Assembly (NCBI GenBank): GCA_023515725.1
Contig: JALDTO010000179.1
Location: 198,039-262,038 of the forward strand
DNA length: 64,000 nt
Source of the DNA: Amoeboaphelidium protococcarum X5
Taxonomy: Eukaryota; Fungi; Aphelidiomycota
Direction: 5' to 3'
Part shown: piece after piece, positions 1 through 64,000 of the stretch
How the letters are laid out: each line of letters starts with the position of its first letter
Position numbering within the stretch: the first letter of the stretch is position 1
Made by a program: the position numbers and the translations under genes
Notes under the pieces: model-generated
Databases searched by the model: none
The model's input: the letters and a program-made list of their open reading frames with translations, nothing else
What the model was told of the DNA's origin: nothing

Positions 1-1161
1 CGAGGACTATGATTTCTACTAGCCATGTCTCATCAAAAGTTAATGAGCAGCGGGAGATAGAGCAGCCAACCGCCGCTCTCTAGTTCTAAAGCCAGATACA
101 CTTGAGTGAAGGGAGGAGGAGCGCGCCGTACTGGCCATCATTGTTGAGTCATTGTCTCTAATACCCAGGTTCCTGCCACTACTACTCCCTTGATACCTTC
201 TACTTGCAGTGCCACTCACATTGTCTCGCTATCTATACAATAATGACGATGTATTGCGCTGATTAAATGCAGGCGGTAGTCTAGAGAATCGCCCACTTTC
301 TCCACCACCAACTCCAGAAGGGGCAGCAACAGTACCAGCTCTATCGCGAATAGAACGACTGGCTCTGTCAGATAGAGATTTAGATAAAATGTCCTTCCGC
401 TACAAGTGAGGCATCTTGAAAGGCTCAGAGATGGGCTATTACACTAAAGATTCCGCGTCATCTTCACGAATGAGCACTGGTGTCGCTGCGACATTGCCCC
501 AAGTGAATTCTGGCTTCTGCATAGATGACAGATCTGGAGTATCCTTGACAAACTGGTAATTATCTTGAGACAAGGGATGCGCTACTCTCACATCAGGCAT
601 TAGATTCTAATTAATACTGGAAGCATTTGTACTCAGGCGCGTATTCTATGTCTAAATATGGTCCAGAGTCTCGGGTGGGGCATTTAGTAATCTTTAGTCA
701 CTAGCTGAAGATACTCCCATCAGCAATTTCTAAGGTTTATAATCTACTCTGAGACGAGAAGTATCGATATTCTGGGCTTATAATCTCTTCTCCAGCATAT
801 TCACTTTATCCAAATTCTATCTAGTCAGTAATCTTCCAAATTCCGCATCTTCCTCTCCAATATGCTGAGAAAGGAAGGTGTCCAGCGTCATTCCTTCACT
901 ATGATTGTAATCGCTCTATTGATACAAGTGACCAGGTAGCTTTGATTTTTGCTGTAACTCGGGAAAATAATCTCTTTTAATAATAGCAGACATTGTATTA
1001 TGAAAATCTCGTTGAGTTATCACCTGCTACCCATTGTAATCTCTATCATTCATATCTTCTTCATCATCATCTCCTTACTACCGTTACTCCGTAGAGGGAA
1101 TCGCCTTAGCTATCAATTTAAGAATATCCTCTTATTCAGTTCTATTTACAAAGCTATCCAT
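1..1161 (-). CDS. ESS2: Splicing factor ESS2/DGCR14 homolog (3' end runs off the window)
   Basis: With TAR=Gln, open from ATG 1161 to base 1. Motifs IIKRDYFPEL, TLDTFLSQHIGEEDAEF, FTWGNVAATP and LSPAAHQLL match the ES2 family. Confidence 0.85.
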
Positions 1162-1475
1162 TTTTACAATCTATTAGAATGACAGGGTTAGGCCTTATCA
1201 GCAGGGAATTATTTCTATTAAAAATTAAATGAATGGGAGAAGAGAAAAGCGCTCAGCCAGTGAGAACAACAAGTGAAAACGCGTCAGACTTTTTAGTGTT
1301 GGCTGTTTAAGGCTACCTAGTCATGAGCAATTAAAATGCAGCGTATGCAAGTGCTTTAATAACATGATAAGATATATCTAGTCTTGATAAGTATTACTAA
1401 GGGAATCGATCATAGCGAGCAATAGAGTTATAAAATTGGAACAATCTATTGTTGTAATGATTAGGCAAAATTACA

Positions 1476-2010
1476 TCAAATGTCAATATTGATGTCTCGC
1501 CTGACTGTGAGCTATCTCTTGAATACAGAACTTGATGCTATCTATAACGCACCATCATAATCCACGTAAGTCATACCAATGTTACTGTTACTGCTGTTAT
1601 TGCCAGATTAGAGACTGTCCGGTAAAGACATTTCCAAGCGGTATCCGTCATGCGATGCCGTTAGCTGTTAATCTCCATCTTTGAATTTCAGTGTGACACC
1701 TTCCAATGACTTGATATTGAAGTTAGCTGGTATTTACATGAGCCATACTTCTTTATCGCTGGATTGTATCAGATCTGCTGGTAAATCCATAGTCGTAACT
1801 TTATCAAATTTATATCCAGGTTCAGGCTTAAATGAGCATCCTTTGATAGCATCCTTATCTCCCATATTCACCAGACGCGAATTTTATTACTACACTTTAT
1901 AGTTATTACTTAGATATACAAATACAGATACATATAAAAAACGCGTAAATATATACCTGCTGTGTATTGCTGCTATTATCATCAGTTTTGGCCTTTTTAG
2001 ATTTTGACAT
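1476..2010 (-). CDS. RPA34: RNA polymerase I subunit RPA34/PAF49-like; one intron 1890-1956
   Basis: A GT..AG intron of 67 nt keeps the frame. EVWLMQIPANFNIKSLEGVTL resembles the A34.5 core motif. Ends in TGA. Confidence 0.6.
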
Positions 2011-2107
2011 GTTTTATATATGGTCTCTGCAATGTTTGCGTATAAAAGATGGTGAAAAATAGATAAAAATATAGTGATACATGCACTATCCCTTTTGGTT
2101 CTGTTAA

Positions 2108-3886
2108 TCACTCAGTTGCTCTAAATTAATTATTCTCAATAACCCCCATCAGCATCGGCTCACCACCAATAGAATAACGCCACTAGACCATATATAGGCC
2201 ACCGACAGGCGAAACGGTTGCGGTAAATGAGATATCAAACTCTTTTTGCATTACAACTCTCAACAGCTCCACAATATCTTGACGCTCCGCCCGTATTGCG
2301 TCTGCCACAATGACTGTCAATGCTTTGAACGTGTATTGGTACCAAGCATTCGATTTCATGATCTAATCACTGGAATCAATGATATTATAAGGTTACAGCA
2401 TTTGCCACATCAACTTGAGAAATAATTAATGATCCTGGAAAGTGACGAGAGTATGATACATGAAGTTCTTGCCGAGTAAAAAAGCGTTCCATTTAACAAT
2501 AGACAGCTGATCTCGATGAGGGGATTCAAGCAGCTTTTCAAATGGCTCGATAGCTTGCAAAAACATACGTTGAACCTTGATTACCGCCAAATAATCGAAT
2601 AGATTCAACGGATCATTGGAAAACACCTTGCCAAGTTTTAAATCCACTGCAGACAATCCAGACATCAGTATCTCGATAATTCCTTTATGAAGAGTAAGGA
2701 AACTTTACACGTAATCTTCATGCAAATAGTATGAAAGCCATTCGCCATTAATAGCATCTTGAGCAATCTCATTCAACAGCTCCATATTGTCCTTTCGAAT
2801 GATTGCCAGTAAAGGCTCAAAATCGAGTGATATGAGAGAATCAGAAGCTCGAACAGAATCGCGCCGAACTGGTATGCCGCGAAGTAGGTTGCTAATTGGT
2901 CGAGCATCCCCAAACTGTAGGCCTTGCGTATATTAAAATCGGTATATAATGCCTGCAAACAAGTTAAGCTAAGGAGCCGGAATAGTGCGCATTAAGCCAT
3001 CATTGGTACGCATCATCAATGTCCATTGCACTTGGCCCGTAAAAGTATTGATACCCAACATGATATCATATGCCTGTAATGCTTGCAGAATAGCATAGAA
3101 TTTTTACTGGCCCTGATCGACATCTGTGACAGTGTCTACTAGAATCCCCTGAATCACCAAAAGTACTTGAACCAAGAAATCTTCCTAATACCCATTGACG
3201 CCGGATCTTTTCATCACTAGCTACATTATAGGAAAATCCAACTGACCACCTGCTACTTGTTGTTATTTAACCACATCTCGGAAGTAGTTTCTAATAACGT
3301 TCAATGTCAAGTAAGGCCTGCTCTACATCACCTTACACACCACGAAATGCATCTTCAGCAGGGCGAAATATTCAATGGCGTTGGATGCTTCTATATGCGT
3401 TGCAATTATAGCACCTAATCTTTCTTCTAAAGAGCGTTGATATACTCTATCTAGCTTCTGTAAATTGCTGTATGTTACGCCTTATTCCAAAAGGGTATCA
3501 CATAGCTTAACTAGACGGGTGAAATCATTTAGAGAGAAGTCATAGACGCATTTAGTACTAAGAGAGATAAGATCAGACAGTCTATCATCAACCATGTCGC
3601 CAGCAAGATCTATAGTGGGTTTGTCTAGCTAATTACTCTGTCTATGCCAGATTAAATTTAAAAGGTGTTTTTATTCATCTAAATTACAATCACTACTATC
3701 ACTGTCTTCATTAGAATTGTGTCCACCACTAGGAGATTTCGATGATGCACGTAAAGGCATCAACCTCGGACGCGTCACGGACTTTGCAGAGCTCACTGCA
3801 CCTATTTTCGGCTAATAGCGATACGCAACATTCATGGACTATACCAAAGACACGACGGTTATTGTTAGCACTATAATACACTTCAT
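2108..3886 (-). CDS. Secreted hypothetical protein (592 aa), tandem paralog A
   Basis: Signal peptide-like start MKCIIVLTITVVSLVQS. Collinear similarity to 4054-5811 along its length. Confidence 0.75.
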
Positions 3887-4053
3887 TTTGAGTCTACTTT
3901 ATTTTACTCCCAGCCAGTGATATCTTGCAATTAATGAAAATATATCAAAACAATAGATGGAGAGACTGACAATCAAGGGGTGTATGTATGCATGCATGAA
4001 AATTACTGTAAAACAATATGAAACACTTTTATAACGTTTAATCAAATTCTTAA

Positions 4054-5811
4054 TCATTCTAAAAAACTAATAGTCTTAGACTCACCGTCCAGCGTATAAC
4101 TCCATGAGATCATAACCTGGTAATTACCCGGAACAGCGCTTGCGATGAACGTGATATCAAACCCCTCCTGCATTGTTGCTCTCACATTCTCGAGAATATC
4201 TTATCGCTGAATCTGTATCATGTCTCCCAGGAACATTGACAATGCTTTAAAGGTAATTTAGTACCAAGTATCCTCCTTTATAAATTGCTCATCGGAGCCT
4301 TTGATATTATAAGTTTGCAGCATTTACCACATCAGCCTTTGAAATAAGTTTTCATCTTGAGAGGTGATGAGTGAGTGCGCGATAAAGTCTTTGATTTGGA
4401 TAACGATACTCTGCCTTCCAGCGGTAAGACGATCCTTATCAATGGCATCAAGCATATTAACAATCGACATTGCTGGCTACAGAAGCATACACTGAACTTT
4501 TAGTAGAGGGACGTATTGAATTAAACTAGGTGGATCTTAAGAAAACATATAACTAAGTTTCAGATTGACAATAGCGAAATGAGATACCAACTTGTTCAGA
4601 TTTCTCCCATGTTATGCAAGAAAGCTTGACACGTAATTAATATTAAGGTAACGGGACAACCATTCACCGTTGATAGAATCTAGAGCAATCTCATTCAATA
4701 GGTCCATATTGTCCTTCTTGATGATTGAAAATATGATCTCAAAATCAGGCTTTTTTTGAGAGTTCGGTTGTCTTATCGAATCGCGTCTAATTGAAATGCC
4801 ACCAAGTACGCTCCTAACCAACGGATCTTCCCCAAACTCTTGACCTTACGTGAGTTGAAATCTGTAAATAATACCTGCAAACAGACTTAAAGAAGGAGCC
4901 GGTAGATTAAGCATTAAACCATTGTTTTTTCGCATCTGTAATTACCAATATACTTGACCAGAGAATCTATTGACTCCCAGTCTAACTCCATATTTTTGCA
5001 ATGCCAACAAAACAGCAAAAAACTTCCTCCGCCCGTATTAGACATCTGTGATAATATCCACTAAGACTTCAGAAATGGATTAGAATACTATACTTGCAAA
5101 ATCTTCTTAGTACTCATCGGTGTTGGATTATTCCACTACATGCTCTACGATGGTGAAATCCACTTGATCATGACCCACCTCATATGACTTGATCAACTCC
5201 CGGAAATAACTATTCAGAACGTTTACCGTTAAATAGGGGCTGCTCTAAGTAATCTTACACGCCGTAAAATGTATTTCCAGCAGTGGCAAGTATTCAACCA
5301 CATTTAACGCAGACACATGCACCGCTATCAATGTACCCAAGTTCCCCAGAATTTAACGTTATTCACTGTCATGCAGATTCATAAAATTGTCAAAAATTTA
5401 ACCTTCTTGTAAAAGAGCATCACATAGTTGGGTAAGACGTGAGATATCATTTTCACGGCAGCCATACATACACTTAGTACTTAGCGAAAGTATATCATAC
5501 ATTTTGCCATCAATTATATCACCAGTTTAATGTACAGAATGTTGGTCAGGCTCGCCGATCTAACTATACCAAATCAAATTCAATCTCTCTTTTTACTCAT
5601 CAATAGGATAATCTTCATTTCCATTACTGTCATTATCGGAATCACGTCCACCTCCAGAAGATTTAAATGATGCACGAACAGGCATTACTCTCGGACGCGT
5701 CACAGACCTTGCAGAGCTTAATTCATTTACTCTAAGCTATGGACGATGCAAGACATTCATGGATTACACCGTAAACACCACGGCTATAACAATCACCAAA
5801 TTACACTTCAT
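4054..5811 (-). CDS. Secreted hypothetical protein (585 aa), tandem paralog B
   Basis: Starts MKCNLVIVIAVVFTVQS. Shares SVTRPR(L/V)MP(L/V)RAS, LNLIW and FDI(S/T)F with paralog A. Confidence 0.75.
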
Positions 5812-6219
5812 TTTTTACCTATTTCCTAATATGCCGGCCAGTGATATTTTACAGTTGATAAGAGATTTCCAATTTCAAAGGAGGTGTGGAGAGGCTGAAA
5901 TCAAGGGGTGACTATATGCGAGATGGAACAGTTGGGCCACCATGAAGCTAGCCCGTACTCAATTTTTAACTATAAAATGTACAGGCGCCAACTTACACTT
6001 TGAAGAAGCTTGTCACACCATAAACCGCTGATTACCAACCATTGTTGAACTTGATGCACCACTTACGGATCGAAAGAAATCGGATTGATCGTGAAATCCA
6101 ATTATCATCTATATTGCCACAATTGATCAATATAACTCCTTCTCTTTCTATCCATCAAATAAACTACCCACTCTTAACGTGAATATCATAAGTCTTAGGC
6201 ACTGCAAAATACTGTAACA

Positions 6220-6762
6220 ATGAGCCACAATCAAACTACTACATCAGGTCGCCACAGTAACTTCACTCCATTGTTTCAGCAATTCGTGATTGAACAAAAT
6301 GAGAGACGCGCTTAGCTGCCATCGAATCCTAATCCTCCGCCTTAGTAAAAAGATAAGCGCGCATTTGGTTTTAATTGTGTCTTAGCTACCTATGGATTCT
6401 GGCATGTTCTGCCAGCTTTGACTTCTCCAACGAAGTGCCTCGTGTATGGAATTGGGCTAGCCTATTTGTCTGGTAAAATGATCAAATTGATTGATGTGTA
6501 TCAGAAAGTGAGATACTTTTATGAGCTAGCTGAAGTATTCGATCGCTTCACCAGCGGGAGGAGCGATACCAGAGGCAATACCAGACGCGATACCAGACGC
6601 GATACAAGACATCAATAACCTCGTCGCAGTCAAGTTAGTGGTAGTGTATATGGTCCTGCTATTGGCCACCAAAATCAATAAGCATTGATTATTCAATCAA
6701 TTCTCGACGATTTAATAAGCCCGGAGACTATAGCGCAGTGGCTTCGTGATATTGAGAGATGA
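6220..6762 (+). CDS. Hypothetical protein (180 aa) with a short RDTR repeat
   Basis: ATG-to-TGA ORF under TAR=Gln, with a 12-bp tandem repeat at about 6563-6610. No recognised motif. Confidence 0.45.
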
Positions 6763-7371
6763 GAGAAAACAGATTTTGGTTGAATGATATCAGTATCTAC
6801 TTTTTACCCTTTTGATCTTCTATAAGTATAAAATTCTTATCATTCAAGGACAATGCATACTGAGCTTCTACACCCACTTATTCAGAAACAACTGCAATAC
6901 GAAAGTGACTCGAACTCTGAAACCATTTAAACTGAAGCGTTTTTAAACCTGTTTGAAACACCTGTTACTGTAATTGAGAATGTAGATGCAAACTGAGATT
7001 GTAGATGCAATAGCATTGTATTATTCACTCATATTTCACATACTGTACATATTCTCAAACTCTTCACCTTTATTTGAAGAGAAGAAGAACATCAATCAAT
7101 ATCTTTTGATAGCAGTGATACTTCAATCAGGAACACAACCACATCACATCACAATGTGTCATGGTATCGTAACATTAAAAATCTTTACGCGTTTTCTAAC
7201 ATGTGCTTTACTTGGAAGCTCGTGCCATCATCAAATCTCGCCGTCGTCTCGTCTGACTGTTCTCGCGCCGTTCCGAAACGTAGTGTATTCCCTTTTGTCT
7301 TGAGAACGACCATTGCATTAAATAATTGATACCTAATTATTCACACAGAAGCACACATCTAAAGTATAGCA

Positions 7372-9015
7372 ATGGCGGGAAAGAAAGTTACTCTGGAGGA
7401 GGTGGCTAAGCATAGCAGTGAGATGGACATCTGGATTGTGGTTCATGGAAAGGCGTATGATGTTACCAAGTTCCTGAATGATCACCCTGGTAAGATCTAA
7501 TTCTACTTTCGCCATTCCATAGTAATATTTATTATCTGAGTCAATTACTGAGGTTTTCATGTAGGTGGAAAGAAGGTTTTATTGAAAGCTGCGGGAACTG
7601 ATGCTACCAAGCAGTTTGATGCTTTCCATAATGCTGCAGTCTTGGAAAAGTATGGTCCAAAGTTGTTTGTAGCTGATGTTGGTGCTGAAGAGCCAGAAGA
7701 ATCTGCTTAGGCACATGATGATTCTAAGAGTGCACCTTTTGGCGATCTTGTGCCATTTGGCGATCCGTACTGGTACAGTGACTTTCAATCTCCTTACTAT
7801 GACGAAAGTCACCGCAGAGTGCGCCGTATTGTGCGCGAATTCACCGAGAAGGAGATCATGCCGTTTTGTAATGAGTGGGACGAGGCTAAACAGGTTCCCA
7901 GATAGTTGTACATCAAGTGCGCAGAAATTGGTTTACTGGCAGCGGTTTGCGGTGGTAATATTCCTGAATACATGGGTCCAATGGTGGGTGATATCGCACC
8001 AGAGAAGTTTGACGGCTTCCATGAGTTTATAGTATGTGATGAATTGAGTCGTTGTGGTTCTGGAGGTACATTATGGGCGCTTATAGGCGGATTGGGGATA
8101 GGCCTACCGCCTTTGATTATGTTTGCATCCCCTCAGATGAAGTAGAGAGTGATACCAGAGTGTTTGAGTGGTTAAAAGTGCATTTGCTTGGCAATCACGG
8201 AACCGTACGCTGGCAGTGATGTTGCCTAGATCAGATGTGAGGCTAGAGAGAGTGAAGACGCTGAGCATTATATTGTTAATGGAGAAAAGAAGTGGATTAC
8301 GAATGGTGCATGGGCGGATTATTTCACTGTCGCCGTGAGAACTGGAGACGCTGGAATGAGCGGAATCTCTTTGCTGTTGATTGAGCGCACAATGCCTGGC
8401 GTCAAGACGCGCCGTATGGACTGTTCTGGTGTCTGGTCATCTGGTACGGCGTATATTACCTTTGAAGATGTCAAGGTGCCAAAAGAGAACTTGATCGGTA
8501 AAGAGAATCAGGGATTCAAGTATATCATGTACAACTTTAATCATGAGAGACTGGGTATTTGTATCCAGTCCACCAGATTTGCTCGCGTCTGTTATGAAGA
8601 AGCTTTGAAGTATGCTCACAAGAGAAAGACGTTTGGAAAGCGCCTGGTTGACCATCCAGTGATTAGGAACAAGTTGGCTCACATGGCACGTCAGATTGAA
8701 GCCACTCATGCCTGGATGGAGAGTCTGATTTTCTAGACGAAGACCATGCCGAAAGAGTAGTAGATGCTAAAGTTGGGTGGTCCAATTGCTCTGTGTAAAG
8801 CTCAGGCGACGCAGGTGTTTGAGTACTGTGCGAGAGAAGCTGCTCAGATATTCGGTGGTCTGGCGTATACCAGAGGCGGTTAAGGCGAGAAGGTTGAGCG
8901 TTTGTACAGAGAAGTGAGAGCTTATGCTATTCCTGGTGGCAGTGAGGAGATTATGTTGGATCTCGGCATGCGTCAGAGTATAAAGATTGCGCAAATGAGC
9001 GGTGCTAAGCTTTGA
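7372..9015 (+). CDS. Acyl-CoA dehydrogenase with N-terminal cytochrome b5 domain; intron 7490-7564
   Basis: b5 motif [13 protein letters not shown] spans the intron. ACAD motifs [22 protein letters not shown] and [28 protein letters not shown]. Confidence 0.95.
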
Positions 9016-10525
9016 GTAAATTTGGTGCGTGATCTGCAGATGTTTTAATTGTTGTGAGATGGTTGTAATTTGAAGTGAAAATCTGAGTGTAATAAATCTA
9101 TGACATCTATGTTCCCTTCTTTTTACGTCTTTTGTTGTTTTTAAGCAGCTACTATAACTGTGCCTCCGAGATGTTCGATTGCACCATAAAAGAGTATCCT
9201 CTACCGCGCTTGAGAATTGCTTGATGTGCCAGTCGAGTTAGATGAGATTTAATAGACTGAAAGCCGCGGTGAGCTACACACGCTTGCGCCAACTCTTCAT
9301 CAGTGTCCAGTGCAGAGAATAAAGCATCCAATGACTGATACTGGAGCCACTTACGAATAAGAAGTATGGTCACTTCAGTGGAATATCTATCACCATCAGA
9401 ACGCAGCGATCTATCTTTGTGTCCGGTGTCACCTGTCACATATTTATTCATCACCTCTTTAACTACGCGTTTACAGCGCAATTAGCTAATCTGCATCTAT
9501 GCAGCTATTTCACTCCACTACTAAGGTGAAAGGGAGTTAAAATTAACTTATCCACCAGTAGACTCCAAGATCAAAGAGCGCAACTTTTGCTCTTCATCAG
9601 CAGATAACTTTTGAGCTGAATCTTCCGCTCGAATATGATATCTGCAACTTGATACGCCACGCTCAAGATTACTCTTATAATCTTTCAAAGTCATTTGAGA
9701 TAGTGAGAACAATTTACTTTCACTTTCCGTGCCAAGCATCAATGCTTGATTTGTCAGAATTAATTACGCCAAGTTATTAACAGCTGCTGCGGATGGGTGG
9801 AGATGACGATATAAGATCTTTGCACGAGATTTTTAATGATCATCGACCTTAGTCTAAGTTGGCTAATTCCAAGGTTTAGATTTAAAGTAATTCTTCAACA
9901 CGTCCACAGCCGATTCTTCAGATAATTCAGATTATTTGCTAGATGGAAGATGCTAGCCGGACGACCGCCATTTAAGTAATCGCTGATATCGTAGTCTTAA
10001 TTACGATAAAGATACGTCAGCGCCAACTTCACGCATCACACGGTCAATTTCGGTCGGACTAGGATACATCCCAAGTTTGCCCATGAGCTCTAATATCTTA
10101 TTATCTTATTTGGTGGTAAATGTCCGCTAAAGCCCAGCGTAGTCCTATTACTCGCCATCGTCCAACGTGGATTTATCTACCGCAGATTGCTCTCTGAATT
10201 GTCGCCAGAAATCCATCCATCCGATTCCATCCTAAACAGCAGGCCTTATCTAAAACTCGTATAAGTATGATAGCTAAACAGAATCCAATCCATCTAGAGC
10301 GTCACAATTCTATTATAACACAGTCTCGATATCAGTATCAGATTTAGCGCAATCAAACATCAGTCGGACCTGCTCTTAATTAATTCTGCGATCTTCTAAG
10401 CGCGTAGATTATGAAATACTACTCCTAAATATATGACTGCTTCTATGCGACTGCAATTCTATCGTTTATCTTTTGTATAACTGAGCGCCTTTATGACTAA
10501 ACCAGCCTCTAATCATTATTTACAT
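8525..10525 (-). CDS. Hypothetical protein with a Myb/SANT-like segment; true 3' end uncertain (plausible protein ends near 9110)
   Basis: Long open frame from ATG 10525/10516. WSEIAAQMQISQLRCKR is Myb-like. First in-frame TGA is at 8525, inside the opposite-strand ACAD. Confidence 0.55.
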
Positions 10526-10672
10526 TTAAACTATATCACAGCGTGATATTCCAATGAAAAAGCGAAAAATGAAATAAAAATTTCCAATTCAACAAGTAAA
10601 AAAATTACTTTCAGCCACATAACATCCATCACTCATACATACTACCGCTTATCCTAATAATCAAAGCGATTA

Positions 10673-11230
10673 TCATAATTCTTGCAATGATCTTAGAGTC
10701 GCTTCTAGCTCCTGCTTCACAGCGTTACTCTTGGCATACATGTCCTCATACTGCTATTCATAGTTCTCCTTATCTTGTTCCAACTTTTGAATCTTGGCAG
10801 CGGACTAGGTGCTTCTGCTCTCAAGCTGTCTCAGCTAATCTTCGGCAGCCTTAATCTTTGGAGTGAACTGGTTATAAGAGATCTCCAGTAGCTAAATCTT
10901 GCGAACCAAAGCATCAGTCTAGCCTTTCTGACTCTCGCCTTGAGCCTGCAGATTCTTCTCAGCATTGTATCTGTCCTCGGAATTTGCAATATCTTCCTCC
11001 AGACTGGCAATCTTACCCAAGTAACTAGCGATTTCCTCATCTACATTACACGATGCACAATTATCATTCAAAATAAGACATAATCACATAAAACAATAGC
11101 CAGAGTTCTCACCTTTCGCTGCCAACAAATCATTTACTCCATTCAGCTTCTTGGCTGCAGAGTCATAGCGATTATTCGCTGCATCAATTTCATTCTTTAG
11201 CAGCGTAATCTTTTCCTTAATCTTGTCCAT
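10673..11230 (-). CDS. TPM: Fungal-type tropomyosin (161 aa); intron 11041-11112
   Basis: Starts MDKIKEKI, continuous coiled coil, ends ELEATLRSLQEL. Spliced length is 161 aa, as in Cdc8/Tpm2. Confidence 0.85.
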
Positions 11231-11554
11231 ACTGATGTTACGGTTAACTATTTATCAATAATAGTAATTTCTATAAAAACCAAACAATACGAGCACTCAA
11301 GAGAAAGAAGAGTTCAAACTTGTTTCACTCCAGAAACGCACATGGAAGTGAAACAACAAGAGTCAATCAAAATCATAGTCAAGAGAAACTTAAGAGGAAC
11401 TCAAGAGGAAGGTGACAACAAAATCTATCACGCAAAGATTTATTAAATATAGGAAAATTTATGGAAATACAAAGCTACTTTATTAAATTCATTCAAATCA
11501 AGAGAGTCAGTAATTAATATAATCACCAATCATTTAAGCACATACTAGTAATAA

Positions 11555-13294
11555 TCAAGCCTTCTTAGTGGTAAACATCTTGGCAGGAGATTTAAAGTCC
11601 TTCTTGCTGGCAACAGTCACATCATCTTCCAGTGCAACGACAACATGTTTATCAGACTTGTGCATAAATCTATCAGCAACGACACGTCCTGGATACTTGT
11701 TGATACTGTAGCTATTCAGTTTTCCATTCTTCACCTGCCTAAAGTTCCATGTGATGACATACGGCCCCGTGCTTGTGACTATGCTCTTCTCCTTGCTTCC
11801 CGGCTCAGTGTTAAATTTGGCTGGTGTAAAGGAGATCTGAGAGTTCATGTAGGCAATGTGCTCGGGCCGCAACTGTAGACGCTTTGGAGTCGGTTTATTA
11901 GAGCCGAGCGATTTAGAGAACCCATCAACCAGTCCATTATCAGTGGATACTTTGGCTGGAATGAGTAGAAGATACGTTTTGCACGTGGCCAGAATGTACT
12001 CACCATCCTCCGAAACATCTACTCCAATGATATTGTCACCGAATCCAGGCAGAAGGGTCTTGGCGCGTTTGGCAACATCGTTATACAATCTTATATCTCC
12101 CTTGTCACTGGCCACAACTAAATCACCTTTTCCAGTGGTGGCGAGACAGCTAAACTCATTCTTGCTCTTATATTGCTTCATCTCGTTATCGAGAATCATA
12201 GCATCAGGCTGACGAGGATCAATATTGAACAAGGCATTGTGACTGACACCCACGAATCTCTGCTCTGTATCTGTCTAGCCATACTTGGTCAAATTAGTGA
12301 AATCTTTTACTTGGATAGAATCATTCACCTTCCACTCATCCACAATCTTGCCAGCCTCCAAGTCCATTCTGTATAGCTCATTCGGTCTATCTCTATCCAT
12401 AAGCACTAGAGAGGAATCTTAATTATGTAGCATAACTTTTGACGGACTAAATGATTTCTTATCACTTGGTCTCTTCACATTATTAATCGTGGTGGCGTAT
12501 TGAACATTATCAACATCATTTTTAAAGACACCGATTATGTTACCACGCGTAACAAAAGATCTGTTATTCACATAAGACATTGTCAGATTGGTATTCTTCT
12601 AAGTCTATGAGAGATACTCTTCCGGCAAGTCGGCGTTGTACGACAAACTGGTTTTACCATCTCTGATACGTCTCTACGGCTACTCTTCTTCATCTTCAGA
12701 CTCACTCTAATCAGAACTATCAGCAGCAGCAACAGCATGTCTTCTATCATCGCCATCATCATCATATCTGCTTTACTCGTCGTCACTATCATCTCCGCGA
12801 TGCTCAGAGGCAGTTTCAAAGCCATCAGTCATCTCAACATCTTCAATCGCGTATCCCCTGGTCAGATACTGCTTATCACCAATGGTCACCTTCTTGAAAC
12901 TGTCTCTGTTCATAGATTCATACAGACAAGGTCCAAATACATCCTAAAATTCAGTGTATCCACCATTTTCCAAAAATTTGACAGACCACGAGTAGGATAC
13001 CTTTTTCTCTTCATCGTGATACACCCAGATAAATGATCCATGCTCCTTGTTAAACACGGAATTCATTGAACTATCAATAGGCTGAGACATATAGACATTG
13101 TCAGTCTTGGAGTCAGATACACTAAGAACGTATTCAAACTGTCCAGTTTTCTCAATCTCAATTAATGCATCGGAAGTCTGCAGTACGAACATCTAATTCG
13201 TAGGATTATACAGGTACAGATTCACTTTAGTCTATATGAGAAAATCCTATTCTGAAGACTTATCATCATCATACTTGACACCTTTCTTACTCAT
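11555..13294 (-). CDS. VID27: VID27/CYPRO4 family protein
   Basis: GDIRLYNDVAKRAKTLLPGFGDNIIGVDVSEDG, ILATCKTYLLL and FTPAKFN motifs, with an acidic linker. Confidence 0.9.
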
Positions 13295-13752
13295 CTCTCT
13301 TGAATTACAATAAGGAGTCTATTTGATAACTAGTTTTGACAGTGTAATGGCACCTAATAGTAGCAATTAAAAAGCAATATAACCAGGCAATCTGAAATGG
13401 AGAAAAGAAGAAACGGAACGGACGGACTGACAGAATGACGCGTTTCGTGTCACGAGACATTTCTCTCTCCTTCTTTTCTTCATTTCATTCATCAATTGAG
13501 ATCATTTGCTGAGAAAGTCCATCAGGTATTGACTTTTCAGTGTTTTGAAGGTCATGATAACGTTTCATGACGCGTTCTTTTGATGTGATCTTATATCGAC
13601 AATATGCCTTTCATATAACAAGACATTGCAAGTAAAATGTCTTGACAGATACGAGGCGTACATTTTCCTTTAAAATTAGTTCATATTATAGACACATGAA
13701 AAGATTATTATAACTGAAATTCACGTTAAATCTATTGTTGTGATTTTAATGT

Positions 13753-14763
13753 TCATTGACCGATAGGCTATTGAGCACTGGTAAAATTGAATTGATTACA
13801 GTCCTTCTCATACTCGTACATATCAATGGCCACCACACAACTGTCTCTCACAACATCGACAGACTCGCCAGCCAGATTGGTCTTGTCTCTCAGCAACTCA
13901 TAGACATCCTGTGAATCACCCTCTTCCGCGATAGATCCTAGAGCTTCTGCTGCCTCATGTCTCACCATAGCCACCTCACCCAAGTCACTAAGACTTTTCT
14001 TCAAGGCGGGAACGGATGCAGGGTGTCGCATTTACCCGAAAACGTACGCGATTTCATGACGGAACAAGGCGTCTTCTTGCACAGACTCAGGACCACCGAC
14101 CGTTTCACACGAAGACTCCCGCGAGAGACCATCCGCGAGGGCGAGCACTGCCTCATCGTTGCCAATGTTTCTCAGCGTGAACATGGCGCGATATCTCTCA
14201 AACAGCGGTTGCGATCTATCCAATAGACGCGCCTTGAGCTGCTCCACTGAAAACTGATCAATCGGGTATGCCGGTGCAGGATCGATAGAGGTGAATGTGT
14301 TATTCTTACTCAAAATATCGTTATCATTGTTCGGACAATTGATTTTCTGCAGTGCCAACTCACATGTCTACGATACAACCACATCATCATCGCGTAAATA
14401 TTCTGACAAGAGATCAACAACATTCAGACCATCAAACTCATCGCATCCAATCGCACCTAATGCCTCAGCCGCCTCGTGTCTTACCATAGAATCTTGCCTC
14501 TAATCTTTTAATACACGCGCCAGTGTAGGAATAGCTGCCTTATTTGCCATCTAACCAAGACAGTACGCGACTTCGTGTTTTAGCAATGCTCCATCAACAC
14601 CGTCTTTTAATCTCTTTTCATCAAATACACCACAGATGGCCTCCACTGCATCAACATCAGTCTTGAGAGCCTTCAATGAAAATAGAGCTCTAAATCGAGT
14701 AGCCAAAGGCTGGTCCACATTTAATAATTATACTGATAAATCTTTGATTATAGAGCCTGTCAT
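13753..14763 (-). CDS. LIA1: Deoxyhypusine hydroxylase
   Basis: Four HE motifs: [24 protein letters not shown] (twice) and [13 protein letters not shown]. The conserved Gln codons are TAG/TAA. Confidence 0.95.
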
Positions 14764-14876
14764 TTTGATGTATTACAGTGTTGATGATAAGAAAAAATAA
14801 CAATCTTATTTTCATGCAAACGTCATTCCTCTCCTTTATGCTCGTTGACTTGAACTTTAAAGGTGAGATATTGATA

Positions 14877-15533
14877 ATGATGATGCGCCTCTAGATTTAT
14901 AAAAGATTATATTCTGCAAAGAATATGCCAAGAGTAAATAATAAGATCAATAAGATCAAAGTACCCAAGAGCGAAGAATTGCATGAGATGATGCGTGTTA
15001 ATTAGGCTGGTGAACTTGGCGCTATTAGAATATATTAGGGATAACTTGCTGCACTGAAGCTGCTCAATAATTATCCAAGTAATAAAATCCGTTCACTGGT
15101 GAAACATATGTATGAGCAGGAGATACATCATAGCGATACATTTAATAAGATTATATAGTAGAATAACATTCGGCCGACTGCAATGTGGCCTGTATGGAAT
15201 GTACTCGGCTATGGATTGGGGTTTTCGACAGCTCTGATGGGCAGACGCGCTGCGATGCTTTGTACAGAGTCTGTGGAAACTGTTATTGGGAAGCATTATA
15301 ACGATCAAATACGGGATCTTACGCGTATGATACAGGATGATAGTACTCCCAATGAAGATAAGTAGGCATTGGAGAGTATGAGATCTTTATTTACCACGTT
15401 CCGCGATGAAGAGATGGAGCATCTCGATCATGCTGTGGCTAATGAATCTTAACAGACTCCGTTCTATAACCTCTTTAGTGCTGTAATACAAACCGGATGT
15501 AAAGTTGCCATTGAGGTATCCAAGAGAATATGA
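14877..15533 (+). CDS. COQ7: Demethoxyubiquinone hydroxylase
   Basis: MRVNQAGELGAIRIYQGQ, ESVETVIGKHYNDQIR and FRDEEMEHLD di-iron motifs. Confidence 0.95.
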
Positions 15534-15597
15534 GATCGTTGTGCTATTTAAATTATTATTATACTTTAATACTCGCAATAAATCAACATTTTTTTGT

Positions 15598-16392
<795 letters not shown>

Positions 16393-16519
16393 TCAAAAAT
16401 TTACAAGGAGACTTAAAAATAGTTTGATCAAAAATATTCTAGAGGAGAGATAGAAAAGCTTCAAATAAGAAAACTATTGTTCAACTATAAATTAAGACTT
16501 AAACACATGATAGAGATGT

Positions 16520-17872
16520 TCATCCCCATACGGCCGGACTTAGAGGACTTTTAGCATGATCGAATAACTGAGGATCTGATATTTCAATCTACTGTAATGC
16601 CGGACTCTTTCTGGAAGCAATAGGAGACCAATACTCATCTTGAATTGGGCACACCTTGATATTGAACCAGCGAGTATCCAATATGATCATGGTATTGGCT
16701 GGTACAGACATCCAGTCCCGGCACTCATAGGTAAGTGGTTCTGATGAAATGATGCATACATTCTCCCGCCTCTGAGATTTTTGCATTTTATACACTCCCG
16801 GACTGCATTACTCAAACGCAGATCCAGTGGAGTAATACAGAGAGGCTGGCTCATTTTCGCGATGGTTGACATAGCGTGTTGCGATCACAGTCTCTCCATC
16901 TGTGAGGCCAAAGTTGAGCAGTGATGTACCAAATGAACTTAGATCGTCACCATGTACTTTACGGTGATAATCCAGGCAGTACTTGTTAATCCTGGCAATA
17001 GTTTTCACCATGGCATCAGCTAACTCTTCAGCACTGAACCCACCCTTCTTCAAGCGATCTTTATTGCCCTCTGGATCTCCATCAAAGAGAATCTACAGAT
17101 AAAGTGCGAATGCATACTCCGAGTCTGTATTACCTTTAACGCCAAGATACAATTCATCACACAAGTCATTGATGAGAACTTTTTTAAATTTCTAAAAGTT
17201 GTTAATGTAACCATTATGCATGAACATAATCGGCCCATAGTTCCAAGGATGACAATTGGATTCAGAGACTATAGGAGGAGGTTGAGCCATAATACCTTAC
17301 GAGTTAAAGTCTGAAGATGCAGCCCGCACGTGAGCAAACAGCAACTTGGTCCTGATCTTCTCGCTTAGTCTAATCAAATTAGTGTTGTTCCACGCAGGGA
17401 CGGTCGATGTGAAAATACAAGGAGCCTGCGGATGCGAGTAATGACCCAGCACTTTGGCTGAGTGAGTAGAATGTGGTTCCAACTCAGCTTATGACTATGA
17501 GAAACTACCATCTTGGTTTCTGCCACTTTCAAACACCCTCTTTTAATCCTCTCCCACACCATTACCATGAACTGTTGTTATAACAGTAATAGACTCTTGT
17601 GAGGCTTTACGACTTCGCAGCGACTTGGACCTCGTTCGCCTCAGCAGATAATCCAAATCAGCCTGACTTGCATGTTACTCATCACCAAGTTTGCGATGTT
17701 CCTCTTCCGACAGGTAGAAGGCAACTCCAAAGCCATCAGCGTTCAAAGGTCTCTGCAAATCCACTCTCAACCGACTATCATAGCTCTAATTAATGATACT
17801 ATGCGCAGGCCTTGTCAGCAAATCAGCCATCAAAATATCTGATCTTCCCGCAAATATCAGCAGTCTACACAT
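16520..17872 (-). CDS. DUG3: Class II glutamine amidotransferase, DUG3-like
   Basis: N-terminal nucleophile MCRLL, then RPAHSIINQS, NADGFGV, FAHVRA, NCHP and SSEPLT. Confidence 0.92.
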
Positions 17873-19004
17873 TCTGTCTAGTTAAATTAACGATTTATCT
17901 TACAACGGATTTCTTCGAACAACACTAAAGATTTGATGAAAGTGGCGATTCTTATCGATGGTGAAATACTGTAAAGCGCGAAGCTCGTTGCCACTAACAA
18001 GGTAAATTATTAGGCACCCACAAAATGAGCATATCTTTTCTGCTGACTCATAATCTATTCGCTGGTTGCTTTTGACTATATAATACACAGCCATCTCAAC
18101 ATTTATGTTGTTGAACGTTTTTTGTAACAATACCAGATGAATAACACTTTGTTACAAGTGTCGCGATTTGGGCGACTGAGAAAGTGCACCTTTTAAGATC
18201 AGATTCGCTTCTAGATCCTGTTAGCTGTAATTATGCTTATAGATTCAGCCTAAAATGCTTACTACAGTCGCGCAACTAGATAAAGAAAGTACAGACCAGT
18301 GGTGAAATTAACGCATTATTCAATGAATTTCCGGCGCATGATTGGTCACTTTATCAATGACACTTTGGGGAATCTTAACTCATACTTTTTATTGAAACGA
18401 CGTTATAATCTTATACAAATTTAAATTAACCACCCGGATTAAGTCTATTCGTTCAGGTTTCAATATTTATACTCGAGTCACGCCTCATTCGCTGCACACT
18501 CACAATAGCTGTCGGCAGCCAGCCAGAATCATCTCTTCTAAGCCTCCAGGCCTCGAAATTTTCGCGCCGACGCGGCCCTGCCAAGATTCTGATGATTGCA
18601 GTGTTTCTGTCTTGCAGGTAAAACAGGGAATAAACACGCAGACGATCAATACTTGCAGTCTTGTTGCTACGACCAGGAACATTTATCACTGGCTCACTTG
18701 GGACAGGGCGTCGGAATTGACCTAGATTGGAAATTACTTTTGTATCCAATTGACTATTTATTCTTAGTGCATTATAGTCGCCAAGAGGATTATCGCTCTA
18801 CAACACAAACCCAACAGCAGATGAGTTTAATCCGGAGTCAGACCTTTGGCACGAAGCAATTTTCGTCCAATATAAGACAGCCATTGTGTGTCTGTTAGTT
18901 TCTCATAAACTCCCATTATTCAACCACAAAATCCATAATGCCAGCAAAATATCCCATCGAAGTAACAGGATGATTGACAATCAGATCTACGCCAAGATAC
19001 TCCT

Positions 19005-19480
19005 GGTAAGTCTACTCCTTGTACTTAACTAAACCCTTTTTAGCAACTAATCTGGTTTTGTACTTGAATACCTCACCCTGACTTCCCTTTTTATCTTAAA
19101 GACCCACTTACACTTAACAATATTACGTTCATGATTCGGCGTTTATCTCCATAAATTTAAGAGTTTACCAGACTCGAATTACCATTAAATCTTACTGTCA
19201 TTTGAAAACACCAATAATGCAAATGCGGCTAACTTTGGCAACTGGTTAATTCTTTCACTGAACAGCAAATACTTAAATTAATTCTCTTTATACTTTTCAG
19301 AACTCTCTTGCCAGATCTAGATCTCTGCAACCCAGTTCTGACAATATGCTCAGCCTCCATGGTTTTCATTAATATTTTAATCCACATTATCAGAGTTATT
19401 GACATCATGTTGCTCTTATTCATCGATCTCCGGATCACTATGCATCACAACCGCTTGTACAACAACATCCACTGAATAGA
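19005..19480 (-). mobile_element. Degenerate Ty1/copia retrotransposon pol fragment
   Basis: NIVKCKWVFKIK...KYKTRLVAK.G...QGVD, the start of copia reverse transcriptase, is broken by frameshifts at about 19005-19135. No LTRs seen. Confidence 0.75.
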
Positions 19481-19643
19481 GACGTTTTATGACAAAGGGA
19501 TGTAAAGAGAGAAACACTCAACGCAAGGAAATCATTCACATTGATCAAAAATCTGTCGCTGGCGTTCTTTCCTTCTTCTGATCAACTCTTAATAACTATC
19601 AATCGCTTCGTGAAGAAGAAACAGCAGAAGGGAGAACGACGAA

Positions 19644-20012
19644 ATGACGAAAAGAACTGGATTAGAGATTATGAAGTTTGCCGTGTATGTGTTCTTACCC
19701 ATTGGAGTGATGGCTATATCGTCGTCGCAATTTTTCTAGAATGAGTACGTGAAGCCGTACACTCTGTTCCCATCTGCTCGCTCGTCCGTTGTCACTGTCG
19801 GTGCATCACAGAATGAAGACGGCTCACACAACCGTGCTCTGAATGAGGTTGATGATATGGAACTGATGTCTATGCCGTATCCAGTGGGTAATGAGACTAA
19901 AGAAGAGTGGATAGAAAGAATGGAACGCACCAAGCATCTGCGATAAAGAGCTCAAGAGATTTATCACCGAAAGAAGGCTGAGTAGCAGTCTAATAAAGTG
20001 ACTTCTGAATGA
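19644..20012 (+). CDS. PET100: PET100-like cytochrome c oxidase assembly factor
   Basis: N-terminal GLEIMKFAVYVFLPIGVM motif and a charged C-terminus. Confidence 0.7.
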
Positions 20013-20260
20013 ACGATTTCTAATGATAATATTCATGTAAACTTTAACTAGCTTATCAAGACTATTACTTTTGTTCTGATTAATTGCGTTTAAAGTCATT
20101 TATAATAATGTTTAGTTTCTCACATAGCTCCGAGCTGTCACCAATCTAACGCGTTAACCGTTTCACTTGCCAGTTTCCGTTTCACTCTTGTTATTAACGC
20201 TTGGTGTGTTGAGTTGACCTCAATTTTGAGATACTAACCAAGGGATATTATTACTTCATT

Positions 20261-20794
20261 ATGAAACAGAATTTGTAGTAATTAGAACGGCAGATACTCG
20301 AGTTATCTACGGCTGAAGACCTGATTCAATATCTATCGATTCAGCTTCCTGAGGTCTTAAACTCTACCAATTTGACTTAAGACATTAAATGGAAACTAAT
20401 TTAGAAAGTGTCTGATAGAATCGTGGATATCAACAATAACTGTCAAAAAGAAAATTCAATGATGGAGTTGGATTAGTAAAAAGTTCCAATATCTGAAGAG
20501 TGTAAAGTGAAAGTAACAACTTAAACTAAATTGGCCATCAGTGCGAGTGAAACGTAGACTTAGGCCGGTTCAACTAAAGCATTCACTCCAGTGAAATTGA
20601 ACAAGAACAAGTAGGCGGAATTGGGCAGTGAGTATGCAATCAGTCCTGTCAGAAGGTCAATTAGACAGTTGGATAAGCTGACAATGATTGATGATCCCTG
20701 CAACAATGTCTAATTGGTTTCAAGTGTGAAGGACTTGCTCAAGGAGTACAATTTCACATTCTCAGAAAACAAGGCCCTTAATTTTGAACAGTGA
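20261..20794 (+). CDS. Hypothetical protein with a CKAP2-like C-terminal motif
   Basis: SPVRRSIR...VSSVKDLL...FTFSENKAL resembles the CKAP2 C-terminal signature (from recall). Confidence 0.5.
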
Positions 20795-21030
20795 TTAAAT
20801 GTTACTTTCTGACCATGTGAATGATTATATTAAGCCAGCTTTATTTTCTACTCATAATTTTATCTTATCTTATACCTCCCTGAAGTTGTCTTCTCATAAA
20901 CGCATGAATTGTTTCATAGCCGCTGTTCCGTTTGATCAATTCATCACCGACACGGAACGTCTTAACTCGCGGAAAATCACATCAGCCACTCAACTTCTTT
21001 TCAGTTCAACGCCTGAACGCGCCTGTTATT

Positions 21031-22176
21031 ATGGACTCTGTGCATTTATAGTAGTAAGAGCAAAACTTGCTACTGGTTAAGCTTATTAAAGAATTGCGCC
21101 ATGAAGCGAATAAGAAGAATGACCAGCTGCTGATTAAGAATTATCAATTGGCTGCTTAGTTGAATCGTTTGGAGCGGTAGCATGAATGTCAACTGGCTCT
21201 AATGGATTCTGAAGTGTAATAACTAATGGCTTCTCTGGAGCTACTTAAAGTGGATGGCACTGAGGATAAGTAATCGCTCATTAAGAACTTGGTAATGGAA
21301 CTGAATCAGTACTCAACTCATGCGTAGTAATCTACTGTTAGTGGGAACCATATCGATGGATCGACTCAAACCAAGACTGAACTGGTGAATTTTGACAAGA
21401 TTACTCTGGCGATGGAGGCGAGCATAGTGAAGGAGCAGGCAATTAACAAGAATCTGCTTCAGTCTATATCTGCATTGTAAAAAGAACATCGTGAACGGGA
21501 TCATTTGCAGTAGAAGTAAATTAGCTCATTGCAAGAGAGTATTACATCGCTGTAGAATCAATTGCAAGACTCTGAGTAAAGTAACGCCAGACTCAGAGCT
21601 TATGTAAAGTAGATGTAAGCACAGCAGGATGCATCTTTGGCCATAAATCCTGCGAATGGAGATTATGACAGACTTCGCGGCTTGTAGTAATAGCTCGACA
21701 GTCAGATTGAGATTAATGAAAAGTTCAAGAAGATTCTCAAGTTCAACTCGTCGTGTCATGGAGATGGTGACAAAGAGTACAGGAAGCTTTTGGATCTTTA
21801 TAATGAGTCTCTGAACCAGATTGAATAGTTGAAGCGTCAGAAGGGGCTGTATCTGGTTAATAGCGTGCCATATTCTGGCAATAATGAAGTCGGTAGTGAC
21901 GGTGAGGATGATCATGATGATGTTGGCCCAGTGTCAGTCAGACATTAGGAGTATGTTAGACATCTGGCAGAGGAGCGAGATGCCTGGAAAGAGAATATAA
22001 GGCTACTAGAACAGGAGGTACTTCGTCTATCCTCTTTGCGCCAGGATATTGAGTATTGCGATCAGGCAACGTCAACCGCGGATCTCTAATAAGACATCAA
22101 TTATGACATTTGTCCGCATTGTGATAAGAAGGAGGAAATTTTAACCGTGTAAATATAATCAACATCATTCTATTGA
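21031..22176 (+). CDS. Coiled-coil protein, golgin/GM130-like
   Basis: Long Q/E/L-rich coiled coil. C-terminal CPHC...ILTV resembles the CxxC..LITV tail of GM130-type golgins. Confidence 0.5.
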
Positions 22177-22238
22177 TTTAGTCTATTATCAACTCAACTC
22201 ATATGTATATAAATACTTCTGTTACTCAGATAAGGCGA

Positions 22239-22913
22239 TCAGAACATGAGCATCAAAACACCGGCTGCAATAGCGGACCATCCGCCCAAAGCAATGATAG
22301 AGGCATCATTAGTGCTGGTGGAAGCCTCAGTGGTAGCAGGATCAGAGGTGGATACAGATTTCTCACCGTTAGCAGCAACACCACAAACTCTACCACCATC
22401 CTTCAGAGTTATACAACCATTGTAGGATCCAGAGCCAGAGATTTGACCATCAGCGTACTTGCCGCTACCTTGAGCAGAACCCTCGACAGAGTTTCCATCA
22501 AATGTACCGCGACCGGTGATTGAACCTTGAGTTTCGACAGTTTGAGCATCCTTATCATAAGTAGCACCACCGTGAGCAGCACCTTCAACACCGGCACCAT
22601 GAGGACCAGTGACGCGACCGGAGACGGATCCGATGGCACTCTCATCCTACTTACCAGTACCGGTGATGGCACCAGCAGCATCAACGTGGCCAACAGGAGT
22701 CATGAAATCCAACTCAGCTTAACCATTGGCAGCGACATAATTAATCTCTGATACTGGAGGATTGTAGACACCGTTACCGACGATAGCACCAGTAGCGTTG
22801 GCCTGAACCATCTGATCACCAATTGATGCAGATCCAACATTGTTCAAAACAACAGCAGACGCGTTCAGAGCAGCGATAGTAGCCAGGACAGACAAGACGA
22901 TTTTAGTTTGCAT
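22239..22913 (-). CDS. Gly-rich secreted, probably GPI-anchored surface protein (224 aa)
   Basis: Signal peptide, Gly/Ser-rich body, S/T stalk and hydrophobic C-terminus (IIALGGWSAIAAGVLMLMF). Confidence 0.75.
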
Positions 22914-23379
22914 TTTAGTAGATTAGATATTTCTTTTACTTTTACTTTAAGGTATTCGATTTTGGTTAGAAAGAGAAAGATGGATAGCCATTAACGCCTT
23001 TTATAGTGCAAGCAGTCCTATTCATAGTATCACCAAGAGCTTGAATAGGAAACTTGGCACTTGAAACAGTTTCCATTTAGACATCTTGACCTACTAAATT
23101 AGAAAGCCTATTTTTAGTAACACAAAGTGCTCATTTTGGAGAATATACTTACTAGAAAAATAATGATAGTGGGTACTTATAGGATGTTAATGATAGTGAA
23201 TTTGCGTATTTCACCTTCCTCAATAGAGCAGCGATGTTAAATCGTATGGGGGAGACAATGGCCGGCCGGTCGAGCAAGAAACTGCGAAGCGGCGCAGCAA
23301 AGTTTAAACTCTCCAACCATTCATCATCATTAATACCGAAAACTTTTTAATTGATTGTAAAGGACAAGAAATAAGGGAG

Positions 23380-25704
23380 ATGCAAGACAAGATTATTGTG
23401 GAGAATTTGTAGGTGCGTAATATTATTGGCGTTGACACGTGGGAGAGAAGTAAGAGGCAGCCGATTCTGTTGACAATCACCGTGTACACAGATGTAAAAG
23501 AAGCTGGCGCTCATGATCTGCTCAGCGATACCGTCAACTACGGGACACTGTCCAAGACTGTAATGGAGTTTAGCGAAGCGTCCACGTACAAATCCATAGA
23601 ATCGCTTGCAGCTGGCATTTGTGTAAAGTGTTTCGACTCCTTCCCATCTGTAGGCAAGTTGACTGTTCGCGTTGAGAAGCCAAAGACTCTTTTACACGCC
23701 AAATCTGCTGGTGTTGTTATAACGCGTCTGAGGAGCGATGAAAGTTGGCTGAAAGGCTTGACTGAAGCACCGGCAACATATTTGGATCATATGAAGTCTG
23801 ATTATGTGTTTGTGAATTCAATCGAGATTTCAGCTCTGGTTGGTGTTAATCCTTGGGAGCGTGAACAGTAGTAGCGTGTTGCATGCTCGCTGAGGTTCCG
23901 ACCTCTACTGGGTCATGTTAACAAGGCGCACAACTTCAGGACGATTAGTCGCGTCGTGCAGCACTGTATTGAATAGTCCTCTTTCAAGACGGTGGAGGCA
24001 CTGGCTACTGCTGTGGCAAAGCTTTGTATTTTATAGTGCGGCGTAGATGATATATTCGTTCGCATTGAAAAGCCTTCAGCTATACTGTTTGCTGATGCTG
24101 CTGTTATTGAAATACAGCGTTAGAGATCTGATTTTACTCCTCAATTGAGTCGTGATGTTAATGGTAACACTTTGAGTACGGTGTTCATAGCCTTGGGATC
24201 TAACATTGGAGACAGAGCTGGTAATGTCCATAGAGCTCTATCTCTCTTGACGGCAAACAGCGATGTAAAATTAGTAACCACATCTTTCATGTACGAAAGC
24301 GCGCCGTAGTATGTCGTGGATTAGGCTGCCTTTATTAATGCAGTGTGTAAAGTTGAGACCAGTCTGGATCCTGAGGCATTGCTTGGCTTTCTAAAGCATA
24401 TTGAGTCTGAGGTAGGGAGAACCGAAACATTTAGATACGGGCCCAGAGTGATAGATATGGACATTATTCTTTATGACTAGCTAGTGTTAGATACACCCCA
24501 GCTGTAGATTCCTCATCCGAGATTTCATGAGCGAGAATTTGTACTCAGACCTTTGTGTGATATCAACCCCGATCTGACACACCCAAAATTATTTAAGTCT
24601 GTCAATCAGCTGCTTAACTCTGTATTAAAGAAGTCCCCAAGTTCTCTTGTCCATGTCACTCCCGTTGGAAATGGAAGATTATTGAAATTTGGTTAGAAGA
24701 CTTTGATGATGGGAATTCTGAATGTAACGCCAGACTCTTTTTCAGATGGCGGACTCTACTATGATACTGATGCTGATAAGAGCGGATAGTATTCTCTCTC
24801 AAAGCTATTATCTATATTGTCGACGGATACTTTGGATGTTGAAAAGATTTTAGCGGCTCCGTAACTGTAGGTGGAGTCATTAAGTGGCAAGTTTCGAGAC
24901 CATTTGATGGAAGCCGTGCAGACAATGATTGACAATGACTGTGATATAGTTGATGTTGGTGGTTATTCTACACGTCCCGGTGCTGATGAAGTTTCTATAC
25001 AAGAAGAGTTACGGCGTGTTATTCCCGTTATTTAGTTGATCAAATAAGAGTTTGGCGGCAAGATTCTGATTTCATTAGATACATTCAAGTCGATTGTCGC
25101 ATAATGTGCCGTGAAATGCGGTGCTGATATTGTGAATGATGTTACTGGTGGCAATGGGGATAAGTATATGCTGAGTGCTGTATCAAAGCTCCAAGTTCCG
25201 TATGTGTTGATGCACTCAAGAGGCACCCCTAAAACTATGATGCAGCTGACTGATTACTCACAATACAAAAGTAGTGAAAGTGATCTACCAGCTGTCGTCC
25301 GTGGTGTCGCAGTTGAATTGCTTCAGAGCGTCAATGCTGCAACAAATAGCGGAATTTACCGTTGGAATATTATCATAGATCCTGGTGTTGGATTTGCTAA
25401 AGATGCCGCGTAAAATATGGAGTTGATGAAGCATCTGAAAAGTCTGCGTACATACCTATCGTCTGATCAGCATTCGGTTGATGCTGCTATTCAAAGCTTG
25501 ATCAAGTTTCCCATGCTCGTCGGATCATCTAGGAAAAGATTTATCAGTGCCATCACAGGTAAAGAGGGAGCATAAGAGCGTGTATGGGGCACATCAGCTA
25601 CTTGTACAGTAGCCATCATGAATGGAGCAGACATTCTTCGCGTTCACGATGTCAAGGAGATGCGCGATGTGATCAAAGTCAGCGACTCCCTTTATCGTTA
25701 ATGA
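23380..25704 (+). CDS. FOL1: Trifunctional folate synthesis protein (DHNA-DHNA-HPPK-DHPS)
   Basis: Two FolB repeats. HPPK motifs IALGSNIGD and GPRVIDMDI. DHPS motifs MGILNVTPDSFSDGG, IDPGVGFAK, SRKRF and LRVHDV. Confidence 0.97.
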
Positions 25705-26790
25705 GAAGCACTGAGTGGCAGTAATTTAAGAATAGAGCAACAATAAGTAAGGGAAATCTATGCATAAATTCATACATAGTGACTGCATACTTTAGAAATA
25801 AAAAGTTTATCATCAATCATCACGCTTACTGCCACTCTCCCTCTTCTCCCTTGCCTCTCTCTCCATTTAAATAAACTTGTCGTAATATTCAGCGGCCACT
25901 TTTCGCACATCTGGCACCTACAAGAGAACATTACTTTTGGAATACTTAGATTCAATTAATGAATTCACTTATATATAGAGTTATCTTACCTAATAATTTT
26001 AAGCTATATACACGCCACTAATTCCACCAACGATAAATCCCCAGAAGAATCGACCCATTATGTGTGTTCTTTAATTCCCAATGAATATTAATCTTGAAAA
26101 GAAACGCGTTACTTTAAAGGGGTGGAATGAGTGGAGGCTCAACAAAGAATTTTAAATTGTAACAAATGATCAGGTTGAAATACGAGAGAGAGAGATTCAG
26201 AGTTGAACACACAGCGGAATCGAAGTCAATTTAACGCGCCCAATCAATTGCTGCAACATTTCTTACTCGCTATAGTTATACGCGACTTGGCGTTGTTTGA
26301 AGCTATTTGATCAACAAAAATAACAGAAAGTCAAATGTAAAATAGCTTTAGCAAATATAATATAAGTCTAATAGTAATTGAATTATTTACATTAGCGGGA
26401 TGCAGGATAATGTAATCAAATATATAAATTCCCGAATGGTCATATGACCGTATGCCAATTGTGTAGGCTCGATTGGATCACAAGATACGCGCCGCTCACT
26501 TGAATTCGGGCCAGCCAATCACAAATCGCCTCAAGTTGAATTTCTAAAGGGCGCTTCCGTGCGATTCTAACGCATTCACATTCATTTACATTCTCTCTCA
26601 CACGCAGTAATATTTACATCCAATTGTCGGATCAATTTGATCACACGTACAAACAACAACATCAACACAACAATCTGCAACGTGTGCTCTCCTCATCCCT
26701 TATCTCTCTATTATTGCACTCAATTATTTGCATTATTTGACACAACACAAGAAATCACTGGTATCAAGTATTATCATCATTAATATCAAT

Positions 26791-29232
26791 ATGGATTAGT
26801 AGTCACAACCAATTAAGAATAATGGTGCTGGTGTGTAAAAATCGCAATTATCTCAGCTGAGCCTTCGTCTCAAGCAGGCATCACTCAATGCGATAACAAA
26901 TGCTATTTAATCTAATAATGATAGTCCTAATGATGGCAAGGATAGCGACAATCTGGTGGCTTTCAAGTCTGTGCTTAGTGCGATTAAACACCCCATGGCG
27001 TTGTTCAGTGTCAGCTTCATGTGCTTGTTTTGCAATCAGGCATTTGAACAGTACGTTGGCTTGAATACTCCATTGACTGGTTCATTCTTGCATGATATAT
27101 TCTAGGATATTGCACCTCAAGCTCTGGATTGTCTGGTCACCTCACAAGCTTAGCCTTCTACCACTACCTCATCGTCTCAATCTGTGCCAGATTTAAGCCA
27201 ATCGTCGCCTGTTTCAATTCGCGCCAAGCCCGTCGAGATCACAGGCGGTAGCGGTGCCAGCGGCTGTGGTAATAACACTTCATCACGCGCCTCTATTAAA
27301 TGGAATAATAGTGGTAGTAATAATAATAACAGTTTGGCGCGGAGGTAAAGCGATCAAGTTGCTGGTATTATGGCTGATGAAGAAAACAGTGGTTAAGCTC
27401 CTGTTGAACGTCAGTTCCAGGTTGAAGTTGACGGCGTTTACTCTGTGTTGAGTATTGTCAAAGCTGATCAGTATTTTCTGGTGAACATTGAAGAAGACAA
27501 AAGTTACTCCCAAGATTGTCTCAATGTCGCATCTGATCGTGGATCTCTTAGTCAGATCTCTAGTCCTCTATCCCAGTCCACGCCATCTTTGAGCCGTTAC
27601 AAGAATGAGTTCACTGAGCTGGAATGTCTTGGTAAAGGTGCTTACGGTGTGGTCTACCGCGCGATTAATCGCATTGATGGTATGGAATATGCTATAAAAA
27701 AGATCAAGTTGAAGACCTCTAGTGACCCGGCTAAACGCTTCTACTATGAAGATAAGCTTTTGCGAGAGGTGCAAGCATTTGCTCGTATCTCTGACCATCC
27801 GAATGTATTGCGTTATTACTCTGCTTGGACTGAGTGTGCTCCCGTAGATTATGCTTTGTCTAATCAACAAGTTGGTGATGCAGTTATGTCGAGTCATTTC
27901 TCTGATGAAGATGATGACTTTGGGTTTAATGCTGGTATGCCTCACGTAGATAGTGGTGATGGGGAATCTTTATTCTTCAACAGTTTTGTACCATCTTTGG
28001 TGGCATCATCGTCCACTTCATCGTCTAATTAGCATCGATAACTGCAGTTGTCTAATTCTGCTCCGTAGTCTCGATTTAACAACAGATCTTATGGTAAGCT
28101 GTCTCAGGCACCCAAGATTCGTTCTCGTATGGCATCACATGATGTACCAGGAAGTATGAACTTGATGTTGGAGCAGATTGATCGCCGCCCTTCTTGTCCT
28201 GCGTATGAAGACCATACTCGCAATAATCGCAGAAAGAAGCCCAAGATTGTCTCTACGCTGTATCTGTAAATGCAGCTGTGTAATTCCAAAGATTTGAGAT
28301 GGTGGCTGAGTGCCCGAAATGCTCTAGTTGATGTTAATTAGTCCTTATAGCAGCAGTAGTTAATTGACGTGTTGAGCTTGTTCCGGTAGATTGTCGATGC
28401 TGTCCAGTATATTCACGCCAAAGGTTTTGTGCATCGTGATATTAAACCAGAGAATATCTTTGTGGAGAATAATACAGTTTATCTCAGTGATTTTGGACTA
28501 ACTAAAGCGATCATTGGTGATGGTGCGTAGTAATAAGTATCTGCACATTAAAGAGGCTCTCTGGCAGGTAACAACAGTCAGGATAAGGAAGGCACTTATA
28601 TCTACATGGCGCCAAATTATAATGCCTAGAGTCCATCCACATTTATTGATATCTATGCTATGGGCGTGGTGTTTATTGAGTTGCTGAAGCCATTTAGAAC
28701 TGGCATGGAACGAGCTGTTGTTCTAACTTAGGTGCGTAAAGGTATTTTACCGGATGATTTGAAGCGCAATTATCCTCAGTTGTTCACTTTGATTGAGAAG
28801 ATGGTTACGCCTTCTAATGGCGAAAATTTGGATGCCGCTAATGTTTTGACGGAGATTGAATAGCTTCTTCAGAGTATTAAATCACCATCACCTGCTCAGA
28901 CACCATCTGTGGAGAAGCCACAACTGCTCAGGAGTAGCATTTCCTCAGTAACTGCTCGTCTCGGTCGCAGATGGTCTAGTAATGATTTTGTGCGCGAAAA
29001 GTTTTAACCTTCACTGGATTAAAATACTAGTGGTAGTAACTATCACCATCAGCACAATCCTGTATTTGATATGGATCTTGCCGACAGCGTTATAGGTAGT
29101 AGTAATGGTGGTAGTGGAGGTGGTGGGCACCTGTAAGATCAATTGAAAAAGTTGTAAGATGAAGTAGCCCACCTGAGAATGTAATTATAAGAAAAAGATA
29201 AACAGTTGAGTTCGCTCAAGGCTAATACTTGA
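26791..29232 (+). CDS. eIF2-alpha kinase, HRI-like, with N-terminal PAS-like domain
   Basis: [27 protein letters not shown], long kinase insert, [20 protein letters not shown] and a C-terminal coiled coil. Confidence 0.88.
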
Positions 29233-29347
29233 ACTGGCCAGATTAACCAACTGTATGAAATGTATTAATATAAATCAGCAATAAAGAATATAAAAATGAA
29301 TCTACAAATAAAAAATAATTCTATTATGATTGATTTTAATTGGTCTT

Positions 29348-32300
29348 TCAATATATTGCTCTCATACGTTGCTCCATCAATTTGATGATATCAGCGTTGT
29401 GGCAATTTATACAATCCACTCAACTCCAGTTCTCTGAGATAAATCTGGCCAGATCATGCTTGCCACGCAATTACAAATTCAGTCCACACTACTTTAAAAT
29501 GTATGCGTAATCTTCATCATTGAAGGACGCCAACCTACCACCCAACTTCAATTGATGGGCGTAAAATGCATATTCTACATCTGCAGTATTAGGCAACTAC
29601 GGATTAACAGCATTGGATCGCAAAAACTCAGCCAGAAATCCAACGGCGTCAGTCACAGTCTGCAATTATTATGATAGCAACATTTGAAACCACACGTCAT
29701 TAGACTCAGAGGCACACTACAGCTTGGTCTGCTTAAGTTGATTTATCTGCACATTATTATTACCACCACCATTGTAAATTCTGGCAATCAATAGCGCCAG
29801 ATCAAGATCAGACATCTGCTTTACGCATACATTCAAGGCATCATCCAACTGACCACCAAGTAGGAAGAACGCTGCAGCATATTCGTATCGCTATTTACCA
29901 AGGAGAGCATATGCATTCTTAATGGCAGCAGTTTTCCAGCGATCCTCATTAAAGTTATTGGCAGTGAACTTCAGCATGGCCGCCTACTCGGGATGACCAT
30001 GAGCTAATCTCCACAGACCAGCCCATAACTTTTACTTTCCCAAAGCAATGTACAGCAGAGCACAATCAACAGGATTCTTGCGATCATCGTGCATGTACAA
30101 GTCCCTGGCCAGCTTCTCAGCATACTTTATTACAATGCTGTCATCTTTGGCCCACCAGTGCAAACCAATCTCCTTAAATTACTTCCACTGCATTGAACCA
30201 CCCAATTTCCAAACTTGTTCACAAAGTACATCCTGATTCTTGGCATTATAAGCCCAAACGTAATCACGACTCGACATTTACATTTTATGACCATTCAGAT
30301 ATAGATTCGCCTCAACATAGTATCTACTTCCCCACGTATCAAACAGAGATTTTAATTACTATACCTCAGAATATACGGACAATAAAGTTCTAGCACATTC
30401 TTAGTCTTTTTCCTGATACAAATCATGCGAATCTCGTATAAGCTCTTTCAGTGTTACTAATTCGTCCATGGAAATCGATTGCTCGCTAGCACCTTGATCT
30501 ATATCAGTAGAAGTATCAGCATCGTCAAAAAAGGAGAATGTGGTGACAGTTTACTTCTTTTACTTCTGGGCATCCATTTTAAAAACAGTATCGTAACAAA
30601 GTTAATTCAGCGCATTAAAATCTGCGGATTAGAGCGCATTAAGGAGGCTCTTCAGAATGCAGTCCAAATTCTCGATGCAATTGAATCTCAACATCTAGAG
30701 CATACAAATAGGACTATACAATGGTAACGCGCTTTTCGCAATATTGTAGTTATAATGAATAAGGGATGAATCCACGGAATAAACCAACTAGTCTCTATGT
30801 GTGACACAGATGGAATTAACCGGATGACCAAAAGTTATTTCTTTTACGCAAATGAAGGATAACACATCACTTTGATAGCCAGTAGGAGTCCCACATTCCA
30901 ACTTAAATAATCGCAGAGTCTTAGAATCGAAAAGCACCGCTAGTAAAACTTCTTTTTAAGAATTGATATAGATCGAATAATCTTGAGGCATTTAGTCCAA
31001 AACAAGACAACTAAGCAATTTTACATCCGTTTGGGACAAATTACTATCAATTGACATCATGACATCAATTTGAAAATTCAAATCTTTCTAATTCATAACA
31101 GCACAAACATTTCTACAACACTTCTTTGATATGACACTGCCATATGAACTTAAGCCATTCATTCTAGTGTCTATTATACTTTAAAATACTTCTTTTTAAT
31201 CAATAAAGTCTACAGAACCATAATTTACTGAACCAACAGCTTTTGCCAAGCCTTGCTTCAAATCTTCCAAGACATAAGCTACACACTTTTGGTCAGATAA
31301 TCGTCTAAAATGCAAATTACCATCACTGATTTTATAATCTTGACACTGAGCAGTCAGTAATCTTTGTAAAGTGCCGTTTTCTCTCTATAAATACAAGGCT
31401 ATTTATTATTCATCACCGCGCACCATGTATAGTCCTTCAGCAATCAATTCGATAAAGTTCACCTTCCAATATTGGCCATACCTGACAGATGACAATTAGA
31501 TTGACGGGACATTATTCTCCTTAAATTCAAACGCGACCGAGAACATAATTTCACAATAACTACTGATTGAATCAACAGCACGATTCCTAAAGTGGTATTA
31601 CTTTTACTTGTATCCAATATACAAACTCGGATTCGTACATAACTACTTAACCAAATCTTGCTAATCTGTAAAACTCAATCGCTAAACTATTCCCATAACC
31701 ATACACTAATTTATCTGAAATTATTCTAAATCTTGCATCACATTACCATCAGCCAGAGATGGACTATCAATCGAGACTTAAGACCTTTTAGGTTCACCCC
31801 AATACAAGAATGTGCCATTAGAGTTAAAACTGAAATGTACAGCCTGAAAGAGCTCATTATAATCTCCCATAATCACAACAAGGTCCCCATCCAACTCTTA
31901 ATCTGAATCATCCTCAGCATCACCATTGTGCTATAAACTACCAGCATCCAAATTCTCATGAGATAACTTGCCTCGATGCAACCGCAAACTGTTAATACAG
32001 CCAATATCATAATCCCCGGATCTCCATTCATTTGCATCTAATCTCATAACTTCAACGTATTAATAATCACCACCTTTATTATCTTAACGTTAGTATTTAA
32101 GCATTTACCCAACTTTAGTATGAACAAGCAGGTGACCATCTTTATCCCATCTAGCCGTAATTACATCCCTAACATTAAGCAATGTAAATCTGTGATAGTC
32201 AGCCTTGAAAAGCTTATTCAACTTTAATGGAATATTGCAAATCATCGCATAACCATTCAATAATAGCAGATACTCACAGTGTATAGAAGGATTCAACTAA

Positions 32301-32782
32301 AAGAAGTATGAGTACATAGAATCTTCAGCATTACCTTATAAAGAGACTTTATTAAACTGCAGCTAAGCATTCTCAATACAATACAAGTATACCCCACAAT
32401 CAGTCATCCAACCATGATACTAATCATTAATAGACACATGGAGCACTTGAGAGTCATAAATGGGCCACTCTTTCACCAACTCCAACTTTAGTCGATCCTA
32501 TTGATCACTGTCGTTCAAGTACTAAAATATTCCATCATCGCCTCTCACTATACTTATCATAGTTGAATCTTTAGTATCAGACTAAGTAATATCATATTAT
32601 CCATGAGAATGAGTATTCAAAGTTGGTGCAAATACTGAAATCTTTGACTCGGTTCCAACAATCAATTAATTCAAGCCATGGTGATACTAACAATCTCGAA
32701 TGCGACCATCATTCAGATACACACTCACACCATTGATTCTCAACACACTTCCATCTATAGAAACATCTACCAAATTCTTCAT
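29348..32782 (-). CDS. RAV1: RAVE subunit Rav1/rabconnectin-3-like protein
   Basis: Rav1p_C motif NNFNEDRWKTAAIKNAYALLGKQRYEYAAAFFLLGG, with a beta-rich N-terminus. Confidence 0.9.
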
Positions 32783-33142
32783 ACTCAATTAATAATAAGT
32801 CAATTAATGATAAGACAGATTATAAATTGAATTAAAGAGTACTGTATATAGAACTTTAACGGCTTTCGAGTTCAACAAGAAAGAAAGAAAGATTGAAGTG
32901 AAACCAGCAGGGAGTAAAGCGAGAAACAGCAGAACAGAGCGCTCTCTTTCAGGCCTTCGTCTTTCTCTGATTTCCAGTGTTTTACTCTCTTACAGTACTT
33001 TCTTTCGTATTTTCTCTTTAGTGTCGTAATCTGCCATACACTCTCCGTAAACGCATCTATTTGAAGTGATTGAAAACGACAATTTAATTCATACCAGTCA
33101 AGAACAGTAAGTTTTAGCAGCACAGCTCAAATCAAAACACTG

Positions 33143-33406
33143 ATGACGATCGTTTAGGGGAAGAATCGTGCTCAATCGAATGGAGTAATACAGTTACATG
33201 ACGTCCAGGATTTCATTAGCCGTCTCGCTGCTTTCATGATTGAGGAGGAGCAAGATGTCGACTTTGCAAAACTGGGCAGAACGGCCAACAAGCTGATGCA
33301 CACTGCTCCACGCGCGTCGTTTCTGCTCGGCACCATGTCGTTGACGAAGAAAGTTCGCGTTCAGAAGGCGCGAGTGAATAAAGTGTCTGTATTTTATATC
33401 TCTTGA
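33143..33406 (+). pseudogene. NSE4/EID-like internal fragment
   Basis: DFISRL..FM...DFAKLGR..APRASFLLGTMSLTKKVR resembles the Nse4 middle region. Lacks the kleisin termini. Confidence 0.5.
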
Positions 33407-33508
33407 AGATTGTATTAAAATATACTCAGTGATAAAACATGTATTTCAGGTTACTCCATAATTTTCTAGCTTGTCACTTTACAACTTGTCTGTGTAACAA
33501 AAGTATGA

Positions 33509-33772
33509 CAACGACAAGAACACAATTTTATCGAGTCAGATGGTGAAGGTTATGCATTTGAGATTGCTAATAAGAGCGGAGTTGTCCCGTACCAGCCCGA
33601 AATTCCGGAGCCAGCCTACTTCGATAAGAATGCCACCTCTAAAGATTATTTCCTGCACAAGTTGGTGAATGCTGAGCGAGCCAGTTACAAAGCGCCTGGA
33701 GTTGCGCCAAAGATTTCACGAACCAGGTCAGTGCTGTTGTATGATGTTGCAGAGCGATTCCTGCTCAAGTGA
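33509..33772 (+). pseudogene. RapGAP domain C-terminal fragment
   Basis: VVPYQPEIPEPAYF..FLHKLVNAERASYKAP..RTRSVLL. Preceded by an in-frame TGA at 33506 and has no start codon. Confidence 0.7.
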
Positions 33773-34022
33773 GTGTGATGCTGTTTGTGAACTTTAGTAT
33801 GATGCTAAGAAGAAGAATAGGATTAGCCAGGACTAGTTTATGAGTTTTGAGAGAGAAAATCTAGCTGTTGTTGAAGAATAAAAATTCTTTGATTTTGGTA
33901 TCCACTTTCCAATTGTATTATGGAGTCTCACTCTATATTACATATGCCCTTTTAAATAAACCCACAAAGCAAGTTGACTTTTCCTTAGCCACCATTCATA
34001 GACGTTTATAATTTTAATAAAG

Positions 34023-34466
34023 TCACCGCACATTGGTAGGAGGTTCGCACTCTGGTATTTTACCAAATTCAAAAGGTCGCGTCCACACTGCGGGATCAAC
34101 TACTTATTACGACTTGGATTCTGAAGACGAGATGTTCACACTTTAAGGTATTCCAAGTTGTTAATTAGACAGATTTTACGGCGCAGACTGTGCAAATGGA
34201 TTGCTAGTTAGAGATTACTATTATGCATCAGCCTCTTAGTTGCGCTTAGAAAAACAATCCCGCAATAGATACGACTCTTGTTTGACGCTGTACATACAAT
34301 ATACAAAAAATTTGGCCACAGCCTTGACTTTGGTCAGTGCGGACTTTTAAGTTCCCCTTAAGAGTATCGTACAGCTCACAGCATCTTCAACCACATTGTA
34401 ACACGCGATCAGAGGATACAAAAGACAGCCAATGAATATACTTAGGGCAGATTTAAACGCTTCCAT
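34023..34466 (-). CDS. Hypothetical protein (147 aa) with hydrophobic N-terminus
   Basis: ATG-to-TGA ORF under TAR=Gln. No recognised motif. Confidence 0.45.
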
Positions 34467-34542
34467 TCCTTAAAAGAAGATATAATACTTTAATTCAAAC
34501 ACAGCGATTAATTATTGAAAATAGAATTATCCAAAGAGATAT

Positions 34543-35880
34543 TCACTCTTTAATCGAAGGACCAACAGCACATTTAAGAGCCAGAATCCATCGTCTGTAC
34601 GACAAGGTATCGGCAGCAGCAAAATATAAGCACTTTTGTTTGCTTAAACGGATAGAAAACACTAAGCGACGCTTACATATACTCTCATCAACTGGCTAGA
34701 TGACTGTACGATAAGACAGTTTAGATAAATCGGCAACAACTGTATACGAAGATTCATCACCTGCTAAAACTAATGTCTAATCCTTAAGTAATCGATAGCG
34801 GTTCTACTTCCAAGTAGAATTCTTACTCAGATCTTTAGAGGATGATAAATATCCAATCATCAAAGCACCACTACCTTTAGAACCACTTGATCCGTATGAA
34901 TGCTATGACAAGGATCGACTAAGTGAAGAGCTATTCAGTAAACTCTGGATTTCATGAGATGAAGATTGGAATACTTTTTGTAAAGCATCAAGCCATAAAG
35001 ACAAATTACCATCTACACTGATGAAAGTGGCATTTTTCAGTTTGAATCCATTAGAATTAATAGTTTCTAATCCATCCACGGTGCTCAAATCAAATACCAC
35101 AAGAGAATCATTAGCATTAAGTCTACGGCAAGCTTTAATTTTGCAATTGTCCAAATAACAGAATGTGAGGTGGAATTCTGACTAATCTTCATACTTAAGC
35201 ATAAAATATTCTTCAACTAGATATTCAATATCCGAGACACCACCACCCTTTGACAGTTGAGGCCTTAATTGCGCTTCCACATCTGCATCTGATGGGTAAG
35301 AGTCATTGCTCTGATAATCAAACTGGTAATCAGAAAGTTCTGCATTTAAAATCTAATGCACTTTAAATCCAATGTTATCAATATGCTAATTGTATGCATC
35401 AATTAGACGAACAGCATCATAATACCCAAGTAAAAGCTATTTGTACAGACTACTCTGCGCCAAATTAAACTATTCCAATTAACTTTGCTATGACACTGAG
35501 ACGCTGGCCAGCTATTGTAGAGCACCTCCCACACGTAAAAGATTTTCATGAATCAAGTTCCCCACGGTAACATCATCCACTATACCCAATGCGTTGCTGA
35601 TATTAACACTGGCCTTATTATGCGCCAGTTTTAATTACTCTGACGATGATGAAGGTGACAATATACTCGAAGATGAGGTGATAGCAGGCGCGGTCTAATT
35701 ACTCACAGTATCATGGATCATCAGCAGGGAATCAATGTATATCTGGTAAGAGTTTATAGACTTTCTACAAGTCGCCTTCACTTTCTAATCAGAATCACTA
35801 AGAGCAGTCAGCTAAGACTTGATAGACAGAATTTGACGAGAGGTCAGATACTTTATAACAGCAGTGGCCACTCCAAGTTA
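34543..35880 (-). CDS. PH-domain protein (helical N-terminus, probably two PH domains); start uncertain
   Basis: Long open frame ending in the PH helix LYFAAADTLSYRRWILALK. First in-frame ATG is at 35721 and the 5' region abuts the MITE. Confidence 0.6.
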
Positions 35881-35966
35881 TATTTTAGTGAAAATTTTAC
35901 TCCCAAGAAAGAGAATGTAAATAGTAAAAGAACTGAAAATGGGTAAATGCGGCGAGAAACCGTTAA

Positions 35967-36521
35967 CAGTGTTTCAACGTAGGCGCCTGACAGAAAAACA
36001 GAGATTTGTTGTAAAACAAAATGGCGCATTTTATCGCATCAAACACTGCTTTTAATAAATATACATTAGCTTATACATAATTTTATGGCGATTCAGGCAA
36101 TGATAATCCGTTAATTTGCATCACGTCTGTGACTCGAGTTGTTAGTCTCTGAAAATCGACCCTTTTAAAAATACTCCACACAAAATTTTAAACGCGCAAT
36201 TTTTTTTACCCAAAGCAACAGACCAACTTTACCATAATATATATTAAGTTATGGCGCATCTTTTTTATTCTTATGGTATCCACATATCTTTTCTACTTTT
36301 CAAGTTACGAAGGCTTAAAAACCGAATTTTAACACTAAGTTCTAAGTATTGGCGTATATCTCAATCGCATGACGTGTTAATAACTATTGCTTAGCATTGC
36401 CGAACTCACCACAAAAAATACTATCAGAAAGTATCAAGTTGTTAGTTTAAATGTTTGGTGCGATAAAAAAAGGTAAATTTTTTTACAATTTACGTTGTAA
36501 GGCGCTTACGTTGAAACACTG
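35967..36521. mobile_element. Non-autonomous DNA transposon (MITE), 555 bp, flanked by TTAA
   Basis: TIR CAGTGTTTCAACGTA(G/A)GCGCCT(G/T)ACA at both ends. Subterminal inverted TTTTATCGCA(T/C)CAAACA. TTAA at 35963-66 and 36522-25. AT-rich non-coding interior. Confidence 0.88.
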
Positions 36522-36843
36522 TTAAAATGTCAAGATTGTCAATGAAAACGGCCACTCCAAAACAAGGTGCCTACATTGGTCAAGAAACACACAACTACAG
36601 GTTTCCATTGTGTCTGCATTATAACAGAAGTCCAAGACTAACTTTGTGAATACATAATCCGACTTTGTTTTAATCGATCCGTTCAATTTAGTTCAGTGCA
36701 GAAGCAAACGAAGTACACTACTATTTTTACGCCGACTATCAAATTTAATACCGGTATAAACGAAATAAAAATTCTTAAAGATTAAGTATATAAAATCTAT
36801 TTATTAAAATATCGAAATCGTGCTTTCAAGGAGACATTGGTAT

Positions 36844-37965
36844 TCAGTTCAGACGGAGTTTGCCTAAAAACTTCTAGATTTTGGACTGACGCGACTTGAC
36901 AATAGACGGCTTACGATCGTCGCGCAATGAATTTTCCTCGGGTAAAAAATTCGCTTGGTAAAAACACTAAGGGAATCTAATCTTCAAGCTTCCCGCAATC
37001 TTTATCGCGTATTCACTCACACCAATATAGTTCAAATCTTTCACTATGCGGCATGCATTAGCGGAAGTTGCCAAATCCCAAATTCCTTTTAGCGCTACTA
37101 ACACAATCGGTTTAGAGTCCAAATAACCTCCCATACGCAGAAGCTAGAACAAATCCTCCAAAGGGGCTTGTACAATACTCCGGTCCACTAAAGCAGAATA
37201 TGCAAGTTTTCCGACATTCGCACTATATAAGCTTAAATCTAAAGCTCTCTACTTGGGATCTTTAAACAATTCCAAGACATTCTCGTCATCCACTTGTGAA
37301 AAAAATAGCAGACGCGACATTTAAATTTCATAATCCTCAAATACCAAAGTTATAGTTTAGTCAAGAGCAGTCATCCTTCTTACGATATCGTCATTTTACC
37401 AATTACGAATCAGAGACAATAAAGGATCATACATTTGAAGAAATTAATTATAGGATGAACGCGTTACAGCCAAAACAAAATGGAATGAGAACGGTTAGTT
37501 AACAGGCAAAGAGCCGCATCTCGCAGAATAATGTACGCGCTACTAAAATCCTGCTATAGCTTCCTGTAAAGGTTAGTCACGTCCAATGAAACGGAAAGCA
37601 CATGAAGCCTTTAGTAGAAGTTTCTTATTATTGTCTTTAAGGCAAGATGAAATTGCAAATACAAGCGGTGGCTTTTTGACTGTATCACCAGGACAACTTT
37701 CGAGACACTCTACCCAAAACTGAAATACATAGTCATCTTAGATAAATGGCATTATCTCCACTTGCCATTTACCCATCCTTTCTAAACCTGAATGTTCAAC
37801 GTCCAAAACAAGCTTTGGTTGATGCGACCCTAAAACTTAACTATAAATTGCAGGCGGCATGTCAACATCCAATTTAAAGACTGGTAGAAGATCCAGGCCA
37901 TCATTATTCATGGAGTATATAAAACAAGCAAATATGCAGATAAATAAGCAGTTGATGGATATCAT
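36844..37965 (-). CDS. Signal-peptide protein with MATH-like and BTB-like domains (373 aa)
   Basis: Intronless ORF checked codon by codon. Starts MISINCLFICIFACFIYS. WQVEIMPF..DDYVFQFWVEC is MATH-like and ITLVFEDYEIQMSRLLF is BTB-like. Confidence 0.55.
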
Positions 37966-38152
37966 TTCAGGAAATAAACACTTTTTTATCAGTATTATCA
38001 AATAGATTAAATGCAAACTCTACAAATTTAGCAGCTTATGTCCTCTCAAAGTTCCCCTGATTAGATGCTGAAAGTGCACTGTACGAGCCAGTAATATTTA
38101 CGCGTTTCTATAATTATACATTCAGTTATTCATTAATTTAATCGATATTGAT

Positions 38153-41100
38153 ATGGCTAAGGATTATATTGTGAAGGGTGCTTAGTTTAATGATTGCTTT
38201 ATTAGAGTGCCATAGAGTCTTGGGGGTGATGCTGGTATGTATTACAGAGTGACTGGTGGTAGTGATTCTGATTAGTCCATGTACGTGTCATGGAATGGCC
38301 AGTACAGTACTGTGTAAGACGAAGATTCTGGTGCCACGTTTTAGCTTGACTCTTAGTTTATGTAATTGAATGGACTTTATGATTCTTTAGATAATGATTT
38401 ATCTTTGGGACATGGTGATGGTGTTCGCAGTATCGATGATCTGCTAAGTTCTTTCATGCGTCATGTACAACTGAATAAACAGTCTAGAAAGTCGCAGAGT
38501 ATACGCGTTGAGCCTGCTGATATCAACAAGTATTGCAAGTCTGTCACAGTCAGTGTTGAATCTTTAGCTGATTACAAGGTGCTGAGTGAGTTCAGTGAAC
38601 ATTTGGAGGATTCTATTAGACAGCAGGTGCGCGTTGTACAGCGTGGAATGGCAATTCCTGTATGGATCAATTAATCCATGTGTGTTAATGTAGAAGTTGT
38701 TGATATTTGTGGATCCGATCTTGATGCTGTATAGGATGATGATAGTACTTTGTCACCATTAATTTTGGGTGAAGACTGCGAGATTGAGATTGAATATCCA
38801 TAGTTAGAGCATCAAGATTATAAGTCTGATGACTCTGAGTAGCTGATATTGATGAATTTGCGCGTATAGAATGGCTCTGGTGATAAGATCTTAGTGGGCC
38901 GCAAGGATCTTGATGAAGTACTTGTACATTTGTCTGTTCAAGCCAAGTATTCTCTGCGCAAGAATTTCGCAACTTTTGCCGATTACGTCTAATATGATAA
39001 AAGCGTTAGTGAAGACTGCATCTATCTACCAGGTAATGTTTTGGCGCACATGAATGCATAGATTGGACAGATTTTACGCGTGTAAGCTCGTTATCATCTC
39101 TCCAGTGCCTTGAAATTGGTCGGTGTCTCTCTTGAATCTGAACAGTATAGTATCTTATCTCAGTAGAATATTATCAATTTATTCAGGCAGCACGTCAAGA
39201 GTATGAAAGTACTCAATGATGGTGTAAAGTTAAGATTATCTGATGAGATTGAAGTGACGGCATCTCTCGAGATTATTAACGCTAGCGATCCTGATAGTTT
39301 TGATTTAAATACAACTGTATTGGTGGAATCTGGCGTTATTGACTAGATTCCAATTACATTGCGTCCTGCTATACTGGATTTGGATGGTACGATGGCTAAG
39401 AACTAAAGGACTCTGTCCAAGTAGGAGTATTGTGTCACTTCTAACATTTAGACTCTGGCTGATAAAGTAAGAGCTTGGCCTTCTGTGTGTGACAGATTGT
39501 CGTCAGCATTTACGGTTTTGATTGAAGGACAAAGTGGAAGTGGGAAAAGTGCTGCTTTGGATCATATTAGGACTCTATCTCAGGACAACGGGGTCTTTTC
39601 TATGAAAATCCAAGCGGATTCTCTGGTTAGTGATAAACTGGATGATGTCAAGTAATCCATTGATGATTTAATCCGAGTATCTCTATGCAATGCTCCATCG
39701 ATATTACTATTGGATGATTTGGATCTATTGATTAGTAATGATATTATGGGCACTCAGCTGTCGGAATGCATGATTAAATGCCTGCAGTATAATCGTGTGA
39801 TGATCGTTGCCACCGTGTCTAGTAAGAGCAGTATGTGCTCCCATTTAACTGAATCAAACTTTTTCAAGCACAATGTTCTCCTCACTGCTCCAAATGACGA
39901 TGAAAAAGTTCTTATTCTATAAAGTCAACTCAAGGCTCTGATTGAACACTTACGTAGCGATATTGACTATCGCAGCTTGGTGGATAAGATGCACGGTTTC
40001 CTACCGTCCCATATCAAATCAGTCGCTGTTCTTTGTCGTAATAGATCTACTTCATCAGAATCTGGTTTGACATTGTCCAAGATAAGATAGGCTATAGAGC
40101 AGGTACGTTCTCAGTCTGGCTTGTCATTGGAAAAGAAATCATCAGTGTCATTTGATCAGGTTGGTGGAATGTTCCAGGTGAAAAAGTAACTGGAAGAAGT
40201 AATCGTGTGGCCAGTGAGATATGGTAAAATATATCAGCAAATTCCTATCAAACTTAGTAATGGTATCCTCTTGTATGGTTATACTGGTTGTGGAAAGACT
40301 CTTATTGCATCGTCATTGGAGTCTTTGCCTGGATTAAATTTCATCTCATTGAATGGGCCAGAGATTATGAACAAGTACGTTGGATAGAGTGAGTCGATGC
40401 TGAGGGATATATTCAGTCAAGCGAGAGCGTGTGCACCATCTATTCTGTTTATAGATGAGTTTGAATCCATTGCTGGCGTGAGAGGACATGATAATTCTGG
40501 AATATCTGATCGTATTGTAAATCAACTGCTCACTCTTCTGGATGGTGCTGATGAATTACGCGGTGTGTATGTCGTTTGTGCCACTTCACGCCCCGATTTG
40601 ATCGATCAGGCATTGTTGAGACCTGGGCGATTAGAAAAATAAATTCTGTGTGATGTGCCGTCATAAGATGAGCTTCTGGATATCTTGTACAAAATGCTCG
40701 AGCTCAATGATAACCAGGTTTAATTACATCGCAGTGTTTAGCTGAAGGATTACCTTCACTTGATGCAACGCTGGACTGGAGCTGACTGTAAAGCTTTAAT
40801 GACTAATTTGTTCTTGATGTATGAAAAGTTTTAGTCCTCTAGCATTAAGAATTGTAAGGATGATCTGGATACTAAGCTTAAAATGACTGGAGTAGGTTCA
40901 GAGTCTCGTCTAACGCGTGTAAAGCGTAAGTTTGGAGGTCTTGCTGGAGGTTAAAACAATCAATTGAATTAGAATACATCATAATCCCCTGCAGATTCTC
41001 CAGCAGACGAAGATTTCGTGGTGACTGCTGAGATGCTATTAGATGCAATTGCTGATGTTTAGCCATCCCTGAACGAGGACGAGTATGAGAGGCTCTCTGA

Positions 41101-41176
41101 GATTTACACACAGTTCAAAAGCGGCAAGAATCGGGATACCATGAACACGGATTAAAAGTTGACATTTGCTCAATGA
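38153..41176 (+). CDS. PEX1: Peroxisomal AAA ATPase PEX1
   Basis: Two AAA modules (GQSGSGKS; [47 protein letters not shown]) and C-terminal QKLTFA. Confidence 0.92.
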
Positions 41177-42061
41177 TCAATGAAATTCTATATAATTTAA
41201 AGAATGATTTTTTATTGTCTGATATTTTTATAAAATGAAAGTTGAGTACTTATGATACCGTATGTAAATCAGGACAGATGGTGAGAGCTCGAATGAATCG
41301 TGCTGTAGTATAGTACTTAAGTCGGTCGCTTATTAACTTTATCGAAACAGAAATGCTACTATAATCTCATATGTAAATGATATAATTGTATTCATCATCA
41401 ATTGTACCATTGCCCAGTAAGTTTTGGTAACATTTGATAGGAGATTAAGTGAGCGTGCTGATATCAATGCGACTGCGGTATGAGACGTTACCATAACAAC
41501 ACGCGCGTGCTCGACTGGAACGCCTCATTTCAATAAATAGAACAACCGTTTATAATTAATTATGCTGATTGTTTGGTTGGTTCTCTTCAACTTGTTATCT
41601 CTCTTATCTTTACCATTTCTGATCAGTCTCGCTGTGGCTGATATGCTTTGAAGTTTCAATCTCTTGGTCTGTCGTTGTGTCTTTGGTAAAATTCTTTTGC
41701 TGTTGGTGCGCTGTGTAAGAGTTGCATGGTGGTATCAAGTATACGACGAAATATATGCTCAAGGTGCAAACTTTACTCCATATTTACTCTCTTAACCTCT
41801 GGGCTCTACACATTTATGTTCAAAATGTCTATTGCTGGAGATTTGCGCTCGGTTTTTACGTCTACTAATTTTGGAGAGAAGCTGCACTGGCATGAGTTTG
41901 CTATTCTGTGTCTGCTTGTTGGCCCTTCAATAGGGCACCACCGCCACCTCCTCTTATTACCATATCAACTGCTGGATTAGGAACTTTTTAAGCCGGATGA
42001 GAGTTTTGCGCGGTCCAAGTAGCTTTGCATTTGAATCTCCCTCCCGAGTCGGAGGTCTACA

Positions 42062-43490
42062 TATTTTGTTGGGCGGTTTAAAGCTCTAATATTGGACGAA
42101 GTCTACGCCTCTGTCTAGTGGTCTGGCTTTCGTGGCTGCATGCAAAATCTGGGACTGTTCCGTGTCTGCAAAGTTCCGCTTCTAACAATGTCTGCTAATG
42201 TTCCCCTGCAAATGGTTCCTCAGTTGAATGCTCTGTTCAAAGTCCAGTTTAACGTGGTGAGGGTGTAGAACACACGCCCAAACCACAGATACAGAGTCTT
42301 CCGCACCGAGAGAGGCCAAATGAAACCTCTGGTCATATAGTAGGTTGTAGATGCACTGAGATAGAATCAAAAGTCTCTGGTATTCTGTCCGACAGTTTTG
42401 TAGGTGGAGTCGATGGCGAGAGAAATTGTACTGGCTGCCTACCGACAAGATGTTCTGGGTGCTGGCCGTGTCCAGCGATACTTCTCAGCTCTGGGGAAGG
42501 ACATGAAAAGGCAGATTGTGCGTAAATTCAAGGCTGGAGAGCTTTTGGTGGTCGTCTCAACTAGCGCTTTTGGCGTGGGAGTTGACATTCCTGACATCCG
42601 CTATGTCATTCACGCTGGGCCGAGCTACACCTTTCTGGACTATATCCAAGAGGCGGAACGCGGTGGTCGCGATGGAGATCCTACTCTCTGCATGCTTTAC
42701 GACAATGACCTTAGGTCCCACTAGAAGGAGCCTGCCAAGCTGGAAAGTCTGGTCCAGTACTGCGAGAACAACACCTTCTGCCGACGATAGCTGATCAGTC
42801 TAGAATGCAATGATGAGACTGGTGAAACCTGTTTGGAGCAGGGAGTAGAACCGTGCGATGTCTGCCTGGCTGGTCCTCCTTAACAGTTAGAAGAGAGAGT
42901 TGGTGTTGTTCCTGGCATAGTAGAGCTGGATCCTGATGCCTACCTTGCTGCTGTCTAGTCAAGGTAGGAGATCGTCAGGATCTCTGGGAGCTGGAAGATG
43001 GCAGCTTTTCTGATGCAAGGGAAGTGCCTCATCTGCCTGCACGAAAATTAAGAGAATGATACGCATATGGATTATGCGTGTCCATATCTATCTGGTAAAT
43101 GCCTCTTCTGTCTTGGCCAACACTTTGTGGCTGAATGTCCCAACAAGCCTGAAATCCGCAGAAGAGATGGCTACCTCTGCTCCAAGTGCTACGTTCCGCT
43201 GCGAGTTGGTAGCACGGCCACTCATGACAGAGAAGGCATAGAAGGTGGATGCTAATTCTTTGGTAGTCGAGTCCAGTAGTTGATGCTCCACATGCAAGTG
43301 GTTCCTGTTGAGCGCGTGGATGAAATCTTCAAAGTTGTAGACAGTTTGCCATTCTTCTACCGTTGGTATGTCGTGGAATTAATTGGTGATATTGACGAAG
43401 AGGATAGAATGTTTGATATACTCCCGTCAATTTAAGTCGACCTTACTGTGGTCCCTGAGAATATTGTAGCTAACAGGCTTCTTCTCTAAG
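42062..43490 (+). pseudogene. 5'-truncated RecQ-type (telomere-linked or transposon-associated) helicase with Cys-rich C-terminus
   Basis: ILDEVY..W..FR, TRPNHRYRV, STSAFGVGVDIPDIRYVIH, QEAERGGRDG, CRR..CDVC and further CxxC knuckles. No Walker A, in-frame TGA at 42032, 3' end unclear. Confidence 0.75.
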
Positions 43491-43711
43491 CTCCAATGAT
43501 TTGCCATTTTAAATATATGTTGTTAATCTGTAGTATACTCTTTACTACTTTTGTATTGATGGTTTTCCTTGTTATATATCGATACGGTGCTTTCAACTTT
43601 GCTTATCACAAACTACGGTATGAAGATCTCAAGATTGGACGTTATTATCAACTTACAGAGTCAATGTAAAAGGAAAATAATCTCGTTGAAAGAGTATTTC
43701 TTAAAGTAAGA

Positions 43712-45295
43712 TCACTAAAGCGGCGAATTGCGCGCAAGTTCAAGTGCAACGTGAGCCTTCTAAGCCTTTTGCAGTAATTCATATTCAGCTCTCTTCTCCA
43801 GCATGAGCACAAAATCCTGAGCAACCTCAAATGACCATCCTTCCAACTAATACAAGCACTTTAATGCATCAACAGTCTTTCCCTAATGAATATATCTATT
43901 AGCCATAGCCAATAACGAAGAAGTGTCCCGGTTCTACTGCTTAACCAATTCTTCCGTAGGATAGAAATCTTTGCTGAATGTCAGGTAAGACAGCAAATAC
44001 GAGACGAATAGAGATAACAATCCACCGTCACTCTTGGCAAACTGATACTTTTCAACTTCCTTCTTGACATGCGCAAACTCACCTTGAAGCACTGTCAAAT
44101 CTGGGATTTACTTTTCTTTCAGCTTGGCATCTTTTACCAGCTACTAAATAAACTGGTCTTTCTACTCAGTCTTACTATTACTCACGTACACTATGGACAT
44201 ATCATTCCCTGCATAAGATGCTTTGATCATCTACAGCAAATTCTTTACAGAGACAAAATCTTCACTATTCGCAGAGGCCACCTTCTCCAGTTGACTCAGC
44301 TTCGTCTGCAACTCTTCCAACTTGGCCAGACGACCATCCCTCTCCACTTCAACCATCTGCCGTACTCTTCTATCAAACTACTTCTTAACCATCGATAAAC
44401 GCGTTTTCATCTACTCCTGGTACTCCTTCTCCAACTCCACCCGCAAATCTTACAATCTCAGTCGAATAACTTCCTGGTAGAATTCATCAGCTGCAAGTCT
44501 CTGACTTTCAATCACATTCTTCATCCTCAGCAGATCTTCATTCAACTGCTCTACTTGCTTCTCTAATTAACTGACAGCTACCTAATCCTTCAACTTTTCC
44601 ACACCTTTCTTGGCCTACTCCAGTTGTTGCAGTGACAAATCCTTCATCTTTTACAAATGACTTTACAGATACTCGACAACATGACGATTCTTCACTTCTG
44701 CCGATATCACACTCAACACTTTCATAAAGTCATCAACAGACTTGATATCTACAGATTGCAATTACTTGGCTTATTTGTCCACAGGTGTCGATTTATCCAC
44801 CATTTTCATATTCACATATTGCGATTACTAAGCTTTAGTATCAATTTTAGACTTTGAAGAGGCTTGGTTAATGTCGACAACGTCACTAGCAGATCCAGTC
44901 AACTTGCCAACTTGCGCCTGCACCTGGTCCACCAAGCCTTTAATCTAATCTGATGGATTCCATTCATTCAACTTGACGCGAAAATTCTCCCACTGTGCCA
45001 TAAAGCTATTTTCATCATCAGACTTTGGAATTACACGTCCCACCTGAGAGGTGTGTGACTCAGTAGACCAATAACTATCCATGTCAATATTAGATGCACT
45101 TTCTAAGCCTGCTGCATGTAAAAACAAATCCTTGGACTTGGCATAATACTTGTGAGACACCTGCAAGTACGGAACCAACTATGGACTGATGTACGAGCGA
45201 GTCTAAGGGAACTCTGCAGTGACTACTACAACACCAGTTGCACCCACAGTAGTAAAACCAACTGTATACTTGACCAATCTCCTCAGAAACGGCAT
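43712..45295 (-). CDS. MIC60: MICOS subunit Mic60 (mitofilin)
   Basis: Presequence plus TM segment, long coiled coil, and mitofilin domain GGLLSLFVSYLLSYLTF..QLEGWSFEVAQD. Confidence 0.85.
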
Positions 45296-45561
45296 TCTAA
45301 TCAGAACTTGAAATTAACTTCTCTCCGTCACCAGCAGTGTGATGTACGACAAGGAGAAAGAATAGAAATGACAAGTCGCGGGTGAAAGAGTAAGGAAGAG
45401 AAAGAGTGAAGTAACGAATGAACGTCTCAAACGCGTCCATGATGGCTTTGCTTATAAGCGCACGCACTTTGGCTAGTTAAACGCGCTGTAATGAGAAGGA
45501 ATGAGAGTTCCCTTCTGCCTGAGAGTTTCTGTCTGAAGTAGAGAATAGACTTTAATATAAA

Positions 45562-46650
45562 ATGGCTGATAAAGATTTAGATAATAAAATAGTTTTGTAG
45601 AGTGCAGTTAATTTGGTGCGATTATTAAATAGATGTGAATGGATGGTATCTCAGATGGTGTAGAAGGCTAGTGGTGGTAAGAGCAGTAAAGATGGTAGAA
45701 TATAGTTGCAGTTGACAGTCCCCATTACGGGAGATGTGTGCTCAATCACTGTATAAAAATTGAAAGCATATCTTTCATAATGCTAGAAATATTGCGAGTA
45801 TCTATAACAACAGAGTATAGCTGAAAAGTATCAACATTAGGTGAATCAGGACAGACTAGCGTAATATAGGCGAAATTGTAAACGACTGTTGGACATTGTT
45901 CTCGATCTAGAGATTGCAGAGAGATAGTAATAATAGTAGCAATAGTAATAAGCATAGTTGGTTTAAGACTAATAATCAACTAGTTTATAGATTTTCTAGT
46001 TTTGTCAAGTTGAAGCACCTCTATTCGCAGATAGAATTAATGCTACCAAGAGCGATAATAAAGAGCAAGCATCGCGTGATAGTCATAATGATGGTGCTAG
46101 TGAAAGTGTATAGAAGCAATCCAACTCTAATCCTCAATTTGTGAAAAGTCCCAGCTTTACAATGAAGCGATTGAATGTTGGCCATTTACGCGAACGTGAT
46201 GAATTACTCCAATCAGGTGGTGGTAGTTAGAACAGCGGTCATAATCTCATCAAAATGTCTGAAGGTGAATATAATCGCAAGATTGCCGAGGAGTTGACCG
46301 AGTAATTGCTTGCAGGATCTAGCATTATGAAGAGAAATGCTTACAGATAGTAAGAGATGATAAATGCAGATATTGCCCTGGTGGATTCCAGCATCCTCAT
46401 GTCGATGGACACCTAGTAGAACCGATTAAAAAACGCGAGAACGCGCATCGAAGCATTGAGGTAATCTATGAGAAATTGCTGTTCCCTCAGCTCAATGTGG
46501 GGCCAGCTGTTTGTCATTCTGCTATCAGTAATTGTATTCATATGGACTTGGATGTTTATCCGATTTGGACCTGACTTTAGATACTCTATCGCGCGTTAGA
46601 ATCCTGCAGTGGGTATCAATAATGCTTCATCTATAGTGAAAGAATTGTGA
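45562..46650 (+). CDS. USE1: ER SNARE Use1
   Basis: VNLVRLLNRCE near the N-terminus, SNARE coil and C-terminal TM segment. Poly-Q tract encoded by TAA/TAG. Confidence 0.8.
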
Positions 46651-47046
46651 ATACCTCTTGTAAAAGTTGACATTAAATTCTAGCGTGATTATTTCTTTAT
46701 TTTTGAGGTCTTCCTCTCTCCTTTAAGGTTTGTGACGATTTTCGGAGAATATACAGTGCGTGAGTGACGGGAGTGATGAAAACGCATAGCCAACCTGTGA
46801 GAGCCCCTGCCAAGCGAAAAACGAATTGACGCACGCTCGGAAATTAAATTTGATCAGCTGCAAAGAACAACGACAAACGCCCAGCCAGCCAAGAAGAGAT
46901 CAGCGAGAAACGAAGGCAACCAAAGTTTGATCAGTAATATTTCTATTCCTCATCTACCTTCAGTTTAATAATAACTGTTGATTATATTATTGCTTCTCTT
47001 ATCCTTTCAATATATCGTTTAAGATCATTTTTTTTGGATTGAAGAG

Positions 47047-50011
47047 ATGAATAATAGACGTTAGTACCTCAACTAGTAAGAATTTCCCTTCTACATATTG
47101 ACTTATCCGAGTGACTCTTTCCTCTAAGTTTTGTGTGTGTAGAAGTAATGAGAATCTTGTTGGTTCATCTAATGGATCTCCTCCGCCATCTAGGCGATAA
47201 TACTATTAGTAGTAGTTACTCAATGGCAGTGGCAATAGTAGTCAAGAGTCGATCCCGATGAGTTAGCGCTAGTATAGTGACGAGAGATTATACAGGAGTA
47301 ATTAGTCAAGTAGTGATTAGCTGCCAGCGCCGCCCCCTGCGATTATGGCTTATTAGCAGCCAGGCAGAGACCGTTCCAACAGTAATCGATCCCGCCCGTC
47401 TGATTTGGATGATCATGGTCGTCGTAGCCCAGGTGTTGCTAGGCCTCGTAGATAGGATCACACTGCAATGTAGGTGGATGAATATGGTTTCTAGTAATAG
47501 TAATAAGTGCCGTAGAATGTTAGTAGGAAGCCACTTACTTACTAGCATATGAATAGCGACTATGGCAACAATGGGTACATGTCTGATCAGAGTAGTGATG
47601 TTAGATCTAGAGATTAATCCACCAACTCTGTAATTGTTCGTAAGAAAACTGTGCGGAAGATTGAGCTGTTCAGAGGAAATCTGGTGTTGAATTGTCCGAT
47701 TCCAGATGCTTTACTCAATTTCATTAATGTAAAGTAGGAAGAGGAGTTTAACGTGATGCGTTACTCAGCGGTGACTTGTAACATACCGGACTCGTTTATG
47801 GCGCAGAACTATACTCTTCGTCCGCATCTGTATGGTCGTGAGACTGTAATGTTTGTATGTTTGACGCTGTACAATGAAGGGCCAGAGTTGGTCAGTAGAT
47901 CAATCAGTTCACTGATTAAGAATATCTAGTATCTGTGCGCTCGTGATAGAAGCCGCACGTGGGGACCAGAAGGATGGAAGAAAGTGGTGCTGTGTATTGT
48001 AGCTGATGGGCGTAATAAGATACACAAGGAGACTTTGAAGCTGCTTGGTCTTATGGGCCTTTATTAGGAGGGAATCATGAAGGATCACGTTATGGTACCT
48101 CAGAATTATCCGTCTATGCAGGACAAGTACAAGACTTCTTCTAGCCATCACTCCTCGCATGAGAATACAGGCAAAGTCTCGGCTCACGTGTTCGAGTATA
48201 CTTGCCAGGTGACTGTCGATGAACTGGGTCGTGTGAAGAAGAGTGGTGTGCCTGTGTAGATGATGTTCGTCCTGAAGGAGGAGAATAAGAAGAAGCTGAA
48301 TAGTCATCGCTGGTTTTTTAATGCATTCTGCCCCATTTTTAATCCAGAGGTTTGTGTCCTGATTGATGCTGGAACTAAGCCATCCACTAGTTCATTGTAT
48401 CATTTGTGGAAATCATTTGAGACTGATCCTAATCTGGGTGGTGCTTGTGGTGAAATTAAGGCGGAGTTGGGTAAGGGATGTGTGAAAGTGTTCAATCCTT
48501 TGGTAGGTGCGTAAAACTTTGAGTATAAAATGAGCAATATTTTGGATAAGCCGTTGGAATCTGTGTTTGGTTACATCTCGGTGCTGCCTGGAGCATTTAG
48601 TGCCTATCGTTACTCGGCTCTACTGAATGATATGCCTGGTCATGGACCGCTCGCATCTTACTTTGAAGGTGAAAAGCTGCATGATGGTTCGGCGAACATT
48701 TTCAAGGCTAACATGTACTTGGCCGAGGATCGTGTTTTATGCTTTGAGCTGGTGGCCAAGGCCAGGTGCGCTTGGAAGCTCAAGTATGTCAAGAGTGCTT
48801 CTGCCACCACTGATGTGCCTGAGGGTATTCCAGAGTTTATATCGCAACGTCGTAGATGGTTGAATGGGTCGCTGTTTGCAATGTTTTACTCTATTGGGCA
48901 TTGGTTCAAGATTTGGAATACGGGGCACTCTTTCGCGCAGAAATTGCTCTTTCAGTTGCAGATGCTTTATAATATCATTAATGTGATCTTCACTTGGTTT
49001 GGTATATCTCTTTTCTACCTCACATTCTTCTACTTGTCCTAGAATGTGATTAATGGTAATGATCCCTTCGTAATTAATGGTTAGAGATTCGGTGATTATG
49101 TATTTCAAATTGTGCGGTAGATTTATATTGCCACCATCATTATGATTGTGATTGCGTCCCTTGGTAATCGGCCGCAGGGTAGTCGTGGTATATATGCATT
49201 CACTATCGTTTTATTTGCGTTCATTATGGCGCTGATGATCTTTCTTCTCGGGTGGACTATTGGTAAGGCTATTGATTAGACTTTCCAGTAGATTACCGCG
49301 CAGAATCCTAATTTGAATGGCGCGCAGGCATTTAGTCAAGCTCTGGTCACTTCGGCAACGTTTAGAGACATATTTATTACTGTGGTTGCGAGCTATGGCT
49401 TGTATCTGATTATATCGCTCTTGCATGGTGATCCGTGGCACATGTTTACATCATTCATATAGTACACGTTCCTGTCGCCGACTTTCATTAATGTTCTGCC
49501 TATCTACGCGTTTTGTAACATTTCAGACGTGTCTTGGGGAACCAAGGGTGATAATAAGCCCGCCAAACTGGGTAGTGCCAACATGTCCAAGACTGGCGAT
49601 GATGGCAAAGGTGGCCAGTCGGTGGATGTTGAGTTGCCGTTTGAAAACATTGCTGATAAGGGAGCCCTCAATTCTGTCTATGACCAGTGGCTACGGCATT
49701 TTGAGTAGAAGGCCAGGATGGGCGATGTGCCTGAAGAAGAACCCAAGCGTGATGTTGCAACAAAGCTTGAGGATTGGTATAAGACGTTCAGGACCAGAAT
49801 TGTGCTGGCTTGGCTCTTTTCTAATGCGCTCTTAATTGCCGTGCTGACCAATGAACAGCTATCAGTTAAACTTGGTGGCACCAATGCTGATTCTAATCCA
49901 TTCCTGGCTGTCATGTTCTGGTCCTTTTTAGGCCTGACAGCGATACGTTTTATTGGAAGTTGCATCTATCTGATAAAGTATGCTCAGGAACGTGCTTGCA
50001 GATGCTGCTGA
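47047..50011 (+). CDS. CHS: Chitin synthase, division 1 (class I-III type); first exon tentative, alternative start 47258
   Basis: [64 protein letters not shown] and SWGTKG. Confidence 0.97.
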
Positions 50012-50145
50012 ATGGTTTTATTACCTAATCATCTGCGAAAATTTATAATAAAACTGATATTTCTTTTAAAATTAATTATTACTTATTATATCTCACTCTT
50101 TTCATTAGTATTCAAACCGCTAGTAATCCAGCGACTTAACTGTTA

Positions 50146-51413
50146 TCACTGCTGACCATACGGCTACTATTAGTATTGGGGCATCCCACCATCGATGGAC
50201 GCATAGTTAGTCGGCCTTCTACCAGCACCACCACTCTGAGGCATTGACGGCGGACTGACCATATTCATATTCCCATACATGGCTGGCGGTGGTGGTGGTG
50301 GACGCTGCGGATCATATCCATAAGGATAAGGAGGCGGGCGCATTTAATATCTCGGTCCTTATGGTGCAAACTAGGGAGGATAAGACTGCGGCGGAGGAAC
50401 CATATACGGATTGGGAGGCATTCCATAAGCATACGGATCATACATTTACGGAGCGGGTGGGCGCATACCATAAGGCTACTACTGATGGGACGACTACTAC
50501 TACTGATGATGATGGTCTCTACCACGACCGCCGCCACTAGAATATGGACGATAATGAGGACGTTCACGGCGCTTAGTTGCAATGCCACGATACTGGCCAG
50601 GAGTAGGAGATCTCGCACGATTACGACGAGCCTTCTACACAATAATCTTACTACCATTCAACTCATATCCATTCAAAGCTTCCAGAGCAGCCTCAGCCTG
50701 ACTAACAGTCTCCATCGCAATAAATCCAAAGCCGCGAGATTCTCTAGTATTGGGATCTTTCACAATCTTGCAATCTTGCACCTACATATTGAGATGATAT
50801 ATGAGTGATCATGTACACAGTTCAATATATATATATATATATATAATCTTACAATTCCGTAGCGAGAGAAAGCCTCTTCCATATCCTCCTCCTTCGTGTC
50901 CTTGCTCATATGAGTGACAAACAGATTATTACCAGGATTACTACACTCAATGTTTAGATTGTATATATATAACAGGCGACATCAAAACAACTATCTTACT
51001 TTTCATGTCTATCATCAGAGCGATGAGAACTACCACCACCATCACCACCACGGCCGTCATCTCTATCTCCAGCACTTTGATTGCCACCGTCTGATTCATC
51101 GCCACCAGTATTGTACTACTTCTTCAAAGGACTGCGCGATCTATTCTATTTCGCTGCCGCAGCCGGTGCATGCTCACTATCGCTGTCATCCCTGCGGTTG
51201 TTCTGAGGTGAGCGGGATCTGTCGCGGTCATCTCTGCTCTCTGCACGGTGTTAATTATAATACTGCTCAGACGTGGTCGCATTGTGTACGCATAGTCTGT
51301 ATACACAATTAGTTGCCGTCGTCGTCGCTGCACTATGGCTGTGAATTATAATTATTATTGTCTGTAGAGATGATGATGTAAATACCGTCGATATTACTGC
51401 CGTTGTCTGACAT
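50146..51413 (-). CDS. Tra2/SR45a-like RRM splicing regulator; introns 50782-50852 and 50941-50999, 5' exon structure tentative
   Basis: RSRSP repeats, NPGNNLFV (RNP2), ESRGFGFI (RNP1), RARSPTPGQY and a Pro/Tyr-rich tail. Confidence 0.8.
50825..50845. repeat. (AT)10 microsatellite inside an intron
   Basis: Directly visible. Confidence 0.9.
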
Positions 51414-51773
51414 ATTTTGTCCACTAATAGTACTGTCTGAGTGATTATCGCTCGTTCCGTGTGTTGTTTGCGCTGAAAGAAGGAAACGGACAACAATTGG
51501 GAATTGTTTGACTTGGCGCTTTCGAAATTATCTCTTCGTCTCTTCTTTTACTTACTCTGATGCAGAAGGGTGATTGTAAGTGGTTCATCCACTTGGCTTT
51601 GTCAATTAGGTATTTAACTTAATAGAGAAACATATTTTGGATCAATTAATAATGGATGTAGTAAACCATTTCTGTCTACTTCTAACTATCATTGCAAAGA
51701 TTCTCATGGGGGGCATTAGAATGTTTGAAGAAATGCATTGGCAACTATATAAAGGGTCTGCGTCTAGATCTGA

Positions 51774-53257
51774 ATTTAACAATGTCATTCCCAGACTGAT
51801 AGGGATGCATTAGCAAGTTCGCATTGGTGGATTATTGAGAAATAGTTTAGGCTGTACATATGGTTCTTTTTTTTTGAAAAGGAGTGTAAACAAAGAGTTC
51901 TGGAAGAGCTGTAGATTGCAAGGTGTCGTCTCATCATGGGACGGGTTGTACCTGAAGATTTAGTAAGTTTTACACTGACTTGTACTCTGTATCCGTCCCT
52001 TGTCATGCAAAGTCTAAAGAGGATGCTAGTGGCTAGTAGATTGCACCACAGCCAGCCTAAAGCAGCAGTTCTACAAGTTAAGCAAGAGAGCCGGCCCTTG
52101 CCCCTGGGATAGAAATTCACGGCACGTAGGCTGACGAACCGGAAGACTTGGTGACATTCGAGCTACCGCCTGGTAAGAGGAGACTTAGAAGTGATACCTC
52201 TTCCAACTCATAGAAAAGGTAAAGAAAGTCTCTGCAGTAGATGTATCGTCAAGAAGATGATTGTCCAGGTGACCCAACTGATCAGGAATTCACAGAAGGC
52301 TAATAAGAATTGGTAATTCCTTTGGGAGATGATTGGCTTTGGGAAGAGGATGATCAAAATGAGATATCCGATTAACTTGAGGACTTACTCGACGAGGTTC
52401 CTGATAATGAGGAGGAGATAGATGATGCTGCAGAACAGGAATAAGGAAGGGATTACAGGTGGCTCAATAATCCAGCACTTCCTTAGATTGATATATCTGA
52501 TTCTGATGTGACTTTCGTGGGAGTGGATCTTGGAGTGGCGTTCATGGCGACTAGCTGCATAATCAAGGCTTCACCTGGGAATGATGCACTGCAAGTTCTG
52601 CAATCTTCTGACAAGAACGCAATCCCGTTTGTCATGCTGAATTCGGAAGAATTTAGAGCTAGAATCAGGGCAAAACTGAGCTAGTAGGACAGAGAGCTAT
52701 CAGAGGATGTATTTGCGCAGCCAAAGTATTGCTTCAGTCTGGAGATGTGCAAGCGTAAATCTGCCAATGCAACTGTAGTCACTAATGAACGAATGCCCCA
52801 ATATCTGGATCTCTCCGTTCAGAGGGCCAAGTATACTAAATATCTTATTAGGAGAGATGTTTTGAGAGAGTATGCTGCGAGACTGGTTGGTCTCAATTCG
52901 TTTGACGACAGCAGAAAGAAGTAGATTGTGGTGTTTTGGGGAAGTTCAGGGATATAGAAATTAGGACGTGTCTTTCTCCCAGGTGGTAGATATCATCCAG
53001 CTTGCAAGCAGTTGCTGTAATATGTTGTTCAGCAGATTGCAACTGTATACGTTAGCCATTAGAAAGGTACATCTAATCATTGCAGTGACTGTGAATAGAG
53101 GGTCGCTAGAAGATGGACTGCAGAGCGAGATGTTGTTACTTGCGGAAACTGCCATTTGGTGATAAATAGAGATGTGAATGCTGCTATCAACATCATTAAA
53201 ATCGGACTCATTATGGCTACTAACCATGGTATGTTTTCGATTTAGTTCACGCTATGA
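51774..53257 (+). mobile_element. Fanzor1-like (TnpB-family) RuvC protein; N-terminus disrupted, open frame 51956-53257, predicted nuclease-dead
   Basis: FYTDLYSVSV, RuvC-I FVGVDLG (D 52526), IVVFWG, QKGTSNHCSDC..CGNC zinc finger and RuvC-III INRDVNAAINI (D 53171). Confidence 0.85.
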
Positions 53258-53451
53258 AACTTGAAGTTCAATATACTTTCATTTCATAACATCCCGGCCT
53301 TCTCTCTCAACCTACGCGGTACTTTATTATAGCATCATTTTATTCCAAAGGTTTCGAGCAAACGTGTTTCAACTGCCAGATCATCGCGGTTTTTGATCGC
53401 GACACGTCAGATACTCTCTACTTTATCAGTAAAGTTGACGATAATTTTCAC

Positions 53452-53874
53452 GGGACTTGAGGTTCTTTAGGCCAGCCGGTCAAGCAGTTGTTACCGTCGA
53501 TTAACTTCTCGTGAGTTGTTTGTACGAGTCGCTGTGAGACCCACCGGCGTTAGAGAATGTTTCGTTGCATCGTGAAGCCGAAGATTTCCAGTGTCTGAGA
53601 GGAAAAGTTTTAAATCCGATCACGAACTGGTAAAATCGTCAAAGGCCTAACGGTGTAAAGGCTCAAGTCTGACACTCCCTAACGGGTGGTAAGGACCGTT
53701 TATGTCTGTTGCAACGAACTATATGCGGCAGATCCAGGTTCAGTGATGTTCATTGCTTGCTGTTCGTGCATTCTGATGAATATAAAGCGTCATTCCCCGG
53801 CCTTCGGGCCAAACCCGGTGTCATTGCGGGCTTTCTAGTGGCCACTTAAGTGTGGTAAGCTCGACGCCCTTTTT
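53452..53874 (+). ncRNA. Unidentified highly structured RNA-like element (about 420 nt) ending in T5
   Basis: Many complementary segments including a long-range closing helix, a C(UUCG)G tetraloop hairpin, a possible pseudoknot and a terminal oligo-T. Confidence 0.6.
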
Positions 53875-54154
53875 AAAGTTCTTTGACGGACATTAAAAGT
53901 TTCCGCTGATAATTGGCTTTATAATTGGCAGGCCACGACTTCTGAAACAAAATTTAGCTGTTAATAGCATGGCTACATATACTCTAAGCACATTCTAGCA
54001 TACTGCAAAATTTGAAATCTGGAATTTCTACCCAAAAATCTTCTACGTTCTTTGAAACCTGCAGAGTTAGCCACGCCACCAATCGTTCGATTGAGCCAGT
54101 AAAAAGTTTGTTAAAGATCGTTCACGACAATGACTTTTGACGATTTTTCCTATG

Positions 54155-54247
54155 ACTCCTGTAGCTCAATTTGGTTAGAGCGTCGTGCTTATAAATTCGT
54201 TAGATTTGGTCACGCGAAGGTCGGCAGTTCGATCCTGCCCGGGAGCA
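54155..54247 (+). tRNA. tRNA-Ile(UAU) with an 18-nt canonical intron (54194-54211)
   Basis: Cloverleaf with A and B boxes (TAGCTCAATTTGG, GTTCGATCC), anticodon TAT at 54190-92, intron after position 37 and T5 terminator at 54252-56. A1:C72 mismatch. Confidence 0.92.
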
Positions 54248-54449
54248 TAAGTTTTTGTCACTCCATTCTCTGCATAATCTTTGTATCCACATACTAAACA
54301 TCATCCTACCCCTAAAATATCACCTTATTTTGGTCAAGACTATCTATTTGTATACCTCAGGTAATGTAACAGAGAAATCGTAGTAACAAACTTAGTAAGC
54401 ATCATTGGTGTAATGAAGGTAACTCAAAAATCAAAGTTCAAACTAATAA

Positions 54450-55359
54450 TCATTAAAACACCAAATATAAAAACCCATCAGGACAGTGAAGATGCACATA
54501 TAGCCATACCAAAGTAGTCTCAAACGGAACATTGACACCGGCACATTTGCATTCACAATCATCACCAACACGATTAAACAGACGAGACCCAACGATGTCT
54601 TGCACCGTGACAAAGGCAGAATCTTGTACAACTGGCAACAAGAACATTATGACATCATCTGAACCTGAGGTGTATATTCGCACTGGGATATGTTTCAATT
54701 ATTTGTTGCATTCAGACAGAGGTTACTCAAAATCCAAACTGCACAAGTCGATAATCTCTCTGAAAGCCGTCTGATACTTTTTTAGATCCTCCAACTGCAC
54801 AGCTTCCCATAGTTGAGAATGATGAGTTGTTGACATTTTTGACCATTTATGAACATTTCCCGTGGCAATCAATACAGATTGCTTTAATAACGAATAAAAC
54901 ACCTCAGACTCTGTCCATTTATAAATTTCAAGCTTTTCAGATGATAGTTCAATGTCAATAGGCCACAATGCTTGAGAGGAATGTGTATCAGCCTTCGTCG
55001 CTAACCGGTCACGCAATACACCGATTGGGACATGTAAAGGCAACTTATTATTACCACCACCGTTTGAAGACGCGTCAGAAAACATAATCCACTAGTCAGC
55101 AATGTCAACTTTGCAGTCATACAGCTACTTCCTCATTTGATTAACGATCCACTTTAGGCAAGTTCCATACTTGACATTCATCTACATTCAATAAGCATAC
55201 TTTTATACAGTGGAAACCAAAAATTAAACTTACGTAAAATGTAACATTCTAAAAAGAAAATTTTATTGGCACAATAATGTTCCATAGCAAATTATTCCAC
55301 AGTGGAGATTGCACATTTACAGACTAACTCAATGCAGCATCACCTCCATGCTCAGACAT
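54450..55359 (-). CDS. ATG5: Autophagy protein 5; intron 55182-55233
   Basis: LWNIIVP, LPLHVPIGVL, HSQLWEAV, IPVRIY and GVNVPFETTLVWLY..PDGFLYLV. Confidence 0.85.
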
Positions 55360-55957
55360 GATATTCAGGCTTGGAAATGTCAACGCCAATCTGCGCGAGA
55401 GCAAAAGACAAATCCTCCATTGTGAGAACACTTTTCCGGCTCTTTCTGTACGCGGCGGCGCTCGACGATGCCTGCTGAGATTGCGCGTTTATTTAATGAA
55501 ACTGGTACGCATCACTCACAATGTCGTGGATAAACTTCTATCCCATCAGACCGATCAAGTTTCGTACATCTTTATCAGGACAGTCCAATCCGCCCTTCTC
55601 CAAGTAGAATCTGAGTGCTGAATCGGGCACGATGGGCTCAAAATTCTACTGCTTCATCTTTTCCAAAAGCTCCAAGATTGACAAGTCTCGCTCGGTATCA
55701 GCACTCAAGGCAGCGTGAGATTGTTATTGATCTTCGTCCAACTCCTACGTACCCTCATGCAGCAAATCCATTTCATTTTCATCACCAGCATTCATTTAAA
55801 AATCGCCTTCTAAAAATTAATCGACGCCATCATCTTCCATTCCATTATTATTAGTATCAGTCGGCTGTCGCTAAGAATCTTAATGCTACTACTACTACTA
55901 TAAACTAGGCTCTGTAGAGTGCAATCGCTTCGATGTTCGTCGACCTGCAGGCTGCAT
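55352..55957 (-). CDS. TAF10: TFIID/SAGA subunit TAF10
   Basis: PIVPDSALRFYLEKGG..QKFIHDIVSDAYQF..VLTMEDLSFAL..GVDISKPEY. Confidence 0.92.
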
Positions 55958-56179
55958 ATTTCTCTTCTTACTACAGCGATATAATGTCAAGATAATAACA
56001 ACTTTTAATAAAATTAATCAGACTATTTTAAAGCTAAAAAGAGCAAGAATGTTCAGTATCGAAAATAAACCAGACTTCAAAGCAACTCTGGAGATAAAAA
56101 GGAAACAAAAGAGTAAAAGCGATTCATATATTTCCTGATTATAGATTATACTATCACGCGTATATCAAACGTTAGTAAC

Positions 56180-56713
56180 TCACAGCTGACCACAGTTGGA
56201 AATGACAACCTTCTTGGCAGTCTTGCCGGACTGAGATCCAAGCTTCTCGATTGCCTTAACCACGTTCATACCTTCAGTCACTTGACCGAAAACGACGTGC
56301 TTACCATCCAGCCAAGGACATGGGACAGTACACAAAAAGAATTGACTTCCATTAGTGTTAGGACCTGCGTTAGCCATGGACAAGACACCAGGAGCAGTGT
56401 GCTTCAGCTAAAAGTTTTCATCCTGGAACTTGGCGCCATAGATGGACTTTCCACCAGTTCCGTTGTGGTTGGTAAAGTCACCACCCTGGATCATGAAATC
56501 TGGGATGACTCTGTGGAATGTGCATCCCTTATAACCGAATCCCTTCTCACCAGTACACAGAGCACGAAAGTTCTCAGCAGTCTTTGGAACGACATCAGCG
56601 CGCAGTTCCATCACAATCTTGCCCAGAGGCTCATTGTTAGCGGTGACTTCAAAAAATACTTTTGGATTAGCCATTACTTTTGATATAGATGTTCTCAGAG
56701 TAGAAAATACCAT
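56180..56713 (-). CDS. CPR1: Cyclophilin A-type PPIase; two in-frame starts (56713 and 56674)
   Basis: [35 protein letters not shown] and [10 protein letters not shown]. One internal TAG (Gln) at 56408. Confidence 0.97.
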
Positions 56714-56927
56714 TGACAATTAAGTTGAGAGAAAGTTGATGATAATGGTGATGAGTTCTCAGTGCGACGAACAGTAAAGACGCGTAAAGAAATCGCTAAG
56801 GTTGACGCCACAGAGTTTCACTCATTCGCCCGCTCACAGAAAGTCACATAAGGTAATAAGCTCAAGATGATAGAAAAAGCACTCAAATAAATCACATTCA
56901 AAATCATAATCAATTTCATCAGTATAC

Positions 56928-59900
56928 TCACGCGGTAGTGTTAATATCCTGCTTTTCAACTACTTGCAGTACGGCAGTCAATTCTTCTATCGCGTCATCT
57001 CTATCTTCAGGCTAATCCAATTTCTAGAACAATTATTCCAAGTAAATTGTAGGAGACAAGTGTATCAACTTGATCACCACTTCTTTCAACAGGGAATCCT
57101 ATATTACGTCCTCGCTAGACTGTTCTCTTATACTCTCCAACAGCTGGGAGTGGCGCGACGGTATCAATCTTATCTTCAAGCCAACCAGAGTCTTGGTCAA
57201 TGTCAACAACATGGCATCTTTCGATTGTCGGTCAGTGGAAGTCTTTATAAACTTGAACACCTTCTCGTACAAGCTTATGGCCAACTGCATATCTTTCTAC
57301 ATCTTTTCAGTCACAATTCCATCATAGTTAGCGTACTGATTAGCCAGGATCTTGGCACACTACTACTGAGAGTCTGCAGTCTTACCATTCGCATGGCCAA
57401 ACAAAGTCTCTCTCAACTACTTGCTCTAATGACTGTACTTGAGTGCCTCATCATAATCACCGATATCAAAGTGAGCCTCAGCCATAGAGTACATATTCTC
57501 TGCCATAGCTTCCCGATTCTAGGACGAAGGTGGTTGCCCCTTCAAGTACTACAGTGCTTCCTCGAATCTTTTCAAAGCGTCTGCAGGTCTTTGCATTTAC
57601 AGAAGCATATATCCCAACTTTGTGTTATACGCAGCCACGACGCGGTGAGAGTATCCGAGTTATCTCTTTGCTATTTCCAGACTTTGCAGCAAGTATTCAT
57701 ACGCGACACCATTCAGAGACAATAAAGAATTCCAGTAAACCATCTTATCGAGAAGCGTGATAGTGACTGGATGATTCTTGGACAAATGGTACAGTAAAGA
57801 CTATCTGCACTCCTGATACTACTTGTCCAAGTACTGGCTCATCTGCTTCTTTCCGCTCTTATCTAGCTTAGTGCAACTTTTAACTACTTGCAACTCTATT
57901 ACTGCAATTTTAATCATTACATACAAAACAGATTAAAATGGAGCCATCTGAAGAGCAGATGTTGCGCACATTAGAGCATCATCAAACATCTTCATCGCCT
58001 GCAATTGCTTAGCCACATTGAGCAATTTTAATGCACTGGTTTGGCTGACATCTAACTTCTTGAACTGAGGTTGTGCCTGAATATGCTACTCCAGAGATAA
58101 CAGTGCTCTATCAAAGTCATTCAGCCCCTAATTCACCACGTTAATCTAACTATGTTTAAATTTAACTTCAAACTCAATGAAATCATCAGCAGTCAATACT
58201 CTCATAGTTACGCCATCCTTGTTCATGTAACTCACAGGCTTCAACACAATACCACATTGATCTACGACTGTATCCAAAAGATGAGGCAGATATATTTCGT
58301 CCAACTTGAAGATACTATTGACATTAAACTTCTGCTATATTCCGCGAGCAATTTGACTCCACTTTTGTGAAGACTTGGCTCCTTTGACATTCAACAGTTC
58401 ATTTAACATTTCAATAGTAACACGTATCAGATCTTGATGAACATCAACGGCACCGATATCGCGATAATGATAGACAGATTGACGTATACGTTCTCTAAAC
58501 AAGGACTTGAACACTCTAGAAATCATCTCGACACCCAAAAGATGGCGCACATACGGCAACTTTGCACTTCCATACAACACTCCGATATAACGAATATTAA
58601 TCCCACTCTTATGCAGTTCTGCACTTAAACCACGACTATCGATAGGCAAGATTTCCATTTGATCGAGTTATTATGCAAACTTGGGAATTACAACAGTGAC
58701 TAGGTGACGATGAGCCTCTTTCAATGCGGCCAACGACTCTTCATCATCACTTTTACATGGAAGCTGCTTATCATACATTTAAACAAACTCTGGTCTCAGC
58801 TTGAGATACTTCTTGGCCGCCACATTACTATCAGTATGGTCAATGGGTAAAATATTGCACCAATTCAAGCCGTATATTCTCTACTTCTCAACAACTTTAT
58901 GAAGTTCAACAGGCGGATCAGTGACATTTAAAGCTTTACACAAAGGATCCATCACATGATCGATGCTTCCATCTCTGACAATACTTTTCGCAGACAATGG
59001 CATCACTGGATAGCACACCACCTTGAAACCGAGATAATCAACTATGCCAAGAAGAGCCTTACATACACCACCAGTGTCAGAGTGCAAAGAGTTAATTTTG
59101 TTAACAGCCAACAACTCATTAGATACAGTCTTTTCCATTTTCTATACAATCTCTTGCTACTCCTCCTCATGGGCACCGTCGTAAATGGCAGCAAAATTAA
59201 ATAGCAAGTCGCCATACTTGAAAGTATCAGACTATCCCTACTGGCCATCAACACCATCACGGCGCAAGTGCAGCTTATCAATAATTCTCTTACAGAAATA
59301 TGTGCAAGCCTCCCCGAACTTGGAAACAACCTGATATTATTGCGCAATGTTGACATTTCTTACACTATTCTGATAGATATTATCGTAGCCGGCCAATGGC
59401 TAGATCTGAGTAGGCATTCTCGACGCTGACTAGCCTGAAGATCGCTGTAACAAGTAAGATATATCTTCGCTACTAAATAGAGGCTTAGTATAGTGTCCAT
59501 TAATAGCTTTAACTATAACAGATGGCCGCAAACTACTTATAAAATCGTCAGTTATCTAACCATCACCTTCAGACGGATCATTGTCGCTGTGAGCAGATCT
59601 AGCAGAAGATCTCCGACTGCTAGCGACACTTCTCGACGATCTTGGCCTGCTCTTGGTAGTATAATGACTATAAACGCTTTCCACATCAGAATCGGCAATA
59701 TAAGAAGCATCATCATAATAGTCACCTTGAGATGCAGAATCATTCAAATGCTGATCAAATCTTGATGCACCCATCTACTTACTGTGACCATCTCTGAGCA
59801 ATTTTATGGTGCTAATCCACTCATTACAATCCTTCTGCGATGAAGTGGCGAGGTAAAACTTGCGCTTGCTCTTGGTCACAATCATAAAGGGAAACATGGT

Positions 59901-60194
59901 GCTGGTGGAGAGGAGAGATAGCTTTGTCATCTAACTTCCCAGAGATCCATCATTAAATTGCTCATTGCGAACCACGGCAATCTGTGACAGTGGTATTAGA
60001 TACTTGGGCTCTTTATCGCTATACGCTTCAAACAGTGCAATGTTCTGAGTATTCAGTCGCACATACTTCGGTTTCCATCTGCTGAGACATGAGCTTCCCC
60101 TCTTGAATATGAATCCCTTCTTAATGCCAGTATCACTACCACTCTATTAGGCATCAGTTCCGGATAACTTTTACTTCAAACTACTAAGCAACAT
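56928..60194 (-). CDS. PH + Clu/CLU-central + TPR domain protein
   Basis: N-terminal PH (KKGFIFKRG..WKPKY..CNEWI), Clu (VDYLGFKV), CLU-central (LHKSGINIRYIG) and helical repeats. 3' end may be spliced. Confidence 0.75.
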
Positions 60195-60422
60195 TAATTA
60201 TGAAAGTTTAGCGATAGATAGAATTCAAATTATAATTCAGATAATCTAGAACCAAAGATAATTAAACGATAAAGTGATTAAGAAGAGGATGATGATGAGA
60301 AATATAGAGAGTTTATTTGGTTGTTTGTTTGATGATAATTCTCGGTCAACGACGGTCAGTATTTGTATAAAGCAGAGAGTTCACTAGAAGGGCATCTCAA
60401 TCAACGAATCGCCAATTATTAA

Positions 60423-60748
60423 TCAATTTTTCATCGCCTCGTACTAAGATGGAGTGTAGCATCGCTGACTAAATGCATGCATCTGTTTAATTTCAGTCTC
60501 CAACAAGCTATTAATCAGTCTATGACGCGCCAGAGTATTCTTCCCTTCAAAACTTGGAGACACGATGAGTATTTCAAATGATGTGCCTACACGATCGAAA
60601 AGGTTATATTCGTTCTATTATCATGGGAGCATCAAGACTTACCACATCCGCCAGAGACATCATGGATTTCAAGATGATTTAGAGGCGAGATGCTTTACTG
60701 AATCTTTGATTTCATTGAGGACTCTAGGGAGGATACTGAATTCGACAT
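60423..60748 (-). CDS. BOL2: BolA protein, Bol2/Fra2 type; intron 60587-60642
   Basis: [34 protein letters not shown]. Confidence 0.9.
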
Positions 60749-60954
60749 TGCTCTTATTATATATGTGGCGGAACGCGAATGTAATTGCCTGTTAATCAGA
60801 AGCATCTTTGGCAGTGAAAGAACAAAAAACAAACTGTAAAACTTATTTAAAGCATTGACGTGCATGCATAGATATATGGCGAGACTATCAGTTTTATCAA
60901 AATCTATTTAATTCTAGTGTCTTTTTCAAGTATCAGAGTGTAACTTAGTTTTGC

Positions 60955-62163
60955 TCAATGAACCACATCATAGTTAGGGGAACGGAATGGATTATTAGGA
61001 TCCACAGCTGACGGGTATCGGTGAGAGTTCTGACGAGACCATGGCGTTAGTGAGACATCCTCAGGTACACGGGTGATCGCGCCTTGGTATCTTTAAACTT
61101 GTGGAAGTTAATTGGCAGGTACAGCCAAGACATTATTCACTGGTTACACATTTTACACTGGTCTGGTGTATTAAGTAACAGGCAGTGGTTACACAATAGG
61201 CAATGCTGGTGTTTCTTGTTGATCGTCATTTTCACATGAGGTGCAAAAGCGGTAGATTGAGCTGATCAACATGGGCGCCTCCATAATTACGTTCACTCCA
61301 ACAAAGAAGCCCGCTGCCAGACCGGCGAACAACATGGTACTAAACTACACTCCAGAAAAGTACTGATACATCAGCAGTCCGAGGAATACCAACATGGCTG
61401 ATGACAAAAGTCTTGATACGGCCAGTGTCAATTTAGGACAAGCACCGCGTTGGCGTCCAGCTGCGACCGCACTCCAGCTGATTGTTAAGAGGATAAGATA
61501 CAACACGGTGAAGAATACTGCACCAAAAATGAGCAAACCTTTTATCGGGACCATACCCACCTTGTTGGGAATTTAAATTTGCCTTTTAATTAATGTGGTA
61601 GATACGCTTCTTGACGCGCTCTACGGAGCTTGTTCATACTACCAAGCGTCATACATCAGATCTCGATGATGCTTCATTGCACGATACAACTCTGGCTCAG
61701 CATTTCTATGCATAAATTACATCAAACTGTCATAATATTCAACCATAGATTGGGATTCGAAATTGGACATGAACTCATCCGCGACATGCTACGACATATA
61801 TCCACTCTGTTGGAACTACGATATGATTCGAGACAGCGTATCAAAAGTCTCCTAAGGGCTTTACTTACGCACCTTGCGATATAGAATTTCAACATCATTC
61901 TACGACGGTTAAGGAAAGACGAAATCAGATAACACAGTTTCTGCTCTGTAAACCTTGGTATAGAAATCAATCGAAGTCATGAACGTATTATCAGTAGCAG
62001 ATTCTTCATACTAGCTCCTGACGCCTTGAAATGCATTGACACGCTTGAGCCATTATTCATCTCGAGCACTCCACGTGGCACCGTAAATTTGAGCCTCAAA
62101 TTGCTACCAGCTGAGCAAATACACAAAGAATGCAGCCTTCAACTATCTAATAGTGTTTACCAT
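60955..62163 (-). CDS. Hypothetical membrane protein (402 aa; hydrophobic N-terminus, about 3 TM segments, Pro/Gln tail)
   Basis: Continuous ORF under TAR=Gln with hydrophobic segments at about 61250-61550. Confidence 0.65.
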
Positions 62164-62377
62164 TTAGTTATGACGATTTGGTCCACTGGGCCTGAAAAAA
62201 GCTAAAACTTGATGATAAGGGACCCTGAACAGGGAGCGGCGTTTTAAATCTCGATCGCACATCTCATCGATAGCTCCCCTTTCAGTGTGATTGAAAGCAA
62301 CTAGCTAAATGAGTGACTACTCATTTTGTATAATCTTAAACTTCATAACCGTAATACAGAAAAATATTATAAATCAA

Positions 62378-63232
62378 TCAATCCAAAATGATATCCAGAA
62401 AGGCATTCGCCATTTTAGCACCTCCTTGTATAGATGGTTCTACGCGTTGAACATAATCTTGAGCACTTTTACCATCCAGAACACTAAATAACGGGAACGC
62501 AACAACTTCAATGCCATCTAGGCTAATATTTTGTGTCGCTTCATTGAACAGATACTAAATGATAGCCTGTAATCTTTGAGGTTCACTATCATACTTTAGT
62601 AGCCACAGCGGAACGTTCGCCCAGGACTTGCCTTTCACCTCACAAGGATAATATATCATGTTTACAATGACTTTGCGCGGTTTCTTGTTGCCAATGACGC
62701 GTTTAATGTAATCCTACACGCGAACGCCAAGTAAATTAACCAAGTGCTGCAGCGGCGCCTTCCCACTCAGTATATCAGCTGGCTCGTAGCGGATACTTCT
62801 CAAAATTGACCAAATGGTAGATGGCGTCGGATACAGGGCGACATCATTACCGCCAATGCTCACGATTAACACGTCGCCATCCTTCATAAAGGATGAAATG
62901 ACCTTGTCACTGGGTAGCAGTTTATGCTTGCGCTCATTCAAAGTGGTCGCCTCTACAGCCGTGTTGATTGCCACCCACTTGTCACCTTCTTCACGATCTA
63001 CAATCCCCTTGTTCAACTGAAAGCTAACGTCAGGCACCATATCAAATAACAAATTCTCATATCCATTGAGTGGTTTCATACGAAGCTCATCTAGAATCCA
63101 ATATTTGTTATCAAGGGATGAGTCGCCGGCGAGCCATATGATTGATCTATCATAGAACTTCTCAGCAATTATCATTAAATCAGAATACGGATGACCATGG
63201 TATGTCTCATAAAATTTGCCCTCGAAAATCAT
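62378..63232 (-). CDS. SGNH/GDSL hydrolase-like protein
   Basis: LAGDSSLDN (block I), SIGGND (block III) and an atypical block V (DYVQRVEPS). Confidence 0.7.
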
Positions 63233-64000
63233 TGATATATAGTTTTGTAAATTGAGTAAACGGAATTCACGAAGATAATTAAACGTGGCTTAATCCCCAA
63301 TGATCAAAGGCAAAGAGAGAAGACTGCGACCCTTAAATACTCACAAGAAACTTGCGAAAATAAGGAGCTTACTCAAAAACTTGAGTATAATTTAGATGGT
63401 TTTCAATTCCGTGATGTACCTCGTTATCATAGTACAGAGACAGATAGATAGTCCACTGTTATGAAAGCGTGTACAATACCGTCAGAGTGAAACAAATTCT
63501 ATTCTGAATTTCAACGCGCGCCGATCAAAGAAGATCGTTCTCACTGCTCGCTCTCCTTATCATCAATCATAATTCATTTTCATCATCTTCATCATTTTCG
63601 CGATTATTGTCATTCTGTCGACCGCCCGCTCGACCGACCGACTACAAGACTAAAGAGCGCTGAGTAAGTGGCTTGAGCATCGGCATCTCAATCCTCCCCT
63701 GCTTGTGAAATTAAACGTTTCGTTATTATTCAAAGTATAAGAAGGGTGATTTGATTTAGTTGTCTGCGTGGATAGCGATGTAATTACATAGAAAGACGGC
63801 TGTCAAGATCTCGATATGCATCCTAGTCTGGGTATTCATCTCATTGCTCATATTTAATTAAAGAGTCTGGACTTCCACCAGGCACCTAATCTCTCGCTAT
63901 AGTGCTGATAATTTAGGTAATATTGCTATATACTTTTTTTGAGAAGCTGATTTGTGTGCTGACCATTCATGTATTGCAAATTTTCATGTGTAGAATGGTA

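Follow-up and report, generated by a model that had tools for sequence, protein, structure and literature searches.

Three described systems come closest to the locus analysed here. In Fanzor1 proteins (PMC3627910; PMC10432273; PMC10530073), the canonical RuvC-II position holds a Gly or a Pro and a compensating Glu lies about 45 residues downstream (PMC10530073); the mutation E467A of this compensating residue abolishes cleavage (PMC10530073). The Fanzor signature places this alternative Glu six residues before the zinc finger ("ExxxxxxCxxC"), which itself has the form CxxC-x(12-18)-CxxC-x(4-8)-D (PMC10711439). TnpB2 or "pro-Fanzor" proteins (PMC10530073, PMC10711439) are prokaryotic proteins of about 400 aa linked to IS200/605 or IS607 elements. 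The third system, the TldRs, keep an N-terminal RNA- and DNA-binding fold while losing C-terminal RuvC and zinc-finger parts, and are characterized by inactivating changes conserved within a clade, by new, non-transposon gene partners, and by guides that match promoters (Wiegand et al., 10.1101/2023.11.30.569447).

The locus under study lies in a 64-kb stretch of DNA (64,000 nucleotides, hereafter the window) of Amoeboaphelidium protococcarum, on contig C179 of a 23.6-Mb assembly annotated with MIR68_ locus tags. The copies compared were that of the window, three others of the same genome (C235, C158 and C244), and two loci (L058 and L059) of a second A. protococcarum strain, MP228 (MP228_ tags; GCA_023515745.1). 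With Fanzor1, the family represented by these copies shares (i) a location in the nuclear genome of a eukaryote and a large full-length product (748 aa), (ii) the RuvC-I Asp, the Gly at the old RuvC-II site, the RuvC-III Asp, and a Glu ahead of the CxxC..CxxC, (iii) a TNB/zinc-ribbon Pfam match, an NLS-like motif and multiple copies per genome, and (iv) a candidate structured 3' non-coding RNA reaching the element boundary. It departs from Fanzor1 in that the window copy comprises the C-terminal 58% only and has Gln for the alternative Glu, in that the family reads DLG, DVG or DPG at RuvC-I where DPG is near-universal, in the spacing between the RuvC-I Asp and the Glu (177 residues here, 120-160 in the pattern as published), in the location of the NLS-like motif in an internal linker, and in a distribution that our protein-set searches found to be confined to A. 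protococcarum. With TnpB2 the family has in common the D...G(old site)...E-x6-CxxC...CxxC...D arrangement, and differs in not being prokaryotic, in size and in not being tied to IS200/605 or IS607. The likeness to TldRs consists in a TnpB-family origin, a lost catalytic residue and an adjacent guide-like RNA; unlike them, the window copy keeps the nuclease half and has lost the N-terminal half, and its mutation is private. Of the traits that set TldRs apart, none of those examined was found at this locus. A literature search found no paper naming both Fanzor and A. protococcarum.

Each full-length HSP70 match in the genome carries 4-18 in-frame TAG or TAA codons, and among the full-length matches to HSP70 and tubulin these two codons are present in frame, while TGA is almost absent. 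Two HSP70 paralogs have TAG or TAA at invariant Gln positions, as in IANDqGNRTTP, NDAQRqATKDAG and RGVPqIEVTF (q, TAR). Because the HSP70 TAR codons sit on such positions, the code of A. protococcarum, as judged from sequence, is one in which TAA and TAG specify Gln and TGA is the stop, which upholds the reading of TAG as Gln adopted in the original prediction.

Under this code, a 433-codon frame runs from TGA to TGA on the forward strand (51956-53257), includes 21 in-frame TAR codons, and corresponds to residues 316-748 of the 748-aa family Fanzor protein, that is, to the linker, the RuvC and the zinc ribbon. All the motifs previously described in this frame were located. The RuvC-I Asp (52526-52528) stands in VGVDLG, where C235 reads DPG and both C158 and C244 read DVG. 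A Gly (52940-52942, IVVFWG) takes the place of the ancestral RuvC-II Glu; the TAG is 40 residues further on, in agreement with the Fanzor rearrangement given in PMC10530073. The TAG itself (53060-53062) was correctly assigned to the position of the alternative catalytic Glu: its spacing to the first CxxC is six residues, as in PMC10711439, and KGTSNH and CSDC follow. The zinc ribbon (53081-53152) consists of CSDC (53081-53092), 16 residues and CGNC (53141-53152), and the RuvC-III Asp (53171-53173, NRDVNAAINI) comes six residues after CGNC. Both catalytic Asp residues are present, in a D-x-G context for RuvC-I and a D-x-N-A-A context for RuvC-III. From the TAG to the RuvC-III Asp, the arrangement agrees with the published Fanzor signature except for the Gln in place of Glu; the other two of the three catalytic residues are unaltered.

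When the frame is read through, the Cas12f1-like TNB family of Pfam (PF07282; gathering cut-off, 26.3 bits) matches a region that includes the zinc ribbon with 44.4 bits; the score is 28.5 bits for the stop-free piece 53099-53242 and 37.4 bits for P0001, the annotated ortholog in MP228. Pfam searches of the RuvC-I and middle pieces gave no match. The match above the cut-off, together with the motif architecture, supports the proposed Fanzor/TnpB identity. Comparison with structures, which had been recommended alongside the profile search, was weak: searches of solved structures with a 48-aa piece, with P0001 and with alignment A2 gave TNB matches only (E 0.1-1.5), to chains of TnpB, Cas12f, TranC and Fanzor2, and neither sequence nor profile searches could detect similarity to solved Fanzors beyond the TNB domain. 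AlphaFold2 models had a pLDDT of 34 from the single sequence and of 44 from a 7-row alignment, values too low for the Glu to be located in an active site, and the best Foldseek match of the better model (AsCas12f; E 2e-3, TM 0.14) was below significance. Matches to gp120 from the profile search of solved structures were rejected as spurious. Among 1.84 billion representative proteins, the 108-aa RuvC-I piece retrieved seven relatives, including P0001; beyond A. protococcarum, no named match was found either among these representatives or in a set of 5.8 billion proteins, which left no material for a deeper alignment.

The basic clusters and the acidic tract that had been noted upstream of RuvC-I are indeed present, yet they do not form an insert of the window copy, as had been thought, and belong to a linker common to the family. 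A bipartite NLS-like motif (KR, 11 residues, KRQRK; 52175-52228) is followed by a low-complexity tract (52307-52441); the pattern of the former recurs in C235, C158 and C244, and the latter is acidic and poorly conserved in all four copies. Residues 1-171 of P0001 were modelled with a pLDDT below 50. The linker, with its NLS-like motif and acidic tract, is a disordered trait of the family, and the motif may mediate nuclear import.

The search of the genome at the DNA level recovered the three other copies, 90% (C235) and 68-69% (C244 and C158) identical to that of the window. The coding sequence of all three reaches about 1 kb further upstream than the window copy. C244 encodes a 748-aa protein in a single frame, save for a short frameshifted stretch with a TGA; when this protein was compared with the window by tblastn, the match (E 4e-148) comprised residues 316-748 only, and no homolog of residues 1-315 was detected anywhere in the 64 kb. 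The 5' part of the gene, previously described as frameshifted, is instead missing: nucleotide homology to the family begins at about 51957, and some 315 residues are absent. From TnpB/Fanzor architecture, these would be expected to make up the WED/REC lobe, in which guide RNA and heteroduplex are held. Every sister copy is damaged as well. C235 carries two frameshifts, -1 and +1, separated by about 690 nt, each of which is also found in independent Logan contigs; C158 has one frameshift and one TGA; and C244, besides its short frameshifted stretch, has a cut RNA. The public gene model of C235, P0008 (MIR68_009819), bridges the two frameshifts by skipping a segment and reading some 40 residues out of frame. 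Between C244 (466900-470000) and C158 (418237-425250), identity is 89% in the upstream part and the 5' end of the ORF, 68-78% in its middle, and at least 94% at its 3' end and in the RNA, a mosaic suggestive of gene conversion among the elements.

Between the host flank and the truncated ORF lies a 352-nt segment (51604-51955) that has no counterpart in the full-length copies and matches only itself in the genome; it is found in MP228 with 97.4% (L058) and 90.9% (L059) identity. At its end, the TGA that had been reported (51953-51955) closes the frame upstream, and it is private to the window: both MP228 loci have G at 51955 and read TGG. The original prediction had also proposed a 50-nt intron (51963-52012) that would join an upstream ATG in frame. 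Arithmetically it does so, but its removal would delete FYTDLYSVSVP, a motif conserved in all copies. Splicing found no support either: a contig of run X9 (51869-52028) spans the site unspliced, the MP228 gene model has a single exon, and a search of contigs for the spliced joint reported none.

The window copy is rearranged in addition to being truncated. The C235 contig holds a divergent counterpart of the window region (flanks 87.5-90.4% identical; host-gene dS 0.22-0.37), in which the flanks are collinear with those of the window in one orientation and the element lies in the other, the fragment having been inverted. There, the right end of the element adjoins the flank that in the window meets the truncated 5' end, and the tRNA gene stands on the opposite side of the element. 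In the source sample, one contig links 51603 to 53877, the two lying on opposite strands, with a depth of 88.9, compared with 92.7 for the window form. As the two depths are about the same, both arrangements are real. No convincing inverted or direct repeats were found at the breakpoints of the rearrangement. Past the right end of the window fragment come 276 nt for which no other homologous stretch was detected in the genome.

The truncated and inverted arrangement is shared with strain MP228. L058, the locus of P0001, is collinear with window positions 46951-54546 (96.4% identity), and L059 is 94% identical and likewise truncated and inverted. P0001 is a 438-aa protein with a single-exon gene model, an ATG and the Glu; the ATG with which the L058 frame opens is equivalent to 51941, where the window has ACG. 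Conserved motifs of L058 also show radical substitutions found in that locus alone (CHLVIN to CHLEIN, KIGL to KIVL, SDCE to SDCV), and L059 has lost its C-terminal end through replacement of the 3' part. The locus is syntenic, beside host genes, in the two strains; the public annotation of the window genome has no gene model of comparable length (241-766 aa) at this place. A segment of about 1.9 kb, present in C235 (149479-151424) and MP228 (L058:7598-9533) and bounded by a duplication of some 97 nt of window 54450-54546, is absent from the window.

Downstream of the ORF, a candidate structured RNA (53366-53877, forward strand) extends to the right end of the element, where it terminates in a T-run. 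From the stop to this end (53258-53877), identity is 95% between the window and C235, and 85-89% between the window and C158 or C244, the ORFs of these two reaching only 68-69%. The predicted fold of 53366-53877 contains 140 pairs; most changes are compatible with pairing and two are compensatory. The 3' boundary is identical in three flank contexts. At least one copy is found without an ORF (C90:10031-10424), the source reads cover the RNA at several times the depth of the ORF, and contigs identical to it occur in a freshwater metatranscriptome. Rfam, applied to 51000-55000, found a tRNA only and no family for the RNA of about 510 nt, which is most simply read as the omega-RNA-like element of the family and as the best-preserved part of the locus. 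Further coordinates of this RNA are L002:2892-3400, L004:3145-3655 and L003:985-1411 (reverse strand). The tRNA gene flanking the element (54155-54247, forward strand; RF00005, 48 bits) was missed by ARAGORN, probably owing to its intron. An upstream motif common to the RNA and the tRNA was recovered in the window, but at the corresponding place C158 and C244 have other sequence, and the motif was set aside. For the 20 nt past the right end of the element, no second genome site was found at up to 2 mismatches; the single match with 3 mismatches equalled the control, in what is a weak test since these 20 nt may not be the guide.

Sequencing runs were compared as assembled contigs, in which starts, ends and strand are unreadable, and the kind of run X9 is not on record. 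X9 covers 51869-53549 and the tRNA side and not the intergenic DNA; this coverage looks like that of RNA, though it is no proof, and the relic may be transcribed.

At codon 53060, C235, C158, C244, L058 and L059 all have GAG, and the window alone has TAG. The change is one of 11 private to the window branch, when polarised by C235 and L059. HEKG(T/S)S is found in all annotated relatives that cover the site, with the exception of P0005, and the equivalent Glu is present at 32 of 32 further zinc-ribbon loci inspected, drawn from at least four other Fanzor families of the genome, copies broken by stops and frameshifts included. An assembly or sequencing error at this codon can practically be dismissed: an independent X9 contig of 638 nt (52658-53291) is identical to the window, TAG included, and as X9 differs from the window at 52186, the TAG allele is present in more than one data set. 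The differences of run X6 from the window match those of L058, and its codon 53060 would be expected to be that of L058 too. The single-step origin from GAG, a G>T change, had been rightly foreseen, and on these alignments the change is derived and private to the window lineage. Because TAG is read as Gln, it is missense and not nonsense, and the frame stays open.

These observations bear directly on the more ambitious of the two interpretations first offered, in which the locus would be a domesticated, nuclease-dead, RNA-guided regulator similar to TldRs, the E>Q protein and the adjacent RNA repressing a target without cutting it. Such a role would be in keeping with 433 open codons, with a substitution at the very residue whose loss abolishes cleavage, with a well conserved structured RNA adjoining the ORF, with a position fixed beside host genes in two strains, and with the possible transcription in X9. 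Against it, the Gln, far from being fixed among orthologs and paralogs, is absent from all of them, C235 and both MP228 loci included; the approximately 315 missing N-terminal residues are the reverse of the domain loss in TldRs; the window has ACG where the other strain has its start, and a private TGA upstream; the sequence past the right end has no second genomic match; and a single catalytic residue out of three is altered. We regard a regulator of this kind as very improbable. The other interpretation, a decaying element, is supported by a copy that is 5'-truncated and rearranged, lacks the MP228 start codon, and has a private TGA as well as the private GAG>TAG. The locus is, with high probability, an ordinary relic, a fixed piece of a Fanzor1-like transposon gene in decay.

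A separate question is whether the truncated ORF itself was retained by the host as a gene that is, or was until recently, functional and needs no guide RNA, the window allele being an inactivated or variant form. Its favourable side includes the syntenic locus in two strains and the MP228 allele, with its ATG, its annotation as a single-exon gene of 438 aa and its Glu. It includes, above all, the substitution pattern. Between the window and L058 (dS 0.07, dN 0.02, dN/dS 0.29-0.31), there are 20 synonymous changes where 11.9 were expected from a neutral simulation with the observed transition bias (P = 0.005), the counts by codon position are 9/11/22, with an excess at third positions (P = 0.03), and there are no indels in 1302 nt, the truncation being common to both. 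This pattern points to some protein-level constraint after the truncation, real but modest. Among the three truncated copies, dN/dS is about 0.3-0.45.

The same range of dN/dS, however, was obtained in every comparison, including those with frameshifted copies. Between the window and C235 (dS 0.22, dN 0.07, omega 0.33), 23N:15S changes fall on the branch of the window and 17N:13S on that of C235, so that the frameshifted C235 branch has the same ratio as the window. Since visibly frameshifted copies give the same values, dN/dS does not separate function from decay; the ratio below 1 that had been set as a mark of function was found, at 0.3-0.45, and is equally low for broken copies. The window's own branch (6N:5S private changes, P = 0.17) is indistinguishable from neutral. 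An open frame is equally uninformative because TGA is the sole stop, and 58% of neutral simulations with 42 changes remained free of TGA.

Divergence between the two strains is also mosaic. Over 53503-54247, a tract covering the RNA core, the 276-nt unique spacer and the tRNA, the window and L058 have no differences in 745 nt, as opposed to 7-10% in nearby non-coding sequence, a pattern suggestive of gene conversion or recombination in the recent past. At 8 of the 10 sites that could not be polarised, the pattern is discordant, suggesting gene conversion with the full-length type. The mosaic divergence, the discordant sites and the like ratio on the broken C235 branch weaken the signal of constraint between the window and L058. 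With the radical changes of L058 in conserved motifs, the lost C-terminal end of L059, and the lack of a comparable gene model in the window genome, they make a host-retained ORF unlikely. A wider form of this explanation, in which the truncated Fanzor module and its RNA were together retained beside the tRNA under weak purifying selection in at least two strains, the window allele being transcribed and dead through E>Q, we consider unlikely as well.

On the decaying-relic reading, the history of the locus is as follows. The full-length family protein consists of an N-terminal half, a disordered linker with the NLS-like motif, the RuvC and the zinc ribbon, and the RNA of about 510 nt comes after it at the right end. 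Of all this, the window locus has kept just 433 C-terminal codons and the RNA, which lie, by comparison with C235, in inverted orientation between the flanks. After the truncation the window lineage alone gained TGG>TGA upstream and GAG>TAG at the alternative Glu. The reading of TAG as Gln would keep the frame open, giving it the appearance of a designed E>Q "dead" allele. Judged from TnpB and Fanzor architecture, the product would be inactive whatever the residue at 53060, because it is without the N-terminal half for guide-RNA and target binding. The downstream RNA, the only part that looks constrained, may act in trans or move as an RNA-only derivative.

The genome of A. protococcarum contains at least five Fanzor families. 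One other family has five intact, TGA-bounded copies of 729-730 aa (L026, L027, L028, L029 and L037, with the Glu in PEYRTSQRCSNC), located at C154:219328, C212:54312, C13:151607, C205:403629 and C264:1904590, and is probably still active in the genome. A further family has frames of 896-1165 aa (L038, L039 and L042-L044; e.g. C179:89867-90052).

Taken singly, the window locus is one more dead transposon gene and matters little. In recoded genomes, a G>T or A>T change at GAG or AAG codons yields Gln and not a stop, and relics stay open; when such genomes are scanned, a long open frame or an "E>Q" should not count as function. The RNA of the window family, which is far better conserved than the protein gene, merits attention of its own.
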